NCBI GenBank assembly: GCA_044344255.1
Contig: JBIJDH010000003.1
Span: forward strand, 192,001 to 256,000
From: Myxococcota bacterium
GTDB lineage: Bacteria > Myxococcota_A > UBA796 > UBA2385
Length of the DNA stretch: 64,000 bases
Direction of reading: 5' to 3'
Part shown: piece after piece, positions 1-64,000 of the stretch
Numbering within the stretch: position 1 is the first letter of the stretch
How the letters are laid out: every line of letters begins with the position of its first letter
Translations under genes and position numbers: made by a program
Notes under the pieces: generated by a model
Databases searched by the model: none
Seen by the model: the letters and a program-made list of their open reading frames with translations, nothing else
Told to the model about the DNA's origin: nothing

Positions 1-587
1 CTGAGTACGATGGAGAGGGTCTGGTCGTTCCGGCAGGCAAGCCGGTGCGTTTGACGATGTCGTCAGTGGACGTGATCCATAGCTTCTACGTCCCGGACTT
101 CCGGATCAAGAAGGACGTCATCGCCAACCGGTACACGGTCCAGTGGTTCCAGGCCGACGAGCCGGGTGAGCATCAGGTGTACTGCACCGAGTATTGCGGC
201 ACGAAGCACTCGCGGATGCTCAGTAAGATCCGGGTGCTGGCTCCCGCCGACTACGACGCCTGGATGAAGGCGCAGGTCGGAGATGGCCAGCCGGTGTCCC
301 CCGAGAAGGCCGGTGAGAAGCTGTTCGCTTCGAACGGGTGCACGGGGTGCCACTCGGTCGACGGCTCCGCGATGGTGGGCCCGACCTTGAAGGGCAAGTA
401 CGGCGCCAAGGAGACCCTCGAGGGCGGCGCCACGGTGGACATCGATGACAACTACATTCGGGAGTCCATAATGGTGCCGGCGGCGAAGATCGTGGCGGGC
501 TTCCCCCCCGCGATGCCGGCCTTCCAGGGACGCCTGAGCGATGAGGAGATCAACAACCTCATCGCCTACATCAAGTCGCTGCAGTAG
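1..587 (+). CDS. coxB: Cytochrome c oxidase subunit II with C-terminal cytochrome c (caa3 type), 5' truncated
   Basis: CuA ligands HSF...[12 protein letters not shown]; heme c motif CTGCH and distal MP; frame is open to the window edge. Confidence 0.95.
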
Positions 588-598
588 CGAGGATCACC

Positions 599-2230
<1,632 letters not shown>

Positions 2231-2238
2231 GGCTGAAC

Positions 2239-2922
2239 ATGAGCACTGCTGCTGTTGAAAACGGTCACGAGCACGCCCATCACAAGGATCAGGCCCATCA
2301 CTTCCACAGCATGGAGCAGCAGAACGCTGCGAATAAGCTGGGGATGTGGGCCTTCCTGGTGCAGGAGCTCCTGTTCTTCGGTGGGCTGTTCATGGCGTAC
2401 GTCGCCGTGCGCTACATGTACCCGGAGACCTTCCACGAGTCCTACCAGCACCTGAGCATCCCGATGGGGGCAACCAACACGGTGGTGCTGCTGCTGAGCA
2501 GCCTCACCATGGCGCTCGCGGTCCGGGAGACCCAGCTTGAGGAACGGGGGAAGGCCAAGAACTACATTTTGGTCACCATCCTTTGTGCGCTCGGCTTCAT
2601 GGTCATCAAGACCTTCGAGTACTCACACAAGATCCATGACGGCCTGCTTCCCGGCAAGCTCTACTCGCACGAGACGCTGGACCCTGTGCGGGCCGTCCAT
2701 GACGCACCGCAGCTGTTCTTCGCGGTCTACTTCATGATGACCGGTGTCCATGGCCTCCATGTCGTCATCGGGATCGGGCTCCTCGGCTGGCTCTGGATCC
2801 GCCTGAACAAGGGCCACTTCGACCGGCACAACTACTCTGCCGTTGAAAACGTGGGCCTCTACTGGCACCTCGTGGACCTCATCTGGATCTTCCTCTTCCC
2901 GCTGCTCTACTTGGTCAAGTAG
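2239..2922 (+). CDS. coxC: Cytochrome c oxidase subunit III
   Basis: LGMWAFLVQELLFF, TGVHGLHV, GLYWHLVDLIWIFLFPLLY. Confidence 0.95.
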   Translation: MSTAAVENGHEHAHHKDQAHHFHSMEQQNAANKLGMWAFLVQELLFFGGLFMAYVAVRYMYPETFHESYQHLSIPMGATNTVVLLLSSLTMALAVRETQLEERGKAKNYILVTILCALGFMVIKTFEYSHKIHDGLLPGKLYSHETLDPVRAVHDAPQLFFAVYFMMTGVHGLHVVIGIGLLGWLWIRLNKGHFDRHNYSAVENVGLYWHLVDLIWIFLFPLLYLVK

Positions 2923-2953
2923 GTCGGACCAACCTCTCTTCTGGAGACAAGCC

Positions 2954-3676
2954 GTGTCCTCACACGCTCACTCCGACACTCCGCATGCCCACGGGGATGG
3001 TCCGCACATCACCCCCCTCGGCACCTACTTCACCGTGTTCGGGTGCTTGCTGGTCCTCACGGTGTTGACGGTGCTGGTGTCCTACATGGGGCTCCCGAGC
3101 ACGCTGTCGATCGTCGTGGCCATGCTGGTGGCCAGCGCCAAGGCGACGCTGGTGATCTTGTGGTTCATGCACCTCAAGTACGACACCCCCTTCAACCGGC
3201 TGGTGTTCGCTTCCGCCCCTTGGTTCATCGCGCTGTTCTTCATCTTCACGATGTTTGACCTGTCGAGCCGCGGAGACGTGGTGGCCATCACCGGCAACTA
3301 CAATCTGCGCATGGACCAGGCGACGGGTCAGAAGAACAACACCTTCGCGACCCAGGCGGACCGGGAGGCGATGAGCGCCGCCCGTTTCTGGCAGTCTCAC
3401 ACCCTCCGACAGCCGGCCGACCTTTGGGGCTCCGTCCAGGCGGAGAAGGCGATGCTCGAGGCCGCGGCCGCCGCCGCTGCTGCGCCGGCCTCGGTGACGC
3501 CGTCGGCGGCCCCCGTCGAGGGCGGTCACGCCGCTCCTGCCGAGGGCGCGGTCGCTCCTGCCGAGGGCGCGGCCGCTCCTGCCGAGGGCGCGGCCGCTCC
3601 TGCCGAGGGCGCGGTCGCTCCTGCCGAGGGCGCGGTCGCTCCTGCCGAGGCGGGCGTTCCCGCCAAGGCACCGTGA
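2954..3676 (+). CDS. Cytochrome c oxidase subunit IV (CtaF-like) with a long Ala/Pro/Glu-rich C-terminal extension
   Basis: GTG start after GGAGA; three TM helices; KATLVILWFMHLKYD signature; operon position. Confidence 0.85.
   Translation: MSSHAHSDTPHAHGDGPHITPLGTYFTVFGCLLVLTVLTVLVSYMGLPSTLSIVVAMLVASAKATLVILWFMHLKYDTPFNRLVFASAPWFIALFFIFTMFDLSSRGDVVAITGNYNLRMDQATGQKNNTFATQADREAMSAARFWQSHTLRQPADLWGSVQAEKAMLEAAAAAAAAPASVTPSAAPVEGGHAAPAEGAVAPAEGAAAPAEGAAAPAEGAVAPAEGAVAPAEAGVPAKAP
3533..3650 (+). repeat. 21-bp coding tandem repeat, 5 full copies plus a partial copy, encoding APAEGA(V/A)
   Basis: Unit GCTCCTGCCGAGGGCGCGG(T/C)C read directly. Confidence 0.95.
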
Positions 3677-3924
3677 GCGCTGAGCGGGGGGCGGATGCGG
3701 GTTCGGCGGAGCCGCCCTCGAAGCCCCTGAAGGCCTGCTCGTGTGGATACAGTCGGGGACACTTGATGGTGTCCCCGGAGCCCAAGCACTCGGGTTGGGC
3801 CCACTTCTGGGTGATCTTCATGGGGGTCACCGCTCCGCCGTATCGGGTCGAGTTCCGTTGCCGAGTCTGTAAACAGACCTTCGACAGCACGGACGACCCG
3901 GAGGAATGTAAGAAGTACATTTAA
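3673..3924 (+). CDS. Small Cys-rich protein (about 83 aa), probably zinc-binding
   Basis: GTG overlaps the upstream TGA (GTGA); CSC...hydrophobic [11 protein letters not shown]...CRVC; fills the gap before mdh. Confidence 0.65.
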
Positions 3925-3944
3925 TCCTGGTTCAGGGAGACATC

Positions 3945-4925
3945 ATGAACGCTCCGATTCGTGTCGCCGTCACCGGCGCCGCTGGCAACATCGGCTACGC
4001 CCTCCTCTTCCGCCTCGCCTCGGGCGACTGCTTCGGGAAGGATCAGCCGGTCATCCTTCAACTCCTGGAGATCACTCCGGGCATGAAGGCCCTCGAGGGG
4101 GTCGTCATGGAGCTCCTTGACTCCGCGTTCCCGCTCCTTCACGGCGTGGAGATCAGCGATGATCCGAACGTCGCCTTCAAGGGTGTGAACCAGGCCTTCC
4201 TGGTCGGCAGCCGCCCCCGCACGAAGGACATGAATCGGGCGGACCTCATCAAGGTCAATGGGCCGATCTTCACGGGGCAGGGCAAGGCCCTCAACGACAA
4301 CGCTGCGGACGACGTCCGCGTGATCGTGGTCGGCAACCCCTGCAACACCAACGCCCTCATCGCGCAGAACGCCGCCAAGGACATCCCGGCGGAGCGCTTC
4401 ACCGCGATGACCCGCCTCGATCAGAACCGGGCGGTGTCCCAGCTGGCCGCCAAGCTCGGGCTCACCGCTGGTGCCATCCGTCGGCTGGGCATCTGGGGCA
4501 ACCACTCGGACACGATGTTCCCGGATTACCTTCACGCCGAGGCCGACGGCCGGGCCGTGAGCGACGCGATCGACGCCGAGTGGCTCCAAGGCACCTTCAT
4601 CAGCACGGTCGCCAAGCGCGGCGCCGCCATCATCGCGGCGCGGGGCGCGTCAAGCGCGGCCAGCGCTGCCGCCGCGGCCATCGACCATATGGCCGAGTGG
4701 CACAAGGGCACCGCAGCGGGGAGCTGGGCCAGCATGGCCGTGCCCTCGAAGGGTGAGTATGGCGTCCCCTCCGGGCTGATCTTCTCCTACCCGTGCACCG
4801 TCACGGGCGGGCAGTGGTCGATCGTCGAGGGCATCGAGCACGGCGAGTTTGCCAAGGCCAAGATCCAGAACACGGTCCAAGAGCTGCTGACGGAGCGCGA
4901 GGCCGTCAAGGACCTCCTGGGCTGA
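3945..4925 (+). CDS. mdh: Malate dehydrogenase
   Basis: [45 protein letters not shown]. Confidence 0.96.
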
Positions 4926-5036
4926 CAATGGACGGAGGCCGCCGGGGTTTTTGAGCTCGGCGGGCTTCCCCCGGGTCTTCGCGAGTGCCACAATGGTCGA
5001 GTGGCACCGCGGAGCGCGCGGGTGCCGGGAGGGTGA

Positions 5037-6596
5037 ATGTCCCGAGCTCTGCTGTTCTGCCTGGTCGCCGCCGCCGGGTGCAGCGATCAGACCTTCGTGC
5101 CCACCAGCAAGGACGCGGGGGGTGAGGGGCCGGCGATCGAGGTGACCCCGGATCACCTTGACTTTGGCACCCTTGGGCCCGACGACTCCGCCGTCGTGCA
5201 GAGCTACACGGTCCGCAGCGTCGGGGCGACCGAGCTCCTCGTCTCCGACATGATCGTGGATGGGGACGGCGCCCTCTCGTTCACCATCCTCTCGGAGAGC
5301 ACGGTCCTCGAGCTGCCGCCCGGCGCCGAGGAGTCGATCGATGTCGCCTTCGCCCCGCTCGGCGCGAACGCCGAGGAGGCCACGATCTTCGTGTACTCCA
5401 ACGACGAAGACCGCTCGCTCGTGCCGGTCTACCTCACCGGTGAGGGGCTCATCCCTGAGCTGGAGATCCGCCCTGATCCCGTAGAGTTCGGCAACGCCTA
5501 CGCCGGCTGCCCGAAGGACCTTCCGACGGAGCTCACCAACATCGGGACGGACACTCTCGTCATCGACGGCATCTCCTACTCGGGAGACGGCGCGTTCTCC
5601 CTGGTCAACGACTGGTCTTTGCCGATCACCCTCGAGCCGGGCGCCAGCACCACGGTCACCGTGACCTTCGAGCCCGGCGACGCCGTTGACTACTTCGGTG
5701 ACCTCGCGGTCTCCTCGAACGAGCCCATGGGTGTGCGCCACGCCGAGATCACTGGCACCGGGCGGTTCGCCGGGGAGTACCTCGACTCCTACGCCGTTCC
5801 TTCCGATCCGCCTTCGGACATCTTCTTCGCCATCGATCAGAGCTGCTCGATGGACGACGACATCGCCAAGCTCTCAGGCGACTTCAGCAATTTCATCAAC
5901 GAGCTGTCGTCGTACTCGACCGACTGGCAGGTCATGGCGGTCACGGAGGATGACGGCTGCTCCAACACGGGCGTCCTCACGCCGAGCACCCCGAACTACG
6001 CCAACACCTTCTCGGCGGGGGTGAGCGGCTCGGAGGGCTGGCTGACCGAGGCCCTGCTCTCCATCGCGGCGAACGGGGTGGAGGAGACCGGCCCCAGCGA
6101 CTGCAACACAGGCTTCCTGCGAGAGGACGCGCTCCTGCACGTCATCCTCGTCTCGGATGAGCCGGAGCAGTCCGACGTGATCACCGGAGAGACCTGGAAC
6201 GTCCTCGCCGACCGCATCGCGACGGCCAAGGGCTCGCTGGCGATGACGCACATCTCTGCGGTCGCGGGTCCGGTCCCCGGCGGGTGTGCGACCGCCGACG
6301 CCGGCTCCGGCTACTACGAGGCCGTCAACTACACCGGCGGGGTCTTCCTCTCCATCTGCTCGGACTGGACCAGCCCCTCGAACCTCGCCATGCTGGCCGA
6401 GGCCTCGGTCAACCAGAACACCTTCTCGCTCACCCACACCCCGATGCCGGACAGCATCGCGGTGGACGTGAACGGGGTGGTGGCCACCAACTGGAGCTAC
6501 GACTCGACCTCGAACGCGGTGGTCTTCTCCGACCCCGCGCCCGGCGAGGGAGACGTCGTCGATATCGCCTACGCCGGCTTGGCCTCCTGCGACTGA
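5037..6596 (+). CDS. Lipoprotein with two Ig-like (choice-of-anchor D/ASH-like) domains and a vWA domain
   Basis: Lipobox AAAGC; repeated IEVTPDHLDFG / LEIRPDPVEFG modules; MIDAS-like DQSCS and VSDE. Confidence 0.7.
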   Translation: MSRALLFCLVAAAGCSDQTFVPTSKDAGGEGPAIEVTPDHLDFGTLGPDDSAVVQSYTVRSVGATELLVSDMIVDGDGALSFTILSESTVLELPPGAEESIDVAFAPLGANAEEATIFVYSNDEDRSLVPVYLTGEGLIPELEIRPDPVEFGNAYAGCPKDLPTELTNIGTDTLVIDGISYSGDGAFSLVNDWSLPITLEPGASTTVTVTFEPGDAVDYFGDLAVSSNEPMGVRHAEITGTGRFAGEYLDSYAVPSDPPSDIFFAIDQSCSMDDDIAKLSGDFSNFINELSSYSTDWQVMAVTEDDGCSNTGVLTPSTPNYANTFSAGVSGSEGWLTEALLSIAANGVEETGPSDCNTGFLREDALLHVILVSDEPEQSDVITGETWNVLADRIATAKGSLAMTHISAVAGPVPGGCATADAGSGYYEAVNYTGGVFLSICSDWTSPSNLAMLAEASVNQNTFSLTHTPMPDSIAVDVNGVVATNWSYDSTSNAVVFSDPAPGEGDVVDIAYAGLASCD

Positions 6597-6641
6597 GCAT
6601 GGCGGTGGCAGAGAGCGGGGGGGCCCCAGCAGCGCCGCCGC

Positions 6642-7645
6642 TCAGCCGCCGAGGGTCCGCCGAAACGCGTCGATGGCGAGGTCGAGGCCCTCGTCGTTGA
6701 TGTCGAGATGGGTGACACACCGCAGGGTGTCGGCGGACACCGCGCCACAGCGCAGCCCGGCGGCCTCGAGGTCGGCGAGCCTCTCCTGAGCGCCTGGGAA
6801 GGTCACGAAGACCATGTTCGTCTCGGGTTCGGGGGCGTCGAGGCCGAGCGCCCGCAGCGCGTGGGCCAGCGCCTTGGCGCGCCCGTGATCGAGGGCGAGG
6901 CGTTCGACGTGGTGCTCGAGCGCGTAGAGCCCCGCTGCGGCGAGGAGGCCGCTCTGGCGCATGCCTCCGCCGAGGGCCTTGCGGAAGCGGCGGGCCGTGT
7001 GGGTGATGAGGTCGCGAGGACCGCAGAGCAGGCTGCCCACCGGGGCGCCGAGCCCCTTGGAGAGGCAGACGCTGACGGTGTCGTAGCGCTCGGCTCGCCG
7101 GCTGACCTCGACTCCGGAGGCCACCGCGGCGTTCCAGAGGCGGGCCCCGTCCAGGTGTGCGGCGGCGCCGATCGCCCCGGCGGTCTCTGCGAGGGCGTCG
7201 AGCAAGGGGAGGGGGTGCACCACGCCGCCGCCGCGGTTGGCGGTGTCCTCCACCGTGAGGAGAGTGACGGGCGAGAAGTGAGGATCGATGGGCCGAAGAG
7301 CGGCGGACACCTGGCTGGGGTCGAGCAGGCCTCGTCGGCCCGGGAGGGGCCGGATCGAGACGCCGGAGATGATCGCCGCGGCCCCCGCCTCATAGTTGAA
7401 GGGGTGGGCGCCGGCCTCCATCAGCACCTCGTCGCCGGGCCGCGTGTGGAGGCGGATGGCGAGCTGGTTGGCCATGGTGCCCGAGGGAACGAAGAGCGCC
7501 GCCTCCTTTCCGAGCCGCTCTGCGGTCGTCGCCTCGAGGCGCTGGACGGTGGGATCGTCGCCGAGCACGTCGTCGCCGACCTCCGCCTCGAAGATCGCCC
7601 GCCGCATGCCGGCGGTGGGGCGCGTCACGGTGTCGGACCGGAGGT

Positions 7646-7658
<13 letters not shown>
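6642..7658 (-). CDS. ltaE: Low-specificity L-threonine aldolase (PLP-dependent)
   Basis: DLRSDTVT, GDDV, SGTMANQ, HLDGARLWNA, CLSKGLGAPVGS, GGGMRQ. Confidence 0.93.
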
Positions 7659-9288
<1,630 letters not shown>

Positions 9289-9292
<4 letters not shown>

Positions 9293-9804
9293 GTGCGGTT
9301 CCGTTCGTTGGGCGCGGCCTCCGAGGGCGAGGGGGACGCGGGAGGGGCCAGGGGCGGCGCAGCCGCCGCGGCCTGCGCGGTGGTGTGGCGGTGCGTGATG
9401 CGGTGGTTCCACAGCGCGGCGATCAGCCCCGCCCCGGCAGCAGCAGGGACGAGGACGTGCCAATAGGAGATCAGCATGATGCCCACATATTTCCAGGTCG
9501 TGGCGCTCCACTCGGGCGGCCAGAACGTGAAGTACATGAACAGGGCGGTCACGCCTGCGAGGCAGGCCACGACAGGGGCCAGGAAGCGGGGGAGCTTCGA
9601 CCAGGCCAGCACGGGGCCCCAGAGGATCGTGGTGGAGAGGGCGGCCAGCGCCCCCTGCCAGATCACCGTGTCGTTGAACGCGTCCCAGATGGAGGTGTTT
9701 GCGTTGGACACCAAGATGGCGAGGGTCGCCAACCAGCCCGCGAGGGCGAAGGTCGCCCCGACGCGGGCCACCCGGAGGGCGTAGAACAGCGCGGAGGGTC
9801 CCAT
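9289..9804 (-). CDS. Hypothetical integral membrane protein (about 4 TM helices)
   Basis: MGPSALFYALR... with several hydrophobic segments; ATGA overlap with the gpmI start. Confidence 0.65.
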
Positions 9805-9900
9805 GGGTCGAGCATACTCGGTTGCGGGGGCCAGCGCCGGGCTCGGGGCGCCTGGGGCCAGACCGGATAGACATTGCGCCCGCTGGCGCGGAGGTGTGCG

Positions 9901-11121
9901 ATGAGCGGCAGGGTCGTGATCATCGGCGGAGGCATCACTGGGACCCTCACCTCCGTGCGTCTGCGGCGGGCGGGTTGGCAGGTGACCCTGCTCGAAGCGA
10001 GGCACATTGGCGCGGGCTCCTCCTCGCGGACCGCCGCGGGCATCCGTCAACAGTTCTCCACCCCCGAGACCGTCCTCGGGATGCGCTACTCGGTCGATGT
10101 GTACCGCCGCTTCCCCGAGGAGGTGGGCGGCATGATCGTCCCCATCGTGGAGAACGGCTACCTCTTCCTCCTTGACTCCGCGGAGGCGCTTGAGCAGGCG
10201 AGGGTCCGTGTGGCGATGCAGCGCCGAGTCGGGCTGTCGGAGGTCGAGCTCCTCGATCGGGCGTCCGCTGTGGAGCGCTTCTCGTATGTCGACGGGGAGC
10301 GGATCGTCGGCGCGACCTGGTGTCCCTCCGACGGCTTCCTCCGCCCGGAGGTGGTCTACGGAGAGGCGGCGGCCTCGGCCCGGGCGCGGGGAGTGGAGAT
10401 CTTGCAGTCGGCCCCGGTCGAGCAGGGGCGCCACCAGGGCGATCGGCTGGTGGCGGTGAGGGCCGGAGACCGGTGGTTTGAGGCGGATCTGTTCGTCGAC
10501 GCTACCAATGCATGGAGCCAGCGCACCGCCCTGGCCCTCGGCGCCACGCGCCTTCCGATCGACCCCTTGAAGCGCTACCTCTGGTTCCTGCCCCGGGCGG
10601 GCGCCTTGTCCGGGGCGGACTTGCATCGCATGCCGATGGTGGTGACGCCCGGCGGCGCCTACTGCCACCCGGAGAACGCCGACACGCTCATGACCGGCTG
10701 GGCCCACGAGGCCCGCCCCGAGCCCGACTTCCGCGATGAAGATCAGGACCAGATCGGCGCCGAGTTTGACCACCGCAGCGGCACCGAGACCAAGGGCTAC
10801 GAGACCTGGGCCGAGCTCGCCGGCTTCGTCCCGTCGCTGGCGGACTTCGCCGGCATCCATGCCACCACGAGCGGCTTCTACGGTAGCACCCCCGATCACA
10901 ACCCCTTCCTCGGCTTTGATCCGGCCGTCCCGAACCTGATGCGGCTCGTCGGCTTCAGCGGCCACGGCGCGATGTTCGGGCCTTTCACGGCCCGGGTTGC
11001 GGACGCCCTCGCCGAGGCCGGCCATGACCTCGACTCCATCTCCGTGCTCGACGGGGTCGCCTCGCTCCGGCCGTTCCAGCTCGGACGGACATTTGTGCAC
11101 GGCGAGCACATGGTGATCTGA
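9901..11121 (+). CDS. FAD-dependent oxidoreductase (DAO / sarcosine oxidase beta-like)
   Basis: IIGGGITG, GSSSRTAAGIRQQFS, TPDHNPFLG, GFSGHGAM. Confidence 0.88.
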   Translation: MSGRVVIIGGGITGTLTSVRLRRAGWQVTLLEARHIGAGSSSRTAAGIRQQFSTPETVLGMRYSVDVYRRFPEEVGGMIVPIVENGYLFLLDSAEALEQARVRVAMQRRVGLSEVELLDRASAVERFSYVDGERIVGATWCPSDGFLRPEVVYGEAAASARARGVEILQSAPVEQGRHQGDRLVAVRAGDRWFEADLFVDATNAWSQRTALALGATRLPIDPLKRYLWFLPRAGALSGADLHRMPMVVTPGGAYCHPENADTLMTGWAHEARPEPDFRDEDQDQIGAEFDHRSGTETKGYETWAELAGFVPSLADFAGIHATTSGFYGSTPDHNPFLGFDPAVPNLMRLVGFSGHGAMFGPFTARVADALAEAGHDLDSISVLDGVASLRPFQLGRTFVHGEHMVI

Positions 11122-11150
11122 ACTCGGTGATCTGAACAGGGTGATCTGAA
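11112..11150 (+). repeat. Three direct repeats GGTGATCTGAA(C), 14-nt period
   Basis: Copies start at 11112, 11126 and 11140. Confidence 0.9.
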
Positions 11151-11227
11151 AGGGGGCCTCCGCGGGCGGGGCCGTGGGGCCCGGCGCGCGGGCGGGTGTT
11201 AGAGCGCGCAGCTTCGAGGGAGAGGTC

Positions 11228-13495
<2,268 letters not shown>

Positions 13496-13572
13496 TCCCG
13501 GCGGCGTCGCCCTCCCCGGCCTGAGGTTCGGGGAGCGGTGGTGGCTGGCCGGTCACGAGCTCGGAGGCCGAT

Positions 13573-14121
13573 TCACTCGCAGGCGGCGTTCGCGCTCTCG
13601 ACCCCGCTCACCTCGAGGGGCGGAGAGACGTTGCCGTGGTTGTCCACCACGGAGACCGCGAAGGTGTAGGCGCTCACGTTGGCGCAGGCCACGTTGTCGT
13701 CAAGCTCGCTGAAGGTGCCGGTGCAGGAGCCATCGCGGCAGACGATGGCGTAGGTCGCGAGCTCGGTGCCGCTCTGGGAGACCGTGACGCCGCTGTCGTA
13801 GAGGCTCTCGATGGTGTCGGCCCCCTGCGGGTCATCGACGGTGGCCGAGACGGCCCAGTAATAGGCGCCGTCGCTCACGTTCGGGTAGCAGCAGACCTTC
13901 GCCGAGAGCACCTCGGGGGACTCACCGTCCCCGCCGTCGGTGCCGTCCGTCCCGTCGGTGCCGTCCGTCCCGTCCGTCCCGTCCGTCCCGTCGCTGGCGC
14001 CGCCGGAGTCTGCGACATCGGCCTTGGCCTTGTCACAGGCCGCCGCGAGCAGGGTGAACGCGAGCAGGGTGAACGCGAGCAGGGAGAACCTGAGGGTGCT
14101 CAGCAGGTAGGCAGATCTCAT
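13573..14121 (-). CDS. Lipoprotein with DGT-repeat linker and Cys-containing domain (paralog B)
   Basis: Lipobox LAAAC; (DGT)n; domain is clearly similar to the adjacent gene. Confidence 0.7.
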   Translation of the reverse strand: MRSAYLLSTLRFSLLAFTLLAFTLLAAACDKAKADVADSGGASDGTDGTDGTDGTDGTDGTDGGDGESPEVLSAKVCCYPNVSDGAYYWAVSATVDDPQGADTIESLYDSGVTVSQSGTELATYAIVCRDGSCTGTFSELDDNVACANVSAYTFAVSVVDNHGNVSPPLEVSGVESANAACE

Positions 14122-14584
14122 CGTCTACTCCGGGTTGAACGCGGCCTGAGGCGTCCGTGCCCTGGTGGCCCGTCACGACGAGGGGCTCGGACCAGTGGCC
14201 GTCCACGTCGAGCACGCGGATGGTGAAAGAATACGTGGCGGCCTCTTCGCAGAGCACGCCGTCGGCGCTGGCGTCCCAGGCCCCCGAGCACCGCCCGTCG
14301 CCGCCGCAGACGAGGCTGTACACGGCGACGTCTTCGCCCTCGCGGGAGGCGACGACGCCGTCCTCGACGATGGACTCGACGGTGTCGGCCCCCTGGACGT
14401 CGAGGAAGGTGACGGCGGCGGCCCAAGAGGTCCCTTCGTAGCACCAGACGTCCGCCTCGAGCACCTCCGGCGCTGCGTTGGGGTCGACCGAGGCCGTGTC
14501 TCCCGTCTCGGTGAGGAAGGCGCCAGCGCAGCCGGAGAGAGCGGCGAGCAGGCCGATCCAGAGGGGAGGGGAAGCCGGAGTCAT
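14033..14584 (-). CDS. Lipoprotein (paralog A)
   Basis: Lipobox LSGC; PEVL...CY...QGADT.ES...VC..DG.C.G shared with the downstream gene. Confidence 0.65.
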   Translation of the reverse strand: MTPASPPLWIGLLAALSGCAGAFLTETGDTASVDPNAAPEVLEADVWCYEGTSWAAAVTFLDVQGADTVESIVEDGVVASREGEDVAVYSLVCGGDGRCSGAWDASADGVLCEEAATYSFTIRVLDVDGHWSEPLVVTGHQGTDASGRVQPGVDDEICLPAEHPQVLPARVHPARVHPARGGL

Positions 14585-14612
14585 GGGCGGGTAGCTCCGC
14601 GGAGACCATAGC

Positions 14613-15974
14613 CTACGGATGGAGCTGGGCGGAGCGCTGGTCGAAGCCGCGTACGACCTTGGTCAGGTGGGCCCGCCGCCCGCGATCGGTCACCCGCTCC
14701 CGGACCGGGTCGAAGCCGACCGGGAGGCGCTCGAAGCGGGGCTCGGGGCCGAGGGCGCCGCTGCGGGGAGCCCAGGACCACTCCGCGGAGACGCCCTGGG
14801 CGTGCCGGCGGCGGTACCGCTCGCCTCCCTCGATGAAGCAGAGCTGGTTCATGCGGTACTCGGGCCGCGTCCGCCCCGCGTTGTCGTACCAGAAGGCCTC
14901 GAGCTCAGCGGCGGCCCGCTCGGGGGCGGTGAAGAGCGCGTCGGAGCCACCTTCGAGGCCGGCGGCGTGCAGCAGGGCGCCATGCAGGAAGCGGGTGCTC
15001 ACCGGCGCGGCGTGGAGGGCGGGCGCGCCAGCGGGGTCGAGCCAGTACAGGGGCACCCGGCTGCCGGCGTCCGAGACATTGGAGAAGTGGTAGAGCCAGC
15101 CTTGTTCACCGAAGTTTTCACCGTGATCGGACAGAAAGACCACGAGGTTCTCCCCGCCTCGGTGCAGCTCCTCGACGAACTGATCGATCTTGGGCGCGAG
15201 GCGAAGCCAGGCGACGCGCTGCCTGGCCCGGAGCCGCTGGAGCATCGTGTCGGAGAAGTGTCGTTCTCCGTCGATCATCCACGTCTGGTTCACGAGGTGG
15301 AAGAGGGCGTACAGCTCGGAGAGGCCCTCCGCATAGCCCCGACCGAGGGTCTCGAGGCGCGGGCCGACGTGGTAGGGGAAGTGGGTCTCCATCAAGTTCA
15401 GGAAGAGGAAACTCTGCTTCCCAGACCGCTTTGTCGCGGCGATGCGGGCCCGGGCGCGATCGAAGATCGCCTCGGCGGTGTCCTGCAGCCAGACCTTGGA
15501 GGCGGAGACGTCGAGGGCGAGCTGTCCGGCGAGGTAGCGGGGGGAGAGGAGGCGCTCGCGGACCCTCGGGCGGGCGATCAGCGCCAGGAATTCTTCGAGG
15601 CGGGCGGCGTCGGGCCTCACCATGGTCCAGATTCGCTCGACCTCGTCAAAGCCGCGGTGCAGGCCGAAGATATCGGTGGTGGCCACGTTCGCGGTGATCT
15701 GTGCCGTCGACCAGCCCGCCTCTCGGAGGCGCTCGGCGACGGTGGGGAGGCCCGGCGGGAGCATGCGAGATTGGCTGGTGGCGCCGTGTTCGTGGGGCAG
15801 CAGACCCGTGAAGATCGAGGCCGTTGCGGGCAAGGTCCAGCACCCCGCAGAACGGGCCTCCGAGAAGGCGGCGGCGTGGGCTTGGACGTAGGGCAGGCCG
15901 GTGGCGCCGCTGGTGACCGAGTCGTAGCGGAGGCTGTCGGCCACGATGAAGATGATGTTGCGTGGGCCGACCAC
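14613..15974 (-). CDS. Sulfatase-like / alkaline phosphatase superfamily hydrolase
   Basis: IIFIVADSLRYD, WTLPATASIFTG, ETHFPY, SDHGE; lacks a canonical CxPxR motif. Confidence 0.8.
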   Translation of the reverse strand: MVGPRNIIFIVADSLRYDSVTSGATGLPYVQAHAAAFSEARSAGCWTLPATASIFTGLLPHEHGATSQSRMLPPGLPTVAERLREAGWSTAQITANVATTDIFGLHRGFDEVERIWTMVRPDAARLEEFLALIARPRVRERLLSPRYLAGQLALDVSASKVWLQDTAEAIFDRARARIAATKRSGKQSFLFLNLMETHFPYHVGPRLETLGRGYAEGLSELYALFHLVNQTWMIDGERHFSDTMLQRLRARQRVAWLRLAPKIDQFVEELHRGGENLVVFLSDHGENFGEQGWLYHFSNVSDAGSRVPLYWLDPAGAPALHAAPVSTRFLHGALLHAAGLEGGSDALFTAPERAAAELEAFWYDNAGRTRPEYRMNQLCFIEGGERYRRRHAQGVSAEWSWAPRSGALGPEPRFERLPVGFDPVRERVTDRGRRAHLTKVVRGFDQRSAQLHP

Positions 15975-16087
15975 CGTCCCTCCGGTCGGGGCGGCCCCTA
16001 TCCCGCCGAGCCAACCCGGCGGGCTCCGGCGGAGGCCCTGGGGGACCGATCGCGACCCGGGGCCCCGCGCTCCTTCCCTGTAAGAGA

Positions 16088-16116
16088 TTGACAGCCGGCC
16101 AGTCCGATCGGATCAT
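16088..16116 (+). promoter_or_regulatory. Putative sigma70-type promoter of rho
   Basis: TTGACA-17 nt-GATCAT, about 110 nt upstream of the rho ATG. Confidence 0.45.
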
Positions 16117-16225
16117 CACGCTCCCCGCTCTCGGTCGGCGCTTCGATCGGGACTCCGGTCGGGACACACGTCGCAAGTCGGCTGTGATCATCGATCGCCC
16201 TCCTCCCTCCCGCTCTCCGTGCCCA

Positions 16226-17440
16226 ATGCCCCTCGATCTCACTGATCTACGCGCTCGGCGCATCCCTGAACTCGTCGCATTGGCCCGCGACCAGGGCGTG
16301 GACAACGCCGCCGGGCTGAAGAAGCAGGAGCTGATCTTCGAGCTCATCCGTCGTCAGGCGGGCGCGGCCGGCGCGAACGGATCGGGGGTGCTCGAGACCC
16401 TCCCCGACGGCTTTGGTTTCTTGCGGTCCCCGGACTGCAATTACCTGCCTGGCCCTGACGACATCTACGTCTCCCCCTCGCAGATCCGGCGCTTCAACCT
16501 CCGGACGGGAGACCTCGTCCGCGGGGCGGTCCGAGCGCCCAAGGAAGGAGAGCGGTATTTCGCCTTGATCAAGATCGAGGCGATCAACGACCGATCACCC
16601 GACACCGAGCGCGAGAAGCTGCTCTTCGACAATTTTACATCGGTGCCGAGCGGGCGGCACCTCCAGCTCGCCGGCCCCGAATCGCCGGCCTCATTGCAGC
16701 TCCTCGATCGCCACGCCCCGATCGGCTTCGGCCACCGGGTCGCCCTCTTCGGCCCCTCGGCCTCGGGCCGGACCACTCTCCTGCGAGAGATGGCCGAGGG
16801 GGTCCTCGCCCAGCAACCGGGCGCGTACGTCATCGTGGTGCTGGTCGATGAGCGGCCGGAGGAGGTCACCGAGATGCAGCGCGTGCTGCGGGCCGAGGTG
16901 CTCTCCTCCACCTTCGACGAGCCGGCGACCCGCCACGTGCAGGTGGCGGACATGGCCCTCGAGCGGGCGAAGCGCATGGTGGAGCAGGGCCGCGACGTGG
17001 TGCTGTTCATCGACTCTCTCTCGCGCCTCGCGCGGGCCTACAACGCCACCGTGCCCCCCGGTGGCAAGATGTTGCACGGGGTGGTGGACGTGACGGCGAT
17101 CCACCGGGCGCGCCGGTACTTCGGCGCGGGGCGCTGTCTCGAGGAGGGGGGGAGCCTGACGGTGGTGGCTGCGGTCCTCACCGGAAGCGACTCCCCGGTC
17201 GATCAGGCCCTGATCGAGGAGCTTGAGGGCACCGCAAACGCCGAGCTGCGCCTCGACGCCTCGCTGGCCATGCGCGGCCTCTACCCCGCGTTTGACCTCC
17301 ACCGCTTCCGGGCCCGGCAGACGAGCCGCCTGGATCCGGCGGGGGAGGCCGAACGTCGGGCCCTCCGCGCCGAGCTCACGGGGGACGTGCTGCAGGATCA
17401 GCCGCTCGCCCTCCGACGCCTGGGCGGCGTCGCCAGCTGA
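16226..17440 (+). CDS. rho: Transcription termination factor Rho homolog with a divergent ATPase domain
   Basis: GVLETLPDGFGFLRS, DDIYVSPSQIRRFNLRTGD, DERPEEVTEM, DSLSRLARAYN; synteny with rpmE-prfA. Confidence 0.9.
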   Translation: MPLDLTDLRARRIPELVALARDQGVDNAAGLKKQELIFELIRRQAGAAGANGSGVLETLPDGFGFLRSPDCNYLPGPDDIYVSPSQIRRFNLRTGDLVRGAVRAPKEGERYFALIKIEAINDRSPDTEREKLLFDNFTSVPSGRHLQLAGPESPASLQLLDRHAPIGFGHRVALFGPSASGRTTLLREMAEGVLAQQPGAYVIVVLVDERPEEVTEMQRVLRAEVLSSTFDEPATRHVQVADMALERAKRMVEQGRDVVLFIDSLSRLARAYNATVPPGGKMLHGVVDVTAIHRARRYFGAGRCLEEGGSLTVVAAVLTGSDSPVDQALIEELEGTANAELRLDASLAMRGLYPAFDLHRFRARQTSRLDPAGEAERRALRAELTGDVLQDQPLALRRLGGVAS

Positions 17441-17541
17441 AGCCGGCGGGCCCCCGCGCCGCGCCGGCTTGACATCCGGCATCCGGTGGGCAAAGAGAGG
17501 GGCCCTGTCCGATTCAGAGCCTGCCTCAGGAGGCACCGATC

Positions 17542-17745
17542 ATGCGCGCCGAGATCCACCCCGCTTACAATGAATGCAATGTTTCCTGCGCCTGCGGGAA
17601 CAAGTTCACCACCCGCTCCACGGTCAACACGATCCGCGTTGAAATTTGCAACGCCTGCCACCCCTTCTTCACGGGCAAGCAGAAGATGATCGACACCGCC
17701 GGTCGCGTCGAGCGCTTCATGAAGAAGTACAAGATCGAGGCCTGA
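17542..17745 (+). CDS. rpmE: 50S ribosomal protein L31 (Zn-binding type)
   Basis: [22 protein letters not shown]...GRVERF; AGGAGG RBS. Confidence 0.97.
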
Positions 17746-17782
17746 GGCGGCGGCGCGGGCCTGAGCGAGGGAGGAGGACGCC

Positions 17783-18838
17783 GTGTCCACGCAGCTTTCT
17801 CCGCCTCCTATCGCTGGGGCCCGCCCCTACATCGGTGGCCAGGCGGTCATCGAGGGCGTCATGATGCGCGCGCCGCGCGCGGTCGCGGTGGCGGCGCGTC
17901 GCCCGGACGGGCAGATCACGATCGTGAGCTGGCCCTACCGCCCAATCACCGACCGCATGCCCTTCCTCAAGCTCCCCGTGCTTCGTGGCGCGGTGATCAT
18001 GGTCGAGTCGCTGGTGGTCGGCATGAAGGCCTTGTCTTGGTCGGCCGAGCAGGCCGGCGAGGCGGAGGCCGCGCCCGTCGATCCGACGATCTCCGTCGAG
18101 GAGCAGAAGCGGAAGGAGAAGCTGGCGATCGCCGGTACGCTCGCTACTTCGATGGCCCTCGGTATGGCCTTCTTCGTGGCCCTGCCCCACCTGCTCACCG
18201 CCGGCCTCGGCAAGGTGACGGGCCTGCCGCTGAGCCCCGACGATCCGCTCTTCCACCTCGTGGATGGGCTCATCAAGGCCGCGCTCTTCCTCGGCTATTT
18301 GGGCGTGATCGGTCGGATGAAGGAGATCCAGCGGGTCTTCCAGTACCACGGCGCCGAGCACATGAGCATCTACGCCTGGGAGGCGGGGCTCGAGCTCAAC
18401 GTCGAGAACGTGCGTCGCTGGACCCGCTTCCACCCGCGCTGCGGCACGAGCTTCCTGCTCTTCGTGGTGCTGGCGTCGATCGCGGTCTTCACGCCGGTCT
18501 TCGCCCTATTGCCGCCGATCCCGGTGGAGAACACGGTGCTCAAGAACTTGATCCAGGTCCTGATCAAGATCCCGCTGATGATGCCGGTGGCGGGCCTCTC
18601 CTATGAGGCGATCCGCGCCTCGTCTCGCTTCTACCAGTTCGCCGTCTGTCGGTGGATGTCACAGCCTGGGCTCTGGATGCAGCGCCTCACCACCCGCGAG
18701 CCCGAGGACGCCCAGCTCGAGGTGGCGATCGCCAGCTTGAAGGCGGCCTGGGCCTGCCACGAGCTACAAGGGGTCGCCGACCTCGGTCTGGAGGGAGAGG
18801 CCTTCCGCACCGGCGCCGCTGCCGTCGCCGGTTCGTAG
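17783..18838 (+). CDS. DUF1385 family membrane protein
   Basis: IGGQAVIEGVMMR, FQYHGAEH, HPRCGTSF, QRLTTREP; usual position between rpmE and prfA. Confidence 0.88.
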   Translation: MSTQLSPPPIAGARPYIGGQAVIEGVMMRAPRAVAVAARRPDGQITIVSWPYRPITDRMPFLKLPVLRGAVIMVESLVVGMKALSWSAEQAGEAEAAPVDPTISVEEQKRKEKLAIAGTLATSMALGMAFFVALPHLLTAGLGKVTGLPLSPDDPLFHLVDGLIKAALFLGYLGVIGRMKEIQRVFQYHGAEHMSIYAWEAGLELNVENVRRWTRFHPRCGTSFLLFVVLASIAVFTPVFALLPPIPVENTVLKNLIQVLIKIPLMMPVAGLSYEAIRASSRFYQFAVCRWMSQPGLWMQRLTTREPEDAQLEVAIASLKAAWACHELQGVADLGLEGEAFRTGAAAVAGS

Positions 18839-18851
18839 AGAGGAGTCCCCG

Positions 18852-19949
18852 ATGTTCATGAACCTGAGCGAGGCCGAGGGCCGCTTGGAGTCGATCGACG
18901 CCTCCTTGATGGACCCCGCCGTCGCTGGCAACTCGACGCGCCTTCGGGAGCTCTCTACCGAGCGGGCCCGGCTGGTGCCTGTGGTCCAATGCTGGGCTGA
19001 CCTTGAGCGGGCCCGCGCTGAGCTGGTCGATGTCAAGCAGATGCTCGACGATCCAGAGCTCCGAGAGATGGCCAAGGACGATCTCGGGCGCCTCGAGGTG
19101 GAGATCCCCCGCCTGGAGACGGAGCTCCGCCGCTCCTTGGTGCCCCCCGACCCCTTCGAAGGGCGTGACATCATCCTGGAGGTCCGCGCCGGCACGGGCG
19201 GGGACGAGGCCGCGCTGTTCGCAGCGGATCTCTATCGGATGTACCATCGTTTTTGCGATGCGCACCGCTGGAAGCTGGAGCTCATCAGCCAGTCTGAGAT
19301 CCAGGTCGGCGGCGCCGCCGGGAAGTCGGCCTTGGGCTACCGCGAGGTGATCGTCCAGATCTCGGGGGCCGACAGCTACAAGCACCTCCGCCACGAGTCG
19401 GGCGTCCACCGCGTCCAGCGGGTGCCGCTCACCGAGGCCCAGGGGCGCATCCACACCTCCGCCGCCACGGTCGCGATCATGCCCGTGGCCGAGCTCATCG
19501 AGGTCGACATCCAGGACAAAGACCTCAAGGTCGAGGTGATGCGCGCGGGCGGGCCTGGCGGTCAGTCGGTGAACACCACCGACTCCGCAGTGCGCCTGAC
19601 GCACCTCCCCTCGGGCCTCGTCGTGCAGTGCCAAGATGAGAAATCTCAGACGAAGAACAAGGCGAAGGCGATGAAGGTGCTCGCCGCTCGCCTGCTCGAG
19701 CAGAAGCAGGCGGAGGCCGACGCTACCGCCCGCGACCAGCGGCGGGCCCAGGTGGGCTCGGGGGACCGCTCCGAGCGGATCCGCACCTACAACTTCCCGC
19801 AGAACCGGCTGACCGATCACCGCATCGGCCTCACGCTCTACCAGCTCGATCGCATCATCGAAGGGGAGCTCGACGAGGTGGTGACCGCCCTCAACGATCA
19901 TCTGATGGAGCAGCTCCTGAACGACCTGGGCGGCGGCCGGCCGGCTTGA
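18852..19949 (+). CDS. prfA: Peptide chain release factor 1
   Basis: GGQ motif, PLT (PxT) tripeptide, ESGVHRVQRVP, ERIRTYNFPQNRLTDHRI. Confidence 0.96.
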   Translation: MFMNLSEAEGRLESIDASLMDPAVAGNSTRLRELSTERARLVPVVQCWADLERARAELVDVKQMLDDPELREMAKDDLGRLEVEIPRLETELRRSLVPPDPFEGRDIILEVRAGTGGDEAALFAADLYRMYHRFCDAHRWKLELISQSEIQVGGAAGKSALGYREVIVQISGADSYKHLRHESGVHRVQRVPLTEAQGRIHTSAATVAIMPVAELIEVDIQDKDLKVEVMRAGGPGGQSVNTTDSAVRLTHLPSGLVVQCQDEKSQTKNKAKAMKVLAARLLEQKQAEADATARDQRRAQVGSGDRSERIRTYNFPQNRLTDHRIGLTLYQLDRIIEGELDEVVTALNDHLMEQLLNDLGGGRPA

Positions 19950-19971
19950 TCGGGCGGGCCTGCGTCGCCGA

Positions 19972-21024
19972 TCATCCGGCGAGGTGGCGGAGGATTCCGC
20001 GCATCAGCCCGGGGATCAGGGCCGCGCCCGGCACGATCAGGCCGCGGAGTCGCGGGCTGCGGGCGAGGGCGAGCAGGCCCCCCGTCATCCACCGGTAGCT
20101 GCGGGTGAGGCGCCACCAGTCGGCCTCGTAGCGCTCTGGGTCTCCGGCGTGGATCGCGGCGAGGGCGGCCCCGGCGGTGTCGAGGCCGAGGCGGATCCCC
20201 TCGCCGGTGATGGGGTCGAGGTAGCCGGCGGCGTCGCCCACGAGCAGCACGCGCCCCACCACGCGCTTGCGCAGCCGACGTTCGAAGGGGCCGGCCCCGC
20301 GGAGGGTGCTGGTGGGGTCGCGGAGGCGCTCTCGTAGCGCGGGGAGGCGCGTCAGCAGGTGATCGTAGCGGGCCTGGCCGGCGAGTCCGGCCCCCTCGCC
20401 GGCCTCGGTGAGCAGGGCGAGGCCGATCTCGGTCGGGGAGACCGGCGTGACGTAGGCCTCCACCCCGGGCGCCCACCACACCTCGACGAAGGGGGACCAG
20501 GGGGCCACGCCGAAGTGACGTCGCAGGCCGATGCGCGCCGCGCTCTGGCTCGGGAGCTCGAGGCCCAAGCGGCGACGGGTGGGGGAGGCGAGGCCGTCGG
20601 CGACGATGAGCCAGCGGGCGCGCAGCCCAGCGGCGCGCACCGCCTCGGCCCCCTGCTCGATGTCGGTGACCCTCCCCTCTATGAGCTCCACCCCGACGGC
20701 GAGGGCGCGTGATCGGAGCCGCTCGTGCAACACGAGGCGTCGGAGCCCGAGCCCCGCCTCGCCGCCGGGGAAGACGGCCTCCGCCGCCCAGCGGCCCTCG
20801 AGGTAGCGCACGCCCACGAAGGGCTGCCCGGCGGTGATCGAGACCCCGAGGGCCTCCAGCGACCGGAGGGCGGGGGGCATCAGGCCCTCGCCGCAGGCCT
20901 TGTCGAGCACGCCCGGACGGGGCTCGACCACCGCCACCCGCATCCCCCGCAGCGCGCCGCCGATCGCCGCCGCGAGGCCGGCGGGGCCGCCCCCGGCGAC
21001 GAGCAGGTCGAAGTCGGGGGCCAC
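19972..21024 (-). CDS. FAD-dependent monooxygenase/oxidoreductase (SrsC/FtpE-like)
   Basis: GGGPAG, DKACGEGLMP, ADG, VGDAAGYLDPITGEG. Confidence 0.85.
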   Translation of the reverse strand: MAPDFDLLVAGGGPAGLAAAIGGALRGMRVAVVEPRPGVLDKACGEGLMPPALRSLEALGVSITAGQPFVGVRYLEGRWAAEAVFPGGEAGLGLRRLVLHERLRSRALAVGVELIEGRVTDIEQGAEAVRAAGLRARWLIVADGLASPTRRRLGLELPSQSAARIGLRRHFGVAPWSPFVEVWWAPGVEAYVTPVSPTEIGLALLTEAGEGAGLAGQARYDHLLTRLPALRERLRDPTSTLRGAGPFERRLRKRVVGRVLLVGDAAGYLDPITGEGIRLGLDTAGAALAAIHAGDPERYEADWWRLTRSYRWMTGGLLALARSPRLRGLIVPGAALIPGLMRGILRHLAG

Positions 21025-22755
21025 TCAGGCCCTCCGCAGATAGCCGAGCGCGCTCTTCGCCAGCGTGCCGGCGAGGGTCCAGGCGTTGACGGCGTCGCCG
21101 GGCTGCAGCTCCCCCCGCTCCCAGCGCCGCAGGGCCTCACCGCGCCGGATCTTGCCCGACGAGGTGCGAGGCAGGCTGCCCGGCTCGAGGACCACCACCA
21201 GGGCGGGATCGAGGCCGGTGGCGCGGAGCACCTCGGCGCGGCAGTCCTGCGCGAGGCCCTCGCGCGGCGCGCGGGCCTCTACGAAGACGAGGAGCTGCTC
21301 TCCAGCCTCGCCCCGTTGACCGACGGCGGCGGCGCAGCCGGTGCGAACACCCGCGACCGCGTCGAGCGCCCGCTCGATGTCTTGGGGGGCGTGGTTCTGG
21401 CCGCGCAGCACGATGACGTCCTTGGCGCGGCCGGTGACGGTGAGCGCGCCCTGGTCGAGGAAGCCGAGGTCACCGGTGTCCAGCCAGCCGTCGAGGATGG
21501 GCTGCAGGTCGCGGCCGATGTAGCCCCGCATGAGGGAGGGGCCGGAGACGAAGATCCGCCCCACCCGCTCGTCCTCCAGGGGTCGGCCCGAGCCGTCCCG
21601 CACCTCGACGGCGTAGCCGGGGAGCGCGCGCCCGACGCTGACGAGCTCCGTGGCGGCCTCGCCGTCGGCGTCCACGGCGTGCCCTTGGGCGAGGGCCTCA
21701 CGGTCCAGGCGGCGGCTCTGCCATCGTGTCCCTGGCGTGGAGAAGGTGGCGGCGAGGGCCACCTCGGAGAGGCCGTAGACCGGCAGCAGCGCTCGCTCGT
21801 CGAAGCCGTAAGCGGCGAAGCGGGCGGCGAAGGCGCGGAGCGTGCGGGCCGAGATGGGCTCGGCGCCATCGAGGGCGAGCCGCCAGGCTCGGAGGTCCAC
21901 CCCCACGAGCTCGGCGTCGGTGATCCGCTCGACACACAGCGCGTACGCGAAGTCGGGGGCCACGGTGGCGGTGCCCTGGTACCGCGAGAGGGCGCGGATC
22001 CAGAGGGCCGGGCGGGCCAGGAAGACCTCGGGGGGGATGAGGGTGAGCGGGCCCGGTCGGTGCAACGCCGGGAACAGGCAGCCGATCAGCCCCATGTCGT
22101 GGTAGAGCGGCAGCCAGCTCACGCCGGCGTGCCGAGGCTCGTCCTCCTCAGGCATGAGGTCGAGGATGCGGAGCAAGTTCGCCAGGATCTGGGCGTGGGT
22201 GAGGCCGACCGGCTTGGGGTCGACCGTGGTGCCGGAGGAGAATTGGATGAGGGCGAGCTCGTCGGGCTCGGCCGGGTGGGCCGGACCCGGCGCGCCGCGG
22301 GCGAGGTCCTCGGCGGAGATCACCCCCAGGCGGAGGTGATGGCGGCCTACGACCGAGCCGAAGACCTTGCGGACGCGGCTGTCCACGACCACCGCGGGGG
22401 CGTCGACTGCGGCCAACATGGCGGCGGTCTTCTCGATGTACTCGGCCATCCGACCGAGGCGGACCGGCGGATAGAGGGGGACCGGGGTGGCTCCGGCGAG
22501 GAGCGATCCGAAGAAGGCGTCCATGAAGAGGGGGGAGGTGGGGGTGACGATCGCGACCCGATCCCCGGCCCGGATCCCCCGCTCGCGGAGGGTGCCGGCG
22601 GCGGCGAGGGCCCGGCGCTCGATCTCCGACCAGTCAAACCACTGGGCCTGCTCTTGGGAGTCGAGGAAGCGGAGGCCATCCAGCCCGGGGCGACCCACCT
22701 GCGCCGCCCGGCGGAGGCAGGCCTGGAGGGTCTTCGGATCAGCCGCGAGCGGCAC
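21025..22755 (-). CDS. Fatty acyl-AMP ligase (FtpD-like)
   Basis: QFSSGTT, SWLPLYHDMGLIG, GAEPI, YGLSE, WLDTGDLG, GRAKD, PRTSSGK. Confidence 0.9.
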   Translation of the reverse strand: MPLAADPKTLQACLRRAAQVGRPGLDGLRFLDSQEQAQWFDWSEIERRALAAAGTLRERGIRAGDRVAIVTPTSPLFMDAFFGSLLAGATPVPLYPPVRLGRMAEYIEKTAAMLAAVDAPAVVVDSRVRKVFGSVVGRHHLRLGVISAEDLARGAPGPAHPAEPDELALIQFSSGTTVDPKPVGLTHAQILANLLRILDLMPEEDEPRHAGVSWLPLYHDMGLIGCLFPALHRPGPLTLIPPEVFLARPALWIRALSRYQGTATVAPDFAYALCVERITDAELVGVDLRAWRLALDGAEPISARTLRAFAARFAAYGFDERALLPVYGLSEVALAATFSTPGTRWQSRRLDREALAQGHAVDADGEAATELVSVGRALPGYAVEVRDGSGRPLEDERVGRIFVSGPSLMRGYIGRDLQPILDGWLDTGDLGFLDQGALTVTGRAKDVIVLRGQNHAPQDIERALDAVAGVRTGCAAAVGQRGEAGEQLLVFVEARAPREGLAQDCRAEVLRATGLDPALVVVLEPGSLPRTSSGKIRRGEALRRWERGELQPGDAVNAWTLAGTLAKSALGYLRRA

Positions 22756-23011
22756 GGCTGTGCTCCTGGACGATGGTGATCAGATCGGCGAGGGTGCGCG
22801 CTCGCTCGTCATCTTCGGGGCTGAAGCAGACCCGGAACCGATCCTCGATCGCCACCACGAGGCCCATCCGCTGAATGGAGTCCAGCCGCGCGGCGAGCTC
22901 GTCGTCCTCGGGGGGGGCGGCGAGGCCGAGCTGGGCGCTGACGATCCGGCGCACCTCGTCGGCGATATCGTCGTCCGAGAGCGGCGAGGAGGGGGGCAGG
23001 GGCTCGGTCAT
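22739..23011 (-). CDS. Acyl carrier protein
   Basis: LDSIQRMGLVVAIEDRF phosphopantetheine Ser motif; acidic, 90 aa. Confidence 0.85.
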   Translation of the reverse strand: MTEPLPPSSPLSDDDIADEVRRIVSAQLGLAAPPEDDELAARLDSIQRMGLVVAIEDRFRVCFSPEDDERARTLADLITIVQEHSRAARG

Positions 23012-23586
23012 GGTCTGGCCTGAGTGGGGGTCGGTGCGGCGCGAGGCGGGGCGGGCAGCGTCGCCAGGGCCTCGTCCTCACAGCGGATGCGGGCGCGGAG
23101 CAGGAGCGCGTTCAACGTCGAGAAGGCCAGAGCGGTCAGCCAGGCCCCGTGCAGCAGCGGCAGGGCCAGTCCTTCTACGACGACCGCGATGTAATTCGGG
23201 TGTGTGAACCATCGGTATGGTCCGGTGGTCACCGGCGCGAGCCCCGGGACGATGATGACGCGGGTGTTCCAGCGGGGCCCAAGGCTGGTGATGCACCACC
23301 AGCGGAGCGCCTGAGCGAGGACCGCGATGAGCAGCATGCTCCCCGCGAGGAGGGGGCTCGTGTGCCGGTCGAGCAGCCAGACCTCCACCGGCGCGCCGAG
23401 GAGCAGGGCCGTGTGCAGCAGCACCATCACCGGGTAGTGGCCGCGGCCGTGCTCCACCCCTCCGCGCGCGAAGCTCCAGGCCGCGTTCCTCCGCGCGAAG
23501 ACGAGCTCCAGGAGGCGCTCCGCGGCGATCAGCGCCAGGAAGCCAAGGTAGAGCGGGAGGGAGGAGGCGGGCTCGGTGAGGGACAC
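23008..23586 (-). CDS. Isoprenylcysteine carboxyl methyltransferase family protein (SrsB/BpsB-like)
   Basis: GGVEHGRGHYP, LGPRWNTR, GPYRWFTHPNY, RIRCEDEAL. Confidence 0.88.
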   Translation of the reverse strand: MSLTEPASSLPLYLGFLALIAAERLLELVFARRNAAWSFARGGVEHGRGHYPVMVLLHTALLLGAPVEVWLLDRHTSPLLAGSMLLIAVLAQALRWWCITSLGPRWNTRVIIVPGLAPVTTGPYRWFTHPNYIAVVVEGLALPLLHGAWLTALAFSTLNALLLRARIRCEDEALATLPAPPRAAPTPTQARP

Positions 23587-23590
23587 GGCT

Positions 23591-24643
23591 CTACCAGCGC
23601 AGCAGGACGAGCTCGGAGCAGAAGCCCGGCCCCATCGCCAGCATCAGCCCGTAGGAGCCGGAGGGTGGCCTCCGCTCGATGAGGGTGTCACGCAGCACGT
23701 GGAGGACCGAGGCGCTGCTCAGGTTGCCGACGGCCTCTAGGGAGCGCCAGGTGAGGGCCAGGGCGTCCGGGGGGAGGCGGAGGCAGCGCTCGAAGGCCTC
23801 CAGCACCTTGGGGCCGCCCGGGTGACAGACCCAGGAGGCGATGTCGGCGCGGCTCAGGCCCTGTCGGGCGAGGAAGCCGTCGACGTCGGAGACGACGTGG
23901 CGGTCGACCATGTCGGGCACCTCGGCGGAGAGCACGATGCGGAAGCCGCCCTCGCCGACATCCCAGCCCATGACTCGCTCGGTGTCGGGGTAGAAGCGGC
24001 TCTCCGTCGCGATCACCTCCGGGCCGGGGTGGGGGCCGGCGCTCGGCCGCCCGGAGGCGACGACGGCGGCGGCGCCGTCTCCGAAGAGGCCGCTGGCGAT
24101 GAGGTTGGGGATGCTGAGGTCGGCCCGCTGCAGGGTGAGCGAGCAGAGCTCTACCGAGAGCAGCACCGCGACATGGTCGGGCCAGCCGCGGAGGTAGTCG
24201 GCCAACCGCGAGATGCCCGCGGCCCCCGCCACGCAGCCGAGCCCAAACATCGGCACGCGCTTGATGTTGTCGCGCAGGCCGAGGCGGTTGCAGAGGCGGG
24301 CGTCGATGGAGGGAGCGGCGACGCCGGTGACGGTGGTGAAGTAGATCGCGTCCAGGTCGCGAGGGCGCAGCCCCGCCTCTTCGAGGGCCCGAGAGACGGC
24401 CTCGGCGCCGATGTCGGTGCCCACGCGGATGAACGCGTCATTGGCCGCCCCGAAATTCAGGCTCGGGTAGTCTTCCATCGGGAGGGCGAGGTTGCGGCCG
24501 CCCACCCGCACCGCGCGGTGCAATTGTTCGACTCTCCGCGAATTGTGGTGGACCTTCGACCAGTTTTCGAGGAAGGCGGCGATGAGCGCGTCTTGTTCGT
24601 ACCGGTGAGGTGCGGGAGCGGTCGCGACGGCGTGGATGAACAT
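23591..24643 (-). CDS. Type III polyketide synthase (SrsA/FtpA-like)
   Basis: Catalytic triad GLGCVAG / CHPGGPKV / GNLSSAS; VELCSL, LFGDGAAA, AMGPGF. Confidence 0.93.
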   Translation of the reverse strand: MFIHAVATAPAPHRYEQDALIAAFLENWSKVHHNSRRVEQLHRAVRVGGRNLALPMEDYPSLNFGAANDAFIRVGTDIGAEAVSRALEEAGLRPRDLDAIYFTTVTGVAAPSIDARLCNRLGLRDNIKRVPMFGLGCVAGAAGISRLADYLRGWPDHVAVLLSVELCSLTLQRADLSIPNLIASGLFGDGAAAVVASGRPSAGPHPGPEVIATESRFYPDTERVMGWDVGEGGFRIVLSAEVPDMVDRHVVSDVDGFLARQGLSRADIASWVCHPGGPKVLEAFERCLRLPPDALALTWRSLEAVGNLSSASVLHVLRDTLIERRPPSGSYGLMLAMGPGFCSELVLLRW

Positions 24644-24673
24644 CGCGGCACCCTATCCCGGCCGACCGGTCGG

Positions 24674-26656
24674 TCAGGGCTCGGCCAGCCAGAGCGCCTC
24701 GGTCACCGCCCAAGCCGGCTCGGGCTGGAGCGGGGGCCGGCTGTCATCCCCCCAGCAGATCGCGAGGACCCAGGGGACATCCGGTAGCGTCACCGCAGCG
24801 TCGAGGCGCAGCCCCGCGCGGTCCTCCAGGTCCCAGCTCGCGAGGGTGGCCCCTCCCGGACCGATGAGCGCGGCGTGACGGACCGACATCCAGGCGGGGG
24901 CCTCGACCGACAGGCGGGCGCGGCGACGGGCGCCGAGGCTGGCGGGAGCGCCCCAGGGGGAGGGGTCCCAGCGCAGCTCGAGGAGGGGCCCGTTCGTCGC
25001 CACCCGCCGACCGGCGAGCAGGCCGCCCAGCACGTCCACGAGGGGGGCGGTCTCGTCGTCAACGCCGAGGAGCCAGGTGCGAGGCCCAAAGAGGGCGAGC
25101 GGGGTCCATCGGTCGAGGAGGGCGACATAGTGTGTCAGGTCGCTGAGGCCCCCGAGCTCGATCGCGAAGGGGAGGGGATCCCAGCCGAGCGGGTCTCCCG
25201 CGGCCTCGAGCCAGGCGGGGTCCGCCACCGTGAGCCGGCGCCCCTGGTCTTCGAGGGCGGCGAGGAGGTCGGCGGCGTCGAGGCCGGCCCACTCGGTGGC
25301 GCCGTGCGCTGGAGCGCGGGAGGACCAGCCGTAGGGCCAGGCGTACGGGCTGCCCACGGGAGACATTGCCCGCGAGCCAGTGTCGAGGGTGATCCAGGGC
25401 GCGGTGCGGGCCGCGACGCTGTCGAGCGCGACCTCGTCCTGGGCGACGAGGACCGCGTAGCGGAGCCCATCGGCGGCGAGGCGATCCGCGAGGAGGGAGG
25501 GGGCGCGGCGCTCGTCGACCCCGGGCCAGGCGGCGACGTGGGTGTCGATCAAGGTGGCGGGGCGGGTGGCGCGCCGCAGCACCGCCTCCACGCGGGTGTC
25601 CCCCTCGACCCGCAGCTCGGCGAAGGTGGCGGCCTCCCAGGCGGGCCCCGCTGTCACCCGCACGGTCTCGACGCCTGCGCCCACCGGCACGACTCCGCCG
25701 CCCGCCCCAAGCGCGGTGGCCGTGTCTCCCCACCAGAGGGTCACCGGTATTTCGGTGCCGTGGTCCGTGACCGCGTGAAGGTAGATGGCGCCAGCCTCTC
25801 CGACGTTCACCGACATATCGGTGCCGATCGTCACCGACGGGCCGGTGGCGTAGCCGCTGGCGGAGGCCCGCAGCGCGACCGCCTCGGGGGGGAGCCGCCC
25901 CGCGAAGGCACCGTCCTCCACCCGCAGGCGGGCCAGGGTCACCCCGGCGCGGTCGAGGGCGGACAGCCACTCTCCGTCCGAGCTGCCGGCGACCTCGACG
26001 CCGTCGGGCCACAGCGCGGCGTAGACCTCGGCCCGCTCGCCCACGACGAGGCGAGTGGGCCCCGACCACTCCACCCAGCCGCCGAGATCGGTGACCGCGC
26101 CGTCGGTGGTGTAGAGCAGCGGCGCGGAGGGCTCCGTGCGAGCCTCCACCGCGGGGCCCACCAACCCCGAGCCCGCGCCGGGGCTGAAGGAGAGCGTGTC
26201 GGCGCCCTCGATGCGCAAGGTGGGCTCATCCGCCGAGAGCGCGTACCGCAGCTCGAAGGGGTCGCCGCCCGCGAGGGTCCCGCGGAGGTCGAGGCCCGCC
26301 TCGGCGCCGCTCGACCACGGCTCGATGTCCAGCCGCTCTGCCCACACGCCCCCGATGAGGGGCACGGCCTCGAGCATGGCGTCGGCCACCCCGGGGGGCG
26401 CGGCGTCCACGATCGTGCCGCCGGCGACGCCGAGCCGCGTGAGGGCGTTGGGCGCGTCCCGGACGACGAAGCGAGCGACCGCGTTCTCGATGACCCAGTC
26501 GCCGGAGCGACCCTCTCCGTAGGGCTGAAGCTCGTCCTTGCAGGGCACCTGCCGCGCCCGGACCTGCCCGGCCGAGAGGAGGCGCGGATCGCAGTCCTCC
26601 ACCTCCGTCAGCGGGCCCCATTCGGTGCACGCGAGCAGCAGCCCGAGCAGGATCAC
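24674..26656 (-). CDS. Large lipoprotein, resembles CehA/McbA-like PHP metallohydrolase proteins but degenerate
   Basis: Lipobox LLAC; GRSGDWVIENAVARFVV...GGTIVDA N-terminus; ATNGPLL; metal-binding His motif poorly preserved. Confidence 0.55.
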   Translation of the reverse strand: MILLGLLLACTEWGPLTEVEDCDPRLLSAGQVRARQVPCKDELQPYGEGRSGDWVIENAVARFVVRDAPNALTRLGVAGGTIVDAAPPGVADAMLEAVPLIGGVWAERLDIEPWSSGAEAGLDLRGTLAGGDPFELRYALSADEPTLRIEGADTLSFSPGAGSGLVGPAVEARTEPSAPLLYTTDGAVTDLGGWVEWSGPTRLVVGERAEVYAALWPDGVEVAGSSDGEWLSALDRAGVTLARLRVEDGAFAGRLPPEAVALRASASGYATGPSVTIGTDMSVNVGEAGAIYLHAVTDHGTEIPVTLWWGDTATALGAGGGVVPVGAGVETVRVTAGPAWEAATFAELRVEGDTRVEAVLRRATRPATLIDTHVAAWPGVDERRAPSLLADRLAADGLRYAVLVAQDEVALDSVAARTAPWITLDTGSRAMSPVGSPYAWPYGWSSRAPAHGATEWAGLDAADLLAALEDQGRRLTVADPAWLEAAGDPLGWDPLPFAIELGGLSDLTHYVALLDRWTPLALFGPRTWLLGVDDETAPLVDVLGGLLAGRRVATNGPLLELRWDPSPWGAPASLGARRRARLSVEAPAWMSVRHAALIGPGGATLASWDLEDRAGLRLDAAVTLPDVPWVLAICWGDDSRPPLQPEPAWAVTEALWLAEP

Positions 26657-27489
26657 TTCTCGCTGCCGCCCTCGTCGCCCTCGCCCTTCTTGTCTCCGGG
26701 GCCCTGCTCGTCGGCCTTCTTGTCGTCACCGGCGAGGCGGATCTCGACCACCTCGAGCTTGGCCTGCTTGGACCACTCCGCCGGCATGTCGCCCGTGGTC
26801 CACTCCCAACGCCGGACCTCCCCCGGGCCGATCGGCTTGTCGAAGCCTGGGGCCATCGGCATGTTGCCGGGCAGCTTCTTCGAGACCACCGGGTAGTCGT
26901 CCCGATCGATCTCCTTGCCGTCGAGGTTGAGGTAGCGGACCCGCATGATCATGCGCTCGATCGGCGCGGTGCCCTTGTTGGTCACGTCGGCGTAGAAGCC
27001 CCAGCCGTCGAGGGGGCCGTCCACCTGCTCGGCGAGGTTGACCTGCTTCAGCTCGAGCGGCCCGACCTCGAAGTTGGCCTTGTTCTGCGCCACCTTGAGG
27101 CGCTTCGGCGCGGCCTTCTTGTGCGAGCCGCTGCACTTCTTGTAGGCGTCACAGGCCTTGATGTACTCCTGCCAGATCTCGACGGTGTCGGTGTTCTCCG
27201 CCGTGAGGTAGAAGGCGAGCATCCGGCCCTCTTCGGCCTCCTTCAAGAGCTGCCCCTGGGGAAATCGCGCCATGTAGGCGTCCCAGTCCTCGAGCGAGCC
27301 GCTCGTGTTGGCGCGGTCGATGAAGAGCTGCTCGAGCCGGGTGTTGGCGGCTGCGACGAAGGAGGAGTTGGGGTTCTCCTTGAGGAAGGAGTCGTAGGCG
27401 TCGATGGTGTCGAGCTTCCGGGCCTCCTCGTAGGGGTTCGTGCACGCGAGGGCCAAGAAGGGGATCAGGACCATGAGGAGGCGGCGCAT
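26653..27489 (-). CDS. Lipoprotein with short helical repeats and a C-terminal Ig-like (FxLYD-like) domain
   Basis: Lipobox LAC; repeats AYDSFLKENPNS / WDAYMARFPQG; VTNKG...YLNLDGKEID...PIGPGE. Confidence 0.65.
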   Translation of the reverse strand: MRRLLMVLIPFLALACTNPYEEARKLDTIDAYDSFLKENPNSSFVAAANTRLEQLFIDRANTSGSLEDWDAYMARFPQGQLLKEAEEGRMLAFYLTAENTDTVEIWQEYIKACDAYKKCSGSHKKAAPKRLKVAQNKANFEVGPLELKQVNLAEQVDGPLDGWGFYADVTNKGTAPIERMIMRVRYLNLDGKEIDRDDYPVVSKKLPGNMPMAPGFDKPIGPGEVRRWEWTTGDMPAEWSKQAKLEVVEIRLAGDDKKADEQGPGDKKGEGDEGGSEK

Positions 27490-27534
27490 GGGTTCCTCGG
27501 CGGGGGGCGAGAGGGGCGGAGGGCCGGCGCGGTC

Positions 27535-29664
27535 TCAGGGGGAGATCGCACCCGCAGGAGACGAACTGTAAAAGAAGAGGGGCACGAAGGCCACGAGCAC
27601 CAGCGCGGTAGCCATCACGGAGCACGGGAGGAGCACGTGTTCGTGCCGCTCCCAGAAGGTGCCCTTGGCGTTGGCCAACAGGCTGTCGACCTCGTCGGCC
27701 CCGACGACCTGGCGCGTCAGGAGCTGGTTCAAGGCCACCGGCGGGGTGAGGTAGCCGAGCTCGAAAGCGACCAGCACCGTCATCCAGAAGTGCCCGGGCT
27801 GGATGCCATTGCTGTAGGCGACCTTCGAGATGGTGGCAGCGACGAGGATCACCGCGCCGTACGGATCCATCAGCATGCCGATGACGATGAGGACCACGAC
27901 CAGCAGCCCCATCGCGAGGAAGGGGGAGCCGAGGTCGGTGGGCACGTAGCTCATCACCTCGGCCCGCTCGAAGGCGCCGCCGAATGCGAGGCTCATCGCC
28001 ATGAGCAGGATGAGGGCGCCGATGTGACCGGTGGTCTCACCGGTCGCGTCGGTGACCGGACCGGGCCCCGGCGCGGCGGGGGCCCGTAGGCGCTCCAGGA
28101 GCAGGAAGGAGAGCATGACGAGGGGGAGGACGGTGGGAGCGGTGTGTTCGTCCAGCTTCGCGTCGAGCACCAACCAGCAGAGGCCGAGCACCCCGATCGT
28201 GACGCCCACGTAGGGAAGGAGGGCGCGCAGACGGGCGAGGCTCTCAGGCAGGGCCTCGCGGACCGGGGCCACCCGAAGCCCCCCCTTGCGGGTGAGGAAG
28301 AGCGCGAGGGCGAAGAGGCCGGAGGTGAGGGCGAACACGAGGCGCCCGTTGCCGTAGAGCTCGTCGGTGGTGACGGGGTTCAGGGCGGCCACGATCACGA
28401 CGAGCAAGCAGGGGCGCAGCACGACGCCGAGGCTCCCTGACATCGCGGTGGCCGCGAGGGCGAGCGTCGGTCGAGCGCCGGCGGCCCGGAGCTCCTTGAA
28501 GATGAGCCCACCGACCGCGATGACGAAGATGCCGGAGGCGCCGCTGTAGGCGGTGGGCCATGAGGCGAGGGTGACGGTCACCGCGGCGAGGACCTCCGGC
28601 GGCATCTTCCAGGGACGCAGCACGTCGAAGGCCATGTGCGCGGTGCGGGTCTGCTTGAGGAGCATCCCCGTCCAGACGTAGAGCCCCACGAAGACGTAGA
28701 GCTGCGCGTGCTCGGTGAGCTTTTGAAGGTAGACCGCGAGCCCGGCCGGGTAGCGCTCGAGGGCCAAGAACCAGACGGAAGACAGGAGCGCCATCGTGAC
28801 GTAGAGCGGTACGGCGAGGGCGCCGCGGAGCAGCGTCCCCCCTCCAGACCCTGGGCTGGCCTGAACCGGCTGCAGGAGGTTCTTTATGTTGAAGAGGGCC
28901 ATCAGCCCGAAGGCGAGCGCCCAGCCGATCGAGAGGTAGGGGTCTTGGATCTCGGCGCCCGACGAGGCCTCGGCCTCGTGCAACGCCCACCCGGAGGCCG
29001 CGACGAGGAGGTTGCCGATGAGCTGCACGCCCTGGGTGAGCCGGTCCTCCAGCGGACTCCGCGCCGAGCCGAGGGCGATGTGGCCTCGGGTGGCCGTCGC
29101 CGTGGCGCCGCAGAGGGCCACCAGCAGCACGAGCAGCGACGAGTAGATGGAGTCGCCCCAGTCTTTGAAGGCCGAGAGGCCGCGGTCCAGCTGAATGAAG
29201 GCCCGCTGCTCGCTCGACAGCGGGACCGGCGGGGGCGCGGCCGCGACGGGTGCCGTAGGCGCGGCCTCGACGGGGGCGTTCGGGTCGACGCCTGCGTCCA
29301 TCAGCAGGCCGTCCACCAGCGGATCGCCGGTCCCGGCGGCGGGCGCCTCGACCCCAGCGTCGGCGAGCAAGCCTGCCACCAGGGGGTCTTCTTCGGCGGC
29401 GGAGGCCGTGGGTGCGCCCGACGCGCCTGTGCCCGCCTCGTCGGTCCCCTCCGACCCCGCAGCGCGCGCCGCGGTCTCCCCCTCTGGATCCTGGCGCCGT
29501 AGCTCGGCGGCGTAGCCGGGCCACAGCTGCTCTCCGAGCTGAATGAGGCGGCCGGAGGCCTGGCTGGCCGTCCAATGCACCACCGAGCCGCCGAGGACGA
29601 CGAGCACCGGGAGGGTGGAGAGCGCGGTCCGGAGGGGGCCGCGCGATGTGACCTCAGCGCTCAC
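27535..29664 (-). CDS. TRAP transporter large permease (DctM-like) with N-terminal extension
   Basis: SGASGIFV, SGSLGVVLRP, GMLMDPYGA, FELGYLTPPVALN; GTG start after AAGGAG. Confidence 0.85.
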   Translation of the reverse strand: MSAEVTSRGPLRTALSTLPVLVVLGGSVVHWTASQASGRLIQLGEQLWPGYAAELRRQDPEGETAARAAGSEGTDEAGTGASGAPTASAAEEDPLVAGLLADAGVEAPAAGTGDPLVDGLLMDAGVDPNAPVEAAPTAPVAAAPPPVPLSSEQRAFIQLDRGLSAFKDWGDSIYSSLLVLLVALCGATATATRGHIALGSARSPLEDRLTQGVQLIGNLLVAASGWALHEAEASSGAEIQDPYLSIGWALAFGLMALFNIKNLLQPVQASPGSGGGTLLRGALAVPLYVTMALLSSVWFLALERYPAGLAVYLQKLTEHAQLYVFVGLYVWTGMLLKQTRTAHMAFDVLRPWKMPPEVLAAVTVTLASWPTAYSGASGIFVIAVGGLIFKELRAAGARPTLALAATAMSGSLGVVLRPCLLVVIVAALNPVTTDELYGNGRLVFALTSGLFALALFLTRKGGLRVAPVREALPESLARLRALLPYVGVTIGVLGLCWLVLDAKLDEHTAPTVLPLVMLSFLLLERLRAPAAPGPGPVTDATGETTGHIGALILLMAMSLAFGGAFERAEVMSYVPTDLGSPFLAMGLLVVVLIVIGMLMDPYGAVILVAATISKVAYSNGIQPGHFWMTVLVAFELGYLTPPVALNQLLTRQVVGADEVDSLLANAKGTFWERHEHVLLPCSVMATALVLVAFVPLFFYSSSPAGAISP

Positions 29665-29749
29665 GCTGACTCCTTGGGAGTGATGCACCGTCGAGGAGGC
29701 GGAGGGGGTTCACCGCGCTCGAGAGCCCGGCAGTCTACTTCTCGTCGGA

Positions 29750-30769
29750 CTACTTCTGGCCGGAGAGCTTCTCGAAGGCGGTGACGACCGTGGGATCATA
29801 GGCGCCGTTCTTGACGAGCTCGTGGCGTGCATCGCCGATCATGGACAGGTACGCTGCCTTTTTCTCCCCCTCGATGTCGATCCACTTGGCGGCCTCGATC
29901 CCTCCCTCCGCCTTCTTCGAGATGGCCAGGAAGGAGTCGAAGCTCTGGGATGCCCAGGTGCGGGACTTGGCGCCGAAGCCCGCCGGCATGTCGGCGGTTC
30001 GGGTGAGGAGCTGCAGGGTGAGCTGGGCCAGCGGGAAGCGCACCACCCCGCCGGTCGTCCCGACGCCCTTGAAGAGCTCCAGCGGCTTGTAGGCAGTCGC
30101 GGGGGCGTAGGCCACGTCGCATCCGTGGTTGTTGAACTTGGCGGCGAAGGTGCCGATGTCGGAGGGCACCGCCTGCGCGCCCACCCGGGAGACCATCACC
30201 TTGGCGGCGCTGTCGAAGTCCATGGTGCAGATCTTCTTGCCGGCCAGGGCCTTGACGTCGGCGACGCTCCGGTCGGAGACGTAGAGGTAGATCGCGCCTG
30301 CAGGGAAGATGCCGACCGTCTCGAACTCGCCGCTCTTCATCAGCGACTCGCCGGAGGCTCCGGAGAGGCCCAGCACGGCCTTCTTGAGCAGATCGTAAGA
30401 GGGGAGGAGGCCGAGGGCCTCGATGGAGTAGCTCTTGCGGTTGAACTGCTGGACGCGGACGCCGGTGATCAAGGCGGCGTCGCACTTCTTGTTGCGGAAA
30501 TCCGAGGCGGCGACCGCTTCGTCGGTGTAGGGCTTGAGGGTGAACTTCACGCCCCAGCCCGCGGCGGCCGACTGGTACTTCACGGCGTTCTGATAGGCGT
30601 CACCGGTGGTGCCGCTCGGGTCGTAGACGCAGAGCGTCTTGTTGACGGCGGCGGGCTGCTGGGCGAAAGCGGCGCCCTGATCTACGTCGGCGACGACGCT
30701 GGAGAGGCCGGTCGTGAGCAGCGCGAGTGCGGCGAAGCAGAGGGCGCCGAGCAGGTTCTTGGTCTTCAT
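29750..30769 (-). CDS. TRAP-type periplasmic solute-binding protein (DctP/AdeT-like)
   Basis: Signal peptide; LCVYDPSG, YTDEAVAASDF, GAIYLYVSDR, FAAKFNN, AYAPATAYKPLEL; next to the permease. Confidence 0.75.
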   Translation of the reverse strand: MKTKNLLGALCFAALALLTTGLSSVVADVDQGAAFAQQPAAVNKTLCVYDPSGTTGDAYQNAVKYQSAAAGWGVKFTLKPYTDEAVAASDFRNKKCDAALITGVRVQQFNRKSYSIEALGLLPSYDLLKKAVLGLSGASGESLMKSGEFETVGIFPAGAIYLYVSDRSVADVKALAGKKICTMDFDSAAKVMVSRVGAQAVPSDIGTFAAKFNNHGCDVAYAPATAYKPLELFKGVGTTGGVVRFPLAQLTLQLLTRTADMPAGFGAKSRTWASQSFDSFLAISKKAEGGIEAAKWIDIEGEKKAAYLSMIGDARHELVKNGAYDPTVVTAFEKLSGQK

Positions 30770-31875
30770 TTCCCGGACTCCGGTTGAGGTGTGATCGTGG
30801 GCGCGCCGGTCGGAGCCGGGGCGACCTCTTCGATGGGCAACGGGCCGAAGAGGTCGGGCATTTCAAGGAGATCGAGGGTCTGCGTCACCGCGCCCGGCAT
30901 TGAGCCGAAGGATCCTTGCGGGGTGCGGGCGCCGGTCTCCTGCATCCAGCGCTTGTCGGACTCGTGGCGGATCAGCAGGCCGCCGTATCGATCGAGGAGG
31001 CGCCACGCCGGATCGGCCGGCGTGCCGAGCGCGGTGGCGTGGGCGGCGAGGGCCCGGCCGAGCTCTTCTTCTTTCCCCTGGGAGGAGAGGGTCTGGATTT
31101 GAAAGGAACGGGCGAGGCGGACCTTCGCACGCTCACCCTTGAGGGCCTGCAGCTCGAGGGCGGCGAAGGGGTCGCTGCCTGCGGTGACGCCACCCGGGAT
31201 GCTGATCGCTACGGCGGCCTGCAGCGCCCCGGGGACCCCCCACCAGGCGTCGTCGTCGAGGCAGGCGGCCCCACGGCCCACCTTGGCGGGGATGTCGAGA
31301 GGCACATCGATCTCGTTCCCGCCGGCCCGATCGTGCAGCACAGAGAGGACCCCTGCGGAGAGGCCGAGCAGGTAGACCGCCTCGTCGTTCGCTCGCAGCG
31401 TGGGACACTCCCCGCCGATCTCGCCGAAGGCCGCCTCCAGGCTCCTCCACGATGCGTAGTAGCGGCGGGCCGCGTCGACGTGGGCCCGGCGCTCGACCTC
31501 AAGGTGGTCTTGAGAGGCGGTCGAGCGGCCCTCGTAGTTGGCCTGAAGCCGGAGGAGCTCAGCGTCCCAAGCGCGGAACTCCGCGCACATGCCGGCGGAG
31601 AGCTGCGTGAGCACCCCGGCCTTGGTTGGGTGATTGCCCACCGGCCCGATCACCGCCAGCATCGGCGCGGTGGCGGCGCCGGTCATGCAGGCCAGCTCGA
31701 CGTCATCGTCGGCCATCAGCGTGGGGAGCACCTTCTTCTGGACGAAGTTGTCGGTGAGGGCCGCGCAGCCGGTGAGGGCGCCCGAACCCAGCAAGCCCAG
31801 ACTCAGCAGGAGTGCGCCGCGGAGCCCATGGGCCACGGGCGGATCAGCGAGAGGGGGGCGGGGGCAGCCGGACAT
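30766..31875 (-). CDS. Helical lipoprotein, candidate TRAP T-component (TatT-like)
   Basis: Lipobox LTGC; ATGA overlap with the SBP gene; T-P-M gene order. Confidence 0.55.
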   Translation of the reverse strand: MSGCPRPPLADPPVAHGLRGALLLSLGLLGSGALTGCAALTDNFVQKKVLPTLMADDDVELACMTGAATAPMLAVIGPVGNHPTKAGVLTQLSAGMCAEFRAWDAELLRLQANYEGRSTASQDHLEVERRAHVDAARRYYASWRSLEAAFGEIGGECPTLRANDEAVYLLGLSAGVLSVLHDRAGGNEIDVPLDIPAKVGRGAACLDDDAWWGVPGALQAAVAISIPGGVTAGSDPFAALELQALKGERAKVRLARSFQIQTLSSQGKEEELGRALAAHATALGTPADPAWRLLDRYGGLLIRHESDKRWMQETGARTPQGSFGSMPGAVTQTLDLLEMPDLFGPLPIEEVAPAPTGAPTITPQPESGK

Positions 31876-32083
31876 GGCGGTGTCTCCTTCGATTTGGCTT
31901 CGAGGGCGATCGGGCTTCGAGGGGTTGGCCTCTGCTTTCCCGAGGTGGGTGTTTCCCCGAGGTAGGTGTCCCCGGGATAGGGCCCCCGACCGCGCGGCGG
32001 GCGGTGCTCCTAATCCACCGCTCCCCGGGGTGGGCGGGCTGAGGTCCCTCATTCGCCCGCGATCGGCCTGTCGGGAGCTGCTT

Positions 32084-32752
32084 GTGGCGAACGTGATCCC
32101 CCTGGAAGAGCGCCTCCGAGTCATCGAGGTCTACCCGAGCGTACAAGGGGAGAGCACCTTCGTGGGCCTCCCCTGCGTCTTCGTGCGCCTCGCTGGCTGC
32201 AATCTTCGCTGCACGTGGTGTGACTCCACCTACACCTTCACGGGCGGGGAGCATCGCTCGATCGACGCGGTGGTGGAGGAGGTGGCAGCGATGGGCGTGT
32301 CGCTGGTCGAGGTCACGGGGGGGGAGCCGTTGGTGCACCGCGCGGCGATCCCCTTGATGGAGCGGCTCCTCGCCCGCGGCCACACCGTGCTGCTCGAGAC
32401 CTCGGGCTCCCGAGACATCGGCGCGGTGCCCGCCGGGGTCCACATCATCCTCGATCTCAAGCCGCCCGACTCCGGGGAGGCGGGCAAGAACCTCTGGTCC
32501 AACATCCCGCTCCTCCAGGCGAAGGACGAGGTGAAATTCGTGATCGCCTCCCGCGCCGACTACGAGTGGAGCCGGGACCGCATCCGCGAGCACGCCCTCG
32601 ATCGGCGCTGTGGCGCGGTGCTGCTGTCCCCGGTCTTCGGGAGGGTCGATCCCGCGGCGATCGTGGAGTGGATGCTCGCGGATCGGGTGCCCGCCCGCTT
32701 CCAGCTGCAGCTCCACAAGTTCGTGTGGCCGCCGGAGGCCCGAGGGGTGTAA
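32084..32752 (+). CDS. queE: 7-carboxy-7-deazaguanine synthase (radical SAM)
   Basis: SVQGES, FVRLAGCNLRCTWCDS, TGGEPL, LETSG, QLHK. Confidence 0.9.
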   Translation: MANVIPLEERLRVIEVYPSVQGESTFVGLPCVFVRLAGCNLRCTWCDSTYTFTGGEHRSIDAVVEEVAAMGVSLVEVTGGEPLVHRAAIPLMERLLARGHTVLLETSGSRDIGAVPAGVHIILDLKPPDSGEAGKNLWSNIPLLQAKDEVKFVIASRADYEWSRDRIREHALDRRCGAVLLSPVFGRVDPAAIVEWMLADRVPARFQLQLHKFVWPPEARGV

Positions 32753-32846
32753 GGGACGAGCGGTGCCCGGCGCGGCCGGGGCCCCGGCTGTTCCGGTCGG
32801 AGCGGCCGAAGAGAGGCCCCGCGAGGGCCGGAAGGAGAGGTGCAAC

Positions 32847-33107
32847 GTGGCTCAGGTGGATGCGGGGGGCACGGCCCTCCAAGAGGTGGTCTTCGGTGTC
32901 AACGGGATGACGTGCGGCGGCTGTTCGAGCAGCGTCCGGCGCTCTCTCGAGGCCCTCCCCGGCGTCTCGGGCGTTGAGGTGACCCTCAGCCCCGGGCGGG
33001 CCGCCGTGCGCTACGATTCGCTCCGTGTCACCGCGGCGGAGCTCGTGTCTGCGGTGGAGGAGGCCGGCTTCGAGGTCGTCCCGTCGGCGATGGGCGCCGC
33101 CTCCTGA
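32847..33107 (+). CDS. Heavy-metal-associated (CopZ-like) chaperone
   Basis: VNGMTCGGC motif, PGVSGV, VEEAGF; GTG after GGAGAGG. Confidence 0.85.
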   Translation: MAQVDAGGTALQEVVFGVNGMTCGGCSSSVRRSLEALPGVSGVEVTLSPGRAAVRYDSLRVTAAELVSAVEEAGFEVVPSAMGAAS

Positions 33108-33138
33108 CCGCCTGAAGTGACAGCCGCTTGGAGCGCCG

Positions 33139-33609
33139 ATGCGTCGTGATCACCGCCTGAAGCCCACCCTCCTACTGTGGGGCGCGCTCCTGTTGACCGC
33201 CGGCGGCTCCTGGGCGGCCGTCGGGTTGCCGCCTCGAATTCGTCCCCCGGCGGACACGGGCGCGGTCGACACGGGCGTCGTGGACACGGGCGTCGAGGAC
33301 ACCGGCGCCGTGGACACCGGCGCCGTGGACACGGGCACGGGGGGCGACACCGGCGCGGTGGACTCCGGCACGGGGGGCGACACGGGAAGCCCGTTGGACA
33401 CCGGCGCCCCCGTCGACACCGGGGCCCCCGCGGACACCGCTGTGACCGACACCGGCGCCTTGGACACAGCGGTCCCGGTCACCAGCGCCGCCCAGCTCAC
33501 CGACGAGAAGGGAGGCTTCGCCTGCAGCTCGGCCCCCGCCTCCGGCTCCACTTGGTTCGGGATGCTCGCGCTGGCGCTGCTCACCGCCGTCGGGCGCCGC
33601 TCCCGCTGA
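33139..33609 (+). CDS. Small surface protein made of DTG repeats with a MYXO-CTERM-like sorting tail
   Basis: Signal peptide; more than 10 D(T/S)(G/A) units; KGGFACSS...TM...GRRSR. Confidence 0.7.
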   Translation: MRRDHRLKPTLLLWGALLLTAGGSWAAVGLPPRIRPPADTGAVDTGVVDTGVEDTGAVDTGAVDTGTGGDTGAVDSGTGGDTGSPLDTGAPVDTGAPADTAVTDTGALDTAVPVTSAAQLTDEKGGFACSSAPASGSTWFGMLALALLTAVGRRSR

Positions 33610-33626
33610 GCCTCCGCCGGTTGGCT

Positions 33627-35282
33627 TCACTTTTCGTGAGAGAGCTTCCAGTTCAGGTACAGGCAGGAGACCGCGTCCGGGAGCTGGGGGGGATCGCCGA
33701 AGACCCCCTTCATCTTCTCCGGGTTTCCGTTCAGCAGCGCGAGGCAAGGCACGGCGATGGACTGAGCGAGGGTGTCGGCGGTCTTGTCGAGGACCCAATC
33801 GCCGCGGGCCTCGAACTTGTCGAGCTGAATGGAGATCGCCCCCTCGCCGCTGAGGTCAAAGGCGGCGTCCTTGTCGAGGTAGTCGACCGTACCGAGGTCA
33901 GCGGCCCAGAACTTGGCCACGCGGGCGACGGCGGCGCGACCGCGACCGGCCTCCGGCACGTAGTCTGCGGACTTGCCAAGCTGATCGCGCACCATCGCGA
34001 AGCTCTTGTTCATCTCCTTTCGGTCGTCGGAGCCCTCGAGGTAGACACACTGGATCTTGCCGTTGGAGAGGCTCTCGAAGTTGCTCTCTACCTGTCCCTC
34101 CGGTCGGGCCCGTCCGGCCAGGTCAGCCGGGGTCCAGAGCAGCTTCTCGCGCTCTTCGGGGGCCTCGAGGGTGGAGGCGGGGCCGCGATGCTGGGCGTCG
34201 GGGACGGCGGTCATGCCGAGGTGGAGCGACTGCCGGTAGGTCATGCGGAGCGGGCCGCGGCCGCAGACGTCGACGCCGTCGGAGTCCGTAAAGGCCTCGA
34301 AGTCGGTCGACTGCAGATCGCGCCGGACGGGTAGCCAGGTCAACAGCACCTGCATGTCGCCGTCGAAGGTCTCCTCCTTTTGGACCCGGTCGCGCCACTC
34401 GGTGAAGGTGCGCTGGCGCTGGTCGCGGCCGTTCAAGAGCCACTCGTACTCTTTCTCCGCCGACAAGATTACCTTGACCTTCTTGCGGACGAGGTTTCGG
34501 AGCTCTTCGTCCTCCTTGAGCACGGCGAGCAGCGTCCCAGAATTGGTGACCTGGGCGGCGAGCTCCGAGAAGTCGAGCTCGGTGCTGTCCTTGGAGAGGG
34601 CGGCGTCGAGGTTCTTCCGGCCGCTCTCACACTCCTGTAGCCGCGTGGACTGGGAGGAGAGCAGCTTGCGGGAGCTGCAGCCCTGGCAGGAGAAGACCCC
34701 GGCGAAGAGCCAGCCGCCGAGCAGGGTCATGCCCAGGATGATGTTTCGGGGCTGATAGATGGCGCCCGACCGCACGAAGGTGACGGCCCGCTGGGCGATC
34801 TGGGCCGGGCCGAGCACGAGCAGGCGCGTCCAGGCCTGGCGCTTCACCTCCTGCCCCATCTTGTCGGCGGTGAGCCGATTTCGCCCTTGGCCGCTGCCCT
34901 TGACCGCCTTGCGTTGCTCGATCACCGCTGGCGGCAGGACGTCGAGCTCCACGATGAAGCGCGGGCCGTCCGGGGTGACCAGCGAGAAGCCATCCCCAGG
35001 GCGGACCGCGGTGGAGGTGGTGAGCTGGGTGGGGCGGCGCTCCCCCTGCTTCCACAAGAAGATCGTGGCGGTGCGGTCCGCCGGCGCCAGGATGAGGTTG
35101 GCCGAGCCTTGGCGGATCAGGCGGACGTGCTCGCCGATCACGCCCAGCGCTTCGTTGAGGACGATGTGGCAGCGATCGGCGTTGGAGCCGAGCCGAACCT
35201 CGAGCCCCTCGAAGGGGCCGAAGCGGGTGCCGCCGAATTCTGGCGTCAGCCTCAAGTAGACTGCGAGCTCTTCACCGGCCAT
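33627..35282 (-). CDS. Membrane-anchored protein with N-terminal FHA-like domain
   Basis: VRLGS...CHIVL...EHVRL...VRPGDGFSL pattern; one TM helix; large Cys-containing extracytoplasmic part. Confidence 0.6.
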   Translation of the reverse strand: MAGEELAVYLRLTPEFGGTRFGPFEGLEVRLGSNADRCHIVLNEALGVIGEHVRLIRQGSANLILAPADRTATIFLWKQGERRPTQLTTSTAVRPGDGFSLVTPDGPRFIVELDVLPPAVIEQRKAVKGSGQGRNRLTADKMGQEVKRQAWTRLLVLGPAQIAQRAVTFVRSGAIYQPRNIILGMTLLGGWLFAGVFSCQGCSSRKLLSSQSTRLQECESGRKNLDAALSKDSTELDFSELAAQVTNSGTLLAVLKEDEELRNLVRKKVKVILSAEKEYEWLLNGRDQRQRTFTEWRDRVQKEETFDGDMQVLLTWLPVRRDLQSTDFEAFTDSDGVDVCGRGPLRMTYRQSLHLGMTAVPDAQHRGPASTLEAPEEREKLLWTPADLAGRARPEGQVESNFESLSNGKIQCVYLEGSDDRKEMNKSFAMVRDQLGKSADYVPEAGRGRAAVARVAKFWAADLGTVDYLDKDAAFDLSGEGAISIQLDKFEARGDWVLDKTADTLAQSIAVPCLALLNGNPEKMKGVFGDPPQLPDAVSCLYLNWKLSHEK

Positions 35283-35353
35283 GCGCGCCGCTCCCCGGGG
35301 CGATGGTAACCGACGGCGGTCGACGTTGGGGTGAGCGACCTTGGGGAGGGCGG

Positions 35354-35382
35354 CTGACAGCTCCGGGCCGCTCGGGTAGGCT
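35354..35382 (+). promoter_or_regulatory. Putative sigma70-type promoter of the 35418-43309 cluster
   Basis: CTGACA-17 nt-TAGGCT in the divergent intergenic region. Confidence 0.4.
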
Positions 35383-35417
35383 CCGGGGCGGCCGAACCAC
35401 GCAGAGGCTCAATTCGC

Positions 35418-36437
35418 GTGAACATCTTCCTGGTCCCCTACACGTGGATGCGCCACCTCTCGATGGCCTTCTGGTGCGCCGCGGCCGGCCTCTTCGCCTG
35501 GTGGGCGGTGCTGACGCTCGTCGTGGTCGGCCCGCAGGTCTCGCTTGCCTTCGACTGGCCGCCCGGGGCCGACGGCCCGTTGCTCGTGGGCACCATCGCC
35601 GCCTTCGTCGCCGGGGCGAGCGTGCTCGGCGAGGGGAACCTGCGGAGGCAGCCGCTGCTCGGGCGTATCTTCCGGGTCGCGCTGGCCGTGCTGATCACCG
35701 AGCTCATCGCCCAGGTCTGGTACCAACTCTGGCACCTCATCGTGCCCGCCCTCCTGTTCAGCAGCCCGGCCCGCGCCGAGGACGCCGGTGACTCCTCGCT
35801 CGTCAGCCTGACCTACCGGCTCGGCGCCTTCGCGATGGCCGGCGCGGGCACCGGGATGGGGCCGCTGATCGTGCGTAAGGGCGCCGGGTGGATCGCCCAC
35901 CTCACCGGGGGCATGGCGGCCGGGCTGGGCGGGGCGTTGGTCTGGCACCTGCTTGGTTACAGCAACTTGAACACCGATCTCTACCTCCCCGGCGCGGCGC
36001 TGGGCCTCGTCTGGGGCTTCCTGTTCGGGCTCCTCTCTTGGGGGATCCCCGACGAGCTGTACGCTGGCTGGCTGCGGGTGTTGAGCCCGGGTCGGTACGG
36101 GCGACGTATCCCCATCGACGCGCCAGCCGGTGGCCCGAAGGAGCGCTTCATCGGTCACTTTCCGAGGGGGCTTGACCTCTTCCTCCCCGTCGAGAACGGC
36201 GTCTTGGAGCTCCACCTCTCCATCGCCGTCGACAAGCAGCAGCGCTACGCCGCCCGCGGGTTGACCCTCTCCCCCACGATCGTGCGGCGCTTCCTCGAGC
36301 GCATCGACCTCCGTTACGATCCACGCCGGCCCGCTCCCCTGGAGACTCCGCTCAGCAGCGGTGACCGCATCCAGCTCGGCACCGGGGCGAACAGCGCCGA
36401 GCTCGAGTTCATCCTCCTGCCTCGCGAAGAGAGCTGA
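35418..36437 (+). CDS. Multi-pass membrane protein with a C-terminal FHA-like domain
   Basis: About 6-7 Gly-rich TM segments, then GWLRVL...FIG...LHLSI...LSSGDRIQLG. Confidence 0.65.
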   Translation: MNIFLVPYTWMRHLSMAFWCAAAGLFAWWAVLTLVVVGPQVSLAFDWPPGADGPLLVGTIAAFVAGASVLGEGNLRRQPLLGRIFRVALAVLITELIAQVWYQLWHLIVPALLFSSPARAEDAGDSSLVSLTYRLGAFAMAGAGTGMGPLIVRKGAGWIAHLTGGMAAGLGGALVWHLLGYSNLNTDLYLPGAALGLVWGFLFGLLSWGIPDELYAGWLRVLSPGRYGRRIPIDAPAGGPKERFIGHFPRGLDLFLPVENGVLELHLSIAVDKQQRYAARGLTLSPTIVRRFLERIDLRYDPRRPAPLETPLSSGDRIQLGTGANSAELEFILLPREES

Positions 36438-36440
36438 GCC

Positions 36441-37901
36441 TTGACCGACCTCCGGCTGGCCCGCTTCGTCTCCCGGTGCCTGGTCGCGGCGGCGATGCTG
36501 GTCGGCGCTGGGGGATGCGCCGACAACTTGACCCCCATCCCCGGCACCACCACCCGCGTGGGTCGGCCGGTGCAGGCGGAGGGGCGGGAGCTCGGGCTCA
36601 AGATCTTCACCACGATGGACGACTGCAAGAGCTGGAGGATCGCGCCGGAGGACGTCCCATCCTGCCTCCCGCATGTCGATCGTTCGAGCGGGGAGGTGCG
36701 GCTCGGCTTTGCCTTCCTACGAAAGGAGACGGAGAGCGTCTACGCGATGCCCGAAGCGGAGGAGTACCTCCAGATCACGCACCAGGGTACCGCGGTCCAG
36801 GATGACGAGGGTGGTAAGATTGTGGAGGTGATCGGGCATGATCCGGAGGCCGTGCGGCGCCTCTACGTGCTGGTCATCGACGGTTCCTCCTCCATGTGGG
36901 AGGACAACCGGATGCAGAAGATCAAGTCGGCCTTGCGTCGCCAGGACGTGGTGGATTCGTTCTTTCCACAAGACGTCAAGTCCGCCGTGGTCCTCTTTCA
37001 GTTCACCGACGGTGATCCGAGGCCGGTCGGGGGCCAGCTCACCATCTTGCAGAACCGGAAACAATTCGGCGCCGCCGTCGAGCAGCTCCAGGTGCTGTCC
37101 GGCTACACGCACCTCTACGACGCCGTGGCCTTCGCGTCCGGCGCGCTCTTGAAGGACCCCTCGATCGCTGAGCTCCTCGACCGCGAGGAGATGGGCGTGA
37201 CCGTCATCGCGCTCACCGACGGGTTCAACAACGAGAAGCGGGACGACCAGTGTGCGACGAACGCTGATCGGATCAGCCGGCTGTTGAAGGGGATGCTCCA
37301 GCAGCGGCAGGACAAGCAGGACCTCCGGACTCGGCCGACGATCTACACGGTGGGCCTCGGCAAGCCGCTCCGCCCGGGCTTTCACCTCGACGGTGACGTC
37401 GGCACGGAGGTCAAGCCCATCCAGCTCTGCGGCAAGCGCTTCGCCTACATGACCATCGACGGAAACCTGGAGCGGTATGGCATCGACAACGCCAGCCTCG
37501 CTATCATCGCCGATGCAGGCGGGGGTACGAGCTACGTCAAGGAGACCAAGGACGGGCTGGCCGAGGCCTTCCGCGCGGCGGCGCCGATGCGCTACCGCTG
37601 GTTCGAGCTCCGCTACCGAACCGATCCCTTCTACCTCCGCCGCAAATTCAAGACGGGTATCAAGCTGACGAGCTTCGCCACCGCGGAGGCCTCGGTCGAG
37701 CTCTTTCCGAGCGCCTGGCTGGACGGACCTCCCGGGGTGGAGGGGGAGGACGGCTGGACGAAGAGCCAGTCCTACCTCCACACTACCGTGGTGGTGATGC
37801 CCGTTCTGGGGCTCCTCGTCGCGCTCTCCTATGTCGGGGCGGTGGTCTTCAACACGCGGCGCGTGCTCTTCGGCCGCACTCGTCCCGGTCGTACGCGTTA
37901 G
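36441..37901 (+). CDS. vWA domain lipoprotein/membrane protein
   Basis: Lipobox-like GAGGC; MIDAS DGSSS, THLYDA, LTDG, IYTVGLG; C-terminal TM helix. Confidence 0.8.
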   Translation: MTDLRLARFVSRCLVAAAMLVGAGGCADNLTPIPGTTTRVGRPVQAEGRELGLKIFTTMDDCKSWRIAPEDVPSCLPHVDRSSGEVRLGFAFLRKETESVYAMPEAEEYLQITHQGTAVQDDEGGKIVEVIGHDPEAVRRLYVLVIDGSSSMWEDNRMQKIKSALRRQDVVDSFFPQDVKSAVVLFQFTDGDPRPVGGQLTILQNRKQFGAAVEQLQVLSGYTHLYDAVAFASGALLKDPSIAELLDREEMGVTVIALTDGFNNEKRDDQCATNADRISRLLKGMLQQRQDKQDLRTRPTIYTVGLGKPLRPGFHLDGDVGTEVKPIQLCGKRFAYMTIDGNLERYGIDNASLAIIADAGGGTSYVKETKDGLAEAFRAAAPMRYRWFELRYRTDPFYLRRKFKTGIKLTSFATAEASVELFPSAWLDGPPGVEGEDGWTKSQSYLHTTVVVMPVLGLLVALSYVGAVVFNTRRVLFGRTRPGRTR

Positions 37902-37919
37902 AATCCGCCCAGGAGCGTC

Positions 37920-40187
37920 GTGGCCCGGTTCATCGGACAATATGAGGTCGTCTCAGAGCTCGGATCCGGGCACTTTGGGGCCGTGTATCTGGCAGCCGGC
38001 GAGGTCCCCGGCCGTGGGGGGCAGCCCGGTCGGCGGCGGCTCGTCGCGATCAAGAAGCTCAAGGACTCCGCGGATCGGGAGGCGCTGGCGCTGCTCGTTC
38101 AGGAGTTCGCGCTCCTCGATCAGGTCAAACACCGCAGCGTCGTGAGGGTCTTTGAGTACCTGCAGGACGAGAACGCGGTGGTCATGGAGTACGTCCACGG
38201 CGTCACCCTCAAGCGGGTGACCGAGGAGCTCGACCGCGCCCGGGAGCAGGTCTTCACGGAGGCCGCCGTCGAGATCGGCTGCGAGATCGCAGACGCGCTC
38301 TTTCAGGCCTACACCACGCCAGGCGACAACGGAGAGCCGCTGCAGCTGGTCCACCGAGACCTCAAGCCTGCGAACCTGATGCTCACGCCGCAGGGGGAGG
38401 TCAAGATCCTCGACTGGGGGCTCGCCCGAGTCGACAACGCGGACTTTCGGAGAGAGTCGCGGGACCGCATCAAGGGCACCCTCCTTTACATGGCCCCCGA
38501 GCAGGCGAGGGGGAAAGGTGTCGATCACCGAAGCGACCTCTTTGCGCTCGGCCTCGTGCTGTATGAGCTGCTGCTCAACAAGACCGCCTACCAGGTGCCC
38601 GACAAGGTGGCCGATCCCTACGCCGCTGTCGTCAAGGCCATCGAGGCGGGGGACGTCGCCGGGCCCTGCAAGGAGCTGGAGGCGAGGCTCCCGGCCATCG
38701 GGCCGGTGATCACGCGGGCCCTTCAACCTCGGCAGGCCGATCGGTATCGGACGGGCCAGGAGCTGATGGTCGATCTCCGGCGTCAGCTTTATCGGGATCG
38801 CGGCGCCTATCTCCAAGAATTTTGCGAGTTCTTCTTTGGGACCATCTGCGACATCGGGGAGCCTCCCTCGATCGAGGGGTTGGGCCTCGTGGGTCGCGCG
38901 CCGGCCAAGGCGCGAGGCGGCCGCGCCTCCATCGAGGAGCGCCTGAAGGAGTCCATGGTGCGCGAGACACGAGCGCGGGACACCGTCCAGAGCTCCGCGC
39001 CGGTGCCCTTGAACTCGCCCGACGCGGCGAGGCGGGCCCCCGTGGCGCCGCCGCTCCGCGGGAACCCTGTCCCTGAGCCTGGAGGAGCCATGTCCGGCGC
39101 CCGTAAGCCTCCCCCGCCGCCGGTCGGTGGCGCCGCCTCCCGGGCTGGCCCGCCGCCGCCCCCCGCGCCGAGCCGGGCGCCGGCCCCCCCTCCGCCTCCC
39201 CGCGGCGCGGCGCCTCCGCCGGCTCCTCCCCGCCCGACTCCGCCGAAGCCGGTGGGTCAACGACGCCCCGACGAGACCGGCATGCTGGAGATGGTGCCGT
39301 TGAACCAGGACGACGATGAGGTAGAAGCCTCGGGAGACCCGAGCGCCACGTCCTTCTTCGCGATCCCGGCGCCCAAGGCGGGGCGGAGCTCGGCCAGCTC
39401 CGCGTCTGGAGGCGGCGGGATGGCCCCCTCGCCGATGTCCATGGCCTCGATGGCGCCGCCGCCCCCGCCGCCGCGGATGGGCATGGGGCAGCCCCCCGCC
39501 GCCGCGATGCCGGGGATGGGCGGCCCGATGGGGGTGAGCAGCATGCCTCCTCCCCCGCCGCCGCCGATGATCCAGGGCCCTGTGGCCGGATACGGTGCCC
39601 CTCCGCAAGGAGGCACCCCGTTCCATGTGCAGGGCGGAGTGGCGCCCCCGGCAGACGCGGGCGCGCGGGTCCAGTCGAACCGCGTCTATGCCATCCTCTT
39701 CTCGGTCTTCCTCCTGGTGTGCGCGGCGGTCTTCTTCGCCGTCTGGTTCAGCCCGTTGCTCACCAAGGCCGCCCCCGAGAAGGAGGAGACCAAGGTGGTC
39801 GCTACTGCGGCGGAGCCCGCGAAGAAGAAGCAGGACACGGGGCTCGCCCCGCCCCCGCCGCCGGAGCCTGTGAAGAGGCCTTCGGGTGGCGGCGGGACGA
39901 AGAAGGAGACCACGCCCAAGGTTCAGTCGAGCGCGCCGCCCGCGCGGGGCGGGACGCTCACGGTGACCATGACGGATGGGTCACCGGTGACGGGCTTCGA
40001 GGTCAACTGCCCGAGCGGCTTCCGCGAGCGCGGCACCATTCGAGGGACCAGCGGGTCGGTCGCGAACGTGCCGAATGAGCCGTGCACGATCTTCTTTAAG
40101 GGCGTCGGCTCCGCGAAGTGGGGGCCCGTGACCGGCGGTCGGTCCGTGAAGTGTCGCATCGAGGGGAGCACCGGCGTCTGCAGCTGA
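37920..40187 (+). CDS. Hanks-type Ser/Thr protein kinase with Pro-rich linker, TM helix and small extracytoplasmic domain
   Basis: LGSGHFGAV, VAIK, HRDLKPAN, DWG (DFG variant), YMAPEQ, SDLFALG. Confidence 0.93.
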   Translation: MARFIGQYEVVSELGSGHFGAVYLAAGEVPGRGGQPGRRRLVAIKKLKDSADREALALLVQEFALLDQVKHRSVVRVFEYLQDENAVVMEYVHGVTLKRVTEELDRAREQVFTEAAVEIGCEIADALFQAYTTPGDNGEPLQLVHRDLKPANLMLTPQGEVKILDWGLARVDNADFRRESRDRIKGTLLYMAPEQARGKGVDHRSDLFALGLVLYELLLNKTAYQVPDKVADPYAAVVKAIEAGDVAGPCKELEARLPAIGPVITRALQPRQADRYRTGQELMVDLRRQLYRDRGAYLQEFCEFFFGTICDIGEPPSIEGLGLVGRAPAKARGGRASIEERLKESMVRETRARDTVQSSAPVPLNSPDAARRAPVAPPLRGNPVPEPGGAMSGARKPPPPPVGGAASRAGPPPPPAPSRAPAPPPPPRGAAPPPAPPRPTPPKPVGQRRPDETGMLEMVPLNQDDDEVEASGDPSATSFFAIPAPKAGRSSASSASGGGGMAPSPMSMASMAPPPPPPRMGMGQPPAAAMPGMGGPMGVSSMPPPPPPPMIQGPVAGYGAPPQGGTPFHVQGGVAPPADAGARVQSNRVYAILFSVFLLVCAAVFFAVWFSPLLTKAAPEKEETKVVATAAEPAKKKQDTGLAPPPPPEPVKRPSGGGGTKKETTPKVQSSAPPARGGTLTVTMTDGSPVTGFEVNCPSGFRERGTIRGTSGSVANVPNEPCTIFFKGVGSAKWGPVTGGRSVKCRIEGSTGVCS

Positions 40188-40336
40188 GGCTCCGCGGAGC
40201 TGGAACCTCTGCGCCGTGGGGCGCGACCGACCGGGCGGGGCTTGCTTTCGACCTCCCCCCTGCCCGTGAGACCCGCGACGCGGTAGGATCTGCGCCGCGA
40301 GCCTGTTGAGAGAGCCTCCATCTCGAGAGAACGGCG

Positions 40337-42325
40337 ATGTTGATCCGGTTCCTGGTCCTGCTGCTCACCTTCTGCTTCGGCAGCGCCTATGCATCCACGC
40401 TTCCGGATGGCGATTCGCCGACGGTGGCCGGACGGTCCTACAAGAAGGACGAGAAGAGCGCCGAAGAGAAGTCGGAAGACCAGAAGCGTGCGGAGGCGGA
40501 GGCGGAGCGGAAGCGGAAGGAGAAGCTGGCGCGTGTCATCGTCCTCAAGTGGAAGGGCACCGACACCGACTACTCGAACGACCTCGTGATGCGGAACGTG
40601 CGGAGTCGAATCTCCCGTCCGGAGGCGATGTTCTTCCCCGAGGTCGATCTGTACCAGTCGGGCCGCAAGGTCCCCGATCGTACGGTGATCCCGGCGCTGC
40701 AGCCCGCCGTGGTCCCGGACGCCAACATCGCCGTGATCCTGAACGAGGTGAACAAGGTGGCGAGCGTGCCCTGGAACGCTTGGACCCCGTCGGAGTGGGG
40801 GCTCAAGGCCCAGGAGCTCGCCCGGCTGTCCGAGAGCCTGTGGTTCGTGGACCGGGTGGAGCTGCGCGAGCCGCTCTTCCTGCTGTACTCGCAGATTGGC
40901 AAGTGCGCGGAGAACCAGAACCACCCGGCCTCGCCCTTCTTCGAGCAGGTTGGCCCCACGCCGGTCAACTACTACTGGTACAAGGCGGCGCTCCTTGCGT
41001 ATCAGGAGCCTGCGTTGATGAGCAAGCTCACCGACCAGGACCTCGCCGGGAGCATCGGGTACCTGCTGTCCCAGCTCCAGCAGGGTTTCTACCCCTCCTA
41101 CAAGATCGACTTTGAGCTCGAGAACAACTACAACGCCGAACAGTTCAACAAAGAGTACGAGATCCGCATCAACGGCATCCCGGTTGAGCTCGACAAAGAC
41201 GCCCAGTACGACGCCTTCCTCGGGCGCACCGACATCTACCTGAAGCGGAAGGACTCCGGCCACGGCCTCTCAGAGCGCCTGGAGCTGCTTCAGCTCGACA
41301 ACAAGGTCTGGTTCGTCCGTGACGTCGCCCGCAAGATGATGGGCATCGACTTCATCGAGCAGCTCTTTCTCCACAAGATTGAGTGCTCCCCCGAGGTGGA
41401 TGGCAACATCCTGAACTACCTCGCGATCTACCAGAAGCTCCACGACAAGGCCGAGATCTACATCGCGGTGCCCGAGAACGGGAACCCGAACGAGGTCTGG
41501 ATCTGGCGATATGATCGGCAGAAGGCTGAGCTCAGCCGCGTGGGCGAGCCCGACAACTTCCCTGTGCACTTCGCCTTCGTCGCGAGCTCAGGCCTGATCT
41601 ACAACGGGGCCAGCAGCTCGGTCGATCAAGAGGTGGACACGGGCGGCAAGGACAACAGCTCCGAGCCGGGTGATCGGACCGGCCTCGACATCACGGTCGA
41701 CCCGGCCGCGGTTCCCTTCCAGGCCGAGCTGCGCATCCACTACAACCGCCTGATGGTGGCCTTCGGTGGGGAGTGGGGCCTCGAAGCCTCCCGCAAGGAT
41801 GAGGCGAACGGGTGGGTTGAGTACTACCAGCACCGCAAGCCCTTTGGATACGTGACGGATGCAGACGGGAACAGCACCTTCAAGGAGCTGGATGAGAACG
41901 ACATCGGTGCGGTGGCGCTCTCATCTTGTGGTGACAAGGGCGAGTCCTGCCAGGCTGACCAGATCCTCATGCACCGCGACTTCAACCGGAACCTCTGGCT
42001 CTCTTCGGGCATGGTCTTTGGCCGTGATGCGGGGATCGGCTTCGGCCCTCGGCTAGCCTTCCGCTTCGGTTGGAACAACATGCCCCACGGCGTGACCACC
42101 ACCGGCCACTTCGGCTGGGCCATCCAACCGCCGATCGGCGACTTCGGCGGGCGGGTGCGTCCGCTGGTGGACATCGATCTGCGCGGCGGCGCCATGATCC
42201 CCACCGACCGCTCCCTCGCTCGTGACCCCCTGCCTGGCTACGAACAGCTCGACAAGGAAGGGAACCCGGAGAGCCCGGTCCAGCCCCTCTTCGGAGGGAC
42301 GCTGGGGATCGGCCTCACCTTCTGA
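40337..42325 (+). CDS. Exported protein, probably with a C-terminal outer-membrane beta-barrel
   Basis: Signal peptide (AYA); alternating amphipathic strands in the C-terminal half; ends LGIGLTF. Confidence 0.6.
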   Translation: MLIRFLVLLLTFCFGSAYASTLPDGDSPTVAGRSYKKDEKSAEEKSEDQKRAEAEAERKRKEKLARVIVLKWKGTDTDYSNDLVMRNVRSRISRPEAMFFPEVDLYQSGRKVPDRTVIPALQPAVVPDANIAVILNEVNKVASVPWNAWTPSEWGLKAQELARLSESLWFVDRVELREPLFLLYSQIGKCAENQNHPASPFFEQVGPTPVNYYWYKAALLAYQEPALMSKLTDQDLAGSIGYLLSQLQQGFYPSYKIDFELENNYNAEQFNKEYEIRINGIPVELDKDAQYDAFLGRTDIYLKRKDSGHGLSERLELLQLDNKVWFVRDVARKMMGIDFIEQLFLHKIECSPEVDGNILNYLAIYQKLHDKAEIYIAVPENGNPNEVWIWRYDRQKAELSRVGEPDNFPVHFAFVASSGLIYNGASSSVDQEVDTGGKDNSSEPGDRTGLDITVDPAAVPFQAELRIHYNRLMVAFGGEWGLEASRKDEANGWVEYYQHRKPFGYVTDADGNSTFKELDENDIGAVALSSCGDKGESCQADQILMHRDFNRNLWLSSGMVFGRDAGIGFGPRLAFRFGWNNMPHGVTTTGHFGWAIQPPIGDFGGRVRPLVDIDLRGGAMIPTDRSLARDPLPGYEQLDKEGNPESPVQPLFGGTLGIGLTF

Positions 42326-42412
42326 TCTCGCCGAGGAGCGCGGGGACGCGGCCCTCAGTCTGCCGGCTCGTTGGTCGCCAACGGGCCCGCTCTTGGCCTT
42401 TCTGGAGGATGG

Positions 42413-43309
42413 ATGCTGTTGCTCGCGCTTCTCGGGGTCGCTCATGCCGGTGAGCTGGCTTGGCGGTGGACTCCAGGGGTCACCTACCGATACCACGCGG
42501 AGGCGATCCTCCAGGTCCCCGGAAACGTCTTCTTGATGCACGCGGAGCGCAACCTGGAGGCTCGCGCGGCACAGCTCGGGATCGCCGCAGACTTGACCTG
42601 CACGCCGACGGCCAAGAAGAAAGGCTGGGATCTGACGTGCACCCTCGATCAGGTCGGCTTGGAGGGCTTGGCCGTGTCCGGCGAGCAGGACAACCTCAAG
42701 GTCATCCTCGCCGAAGACAACGAGAAGCTGAAGGGCTCAACCTTGACCCTCGACGTCGCGGAAGACGGGCGGATCAAGGGCGTCGCCTTGCCGAACTGGG
42801 ACCGGCGGGATTCCCGCCACAAGCTGATCGTCGAGGAGATGCGGATGGTGCTGGCGCGCCTCGTCGTCCCCCTCGGTATGGAGACCCCCGGCGACGGTAT
42901 CGGCGCGACCGGTTGGAAGCACTCGGGCTCGTACCCTGGCTTTGTGCTGTTTGACAACGGCGGTTCGACGGGCGGTTCCTTCTATCGGTACGAGCTCGGC
43001 GGGCCCCCAGTCCCGGGCACCGTCGGCGTGCTCGGCGCTGGCACGGCCGCCCAGTCCACCTCGGCGGAGCTGGCGCGGAACATCGGCGCCGCCGTCAGCC
43101 TCGTGGGCGCCGGCCAGTACCGCTTCGACAGCCAGTCCGGCACCCTCGCGTGGGGTACGGTCACGATCACGGGCGAAGCGACGAACAGCAACCCGACGGC
43201 CCAGCTCAAGTACCAGTACGGCTACGCGGGATGGATCGGCCGGATAAACGCCGATGGATCGGTCGAGGGGATCGGCGGCCCCTCTCCGGTGCCCGCCGCG
43301 ACCCCCTGA
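42413..43309 (+). CDS. Exported hypothetical protein
   Basis: Signal peptide MLLLALLGVAHA; GGAGG RBS; coding-like composition. Confidence 0.65.
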   Translation: MLLLALLGVAHAGELAWRWTPGVTYRYHAEAILQVPGNVFLMHAERNLEARAAQLGIAADLTCTPTAKKKGWDLTCTLDQVGLEGLAVSGEQDNLKVILAEDNEKLKGSTLTLDVAEDGRIKGVALPNWDRRDSRHKLIVEEMRMVLARLVVPLGMETPGDGIGATGWKHSGSYPGFVLFDNGGSTGGSFYRYELGGPPVPGTVGVLGAGTAAQSTSAELARNIGAAVSLVGAGQYRFDSQSGTLAWGTVTITGEATNSNPTAQLKYQYGYAGWIGRINADGSVEGIGGPSPVPAATP

Positions 43310-43381
43310 AGGTCAGCCCCCGGGGGTCCGAGGGAGATCGACGGTCCGCGCCACGGGTGCAGCGCTACCGGGCCGACCGAC

Positions 43382-45475
43382 TCAGAGATCGCGGACGAAC
43401 TCGTAGTACTTCCCGAAGTGCACCCGGCTGACCTGCTTGCCCATCTTGACGAGCTCGCGGGCGATGGCTTCGACGACGTGGCGCATGCACACCGGTTCGC
43501 GGCGCGTGGAGGCGATAATACAGGCGTTGATCGCCGCGTTGACGATGTTGCCGCCTGCAATGATGAACTGTTCGGCGATCTCGGCGAGCACGAGGTCGTC
43601 GCCGCGGGGCGCGCCGGGCGGGATCGCGCGACGCCAGAGCTCGGTGCGCTCTACGGCGGTGGGCATCGGGAATTCGATCACGGCGCCGAAGCGGCGGAGG
43701 AAGGCTTCGTCGATGTTCTCTTGGAGGTTGGTCGTGAGGATCGCGCAGCCTTCGAAGGTCTCCATCCGCTGGAGGAGGAAGCTCACCTCTTGGTTGGCAA
43801 AACGGTCCTGCGCCTGCTTGACGTCTCCGCGGGAGCCGAAGAGGGCGTCGGCCTCGTCGAACAGCACCACTGCTGTGCCGCCCTCGGCCGCGTCGAAGAT
43901 CTCGCGGAGGTTCTTCTCCGTCTCACCCACCCACCGGGAGACGACGGACGAGAGATCGACGCGGAAGAGGTCGAGGCCCAGCGTGCCGGCGATCACCTCC
44001 GCAGCCATCGTCTTTCCCGTGCCTGGGCCCCCGGAGAACAGCGCCTTGATGCCGTATCCGCGGGCGCGGACCTTGTTGGCACCCCAGCGATGGAAGACGG
44101 TCTCCTGCTCGGCGAGGAAGTCGATGATCTGCTGGAGCTGAGTGCGGATCTTGTCGCTGATGACCAGATCCTGCCACGTGTAGCGAGGGATGACGTGCAT
44201 CGCGAGTCCGCGGAACTCCGGCCGCGAGCACTCCCGCGCCGCGGTCCATAGCGACTCCTGGCTTGGCTCCTTGCCGCCGCACTCGGCCTCCGCCCGCTCC
44301 ATCACGCGGTCGATCGTGGTGCCGCCTACTGAATAGAAGCGCTCGGAGAGCTCGACCGCCGGATCAGTGCTCCAGCCGCGCTCCTCGAAGGCCTCGGTCC
44401 AGGCTCCGAGCCGCTCGGGCAGGTTCGTGCGGTGCACCTGGACGGTGACGCTTGGGCGCTCATTCCCGAGGAGGGAGCCGATCGCGCGACGGTCGGTGCC
44501 GCCGATCAAGACCGGGTAGGGGAGGGTGGCGAGGGCTCCACCGAGGTGGATGAGCTGGTTTCGGAGGGCGGGGTCCTCCTGTGCGCTCATCACGTTGACG
44601 ATGTAGGGCAGGGCCTGGCTGAGGCGCAGCTCTCGAACGAGATCCCAAGGTTGTTCGAGGTATTGTTGGCAGCGTTCAAGATCGACGCGGGCCAGGGGTG
44701 TCCCGGCGGAGCGGGCGATGGCCATCGCCGTGGCCTCCCGCGCACCCATGGTCGCGCCGATGATCGCGATGGTGACGGCCTTGTTGAGACCCCCTGCGAT
44801 TTCGGCGATGCGGAGCCGGGTGGGGCCCGGGATGAGGGTCTTCCGACTGGTGTCGAGGGGCGTGAAACCGACGCCGGCGGGCAGCTCGACCTCCTCCATC
44901 AGCCACTGCAAGAAGCGGCCGCTGGGGTGGATCCGCCGCGCGGTGTGGGTCTCGGAGCCCTCGGCGGGATCGAGCAGCAGCAGCCGGTTTCGGATCAGCG
45001 GAGCGCCGGACATCATGCGCGCCTGCAACCCGAGGCGCTCGGTGCGGTGCGTACGGAGGACGCGGGTGGCGAGGTCGACCGTCAGGAAGGGCTGATTCAA
45101 ATTGTCGTTGAGATAGGCGAAGATACGGCCGTAGCCGGCCGAGATCTCGGGGGCCATCGCGAGGAGCAGGAGGTCGGAGTCGTCGCCGTCGAGGGCGAAG
45201 GCGCGACGCAAGCGCGCAAAGCGACCATTGGGGTCGTCGCGCAGGGCGGCGCTGGCCACCACCGCGTTCTCGAGTCCGTCCGGGGTGTTCGGCGGCAGGT
45301 CGATCTCGCCGTGCGCCTGGAGCAGCGCGTCCACTTCGTCATCGGTGATGACGGAGCCCCAGAACTGCCCTTTGGCCCGCATGGCCGGCCGGGCGCGTTG
45401 GCGGCGAACCGCGCGAAGCAGGAGCAGATCCGTCCGTCGGAGCCGGCGCGCCAGCTCCTCATACACCGTTGCCAA
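43382..45475 (-). CDS. CIS-associated AAA+ ATPase (Afp15/Pvc15-like)
   Basis: YLND...LTVDL N-domain; GGPGTGKT, DLSSVVSRWVGETEKNL, FDEADALFG, DEAFLRRF; first AAA module degenerate. Confidence 0.9.
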   Translation of the reverse strand: MATVYEELARRLRRTDLLLLRAVRRQRARPAMRAKGQFWGSVITDDEVDALLQAHGEIDLPPNTPDGLENAVVASAALRDDPNGRFARLRRAFALDGDDSDLLLLAMAPEISAGYGRIFAYLNDNLNQPFLTVDLATRVLRTHRTERLGLQARMMSGAPLIRNRLLLLDPAEGSETHTARRIHPSGRFLQWLMEEVELPAGVGFTPLDTSRKTLIPGPTRLRIAEIAGGLNKAVTIAIIGATMGAREATAMAIARSAGTPLARVDLERCQQYLEQPWDLVRELRLSQALPYIVNVMSAQEDPALRNQLIHLGGALATLPYPVLIGGTDRRAIGSLLGNERPSVTVQVHRTNLPERLGAWTEAFEERGWSTDPAVELSERFYSVGGTTIDRVMERAEAECGGKEPSQESLWTAARECSRPEFRGLAMHVIPRYTWQDLVISDKIRTQLQQIIDFLAEQETVFHRWGANKVRARGYGIKALFSGGPGTGKTMAAEVIAGTLGLDLFRVDLSSVVSRWVGETEKNLREIFDAAEGGTAVVLFDEADALFGSRGDVKQAQDRFANQEVSFLLQRMETFEGCAILTTNLQENIDEAFLRRFGAVIEFPMPTAVERTELWRRAIPPGAPRGDDLVLAEIAEQFIIAGGNIVNAAINACIIASTRREPVCMRHVVEAIARELVKMGKQVSRVHFGKYYEFVRDL

Positions 45476-45493
45476 GGGGACGCTCCGAATGTC

Positions 45494-46201
45494 TTAGACG
45501 ATCGTGCCTTTCTTGTCGGCGTGCCGGTCCAGCTGCGATTGAGAGTGATCGTCCATCGAGCCGAGCACACGCCGAGCGAGGTCGTCCACCACGTCGAGGT
45601 GGCTGTAACCTTGGGCGATCATCGCTCGGTAGCCGCGGACCGGATCGCTCTTCGACGCGATGGTCTCCGGCTTTCCGGCCGCGCCGCCGGCCGCGCCGCC
45701 CACGCTGCTGCCGCCCTTCTCGGAGGAATTGTGCGGGTCGCCGTGGCCGGCGCCTGCATGGGGCTGGTAGCCGCCTTCGTAACCGCCCTCCATCCGGTGG
45801 AAGACCATGCGCTCCACCGCCCGCGCCGCGACCTCTTCAGCGTCTCGGAAATTTTCCCCGCCTCCACCGCCTCCGCCGTCGCCGTGCTGGGCGTGGAAGG
45901 CCTCGTGGGCGTACAGCGCCTGATCTTCAGGGTTGGAAGGATTGAAGTCGTCGGCGACGATGATCTGCCGATCGAGGGTCATCGCGCGAGCGCCGACCGA
46001 CTTCAGGGCGCGCTGCGCGAGCTCACCCCGGTAGACCGAGCCGCCACCGGGCATCGACTGCCGTTGGAGGGCGCCCGACTCCAGCCGGCTCGCCACCCGA
46101 CCGACCGTGGAGGAGCCGACCACGCTCCGACCGTCACCCGCCCCTTCTCGGTCTCTCGCGACCGATCTCGCGGCCGCCTGCCCACCTGAACGTCCAGCCA
46201 T
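45494..46201 (-). CDS. DUF4157 (eCIS core domain) protein
   Basis: GARAMTLDRQI...ALYAHEAFHAQH...E..A; adjacent to the CIS ATPase. Confidence 0.8.
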   Translation of the reverse strand: MAGRSGGQAAARSVARDREGAGDGRSVVGSSTVGRVASRLESGALQRQSMPGGGSVYRGELAQRALKSVGARAMTLDRQIIVADDFNPSNPEDQALYAHEAFHAQHGDGGGGGGGENFRDAEEVAARAVERMVFHRMEGGYEGGYQPHAGAGHGDPHNSSEKGGSSVGGAAGGAAGKPETIASKSDPVRGYRAMIAQGYSHLDVVDDLARRVLGSMDDHSQSQLDRHADKKGTIV

Positions 46202-46344
46202 GGGGAACCCCCGCCCGTTCTCCGCAGCCTATCGCATCCATCCGGGGAATTGAAGGCAGAACACTTCGTGTGGGCGGCCGAACCCCATCCGCTGCTCGGT
46301 CGTCAACGGCCGAGACCGGGCGTGGCGCTGATTGCGGCCGAATT

Positions 46345-47523
46345 TCAGGCTTCTCCCGGTAGACATCGCCGGGACACGATCTCGGACACCACCTCGACCG
46401 CCCGAGTGAGCGCCGAGGCCTCGATGTACTCGTCCGGTCGATGCGCGACGTCGATGCTCCCCGGCCCGAAGATGATGGGCTCCATTCCCAAGGCGGCGAG
46501 GTTGCTGCCGTCGGTGGCGAAGGGGGCGCCCGTGGGGGCAGGATCGGAGGCGAGGTCAGCGATGAGGCTGATCAGCTCGGCCTTCTCGGAGGTTAGGAGC
46601 GAGGGGGTGGACTGGAGGGGCTCGAGGATCACTCGGCCTCCGTCCGCCCGGGCCGCCGCGTCCAGCTCAGCGATCCCCGGCAGGAGGTGAGAGAGGAAGC
46701 GGTCGATCGCCTGGCCGGGGAGGGGGCGCACACCCACGGTGATGACGCAGTGCTCAGGGACGATGTTGACAGCGGACCCCCCTTGGATGAGCCCGGCGTT
46801 CACCACGGTCCAGGGCGTCGGGAGCTCGGTCTCGAAGGCGCGGTCCACCGAGAGGTCTGCCTCGACGCAGTCAAGGAGCTCCAACACACGCCGGGCGAGC
46901 TTGATCGCGCTCAGCCCTAAGGCTGGCCGACTGCTGTGCGCGGGGCGCCCCTGGCACCGGATGCGGAACGTCGAGTGGCCTGGGTGCAAGCGGCAGATAC
47001 GAAAGGAAGTGGGCTCCCCGATCAGCGCGGCCCGCGGCAAGGGGCGTCGACCGTCGGCCCGTAGTCGCTCGACGAGCAAGCGGGAGCCGTGGCAGCCGAT
47101 CTCCTCGTCGTGGGTCCAGATCAGCACGAGCTCCCGCTCGAGCCGCCAGAGGGGCAGGCCGTGCAGGGCCTCGTCCACCGCGGCGATGAAGCCCTTCATG
47201 TCGCAGGCGCCGCGCCCGTACAGGCGACCATCTCGCTCGGTGAGGCGGAAGGGATCGGCGCTCCAGGCCTGACCCTCCACCGGGACCACGTCCATGTGGC
47301 CAGAGAGCACGAGCCCATCCGTCCCCTCGGGCCCGATCGCGGCGACGATGTTGCACTTTCCGGCGCTGCTCTCGAAGCGCTCGACCCGGAATCCGAGGCC
47401 CTCGGCGCGCTCCGCGAGGAAGGCGGCGAGCTCGGTCACCGGCTGGTCGCTGACCGTCGGCCAGGCGACGAGGCGCTCCAGGGTGCGACGGACCTCAGCT
47501 CCTTCGTTTCTTCTTCTTGTCAT
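46345..47523 (-). CDS. argE: Acetylornithine deacetylase (M20 family)
   Basis: LSGHMDVVP, GRGACDMKG, DEEIG, GEPT, AHSS, GPGSIDVAHRPDEY. Confidence 0.88.
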   Translation of the reverse strand: MTRRRNEGAEVRRTLERLVAWPTVSDQPVTELAAFLAERAEGLGFRVERFESSAGKCNIVAAIGPEGTDGLVLSGHMDVVPVEGQAWSADPFRLTERDGRLYGRGACDMKGFIAAVDEALHGLPLWRLERELVLIWTHDEEIGCHGSRLLVERLRADGRRPLPRAALIGEPTSFRICRLHPGHSTFRIRCQGRPAHSSRPALGLSAIKLARRVLELLDCVEADLSVDRAFETELPTPWTVVNAGLIQGGSAVNIVPEHCVITVGVRPLPGQAIDRFLSHLLPGIAELDAAARADGGRVILEPLQSTPSLLTSEKAELISLIADLASDPAPTGAPFATDGSNLAALGMEPIIFGPGSIDVAHRPDEYIEASALTRAVEVVSEIVSRRCLPGEA

Positions 47524-48244
47524 CGGCCTTGTCCTTGTCCGTCGCAGCCTTGGCTTCGCCCTCCTGTTCTTCTCCCTCTTCTTCGGTCTCCCACCAAGGA
47601 CGCTTACGCTGCCGATCGAGGGCGTCTGCCTCCATCGTGCTGGTCACGTTGAGGATGTCCATCGCGACGCTGAGCCCCTTGGGCAGGCTTACCCGCGCGG
47701 AGACCGCGGAAGACTGCACATGGCCGAGCTCCGCGGGGCCGCCGGCCATCGACACCTCTTGTTCTCCGGCGTCGAAGTTCTGGCGAACCTGATCGGGGAC
47801 GCTCTGAAATGCGGCCCGCTCGGCCTCCATGGCCCGGTCGAGCAGGGCCGCGCCCTGGCCGAGGTTGCCGTTGGCGAGGGCCTCGCCGGCACGCTTGTAG
47901 GCCTTCGCGCTCTCGTGCCAGCGGGTCGGATCAGGGAGCCCAAAGCCCTTGTTTCCGCGGGCAACCTCCTTGTACCAGTCGCGCTCGTCCTTCATCTCGG
48001 CGAGCTCCCTTTGCTGGACGCCCTTGACCACGCTCAGACGCTGCAGGATGAACGCGAGCAGCGCGTCGCGCTTGCCGTTGGCGCCCTTGATTTGACCTTC
48101 AACTTCCTGATTTCCAGCCTTTCTCCCTATTTTTTCGGCCCTCATGGCCTCGGGATCGGCCATCGCAGCCTGCCGCGGCATCGCCCGGATGCTCTGGGCC
48201 TGCCGGTCTTGCACCAGGGGCGTCTTCTTGTGGTCGCGGCTCAT
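47495..48244 (-). CDS. Hypothetical helical protein with acidic/basic tail
   Basis: MSRDHKKT... 249 aa; overlaps the argE start; divergent from the CIS structural operon. Confidence 0.7.
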   Translation of the reverse strand: MSRDHKKTPLVQDRQAQSIRAMPRQAAMADPEAMRAEKIGRKAGNQEVEGQIKGANGKRDALLAFILQRLSVVKGVQQRELAEMKDERDWYKEVARGNKGFGLPDPTRWHESAKAYKRAGEALANGNLGQGAALLDRAMEAERAAFQSVPDQVRQNFDAGEQEVSMAGGPAELGHVQSSAVSARVSLPKGLSVAMDILNVTSTMEADALDRQRKRPWWETEEEGEEQEGEAKAATDKDKADDKKKKRRS

Positions 48245-48277
48245 GCACGAAATCCTAACACTCGATGGGCTTCGGCC

Positions 48278-48307
48278 TTGACCGGCCATGCGCGATTCGG
48301 GTAGCTT
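48278..48307 (+). promoter_or_regulatory. Putative sigma70-type promoter of the CIS structural operon
   Basis: TTGACC-18 nt-TAGCTT. Confidence 0.35.
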
Positions 48308-48352
48308 TGCCGCAGCCCGTTCCACGCCGCTGTCGTTGGAGTTCCCCTCCTG

Positions 48353-48802
48353 ATGAGAGATCCGCGAATCCGCCTCGAACGTCGGGTCACCGGAGAGCGA
48401 TCTCGGGACCTCCCGGAGATGGTCCTCCGGATGTTCGAGCGCGAGGCGGAGCGTGAAGGCAAGGTCCAGCTCCAGCCGCACCGCGAGGCGATGCGCTTCG
48501 ACGTGAGGAACATCCGTCGGCTCGTGGATCCCTCCCCGAACGCTCCGCAGATGATTCGCCTCATCCGGCACCCTTACGGGCTGATGCCCGGCGGGATGAA
48601 GAGGGCGGAGGGCTTTGGCCGCGTTCGGGTCGAGAAGAGAGCGCCTCTGCGCGCGGAGGACGCCTTCAAGGCTGCCCTCGCGGACCACGTGCTCCCCACC
48701 TGGCCGAGCCCGAGCGAGGCCCGGCCCCGCCGCGAAGCAAGGCCTCGGCTGTCTGGCCTCGATTGGTCCACCTGGGTCACCTCGGGCGAGGTGCTCGCAT
48801 GA
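48353..48802 (+). CDS. Hypothetical basic protein, first gene of the CIS operon
   Basis: 149-aa ORF whose stop overlaps the next ATG (ATGA). Confidence 0.55.
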   Translation: MRDPRIRLERRVTGERSRDLPEMVLRMFEREAEREGKVQLQPHREAMRFDVRNIRRLVDPSPNAPQMIRLIRHPYGLMPGGMKRAEGFGRVRVEKRAPLRAEDAFKAALADHVLPTWPSPSEARPRREARPRLSGLDWSTWVTSGEVLA

Positions 48803-49641
48803 TCGGCGTTCCGCTCAACATCACGGGCATCGGCCCGATGTCGGGTCGAAACATCCTGGGTGAGGTCACCGAGGGGGTGCACCGCTTCCTCCTCGAGGGG
48901 TATGACGTCAGCGATCAGCCCCCTCGCTTCGAGGAGGATCTCAAGTTCGTCCCCAAGGATCGTGAAGAGGTGGTCTACCTCTACATGTACCGCGTGGCAC
49001 AGAACCCGAACCTGATCAACCGAAAGCGGCTCCGCCAGGCCCCCGTGTTCATGGACAGCGAGCCGGATGAAGGCGCGGAGGTCTTCTACCACCGACCGCC
49101 CTTGTTGCTCGATCTCTTCTACCTCGTGTGCGTCCACAGCAAGTTCCGCTCGGACGCAGAGCGCCTGCTCGGCTGGGTCTTGCTCCGCCTGAACGAGGCG
49201 ACCCACCTGATCTACCGGCCCCGTCGATTCGCGCTCCCAGACGGACGCGAGGTGGACAGCCTCGGGCGCACGTACAGCACCTCCTGCACGACCGACCACG
49301 ACGGTCTCCTCATGGAGAAAGTGTCCCTCGCGCTCTCCGACGATCTCACCGTCGGCGACGCGATCAACCTCTTCAGCCTGCACGAGGCGCCCTATCGACC
49401 CTTCCTCACCTACCGGGCGAGGGTTGCAATGGATACACCTCTTGTAGCAAGCTCTGGGGGCACGACGATCCGACTGCCGCCGCTGGCACAGACGGCCCGT
49501 CCCAACCCTCGGGAGACAACCGAGTCTCCCAGCGGGCGCCTCAAAGCTGCCCGTCCGCTCCCGACCCCCCGCAACTTGCCGGGTCCGAAACCCAACTTCG
49601 TGCGCCGATCGACAAGCGCTGAGCCCGAAACGGAGGATTGA
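48799..49641 (+). CDS. DUF4255 / Pvc16 (Afp16)-like tail terminator/cap
   Basis: LYMYRVAQNPNLIN, PPLLLDLFYLV, RLLGWVL, RPFLTYRARV; directly upstream of the sheath. Confidence 0.82.
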   Translation: MIGVPLNITGIGPMSGRNILGEVTEGVHRFLLEGYDVSDQPPRFEEDLKFVPKDREEVVYLYMYRVAQNPNLINRKRLRQAPVFMDSEPDEGAEVFYHRPPLLLDLFYLVCVHSKFRSDAERLLGWVLLRLNEATHLIYRPRRFALPDGREVDSLGRTYSTSCTTDHDGLLMEKVSLALSDDLTVGDAINLFSLHEAPYRPFLTYRARVAMDTPLVASSGGTTIRLPPLAQTARPNPRETTESPSGRLKAARPLPTPRNLPGPKPNFVRRSTSAEPETED

Positions 49642-49649
49642 GCAGTCTC

Positions 49650-51455
49650 ATGGAATACCATACCCCAGGTGTATACATCCGTGAGGTCGACAGCGGCCCG
49701 AAGCCCATCGCTTCGGTCTCGACCAGCACGCCGGGCTTTCTCGGACTCTTCCCCTTCCTGCCGAATCCGGACGCGGTGGCCATCACCGGCACCGACGGTC
49801 GGCGTCAGATCCGAGGCAAGGTGATCCCCCAGCTGGTGGACACCAAGGGCACCGTCACCGGCGACGCCGACCAGGCGACCACCGCGTTGACCACCGCTTT
49901 CCGCCTCAAGACCAGCCAGGTCAAGGACGTCAAGGCGTACTTCGAGCTCCACGGCGCTGCGAAGTCGGGCGCCAAGGCCCCCAAGTTCGAGCCCGGCACC
50001 AAGGGCCGCGTCAAGATCTCTCTCGGCGAGAAGACCCTTGAGGTCGCCGATGTGATCCTCGACGTGCAGGGCAAGGTCGTCACCGAGAATGACCAGCTCG
50101 TCGAAGAGCTGCTCAACCAGCTCAAGGAGACCTTCTCGCTGACGAAGGCGGCCCCCAAGACCGCCGCTGACGTCCTCGCCGTCTACGGCTTCGAGTTCAA
50201 GGGCGCTGAGGGCACTGCGCTCCGCAGCGAGTACAGCGTCCCGCCGATGGCGGTGACGAACAAGGCAGAGTTCTTCCGCTGGCTGCAGAGCTTCTACGCG
50301 GAATATCTCCTGGCCACTGAGCCCATCGAAGACCTCATCGGCCAGAACATCGAAGACCCCGACGAAGCCGCTGACGCGGTCTTCGAGGCGCTCGGCAAGG
50401 ACGAGGCGCTCAAGAAGCGCTTCCGCGAGTTCCTCAGCCAGCCCACCGTCTTCAACTTCGTGGCGGCCGTCAACGGCTTCTACGACAACGGCGGCGGGAA
50501 GTCCTACGTCTACCTGATGGGCGCCCAGGACGTCGATTGTTCGATCCGCGAGAATCAGGCCGACAAGATCGGTCTCTACGCCTTCGACGACATCGACGAC
50601 ATGGCCATCATGGCCGTCCCTGGCCTCAACGTGAATCAGCAGCGCGAGATGCTGGAGCACTGTGAGACCCGCAAGGACCGCTTCGCGGTGCTCGACGGTC
50701 CGATCGTCAGCGACGGTAACATGGACATCCCGGCCTCGAACAAGGGCTACGGCGCCATGTACGTGCCCTGGCTCAAGATCACGAAGCCGAGCTGGTTCGT
50801 GGGCAACCAGGAGCACATCAAGGTCTCCGGCCCCAACCGCCGCAAGCTGATCAAGACCGAGAAGAACGAGCTCTTTGTGCCGCCGAGCGGTCACATCGCC
50901 GGCATCATGGCCCGCGTCGACACCGAGCGCGGCGTGCACAAGGCCCCCGCGAACGAGATCGCGATGGGGATCACGGGGCTCAGCCAGAGCATCAATCGGA
51001 TCGAGCAGGGTCAGTACAACGACCGCGGCATCAACGTGATCCGCGAGTTCAAGGACCGCGGCATTCGGGTGTGGGGCGCGCGCACCCTGGCCACGAAGTC
51101 CGACCCCTCTTGGAAGTACATCAACGTTCGCCGGCTCTTCATCATGATCGAGCAGTCGATCATGGTGGGCAGCCAGTGGTCCGTCTTCGAGCCGAACGAC
51201 CACACCCTGTGGAAGAAGCTCACCCGTGACGTGCGCGCCTACCTCATGCGCGTCTGGCGTTCGGGCGCCCTGTTCGGTCAGACTCCGGAAGAGGCCTTCT
51301 ACGTCAAGTGCGACGAGGAGACCAACCCGCGCTACCTCATCGACGCTGGCCAGGTCAACGTGCAGATCGGCATCTGCCCCGTGAAGCCCGCCGAGTTCGT
51401 CGTGTTCAGCATCGGTCAGTGGGACGGTGGAGGACTCATCGAAGAAGCTGGGTAA
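49650..51455 (+). CDS. Contractile tail sheath protein 1
   Basis: YHTPGVYIREV, GFYDNGG, PPSGHIAG, RGVHKAPAN, VWGART, YINVRRL, VFEPND, KPAEFVVF. Confidence 0.95.
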   Translation: MEYHTPGVYIREVDSGPKPIASVSTSTPGFLGLFPFLPNPDAVAITGTDGRRQIRGKVIPQLVDTKGTVTGDADQATTALTTAFRLKTSQVKDVKAYFELHGAAKSGAKAPKFEPGTKGRVKISLGEKTLEVADVILDVQGKVVTENDQLVEELLNQLKETFSLTKAAPKTAADVLAVYGFEFKGAEGTALRSEYSVPPMAVTNKAEFFRWLQSFYAEYLLATEPIEDLIGQNIEDPDEAADAVFEALGKDEALKKRFREFLSQPTVFNFVAAVNGFYDNGGGKSYVYLMGAQDVDCSIRENQADKIGLYAFDDIDDMAIMAVPGLNVNQQREMLEHCETRKDRFAVLDGPIVSDGNMDIPASNKGYGAMYVPWLKITKPSWFVGNQEHIKVSGPNRRKLIKTEKNELFVPPSGHIAGIMARVDTERGVHKAPANEIAMGITGLSQSINRIEQGQYNDRGINVIREFKDRGIRVWGARTLATKSDPSWKYINVRRLFIMIEQSIMVGSQWSVFEPNDHTLWKKLTRDVRAYLMRVWRSGALFGQTPEEAFYVKCDEETNPRYLIDAGQVNVQIGICPVKPAEFVVFSIGQWDGGGLIEEAG

Positions 51456-51531
51456 GCCCCACGGACTGTACCCCCGCCCGGCGCATTTCCACCGTGCATC
51501 GGGCATCCACAAGTAAGAAAGGAACAACAAC

Positions 51532-51975
51532 ATGGCTACCGAAGAACTGTTCGGCTCCTACAACTTCCTCCTCGAGATCCAGGGTGTCATCAATGACAAC
51601 AAGGTGATCGTGGGCGGGTTCAAGAGCGTCTCCGGCATGGACTCCGAGACCGAGATCATCGAGTTCAAGCAGGGCAACGACATGGTCGTGCGCAAGAAGC
51701 CCGGCCGCACCACCTACGCCAACATCGTCCTCGAGCGCGGCTACACCGCCACCGACGATCTCTGGCAGTGGCGCAAGAACATCGAGGACGGCAAGATCGA
51801 CCGCCGCGCCGGCTCGATCATCATCCTCGACCAGGACGGCCAGACCGAAGTGGCCCGCTACAACTTCTACGAAGGGTGGCCCTGCAAGTGGTACGTCCCC
51901 GACATGGACGCCGACAGCAGCGCCATGGCGATTGAGAAGGTTGAGATCGCGGTCGAGAAGATCGAGAGGGCCTGA
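51532..51975 (+). CDS. Tail tube protein (T4 gp19 / Afp1-like)
   Basis: YNFLLEI, GFKSVSG, KKPGR...IVLERG, LWQW, GWPCKW, IEKVEI; strong RBS. Confidence 0.94.
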   Translation: MATEELFGSYNFLLEIQGVINDNKVIVGGFKSVSGMDSETEIIEFKQGNDMVVRKKPGRTTYANIVLERGYTATDDLWQWRKNIEDGKIDRRAGSIIILDQDGQTEVARYNFYEGWPCKWYVPDMDADSSAMAIEKVEIAVEKIERA

Positions 51976-52340
51976 TGGAGCTGAAGACCGAGTTCGAGTT
52001 CACGCTCCCGAGGGGCTACGTCGATAAGGACGGAGTCCTCCATCGGGAGGGTGTGATGCGCCTGGCGAACGCCAAGGACGAGATTGTCCCGCTGAACGAC
52101 ATGCGAGTGCAGCGCAACCGCGCCTACCTCATCATCGTTTTGCTCAGCAGGGTGATCGCTCGGCTCGGCACGCTCAAGGAGGTGAACACGGGGGTCATCG
52201 AGAACTTGTTCGCGAGCGACCTCCGGTTCCTGGAAGAGATGTACAACCGGATCAACGAGGACGAGGCGACCGTAGAGGTGACGTGCCCCGAATGCAGCGC
52301 GAAGTTCGATAAGGAGTTCGGCCGCTTGGGGGAATCGTAA
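51975..52340 (+). CDS. CIS tail assembly chaperone-like protein (short product)
   Basis: TEFEFTLPRGYVD.DG.LHREGVMRLA.AKDEI, LFASDL, C-terminal CPEC; TGATG overlap with the tube gene. Confidence 0.85.
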   Translation: MELKTEFEFTLPRGYVDKDGVLHREGVMRLANAKDEIVPLNDMRVQRNRAYLIIVLLSRVIARLGTLKEVNTGVIENLFASDLRFLEEMYNRINEDEATVEVTCPECSAKFDKEFGRLGES

Positions 52341-52374
52341 GCTACCCCTTGGAGAATGTCTTCAAGGAGGTAGC
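52311..52374 (+). promoter_or_regulatory. Programmed -1 ribosomal frameshift signal
   Basis: AAGGAG (52311-16), 11 nt, G GGG GAA (52328-34), 6-nt spacer, 15-bp hairpin with one bulge (52341-74). Confidence 0.8.
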
Positions 52375-52495
52375 GTTCATCGCCTACCACTTCCATTGGG
52401 ACCGAGAGACCATCCTCAACTTGACGCACAAAGAGCGTCACGCTTGGGTGAAGGAGATATCGGCCATCAACGAGAAGATCAACACGACCCGATGA
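52331..52495 (+). CDS. DUF6760-like reading frame in the -1 frame (not in the ORF track); likely the C-terminal extension of the chaperone
   Basis: GIVSYPLENVFKEVAFIAYHFHWDRETILNLTHKERHAWVKEISAINEKINTTR; no ATG/GTG start ahead of the conserved part. Confidence 0.8.
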   Translation, partial: GIVSYPLENVFKEVAFIAYHFHWDRETILNLTHKERHAWVKEISAINEKINTTR

Positions 52496-52502
52496 TTCGT
52501 CG

Positions 52503-52542
52503 GCGGCCCCACCCACCCGGGTGGGGTCGCTTTCCCATTTTT
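52503..52542 (+). terminator. Intrinsic terminator-like hairpin inside the CIS operon
   Basis: GCGGCCCCACCC-ACCC-GGGTGGGGTCGC followed by TTTCCCATTTTT. Confidence 0.7.
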
Positions 52543-52570
52543 GAGAGCTACCTTTTCCCCATGGGTCCCC

Positions 52571-53770
52571 ATGCGACCGGGAATCATCGTACAGCACGCG
52601 CGCCTGCCGGATCGTAAGAGCGAGCTGGTTCGAGGCGACGTGGCGGGGATCATCGGGTTCATCCCTCGTCGTCGCTGGCCTGAGGGTGCCACCGCGGGGG
52701 ACTTCATCGAGCTCGTGCTCCGCCGGGAGGCGGATCTCTGGGCGCACCCCGATCGCGAGCTCTTCGACGCCGCTGCCCGACGTGCTGTGCGCTCCTTCTT
52801 CACGAACGGCGGCGACACTGTGCACCTCTTCGGAGTCTGCCTCGCCACCGACGATGATCTGCGCAGCCCCTCGGGCGTCCTCGGGGTGCTCGCGCCGCTC
52901 TACGATCGTCTGCGCTCAGAGGACGAGATCGGCCTCCTGCTCGTCCCAGCGGCGGCCTACATGCGCTGTGAGGTCCTCCGCGACGGCTCGGTGCGCTGCG
53001 ACGCGGAGGCCCTCTACGATGAGCTCCTGGCGCACTGCCGCGAGATGAACAACCGCTTCCTCATCATGGACGCCCCCCGCGGCCTGCATGGAGAGGCTCT
53101 GCTTCGGTGGGTCCGGCACTTTCGAAGTCGCGAGCCCGCCAGCCGCAGCTATGGGGCGATCTATTACCCTTGGCTCTGCCAGGGCGACGAGGTCTTCCCT
53201 CCCGGCGGGGTGATTGCGGGCTCCTTCGCCGCCGGCGAGCTGGAGCGGCGCCCCTTCGGCGTGGGTTGGCCACCAGCGAATCAGCCGCTACGCGGAGCGA
53301 CGCACCCGGAGATCGACCTCGACTGGGAGGAGGCCGGCGCCCTGGCCGAAGAGGCCATCAACCCGATCGTCGTCCAGCCCGGCCGAGGCCTCCTGGCCTT
53401 CGGCGCGCGCACGCTCTCCACGGATCCGACGTGGAGATATGTAAATTCTCGGCGAATCATCAATATGATCACCGAGCAGCTCCGGCGGGACAGCGAGTGG
53501 GCCGTCTTCGAGACCAACAACCCACATCTTTGGGATGTCCTGGAGCGGGACGTCTTGTTTCGATTGGGTGAATTCGCGACCGCGGGGCTCCTCACCGGGC
53601 GTCGGGCCGGAGAGGATTACTCCGTGAAGTGCAACGCGGAGACCAACCTCTCCACACTTCGCGACGCCGGGCAGGTCAACGTGCAAATCCGCATGCGCCC
53701 GGTCGGAACGGTCGAGCATATCGTGGTAGACTTGCGCATCGGCGCAGAACAGGCCGCGGGAGGTGCGTGA
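52571..53770 (+). CDS. Contractile tail sheath protein 2 (divergent)
   Basis: RPGI, FFTNGG, YYPWL, PPGG, PPAN, FGARTL, YVNSRR, VFETN. Confidence 0.88.
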   Translation: MRPGIIVQHARLPDRKSELVRGDVAGIIGFIPRRRWPEGATAGDFIELVLRREADLWAHPDRELFDAAARRAVRSFFTNGGDTVHLFGVCLATDDDLRSPSGVLGVLAPLYDRLRSEDEIGLLLVPAAAYMRCEVLRDGSVRCDAEALYDELLAHCREMNNRFLIMDAPRGLHGEALLRWVRHFRSREPASRSYGAIYYPWLCQGDEVFPPGGVIAGSFAAGELERRPFGVGWPPANQPLRGATHPEIDLDWEEAGALAEEAINPIVVQPGRGLLAFGARTLSTDPTWRYVNSRRIINMITEQLRRDSEWAVFETNNPHLWDVLERDVLFRLGEFATAGLLTGRRAGEDYSVKCNAETNLSTLRDAGQVNVQIRMRPVGTVEHIVVDLRIGAEQAAGGA

Positions 53771-54462
53771 TGGCAGAGTGGCGTGGACGGGGCAAGGGTC
53801 GTGTGCCAGGCCAGCCCAGCGTGCCGGCCGAGGGCGGCGCGGGTGCTGGGGGTGGCCGTGAAGGCTCGCAGCCGACGGTCGCTTCCTCGGGCTCCTGGAC
53901 GGGGCGAGGCAAGGGTCGGGAGGCCGCGCAGCCCTCGATGGGTGACGGCGGTATCTCTGCTGCCCCTGACAAGCGAAGCTGGAAGATGAAGGGCAGCGCG
54001 CCGAGCGCCACCTCTCGCAGCGCCACCTCCTCCATCGCCGATCCGGAGGGCAACTTTGTCTTCGCCCTTGAGCTGAACGGCTCAGAGGTGGCCCATTTCC
54101 TCGAGTGTTCCGGGCTGAAGACCACCACCGAGGTCTTCGAGCTGCAGGAGGGGGGCATGAACTACGCCGTCCACAAGCTTCCGGGGCAGTCGAAGTGGGA
54201 GAACATCCAGCTTCGGTACGGCGTGAGCCAGAGCACCACGCTCCTCGGGTGGCGGGACCAGATCCTGCAGGACTCCTTCACCGCCGGCAGCCGCTTGAAT
54301 GGCGCGATCGTGGTGAAGAACAACCAGATGCAGGTGGTCCGGCGCTATAATTTCGTGGATGCTTGGCCGGTTTCCTGGGAGGGTCCATCCTTCCAGGCCA
54401 GCGGCGCCGAGCTCGCGATCGAGAGCGTCGAGCTGGCCCACCACGGCATCTATGTGAGCTAA
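53770..54462 (+). CDS. Second tail tube protein (Afp5-like) with N-terminal low-complexity extension
   Basis: DPEGNFVF, FLECSGL, EGG.N...KLPG..KW.NI.LRYG, AWPVSWEGP, AIESVELAH. Confidence 0.88.
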   Translation: MAEWRGRGKGRVPGQPSVPAEGGAGAGGGREGSQPTVASSGSWTGRGKGREAAQPSMGDGGISAAPDKRSWKMKGSAPSATSRSATSSIADPEGNFVFALELNGSEVAHFLECSGLKTTTEVFELQEGGMNYAVHKLPGQSKWENIQLRYGVSQSTTLLGWRDQILQDSFTAGSRLNGAIVVKNNQMQVVRRYNFVDAWPVSWEGPSFQASGAELAIESVELAHHGIYVS

Positions 54463-54495
54463 AGTCGGGGCGCCGAAGAACTCCGGGAGTGTGTC

Positions 54496-57400
54496 ATGGA
54501 AGGGACAGAGCGAAAGGTTCCCGGTGAAGACATCGCCAGTCGGCTGTCCAGCCGTTGGCAGCGTCGCCCCCGCATGGGGATGGCTCCGGCCTTCTATGCC
54601 CGCTTCGGACTTGAAGATCCCTGGCTGGCGACCGGTCCGGTCGGGGGCGAAGGTCGTGACCTTGACCTCGTCTTCCTCTCCGCCGCGCCCTATTACCAGC
54701 ACATGATGCGGCTCGCCGCGGCGCGTCGTCGGCGTGAGCTGCGGATGTCACGGTTCCTGGCAGCCCACGGCGACCATGCGGTCACCGCCACTCGCCGAGC
54801 TTGGCCCGCGGCGGTCTCTACCGTCGTCGGCGGAGCCGTCTCGATGATGTCGGCCGCCGACATGGTCCTGCCCCCGGCGCCGATCGCCCCGGCGCTGGCG
54901 GAGGAGGCCGTCGCGGCCCAGCCGGTGTCCCGCCCCCGCTGGCATCGGCGCAATCATCCCACCCGTGGCGTCGCCAGCCCCTGGCTCAGCCGAGAACATG
55001 CGCCAGCCGCGGTCTTCACGACACCGGATGGCCATCGCCTTCATTCCGAACCCTCGTGGGAGATGGAGCGCCAGAGACAGCCTGAGATCCAGACGGTCGA
55101 TACCAAGGCAGCCCGGTCTCCCGCGAGCCGACCGCTCGATCGGCTGAACGCGGTCGCGCATGCACCCGCGCAGCGCTCGGAGCCGAAGGTGAAGGCCGCG
55201 GTCGAGGCCCTGAGCAGCCTCGGCGGCGGACGGCGGATCGAAGAGGCCTTGCGAATCGTCGAGCGCGCGGGTGTGGTCGAGCTGCGCGAGGTTGTCCGGG
55301 TCATCACTCGCCACATCGGCGTGGCCTCGCGCCTCGTCGAGGTCGAGCTGGAGAGCGTGCTCCCCGACGCGGGGCTCCGTCCGAGCGCGATCGCACGAGG
55401 TCGGACCGCCAGCGTCGATGCGGGCCCTCGCGGGCTGCGTCCCGCGCTCCGGAGTTCACCGCTCTACGCGCCCGCCATGACCGCTGTGGTCCCTCCCACC
55501 GAGGCTCCGGTGGAGGTCGCGGAGGCCGTAGAGACTTCCTCGTCGCAGCGTCGCAGTGCCGCCGCTCGCGCGGCCTCTATGGGCCAGCGTGCTCGCGCCG
55601 AGCGTCACGCCGCTGGGCCGGCTGTCCCCACACGTCGGCCGCGATCTTCGGCCGCGGCCGCCTTTACCCGGGGCGCGCGTCCATCTTCCTCGCATCTCAG
55701 CGCCTCCCCGGTGCGCCGTTCCCGCAGCGCGTCTGGCCCGCAGCTCAGCGCTTCGCCCGTGATCTCCAGCGGTGCGACGACCCCTCGGGCCGCCGTTCAG
55801 GCCCGCGCTGATGACTCCGGCGGAGATGGCGAACGCCGCCCGTCGGTCAACGGAGACCGACGGGCAAAATCGGGGAACGAGACGGAGGAACCGACTACGG
55901 CGGCGCGCTCTCTCCGTGACGCGGCCCGTGCACTCCCGTCCATCTTTGACGTAGAGTCCTTCGGCGACACCTCGCCGGCTGTTGGACGAGCCGGGGCATC
56001 TGCCGCGAGCGCCCGCCCTTCCGGTCCGTCGGAGGTCCAGCACAGTGGTTCGGGCGCCCGCCTGACTAGCGGCGCGGTCCCCGAAGCGCGTGACCGGTTG
56101 AGCTGGGGGGACGCCGGTGAGCCCGTGGCCTTCCAGTCGGAGCGACGTCTGGGGATGTCCGCCCGCGCCGCCGCTCGCCTGGAACAAGCGGAGGGGGGCG
56201 TCTGGACGATCGATCGGGAGATTGAGCCGCAGGCCCCCTTTGTTCGCCGTTTGGAGCGGAGTCTGGCGACGGCCCCGGCGGGAGTCACTCGCGCCCGCCA
56301 CGGGGCGATCGTCCCCGAACAGTCTCTCTTGGTCCCGGCCGCTCCATTGGCCGAGGCGCAGGCGGGTGAAGTCTCGCCTTCTACCGTCGCTGTGGCCCGT
56401 CCCTCGGCCAGTCGGCCGCCCGGGAGCGAGCGCCGCAGCGCCGCGGCGCGCGCGCCCCGAAGCCCGGGTGCGGCCCACGCTGCCGATCGCGGCGCGTTGG
56501 GGGAAGCTATCGAAGGTTCGGTCCTCCCCCGGCTTCGCGCCGCCCCTTCGAAGAGCTCGGTGACCGCGCCGGTGAGCGAGCTGCGTGCATCTGAGCGCGC
56601 TTCGTCCCGCGCCGAGCTGGACGTCTCGGAGGAGCGCTCGATCGTCCCGCGGGTCGCCTCTCGGCCGACGCGTAAGGTCGCTCCGGCGGTGGTGCTGGCC
56701 GAGGCCCTGGTGGCTGAAATCGGTGAAGGGGGCGTCACGGATGCCCAGTCCGCCCCGCGGCTTGACCGCCGCTCGGTATCGGCTGCCCGCGTCGCCGTCG
56801 GAACGTCGGGTCCTGCGGACGCGGCCCGTTCGGTCGGATCCGAGTCTTCGTTGCGTGACGGGCGGGGCTCGCCGGTCGAGCGGATCGCCGCGGCCCTGCC
56901 GGAGGTCCGGGGTGTGGAGCGCTTGGTGAGCGGTGAGCCCCCAGCGGCCGCCGCCCGTCCGACAGGCATCGCAGGGGTCGAGGCCCGCTCCCGAGGCTTG
57001 GCCTCCATCCTCGATGTCTCCGAGCACGATCGTGTGCAAGATCGATTCGAGAGGCAGGAGGTCGCGGTCGAGCGAGACCGGTCCGCCGCTGCCCGGATCG
57101 GCGCTCACACCGTCGGCGCGCGGGCGGCGATCACGGCGCCCGCCGCGGTGCCCCTCAGCCCGCCGGCGGCCGCGGCGCCACCGGCAGAGGCTGCGCCCTC
57201 GGCGACGCCCGCCTCTCGTCGTCCCGCACATCGGTCCGGAGCGGCTGTTGGTCGGCGACGGTCGGCCGTTCGGGAGGCGCGGGCTCGCCTCTCGCTAGGT
57301 GTGGAGCCTCAGCTCCGCTCCGTCGTGCCCCACCCCACAGCGGCTCGCGCGTCAGCCCCGGTGGGCGCTCGCCTCGCCGTGGGCAGCCCTCTTGTCGCAT

Positions 57401-59025
57401 CCCGTTCGGCCGCGTCGCCTCCGGCCATGATGGCGCCGGCGACCCCCGCGCGGGCGAGCCGTGGTGCTCGGTCCTTGCGGCTCCCGGCCGCCCTCCTCGC
57501 CGGTGCGCGTGGCTCGACCGCCCCCATCGTGAGCTGGCTCGCCCGCAACACCGCCGAGCCGGTCACCGCCGAGGTCCGAGACGCGATCGTCGAGATGGTC
57601 AGCCGTCGCGGTCGACCGGGGCCCGCCTCTTACGCTCGCCTGGTCGGAGGGACGCGGGTGGAGACCATCTTCGCCGGTCCCGACGCGACGCCCGCCGAGG
57701 TGCTACCCGCGTCGGCGGCGCCGGTGAAGCCGATCATTCGTGTCCGTCCCGCACGCGTTCCGCCGAAGCGGGCCGCCCGTCGTCCTCGGGTCACTGCCGC
57801 GCCCGGCCGGCCGCTGGAGTGGGCGGGCATCCGCAGCTTGCAAGGCTTGGTCGAGTCCGGGAGCCTCAGCTCGATCCGTCTCCCCGGCGGGAGCACTATC
57901 GAGCTCATCCGCCCAGACGCCGACGCCGCCGATACAGACTCCGCTGCCCTGGCCGCCCGCGGCGTCCGCACCAGTCGGCGCCGAGCGCCAGAGGGTGTCA
58001 ACCTCCGCGCCGAGGCTACAGGCTCGGCAACCGCGACCACCTCTTCCGAGCTCGAAGGAGCCGGGGAAGAGGTCGGCGCTCCGCTCGGCAGCCGTGTGGG
58101 CCGGCGCCGCCGAGCCGCCCGCCGCGCCGCTTCCCGCCATGTGTCTCGGAGCGCGGACGGGCGCTACGTTCCCGCGGCCGGGGTCCAGGCCCGTCGAACG
58201 GTGGCCACTGCTTCGGAGCTCATCCTCCCGTCTGCGGGTTTGGATGTCGGCGTCGACCCCGCCGCCCGTACCGCCGAGACTGCGCGTTGGGCCGGCGCGG
58301 GTGCGGGAGGTGCTGAGCTTGGCCGCACCCTCAACGCCGTCGAGCGGGGCGAGGTCGAGCAGGATCTCCCGAGCTGGGCGCAACGAGCCTCCGGTGAGCC
58401 GCTGGTCCGTGGCACGGGCGGTGACATCGTGGCCGCGCTGGCCCGTGCGAGCGATCCGGAGGAGGTCGTTCGGGTCATCATCGAGCGCGGAAGCGCCCTC
58501 GGCGCCTTGGCCTCCACGCTCCCCCGGCCGCTCCTCCAGGTCATCGAGCAGATCCGCTCCGAGTCCCAGGCCGAACGCCTGAGCGAGGCAGAGGGTGTGG
58601 AAGGTGGCTCCGTCGCGGGCTCCACGCTCCGGCCTTCCTCCCCGCGCGCGGCCTCCTCGCGCGGGCCGGCCCGATCGAGCGCGCGGGTCATGCGCGGCTT
58701 CACGAACTTGAGCGTCGGCGCCCGCCCGGTGGAGGGCGTGGGCCAGAACAAGATCACCAAGCTCGCCGCGAAGCTGCAGCAGCTCATCTTGCTCGCCGAG
58801 AACCAGCAGCGAGACACGGCGCGCCGTCAGGTCCGAATGGCCGAGGACAACAGCCAGGCTCGCGCCGAGGGGCAGGGCGCCGTCAGCGGCCCCGGCAACA
58901 CCAACAATCGACAGGTGGACCTCGAGGCGCTGGCGCACGAGGTGACCGAGACCGTGTTGAGAGAGATCGAACTGCGCCGCGAGCGGCGCCCGGAGGACCC
59001 CGATGAGCGCAGCGTCTGGTGGTAG
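54496..59025 (+). CDS. 1509-aa Ala/Arg/Ser/Pro-rich CIS-associated protein
   Basis: Single long ORF filling the tube2-LysM gap; helical C-terminus VDLEALAHEV...ELRRERR. Confidence 0.7.
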   Translation: MEGTERKVPGEDIASRLSSRWQRRPRMGMAPAFYARFGLEDPWLATGPVGGEGRDLDLVFLSAAPYYQHMMRLAAARRRRELRMSRFLAAHGDHAVTATRRAWPAAVSTVVGGAVSMMSAADMVLPPAPIAPALAEEAVAAQPVSRPRWHRRNHPTRGVASPWLSREHAPAAVFTTPDGHRLHSEPSWEMERQRQPEIQTVDTKAARSPASRPLDRLNAVAHAPAQRSEPKVKAAVEALSSLGGGRRIEEALRIVERAGVVELREVVRVITRHIGVASRLVEVELESVLPDAGLRPSAIARGRTASVDAGPRGLRPALRSSPLYAPAMTAVVPPTEAPVEVAEAVETSSSQRRSAAARAASMGQRARAERHAAGPAVPTRRPRSSAAAAFTRGARPSSSHLSASPVRRSRSASGPQLSASPVISSGATTPRAAVQARADDSGGDGERRPSVNGDRRAKSGNETEEPTTAARSLRDAARALPSIFDVESFGDTSPAVGRAGASAASARPSGPSEVQHSGSGARLTSGAVPEARDRLSWGDAGEPVAFQSERRLGMSARAAARLEQAEGGVWTIDREIEPQAPFVRRLERSLATAPAGVTRARHGAIVPEQSLLVPAAPLAEAQAGEVSPSTVAVARPSASRPPGSERRSAAARAPRSPGAAHAADRGALGEAIEGSVLPRLRAAPSKSSVTAPVSELRASERASSRAELDVSEERSIVPRVASRPTRKVAPAVVLAEALVAEIGEGGVTDAQSAPRLDRRSVSAARVAVGTSGPADAARSVGSESSLRDGRGSPVERIAAALPEVRGVERLVSGEPPAAAARPTGIAGVEARSRGLASILDVSEHDRVQDRFERQEVAVERDRSAAARIGAHTVGARAAITAPAAVPLSPPAAAAPPAEAAPSATPASRRPAHRSGAAVGRRRSAVREARARLSLGVEPQLRSVVPHPTAARASAPVGARLAVGSPLVASRSAASPPAMMAPATPARASRGARSLRLPAALLAGARGSTAPIVSWLARNTAEPVTAEVRDAIVEMVSRRGRPGPASYARLVGGTRVETIFAGPDATPAEVLPASAAPVKPIIRVRPARVPPKRAARRPRVTAAPGRPLEWAGIRSLQGLVESGSLSSIRLPGGSTIELIRPDADAADTDSAALAARGVRTSRRRAPEGVNLRAEATGSATATTSSELEGAGEEVGAPLGSRVGRRRRAARRAASRHVSRSADGRYVPAAGVQARRTVATASELILPSAGLDVGVDPAARTAETARWAGAGAGGAELGRTLNAVERGEVEQDLPSWAQRASGEPLVRGTGGDIVAALARASDPEEVVRVIIERGSALGALASTLPRPLLQVIEQIRSESQAERLSEAEGVEGGSVAGSTLRPSSPRAASSRGPARSSARVMRGFTNLSVGARPVEGVGQNKITKLAAKLQQLILLAENQQRDTARRQVRMAEDNSQARAEGQGAVSGPGNTNNRQVDLEALAHEVTETVLREIELRRERRPEDPDERSVWW

Positions 59026-59665
59026 TCTCGCGAAGGCGATCTTCAAGAGCGAGGACGACGGCAAGACCTTGACCGTCCAGTACAACCCGACCAACTTCCA
59101 GTTCAGCAAGCCGCTGTCCTGGAAGGAGCATGACGATCAGGGAGAGGTCTCCTCTCTGGAGTTCCAAAAGAACTCGCCGGCCTCGATGTCTTGCGAGCTC
59201 CTGTTCGACACGACCTCGGATGGGTCGGATGTCCGCTCCACCTTCGTGAACAAGCTCCTCGAGTTCACGAACCCGGAGGTCCCGGCCTCTGGTGACGGCG
59301 AGGGCAGCTCCCTTGACAAGAAGCGGCCCCATAAGGTGCGGTTCACCTGGGGTTCCTTCAACCTCGTGGGTGTCTTTGAGTCGGTTGACGTCTCTTACAT
59401 CATGTTCTCGACCGACGGCAATCCGCTTCGGGCCAAGGTCGGGGTCAAGATGAAGGAGTGGACCTCCAAGGACCGCTACTCCGGCTCTCAGGGGAGCGCC
59501 GGGTACAGCATGAAGCGCGCCAAGCTCGTCACCGTGGGCGCGGGTGACACCGTCACCTCCATCGCCGCGGCGCAGGGCACCACCGCCCAGGCGATCTGCG
59601 ACGCCAACAACATCAGCGACCCCCTGAACATCCAGGTGGGCGTGACCTTGGCGGTCTTCTTCTAA
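59003..59665 (+). CDS. CIS tube initiator with C-terminal LysM-like domain (Afp7/Pvc7-like)
   Basis: VQYNPT, LLFDT, P.KVRFTWG, F..DGNPLRA, GDTVTSIA...I..AN.I.DP. Confidence 0.88.
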   Translation: MSAASGGSLAKAIFKSEDDGKTLTVQYNPTNFQFSKPLSWKEHDDQGEVSSLEFQKNSPASMSCELLFDTTSDGSDVRSTFVNKLLEFTNPEVPASGDGEGSSLDKKRPHKVRFTWGSFNLVGVFESVDVSYIMFSTDGNPLRAKVGVKMKEWTSKDRYSGSQGSAGYSMKRAKLVTVGAGDTVTSIAAAQGTTAQAICDANNISDPLNIQVGVTLAVFF

Positions 59666-59708
59666 GGCCGGGAACTGGCTGGAGCCGAGCAACGGCAGGA
59701 GGCATGGC

Positions 59709-60731
59709 ATGGCTCAGAGCACTGCGCCCGGGTACGAGGTCACCATTGGGGGGACGAAGTTCACCCAGGCCGACCCCCAGGGTCTTGAGATGTTGGTCTT
59801 CGAAGACCATGTCGACATGCTCGACATGTTGACGATCCGCGTCGGCGGCTCCGAGGAGCAGCCGAAGTGGAATTTCAACATCGGGGATGAGATCAAGGTC
59901 AAGCTCGGGTCTGGCACCCAGGTCTTCGAGGGTGAGCTCGTCTCGATGGAGCCGAGCTATCAGGTCGAGGGGGTCTCCAGCATCTCGCTCCGCGCGCTCG
60001 ACAAGATGCACCGCCTGGGGCGTGGTCGGAAGACACGCTTCTGGGAGAAGAAGAAGGACTCCGACGTCGTCTCCGAGGTTGGGGCCGAGTGCGGCGTCAG
60101 CGTCGACGCCGACGCCACCGAAGAGACGCAGCCGTACACGCTGCAGCGGAACGAGACGAACATCGCCTTCGTCAAGCGGCTGGCAGCCCGGAACAACTAC
60201 CTGGCCCGGATCGTGGACGGGAAGCTTGAGTTTAAGAAGGCGACCTTCCAGGGCAGCTCGGTCGCGGTGAAGATGGGTGAGGGGCTGCGCAGCATGCGCA
60301 TGTCGTTCAACAGCATGGACATGGTGCAGAAGGTCGTGGTCCGCGGCTGGGACATCACGAAGAAGGCCGAGATCGTGGGTCAGGCCACCACGGGTGACAT
60401 CACCGCGATCGGCGGCGGCACCAAGGGCGCCGACGTCGCCGGTAAGTTCGGCGACGCTACCGCCTACGTCACCGACGTGCCGGTCTCCTCGCAGGCCATG
60501 GCCAACCAGGTCGCCAAGGCAGAGCTTGAGCGCCTCGCGCGTCAGTTCTGCCACGGGAGCCTCTCGGTCACGGGCAACGACAAGATCCGCGCTGGGACGA
60601 TGGTCGAGCTCTCCGGGCTCTCGCAGAACGTGAACGGCAAGGTGTATGTGCTGGCCACGCGGCACCAGATCAGCAGCCGTACAGGTTACACGACCGAGGT
60701 CATGTTCTGCAGCAACACGCTGGGGACCTGA
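59709..60731 (+). CDS. Baseplate hub (phage late control D / gp27-like, VgrG N-terminal-like)
   Basis: FEGEL..MEP, RALDKMHRL.RGRKTR, QRNETNIAFVKRLAAR, VVVRGWD, GYTT. Confidence 0.88.
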   Translation: MAQSTAPGYEVTIGGTKFTQADPQGLEMLVFEDHVDMLDMLTIRVGGSEEQPKWNFNIGDEIKVKLGSGTQVFEGELVSMEPSYQVEGVSSISLRALDKMHRLGRGRKTRFWEKKKDSDVVSEVGAECGVSVDADATEETQPYTLQRNETNIAFVKRLAARNNYLARIVDGKLEFKKATFQGSSVAVKMGEGLRSMRMSFNSMDMVQKVVVRGWDITKKAEIVGQATTGDITAIGGGTKGADVAGKFGDATAYVTDVPVSSQAMANQVAKAELERLARQFCHGSLSVTGNDKIRAGTMVELSGLSQNVNGKVYVLATRHQISSRTGYTTEVMFCSNTLGT

Positions 60732-60742
60732 GCGGGAGAGGG

Positions 60743-61138
60743 ATGACAGTCCGCAAGGAATTCCTCGGTCGGGGCTTCTCGTTCCCCTTCCAGTTTGACC
60801 CCGCCATCGGCGGGGTCGCGCTGTCGGAGTATGAAGAGAACATCCGGCAGAACATCACGATCATCATCGGCACCCGCCCCGGGGAGCGCCAGATGCTGCC
60901 CGCCTTTGGTTGCCGCATCCACGAGCTGCTCTTCGCGCCCGACACCCGTGCCACGTCTCTGGCGGCGGGTCGATATGTTGAAGACGCGATCCGCCGATGG
61001 GAGGGCCGCGTCGAGGTGGTGTCCGTTGAGGCGCGGATTGATGCGTCGGGAGCAATCCGCGTGGAGGTGGTGTACAAGATCACGTCGACCGGGGCGGTGG
61101 AGCGGCTCGAGCACCTCGTCTCCAACACGCCGCGCTGA
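60743..61138 (+). CDS. GPW/gp25-family baseplate protein (Afp9-like)
   Basis: FLGRGFSFP, IRQNI.IIIGTRPGER.M.P.FGC, IRRWEGRV. Confidence 0.92.
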   Translation: MTVRKEFLGRGFSFPFQFDPAIGGVALSEYEENIRQNITIIIGTRPGERQMLPAFGCRIHELLFAPDTRATSLAAGRYVEDAIRRWEGRVEVVSVEARIDASGAIRVEVVYKITSTGAVERLEHLVSNTPR

Positions 61139-61207
61139 GCCCTTCGCTCGGTCTCCGGCTGAGCAGCCTCCTCGTGCGGTAACTTCGACCTAGCGGATTC
61201 CCCTCCG

Positions 61208-64000
61208 ATGCCCATCAAACCGCCCAATCTGGACGACCGTCGATACGCCGACCTGGTCGCGGAAGCGCGGGCCCTCATCCCGCAGTACTGCCCGGAGTGG
61301 ACCAACCTCTCCGACGCCGATCCCGGCATCACGCTGGTGCAGCTCTTCGCCTGGATGACAGAGCTGACGATCTACCGGCTGAATCGCGTGCCGGACAAGA
61401 CCTACATCCACTTCCTCAACTTCATTGGGGAGGAGCGGAAGCGGGCCCGGCCGGCGGTGGCGCCGCTCACCTTCTCGCTGCGGGCCGATCGCCCCGTGGA
61501 GCTGCCGGCCTTCGCCAAGAGCTCCACCCGGCAGCGGGAGGACAACACGGCCCTGGATCTGCTCACGACCGATCGCCTCACGGTGCACAATTCGCGATTG
61601 AAGCGGGTGATGAGCGTGCGCGGCGGGCGGCGGCCGGCGGTGCGAGAGATCCCCTTCACCCAGTTCGACGATCATCCGTCCGTGCTCTCCTTCTCGGGCG
61701 GCAAGGGCGTACAGTTCTTCGACCTTGATCCTGTGGAATACGGGCCAGACGCCTATACGCCGCACCAGTTCCTCTACATTGCCCACGATGATCTGCGGCT
61801 GATGAACATCGTCCCTGAAGAAGGGCGTCGGCTCGGGCGAGTTCGGGTCCGGCGGCAGGGCGACGGCCTCGCCATCACGCCCTTCTTCCGTTGGGAGTAC
61901 CCCACGGAGCGCGGCTGGATGCCCGTGCCGATCGAGGAGGAGAAGGACGAGCAGCTCGGAATGCCCGAGAGCTCGCTGGTGACCGCGCTCCCCGGCATCG
62001 TCCCCATTCCCTTCGACCTCGGGCGGGCCTCCGATCAGCTCCCCGAGCCGGTCGCCCAGGCCCGGTGGTGGATCCGAGGCCGCCTCGACTTCGAGCGCTG
62101 GCTCGCCGCCCGCATGCAGGATGATCTCGAGATCACCTGGAAGGACGATCGCGGAGGGGAAGAGCGGAAGATCAACAACTGGGAGGTTCGGGCCCGGGGC
62201 CGCAGCCTCGAGTACTTCCTCCAAGACCTCCCCCCGATCAAGGGCGGCTGGACCATTCGGATGTCCCTGGTCGACCGCGGAGTGTCGGCCGGTCGCCATG
62301 GTTATTTGCCCGCCTGCCGTTGGTTCTACCGGCGCGGCGAGGTGTGGGAGGAGATCCCCCGCGAGCGGATCCGGCCGGAGGGCACCTCGATCACCCTCCT
62401 CGGCCCCCTCGCCGACATGGCCAGCGACGGCTTCAACCTGCGGGCCGAGCGCATCGAGACGGTGTTCCTCCGCGGCTTCATCCCGGATCTGGACCTCGAG
62501 CTCACCTGGCTCCGGCCCGTCGAGATCGACCTCTTCGCGGGTGACGATCCGCGGCGAGCCGAGCGCTTGCAGCTCGGCGAGGGCCCCTGGTCGCCCTTCC
62601 AGATCGCCCCCATGATCCCACCGACGATCGGGCGAAAGCTGTATATCGGCGCCGATCTCTTCGAGAACCGCAAGAAGGCCCCCGTGCTCGTCGAGCTCGA
62701 GGTCGGCTTCGAGATGAACGGTGAGCTCATCGAGGAGCCCACCGAGCTCTACCAGCTCCAGCTCACGTACCGCGCCGACGACTCTTGGCGTGTGGTGTGG
62801 ACCGAAGACCAGAGCTTCGCGCGTTTCACCTTCTCCCAGCTCGATGAGGACGGCTCGAAGCGGGCCGCCCGCCGTAAGATCCGGATCGTGCTCGATCCGA
62901 AGACCCAGCTCCGCGGCCTCGCGCGACACGAGATGGGCGGCACCGAGACCACCTGGCTGCGCCTCGAGCTCATGAAGTCGAGCCTCACCGGGCAGGACGA
63001 GAAGAAGCAGCAGCACCCGATCGCGCTCAAGTTCTACGGGATCCGCCTCGGCGTCGACAAGACGCTCGGAGACGAGACCTACGAGCAGCCGATGCCCGGG
63101 CCGAGGATGGCACAGCTCGATCTGCGCGATCAGAACCGCCGCCTCACCCGCGTGGTCACCCGGGCGACGGGCCGGTTGGCCGAGTTCTTCCCCTTCTTCC
63201 CTTTCGTCGAGATCGAAGAGGAGAACCAGGCGCTCTACCTGGAGTTCGACAAGCCGCTCCCGGTGGGCTCGCGGCACGCCCTCCACTTCCGCGGCCGCGG
63301 GGAGGCCTTCCTTCCGCGCGGCACACGGGTCGAGTGGGAGATCCTCGAAGATCGCGGGCACGGTCGCACCGGCTGGCGGCGAATCCAGCCCTTCCATGAC
63401 GGCGAGGCCGAGCGCAGCCCGTACGACCTCTCCAAGTCCGGGGTGCTCGAATTCCCGCTGCTGGAGCTGCCGCCGATCCCGGCCGACGGCTTCTGGGTGC
63501 GAGGGCGCTTCTCGCTGCCCGCCGAGGTCACCCTCGACCGGCTGCCGCCGCTCCCGCCGATCACCCACCTGATGCTGAACACCGTAGACGCCGCCACGCT
63601 GTTCACGCAGCGGACCGAGCGCTACAGCGGCCTCGGCGTGCCCGGCCAGACGATCCAGCTGCTCCGACGGCCCATCTTCCTCCACCCGGGAGAGGGAGAG
63701 CGCTCGATCTTCCCCCGCGTCGAGCTCTTCGATGACATCAAGGTCTTCGTCGAGCGAGAGGCCGGGCAGAAGGACGAGTGGAAGCGCGTCGAGAACATGC
63801 TCACCGCCAGCAAGGACGATCGGGTCTTCGTGGTCGATCCGGTTGACGGCACGCTCACCTTCGGAAACGGCATCCGTGGCCGGATGTTGCCCGCTGGCTC
63901 GAACAACCTGCTGGTCGACACCTACCGGGTGGTGCCGGGCGGCCGCTCCAACGTCGGTCCGCACGAGATCTCGGTCATCGAGGGCTATGGGGACATGCTT
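61208..64000 (+). CDS. Baseplate J / wedge protein (Afp11-like), 3' truncated (not in the ORF track)
   Basis: MPIKPPNLDDRRYADLV...CPEWTN...DPGITLVQLFAWMTE..IYRLNRVP; later SGLGVPGQT and TFGNGIRGRMLP; I saw no stop before the edge. Confidence 0.9.
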   Translation, partial: MPIKPPNLDDRRYADLVAEARALIPQYCPEWTNLSDADPGITLVQLFAWMTELTIYRLNRVPDKTYIHFLNFIGEERKRARPAVAPLTFSLRADRPVELPAFAKSSTRQREDNTALDLLTTDRLTVHNSRLKRVMSVRGGRRPAVREIPFTQFDDHPSVLSFSGGKGVQFFDLDPVEYGPDAYTPHQFLYIAHDDLRLMNIVPEEGRRLGRVRVRRQGDGLAITPFFRWEYPTERGWMPVPIEEEKDEQLGMPESSLVTALPGIVPIPFDLGRASDQLPEPVAQARWWIRGRLDFERWLAARMQDDLEITWKDDRGGEERKINNWEVRARGRSLEYFLQDLPPIKGGWTIRMSLVDRGVSAGRHGYLPACRWFYRRGEVWEEIPRERIRPEGTSITLLGPLADMASDGFNLRAERIETVFLRGFIPDLDLELTWLRPVEIDLFAGDDPRRAERLQLGEGPWSPFQIAPMIPPTIGRKLYIGADLFENRKKAPVLVELEVGFEMNGELIEEPTELYQLQLTYRADDSWRVVWTEDQSFARFTFSQLDEDGSKRAARRKIRIVLDPKTQLRGLARHEMGGTETTWLRLELMKSSLTGQDEKKQQHPIALKFYGIRLGVDKTLGDETYEQPMPGPRMAQLDLRDQNRRLTRVVTRATGRLAEFFPFFPFVEIEEENQALYLEFDKPLPVGSRHALHFRGRGEAFLPRGTRVEWEILEDRGHGRTGWRRIQPFHDGEAERSPYDLSKSGVLEFPLLELPPIPADGFWVRGRFSLPAEVTLDRLPPLPPITHLMLNTVDAATLFTQRTERYSGLGVPGQTIQLLRRPIFLHPGEGERSIFPRVELFDDIKVFVEREAGQKDEWKRVENMLTASKDDRVFVVDPVDGTLTFGNGIRGRMLPAGSNNLLVDTYRVVPGGRSNVGPHEISVIEGYGDML

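Follow-up and report, generated by a model that had tools for sequence, protein, structure and literature searches.

The 64,000-nt stretch of DNA analysed here, called the window throughout, carries a contractile injection system (CIS) locus with the gene order Pvc16 cap, sheath, gp19 tube, a chaperone/DUF6760 pair, sheath-like protein, tube, a 1509-aa ORF, LysM tube initiator, GPD and gp25; the 1509-aa ORF, which has no family match, is separated from the pair by the sheath-like gene and a second tube gene. The stop codon of the tube gene directly upstream of the pair shares one base with the chaperone ATG (Table 1), the same tube-then-chaperone order is found in the annotated plasmid loci and in phage BCD7, and several Streptomyces loci have a long hypothetical ORF directly 3' of the pair. 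Public annotation presents the chaperone and DUF6760 as two separate genes. The chaperone ORF ends with TTG (52326) GGG GAA TCG TAA (52338-40), and the -1 frame, after a TAA at 52310-12, is open up to the TGA at 52493-95. From that TAA up to the YP codons (52343-48) this frame holds no ATG, GTG or TTG, the first start candidate being the TTG at 52349. A preliminary description of this DNA had given the ORF, the stops, the motifs and the stem correctly to the base, and its remark that no ATG or GTG precedes the conserved part of the -1 frame, the only alternative being a TTG within the hairpin, holds for the window.

Table 1. Features of the chaperone/DUF6760 junction and of the preceding tube gene, in window coordinates.
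Feature	Position	Strand	Basis
CIS tube gene, T4 gp19-like	51532..51975	+	Pfam PF06841, E 1.3e-35
0-frame ORF, short product of 121 aa, tail-assembly-chaperone-like	51975..52340	+	Sequence, model, Foldseek, PHROG
TAA closing the -1 frame 5' of the slip site	52310..52312	+	Sequence
SD-like AAGGAG, 11 nt 5' of the G run, possible stimulator	52311..52316	+	Sequence
Slip site G GGG GAA (0-frame codons ttG GGG GAA)	52328..52334	+	Sequence, conservation
-1 frame extension, 54 codons plus TGA, DUF6760 domain, GIVSYPLENVFKEVAFIAYHFHW...	52331..52495	+	Pfam, three-helix model
0-frame stop TAA of the chaperone ORF	52338..52340	+	Position and identity vary among relatives
Putative stimulatory hairpin, 15 bp, 6 nt 3' of the heptamer	52341..52374	+	Per-sequence folds, recoding control
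TTG, sole canonical start candidate, after the conserved YP, within the stem	52349..52351	+	Sequence

The model of the 121-aa protein (pLDDT 82.5) has the fold of phage tail assembly chaperones: Foldseek searches against BFVD retrieved Bacillus phage BCD7 gp090 (E 1.8e-7) and Mu FS-gp41 (E 3.2e-3, probability 1.00), and the top PDB row was the HK97 chaperone 2ob9 (E 0.1). In sequence, a match to PHROG 508 'tail assembly chaperone' (E 6.8e-4) stayed below threshold; sub-threshold Pfam matches to PF10109 (23.5 bits, cut-off 25) and PF23746 (E 1.5e-3) were obtained with relatives, and the window's protein matched neither family at E <= 0.01. A 119-aa relative (P0069), 89% identical, bears the source name 'phage tail assembly protein'. 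The C-terminal segment of the 121-aa protein contains a CxxC motif and is modelled with low confidence. When both proteins of the pair and both profiles were compared with a library of solved structures, the rows obtained were all at chance level.

Read in the -1 frame from the GGA at 52331, the DNA encodes a product that matches Pfam DUF6760 (PF20546; E 3.9e-17, 62.5 bits against a gathering cut-off of 27) over profile positions 5-52 of 89 and is modelled as three helices with a pLDDT of 91.9; a Foldseek search of this model against the PDB gave nothing under E 3. The predicted frameshift product would have 173 aa, 52 residues more than the short form whichever slip model is assumed, in agreement with the length of about 173 aa put forward earlier. 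A tblastn search of DUF6760 against 50,697 phage genomes gave zero matches, and the extension is therefore not connected here with a phage T domain. The two parts also exist naturally fused in frame: P0186 (159 aa) and P0211 (150 aa), the latter with three relatives at 76-79% identity, all with PF20546. The DNA of two loci (L154 and L155) confirmed a single ORF for the fused forms; the L155 fusion sits in a sheath/tube/gp25/baseplate-J locus, and a sibling locus (L156) differs from both within G and T runs. A weak search for longer proteins in a set of 5.8 billion yielded two rows, the single-sequence in-frame fusion P0123 and one read-through. Four further candidates (P0163, P0171, P0246 and P0272) look like wrong-frame upstream extensions made by gene callers and were left uncounted. 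Sco4251, a candidate homologue recorded from purified particles in the supplement of PMC10020575, was likewise set aside as proteomic evidence because that supplement lists neither Sco4250 nor any details of peptides.

The preliminary description had proposed that an alignment of chaperone/DUF6760 junctions would reveal a conserved GGGGGAA and a -1 overlap. This is what we found in a comparison of 152 related bacterial loci in total, the junction being kept in 152/152. Among same-order relatives, all 30 loci (30/30, from 41 genomes) have the pair with DUF6760 in the -1 frame, and the same holds for 80 more loci from species genomes. The sequence TGGGGGAA is unchanged and at the same position in 96/96 distinct junctions of close relatives. 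In the 95 full-length junctions, variability at the three codon positions was 2.34/2.11/9.95 for the 0 frame over the 105 nt upstream and 6.97/3.62/15.17 for the -1 frame over the 158 nt downstream, so that the G run marks the exact point where synonymous-site variation passes from the 0 frame to the -1 frame. The 0-frame stop comes one codon past GAA in 72/96 junctions, right after GAA in 22/96 and five codons past it in 2/96, and the -1 frame peptide remains constant although this stop shifts. On a wider scale, we compared 20 plasmid loci from Actinomycetota, Cyanobacteriota, alpha- and beta-Pseudomonadota, Bacillota and Spirochaetota. All 20, as well as a metagenome locus (L157), carry NNG GGG GAR or NNG GGG GGA, and in 20/20 of the plasmid loci the G run is in frame, with a stop 0-9 codons beyond GAR/GGA.

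The heptamer had been listed among three classical stimulators at textbook spacing, but it is not itself a textbook site: tandem slippage of the X_XXY_YYZ kind would leave a middle-base mismatch in the A site (GAA versus GGA), and G GGG GAA fits instead the GGGGGAA 'fivetwo' class. About 1000 SEA-PHAGES chaperone frameshifts include no 'fivetwo' slip motif other than GGGGGAA (PMC10885494). The motif occurs 7 times in the 64,000 nt of the window against 11.8 expected, a frequency no higher than chance; the count was therefore dropped as an argument, and the significance of the motif comes from its position and conservation.

The putative hairpin 3' of the slip site pairs 52341-55 with 52359-74 around a 3-nt ATG loop (52356-58), with a bulged A at 52368. 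Its minimum free energy (MFE) in the window is -24.2 kcal/mol (z -3.24, with 1/200 shuffles equally stable) and has a median of -22.6 kcal/mol in the relatives, in which 93.9% of the cells are paired. Relative to synonymous recodings the median z is -3.37, with values below -2 in 75/83. Inside the stem a rare Val codon GTA, AGC and TAC are invariant, and the first third position beyond it is freely variable. A hairpin is present at the same place in the plasmid loci (z <= -2 in 13/20), and the paralogous family has no significant one (z < -2 in 1/18). For the covarying stem anticipated by the preliminary description there is evidence on both sides. Double changes at 3 pairs, together with the Treponema stem, in which GCCGCC/GGCGGC replaces GCUACC/GGUAGC, speak for it; on the other hand, the seven basal pairs are invariant in close relatives and give no covariation signal there, and RNAalifold, given the alignment of 89 sequences, predicted not the 52341-74 hairpin but an alternative fold with the G run paired to the CCCC of the YP codons. 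In a fixed register, four apical pairs are unpaired in 24, 19, 12 and 20 of the 89 cells. We keep the hairpin despite the RNAalifold result because of the per-sequence folds, the recoding control and the cross-phylum compensatory changes. The SD-like element is present where it had been reported and reads AAGGAG in 76, AGGGAG in 10, CGGGAG in 8 and CGCGAG in 1 of 95 relatives, GGAG being held by 94/95, but it is not conserved across phyla; it is a possible stimulator of slippage.

The 152-locus comparison strongly supports a programmed -1 ribosomal frameshift, and we consider it highly probable that such a shift at GGGGGAA makes a short and a long CIS chaperone. According to this model, the gene 3' of the tube gene would encode the tail assembly chaperone of the CIS; most ribosomes would reach the TAA at 52338 and release the 121-aa protein, and a fraction would move back by one base at G GGG GAA, most simply because the P-site tRNA-Gly leaves GGG and re-pairs with the GGG that overlaps it; the hairpin 6 nt 3' of the site would assist, and AAGGAG 11 nt 5' of it might do so, too. 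Slipped ribosomes would then read the -1 frame over 52331-52492 into a 173-aa protein made of the chaperone body, a junction ...GRLG(G or E)IVSYPLENVFK... and the DUF6760 domain with its three helices. The analogy with lambda gpG/gpGT, P2 gpE/E+E' and Mu gp41/FS-gp41 makes it tempting to speculate that the shared body binds the length-determining protein, that the extension recruits another tail component and that the efficiency of the shift sets the short:long ratio; the fixed ratio of products suggested previously, and a lambda-like function, would follow from the same analogy. The neighbouring 'DUF6760' gene thus looks like an extension rather than a separate gene. This had been proposed from the window, and the conserved junction, the frame switch, the want of a conserved start, the compensatory stem changes, the fusions and the chaperone fold all favour it. 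Extended to DUF6760 genes at large, the proposal fits the bacterial junctions, but the ATG of haloarchaeal homologues and the GTG of the paralogous family indicate that some need not be frameshift-only. With this reservation we think it fairly likely that DUF6760 is not a gene family but a frameshift-encoded 'T domain' of cellular CISs, entered only through a -1 shift at G GGG GAR, whose nucleotides are retained in Myxococcota, Actinomycetota, Cyanobacteriota, Pseudomonadota, Bacillota and Spirochaetota alike. We found no account of this frameshift in the literature searched on contractile injection systems/eCIS, a search whose scope took in few subscription journals, and the name 'DUF6760' appears nowhere in it.

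An unlikely alternative is that DUF6760 is an independent small gene whose translation begins at TTG 52349, at some non-canonical codon just 3' of the G run for which GGGGGA would act as Shine-Dalgarno, or by termination-reinitiation at the chaperone stop. The PGAP annotation treats it in this way, pairing between the G run and the anti-SD is good (duplex median -8.4 kcal/mol), and a 4-nt start/stop overlap likewise yields a -1 relation, haloarchaeal DUF6760 homologues having their own ATG overlapped with the upstream stop (ATGA). A GTG or ATG lies within three codons after the G run in 10/21 tabulated loci, and a GTG overlapping the stop is often present, too, in the paralogous family of the same genomes, most of whose members have such a nearby start. 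In E. coli reporters (PMC4066793), the G_GG.G tetramer was not judged shifty, its signal being attributed to an SD-like effect with initiation at a -1 frame AUA 7 nt downstream; G-rich tetramers gave weak initiation at such an AUA. Against an independent gene, however, no start codon position is conserved among the 96 distinct junctions: GTG stands two codons ahead of Y in 19/96 and TTG after YP in 68/96 (at the position of TTG 52349, 67/95 relatives have TTG and 28/95 CTT, CTG or CTC), 18/96, the window included, lack a start between the preceding in-frame stop and Y, and 7/96 lack any even when the TTG after YP is counted, as do 11/20 bacterial plasmid loci at the junction. Moreover, the Ile, Val and Ser codons 5' of the candidate starts appear to be translated, because their amino acids are kept through synonymous changes; in 95 junctions the early Ile codon is ATC (71), ATA (22) or ATT (2) and never ATG, and the early Val codon is GTA (65), GTG (19), GTC (6) or GTT (4), with a single GCA. 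PGAP itself resorted to CTG starts in S. cadmiisoli and Kitasatospora, to an N-terminally truncated start in Rhodococcus and to no gene call in Brasilonema, annotated N-termini are widely scattered across 150 cluster representatives, and in-frame fusions occur. Random frame relationships with proper starts, which the preliminary description had named as the outcome contrary to a frameshift, were not seen in the 152 bacterial loci, in which the junction is conserved and no start codon is.

The same proteins would result if RNA polymerase rather than the ribosome shifted the frame, adding a G in the G5 run by transcriptional slippage; the homopolymer is there, and comparisons of frames cannot separate the two processes. 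Yet known bacterial transcriptional slippage sites require longer runs than 5 G, the run here has just 5 (6-7 in some relatives), and a conserved hairpin at 4-6 nt spacing combined with synonymous-site suppression is a hallmark of ribosomal -1 frameshifting, which leaves polymerase slippage very improbable. Still less credible is a broken gene or a homopolymer assembly error, in which a one-base indel would have divided a gene that was fused in the ancestor: fused forms do exist in some lineages and L156 departs from them in its G and T runs, but independent assemblies, finished plasmids among them, place the split on the same base in 111 close loci and 20 distant ones, and both frames are under purifying selection.

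A programmed ribosomal frameshift would give DUF6760 a place in tail assembly, as the second arm of the CIS tail assembly chaperone, and would correct the annotation of a pair now recorded with CTG starts, truncated starts or no call. For the expression or engineering of CISs in other hosts, separate cloning of the two 'genes' or recoding of the junction would lose an assembly factor and its ratio. The phage chaperone frameshift would have outlived the domestication of phage tails into cellular machines, its slip site being conserved in nucleotide sequence in at least six phyla; the junctions would also be a clean natural setting in which to study how a single tRNA slips on a G run. If DUF6760 is indeed a frameshift-only T domain, the site would rank among the most widely conserved recoding sites of cellular (non-phage, non-IS) bacterial genes, and the N-termini of hundreds of 'DUF6760 proteins' in database clusters would be artefactual.

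Among known CIS components, the Cis6/Pvc6/Afp6/Alg6 spike plug is, like DUF6760, a small helical protein of CIS loci (PMC8894136, PMC12546770). We rejected this identity: sequence and fold do not match, the DUF6760 gene follows the tube gene and does not lie between cis5 and cis7, and searches of solved chains with the DUF6760 sequence or profile found no CIS component at E <= 10. The Halogeometricum CIS locus, for which its authors reported no cis6 homologue, carries a DUF6760 gene. Other parallels come from phages and from E. coli dnaX. P2 gpE/E+E' and Mu gp41/FS-gp41 (PF10109, PF23746) belong to contractile tails, and the fold of Mu FS-gp41 is similar to that predicted for the 121-aa protein, whereas the sequence matches of the CIS chaperone stay under curated cut-offs. 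The E. coli dnaX -1 frameshift combines an upstream SD, a slippery heptamer (A AAA AAG) and a 3' hairpin, and the shift truncates the product. The CIS junction has the same three-part layout with similar spacings (SD-like element 11 nt 5', hairpin 6 nt 3'); it differs in that truncation is peculiar to dnaX and in that its SD-like element is unconserved across phyla. Lambda gpG/gpGT resembles the CIS pair in being a small gene after the tube gene with a startless -1 extension, a slip a few codons before the stop, and short and long products that share the N-terminal body (PMC5009743). The lambda slip G GGA AAG is, unlike G GGG GAA, a true X_XXY_YYZ site, and serves a non-contractile tail (PMC5009743); the CIS extension is DUF6760, compared with the T domain by layout only, the host is a cell and not a virus, and a sheath-like and a second tube gene separate the pair from the candidate length-determining ORF. 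In the actinobacteriophage chaperone frameshift (PMC10885494), slip sequence and direction are identical to those of the CIS pair; those pairs are phage genes annotated as joined features, whereas the CIS pair is cellular, spread over at least six phyla and annotated as two genes. Since the chaperone fold is shared with phage proteins such as Mu FS-gp41, and since chaperone genes of actinobacteriophages usually slip at GGGGGAA, the phage G/GT device appears to have been retained in cellular CISs, with a CIS-specific extension added.

The DNA at the junction between the 121-aa chaperone-like ORF and the DUF6760 extension (Pfam PF20546) matches the preliminary description in its ORF, -1 frame, AAGGAG, GGGGGAA and stem. 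In the window sequence no ATG, GTG or TTG occurs between the TAA that closes the -1 frame and the conserved Tyr-Pro (YP) codons of DUF6760, and the peptide encoded in that frame matches the Pfam family with 62.5 bits (cut-off 27). The stem folds with -24.2 kcal/mol (z -3.24), as equalled by 1 of 200 shuffles. GGGGGAA is present in 7 copies in the window versus 11.8 expected, i.e. the motif alone is not unusual, and the case therefore rests on its position and conservation.

Features of the chaperone/DUF6760 junction (window coordinates)
Feature	Position	Strand	Remarks
121-aa ORF	51975-52340	+	first base is the final base of the tube-gene stop; 3' end TTG GGG GAA TCG TAA
-1 frame		+	closed by TAA 52310-12, then open as far as TGA 52493-95
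AAGGAG		+	11 nt 5' of the G run
GGGGGAA	52328-34	+	slip site
Stem		+	begins 6 nt 3' of GGGGGAA; 15 bp, one bulged A, 3-nt loop
TTG	52349	+	earliest start candidate of the -1 frame

In the stretch right after the DUF6760 stop (window 52496-52548), CCCCACCC ACCC GGGTGGGG constitutes a GC-rich palindrome, with a terminator-like hairpin carrying a T-rich tail 3' of it at 52529-48; the number of such sites in a scan is not above chance.

Of 41 genomes from the same order, 40 contain PF20546; each of the 30 loci returned encodes a homologue of the 121-aa protein (75-92% identity) and, after it, DUF6760 one base back. Another 80 loci of the family came from a scan of species genomes, for 111 loci in all and 96 distinct junctions of 270 nt. 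The conserved GGGGGAA and -1 overlap anticipated by the preliminary description were recovered in their alignment: TGGGGGAA occupies an identical position in 96/96 of these near relatives and the -1 relation holds throughout, the 0-frame stop being mobile (one codon past GAA in 72, immediately past it in 22 and five codons on in 2). Summed by codon position over the 95 full-length junctions, variability was 2.34/2.11/9.95 for the 0 frame over the 105 nt 5' of the G run and 6.97/3.62/15.17 for the -1 frame over the 158 nt 3' of it. Only synonymous variation affects the first -1 codons, namely an Ile (ATC 71, ATA 22, ATT 2), a Val (GTA 65, GTG 19, GTC 6, GTT 4, with one GCA) and a Ser that is AGC in 95/95; therefore, the selected reading frame changes at the G run. 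Some MAGs with Klebsiella or Enterobacterales in their record titles (L055, L061, L064, L117, L125 and others) carry loci 74-87% identical to the Myxococcota-type junction and look like mislabelled bins.

The main rival explanation, independent initiation of DUF6760, is improbable. In its favour, an E. coli study (PMC4066793) describes G_GG.G as not shifty and attributes the signal to SD-like (Shine-Dalgarno-like) action, with translation starting at an AUA in the -1 frame. As for start codons, no conserved start position exists among the 96 junctions: GTG lies two codons 5' of the Tyr in 19, and TTG follows YP in 68, the remainder having CTT, CTG or CTC. Candidates 17-20 codons upstream sit where the -1 translation is unconserved; 18 junctions, the window among them, have no ATG, GTG or TTG from the preceding in-frame stop to the Tyr, and 7 have no candidate even if the TTG after YP is counted. 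Tblastn against plasmids returned 40 records, from which 22 loci were read, 20 of them bacterial: an Actinomycetota part (seven Streptomyces, Streptantibioticus, Kitasatospora, Embleya, Rhodococcus), four cyanobacteria, Ralstonia, Paraburkholderia, Burkholderia, Rhizobium, Paenibacillus and Treponema. DUF6760 is -1 relative to a long upstream ORF in 20/20, the junction reading NNG GGG GAR in 18 and NNG GGG GGA in 2, then 0-9 codons and a stop, with GG-x-x-x-YP or a variant in the -1 frame. ATG, GTG and TTG are missing from the first nine -1 codons in 11/20, and annotation is correspondingly erratic: PGAP starts at CTG in S. cadmiisoli and Kitasatospora and 27 nt inside the domain in Rhodococcus, and the Brasilonema gene is uncalled. 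The two haloarchaeal loci (L136:1455-1480 and L143:1455-1480) lack the YP motif and have a DUF6760 ATG overlapping the upstream stop (ATGA); 12 nt 5' of that stop lies a G GGA AAY heptamer, in frame. A paralogous chaperone/DUF6760 pair in the same genomes (L031-L049; in this genome L031, G000:C83:39200-42500) ends in CCG/CCC GGG GGG TGA or TCG GGG TGA and is -1 in 19/19; the TGA usually forms a GTG, a potential start, though L038 has none. The hairpin is not significant in this family (z below -2 in 1/18), for which either slippage on the longer G run adjoining the stop or reinitiation is possible.

Fused forms also bear on the reading. When 1.84 billion cluster representatives were searched with a profile, 448 DUF6760 clusters emerged at E <= 0.001; their called N-termini are scattered from truncated to extended. 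Clean in-frame chaperone-DUF6760 fusions are the representatives P0186 (159 aa) and P0211 (150 aa), the latter with three cluster members and three more clusters 76-79% identical, all of 150-151 aa with PF20546; four further long ones, apparently extended in the wrong frame, were left uncounted. The DNA of a low-GC metagenomic lineage shows single fused ORFs (L154:1506-1955 and L155:4001-4453, L155 neighbouring a sheath gene, three tube genes, gp25 and baseplate J). Their sibling L156:3998-4450 requires a -1 shift again, inside GAG GGG GGA ATT TTT TTT C, which could be a genuine site of shifting or reflect an error of assembly in the homopolymer, and L157 has a CTGGGGGAATAG cassette with a GGCUACC/GGUAGCC stem. 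Frame switch, conserved site and fused forms support the proposed programmed -1 frameshift of the chaperone into DUF6760, and such a product is very probably made from the pair.

The stimulators proposed in the preliminary description stood in part. In the close relatives (n = 95), positions -17 to -12 relative to the G run read AAGGAG (76), AGGGAG (10), CGGGAG (8) or CGCGAG (1), GGAG thus being kept despite Lys/Arg changes, but no fixed SD-like element was found across phyla in the distant loci compared; AAGGAG is a plausible but unproven stimulator. In an alignment of 89 sequences, 93.9% of the cells of the proposed stem are paired and three pairs (10 cells) are changed on both sides, as reached in 0/500 shuffles. 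The seven basal pairs are invariant; with the register held fixed, 12-24 sequences lack pairing at four apical positions, and some of these, e.g. locus L003, retain a one-base-shifted stem. RNAalifold preferred another consensus, which counts against the stem, pairing the G run with CCCC of the YP codons (window 52328-52349; columns 13-17 with 30-34, CCCC(U), of the junction alignment A2; both arms invariant), a possible alternative fold sequestering the slip site. Folded one by one, the sequences reach a median of -22.6 kcal/mol and a median z of -3.37 versus recodings preserving protein and local codon usage (below -2 in 75/83). Within the stem, AGC, TAC, GAG and the rare GTA show no change at their synonymous sites; the next third base outside takes all four letters. 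In most plasmid loci a hairpin starts 4-8 nt past the heptamer, with z <= -2 versus synonymous recodings in 13/20. Its base is GGCUACC/GGUAGCC in cyanobacteria; Ralstonia and Rhodococcus show a U-G wobble, Treponema has GCCGCC/GGCGGC, and the register in Streptomyces is a shifted GUACGC/GCGUAC. These cross-phylum differences are compensatory, altering even encoded residues.

The 121-aa protein matches no Pfam family at E <= 0.01 except a chance-level DUF7836 row. A tail assembly chaperone is nevertheless indicated by several independent lines: the protein matches PHROG 508 'tail assembly chaperone' (E 6.8e-4), its relatives match Gp41_Mu (E 1.5e-3) and Phage_TAC_7 (23.5 bits, cut-off 25), the 119-aa, 89% identical P0069 bears the source name 'phage tail assembly protein', and the sole phage tblastn match of the 121-aa protein is BCD7 gp090, encoded between tube genes and tape measure. 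Its structural model (pLDDT 82.5, residues 1-97 confident) matches BCD7 gp090 (E 1.8e-7), T4-like 'baseplate hub assembly' proteins and Mu FS-gp41 (E 3.2e-3) in BFVD; the top PDB row, the HK97 tail assembly chaperone, has only E 0.1. The C-terminal segment holds a single CxxC (residues 104-107, window 52284-52295) with weak zinc-ribbon matches, in a part modelled at low confidence; the homologues in Streptomyces carry the annotation 'zinc-ribbon domain-containing protein', and the CxxC is absent from the paralogous family. DUF6760 is modelled as three helices (pLDDT 91.9), with no structural or sequence relatives among solved chains, plug proteins of contractile injection systems (CISs) included.

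The genes surrounding the pair are those of a CIS, family matches giving the order Pvc16 cap, sheath, gp19 tube, chaperone/DUF6760 pair, sheath-like gene, second tube, a 1509-aa ORF without family, LysM tube initiator, GPD hub and gp25. The second, shorter sheath-like gene (409-aa ORF) and second gp19-like tube gene occupy 52541-54462. The 1509-aa ORF (window 54496-59025), without Pfam, PHROG or NCBIfam match, could encode a length-determining (tape-measure-like) protein or a cargo. Five consecutive plus-strand ORFs 5' of the cap gene (44432-48802; 585, 146, 177, 336 and 149 aa) likewise have no match in these databases.

No paper describing this frameshift in CISs was found in the literature searched, most subscription journals lying outside it. 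The pair uses the same device as the phage tail-chaperone frameshift of lambda G/GT, treated in a review (PMC5009743), and its slip sequence is identical to the GGGGGAA reported in PMC10885494 for about a thousand actinobacteriophage chaperone genes. Whereas the phage order is tube, chaperone, tape measure, here the sheath-like and second tube genes separate the pair from the 1509-aa ORF; unlike the device, the DUF6760 extension domain was not found in phages, and pairs of this type occur across at least six phyla, in injection systems that belong to cells. The pair very probably represents a known phage-type device, in a cellular CIS setting and with a different extension.
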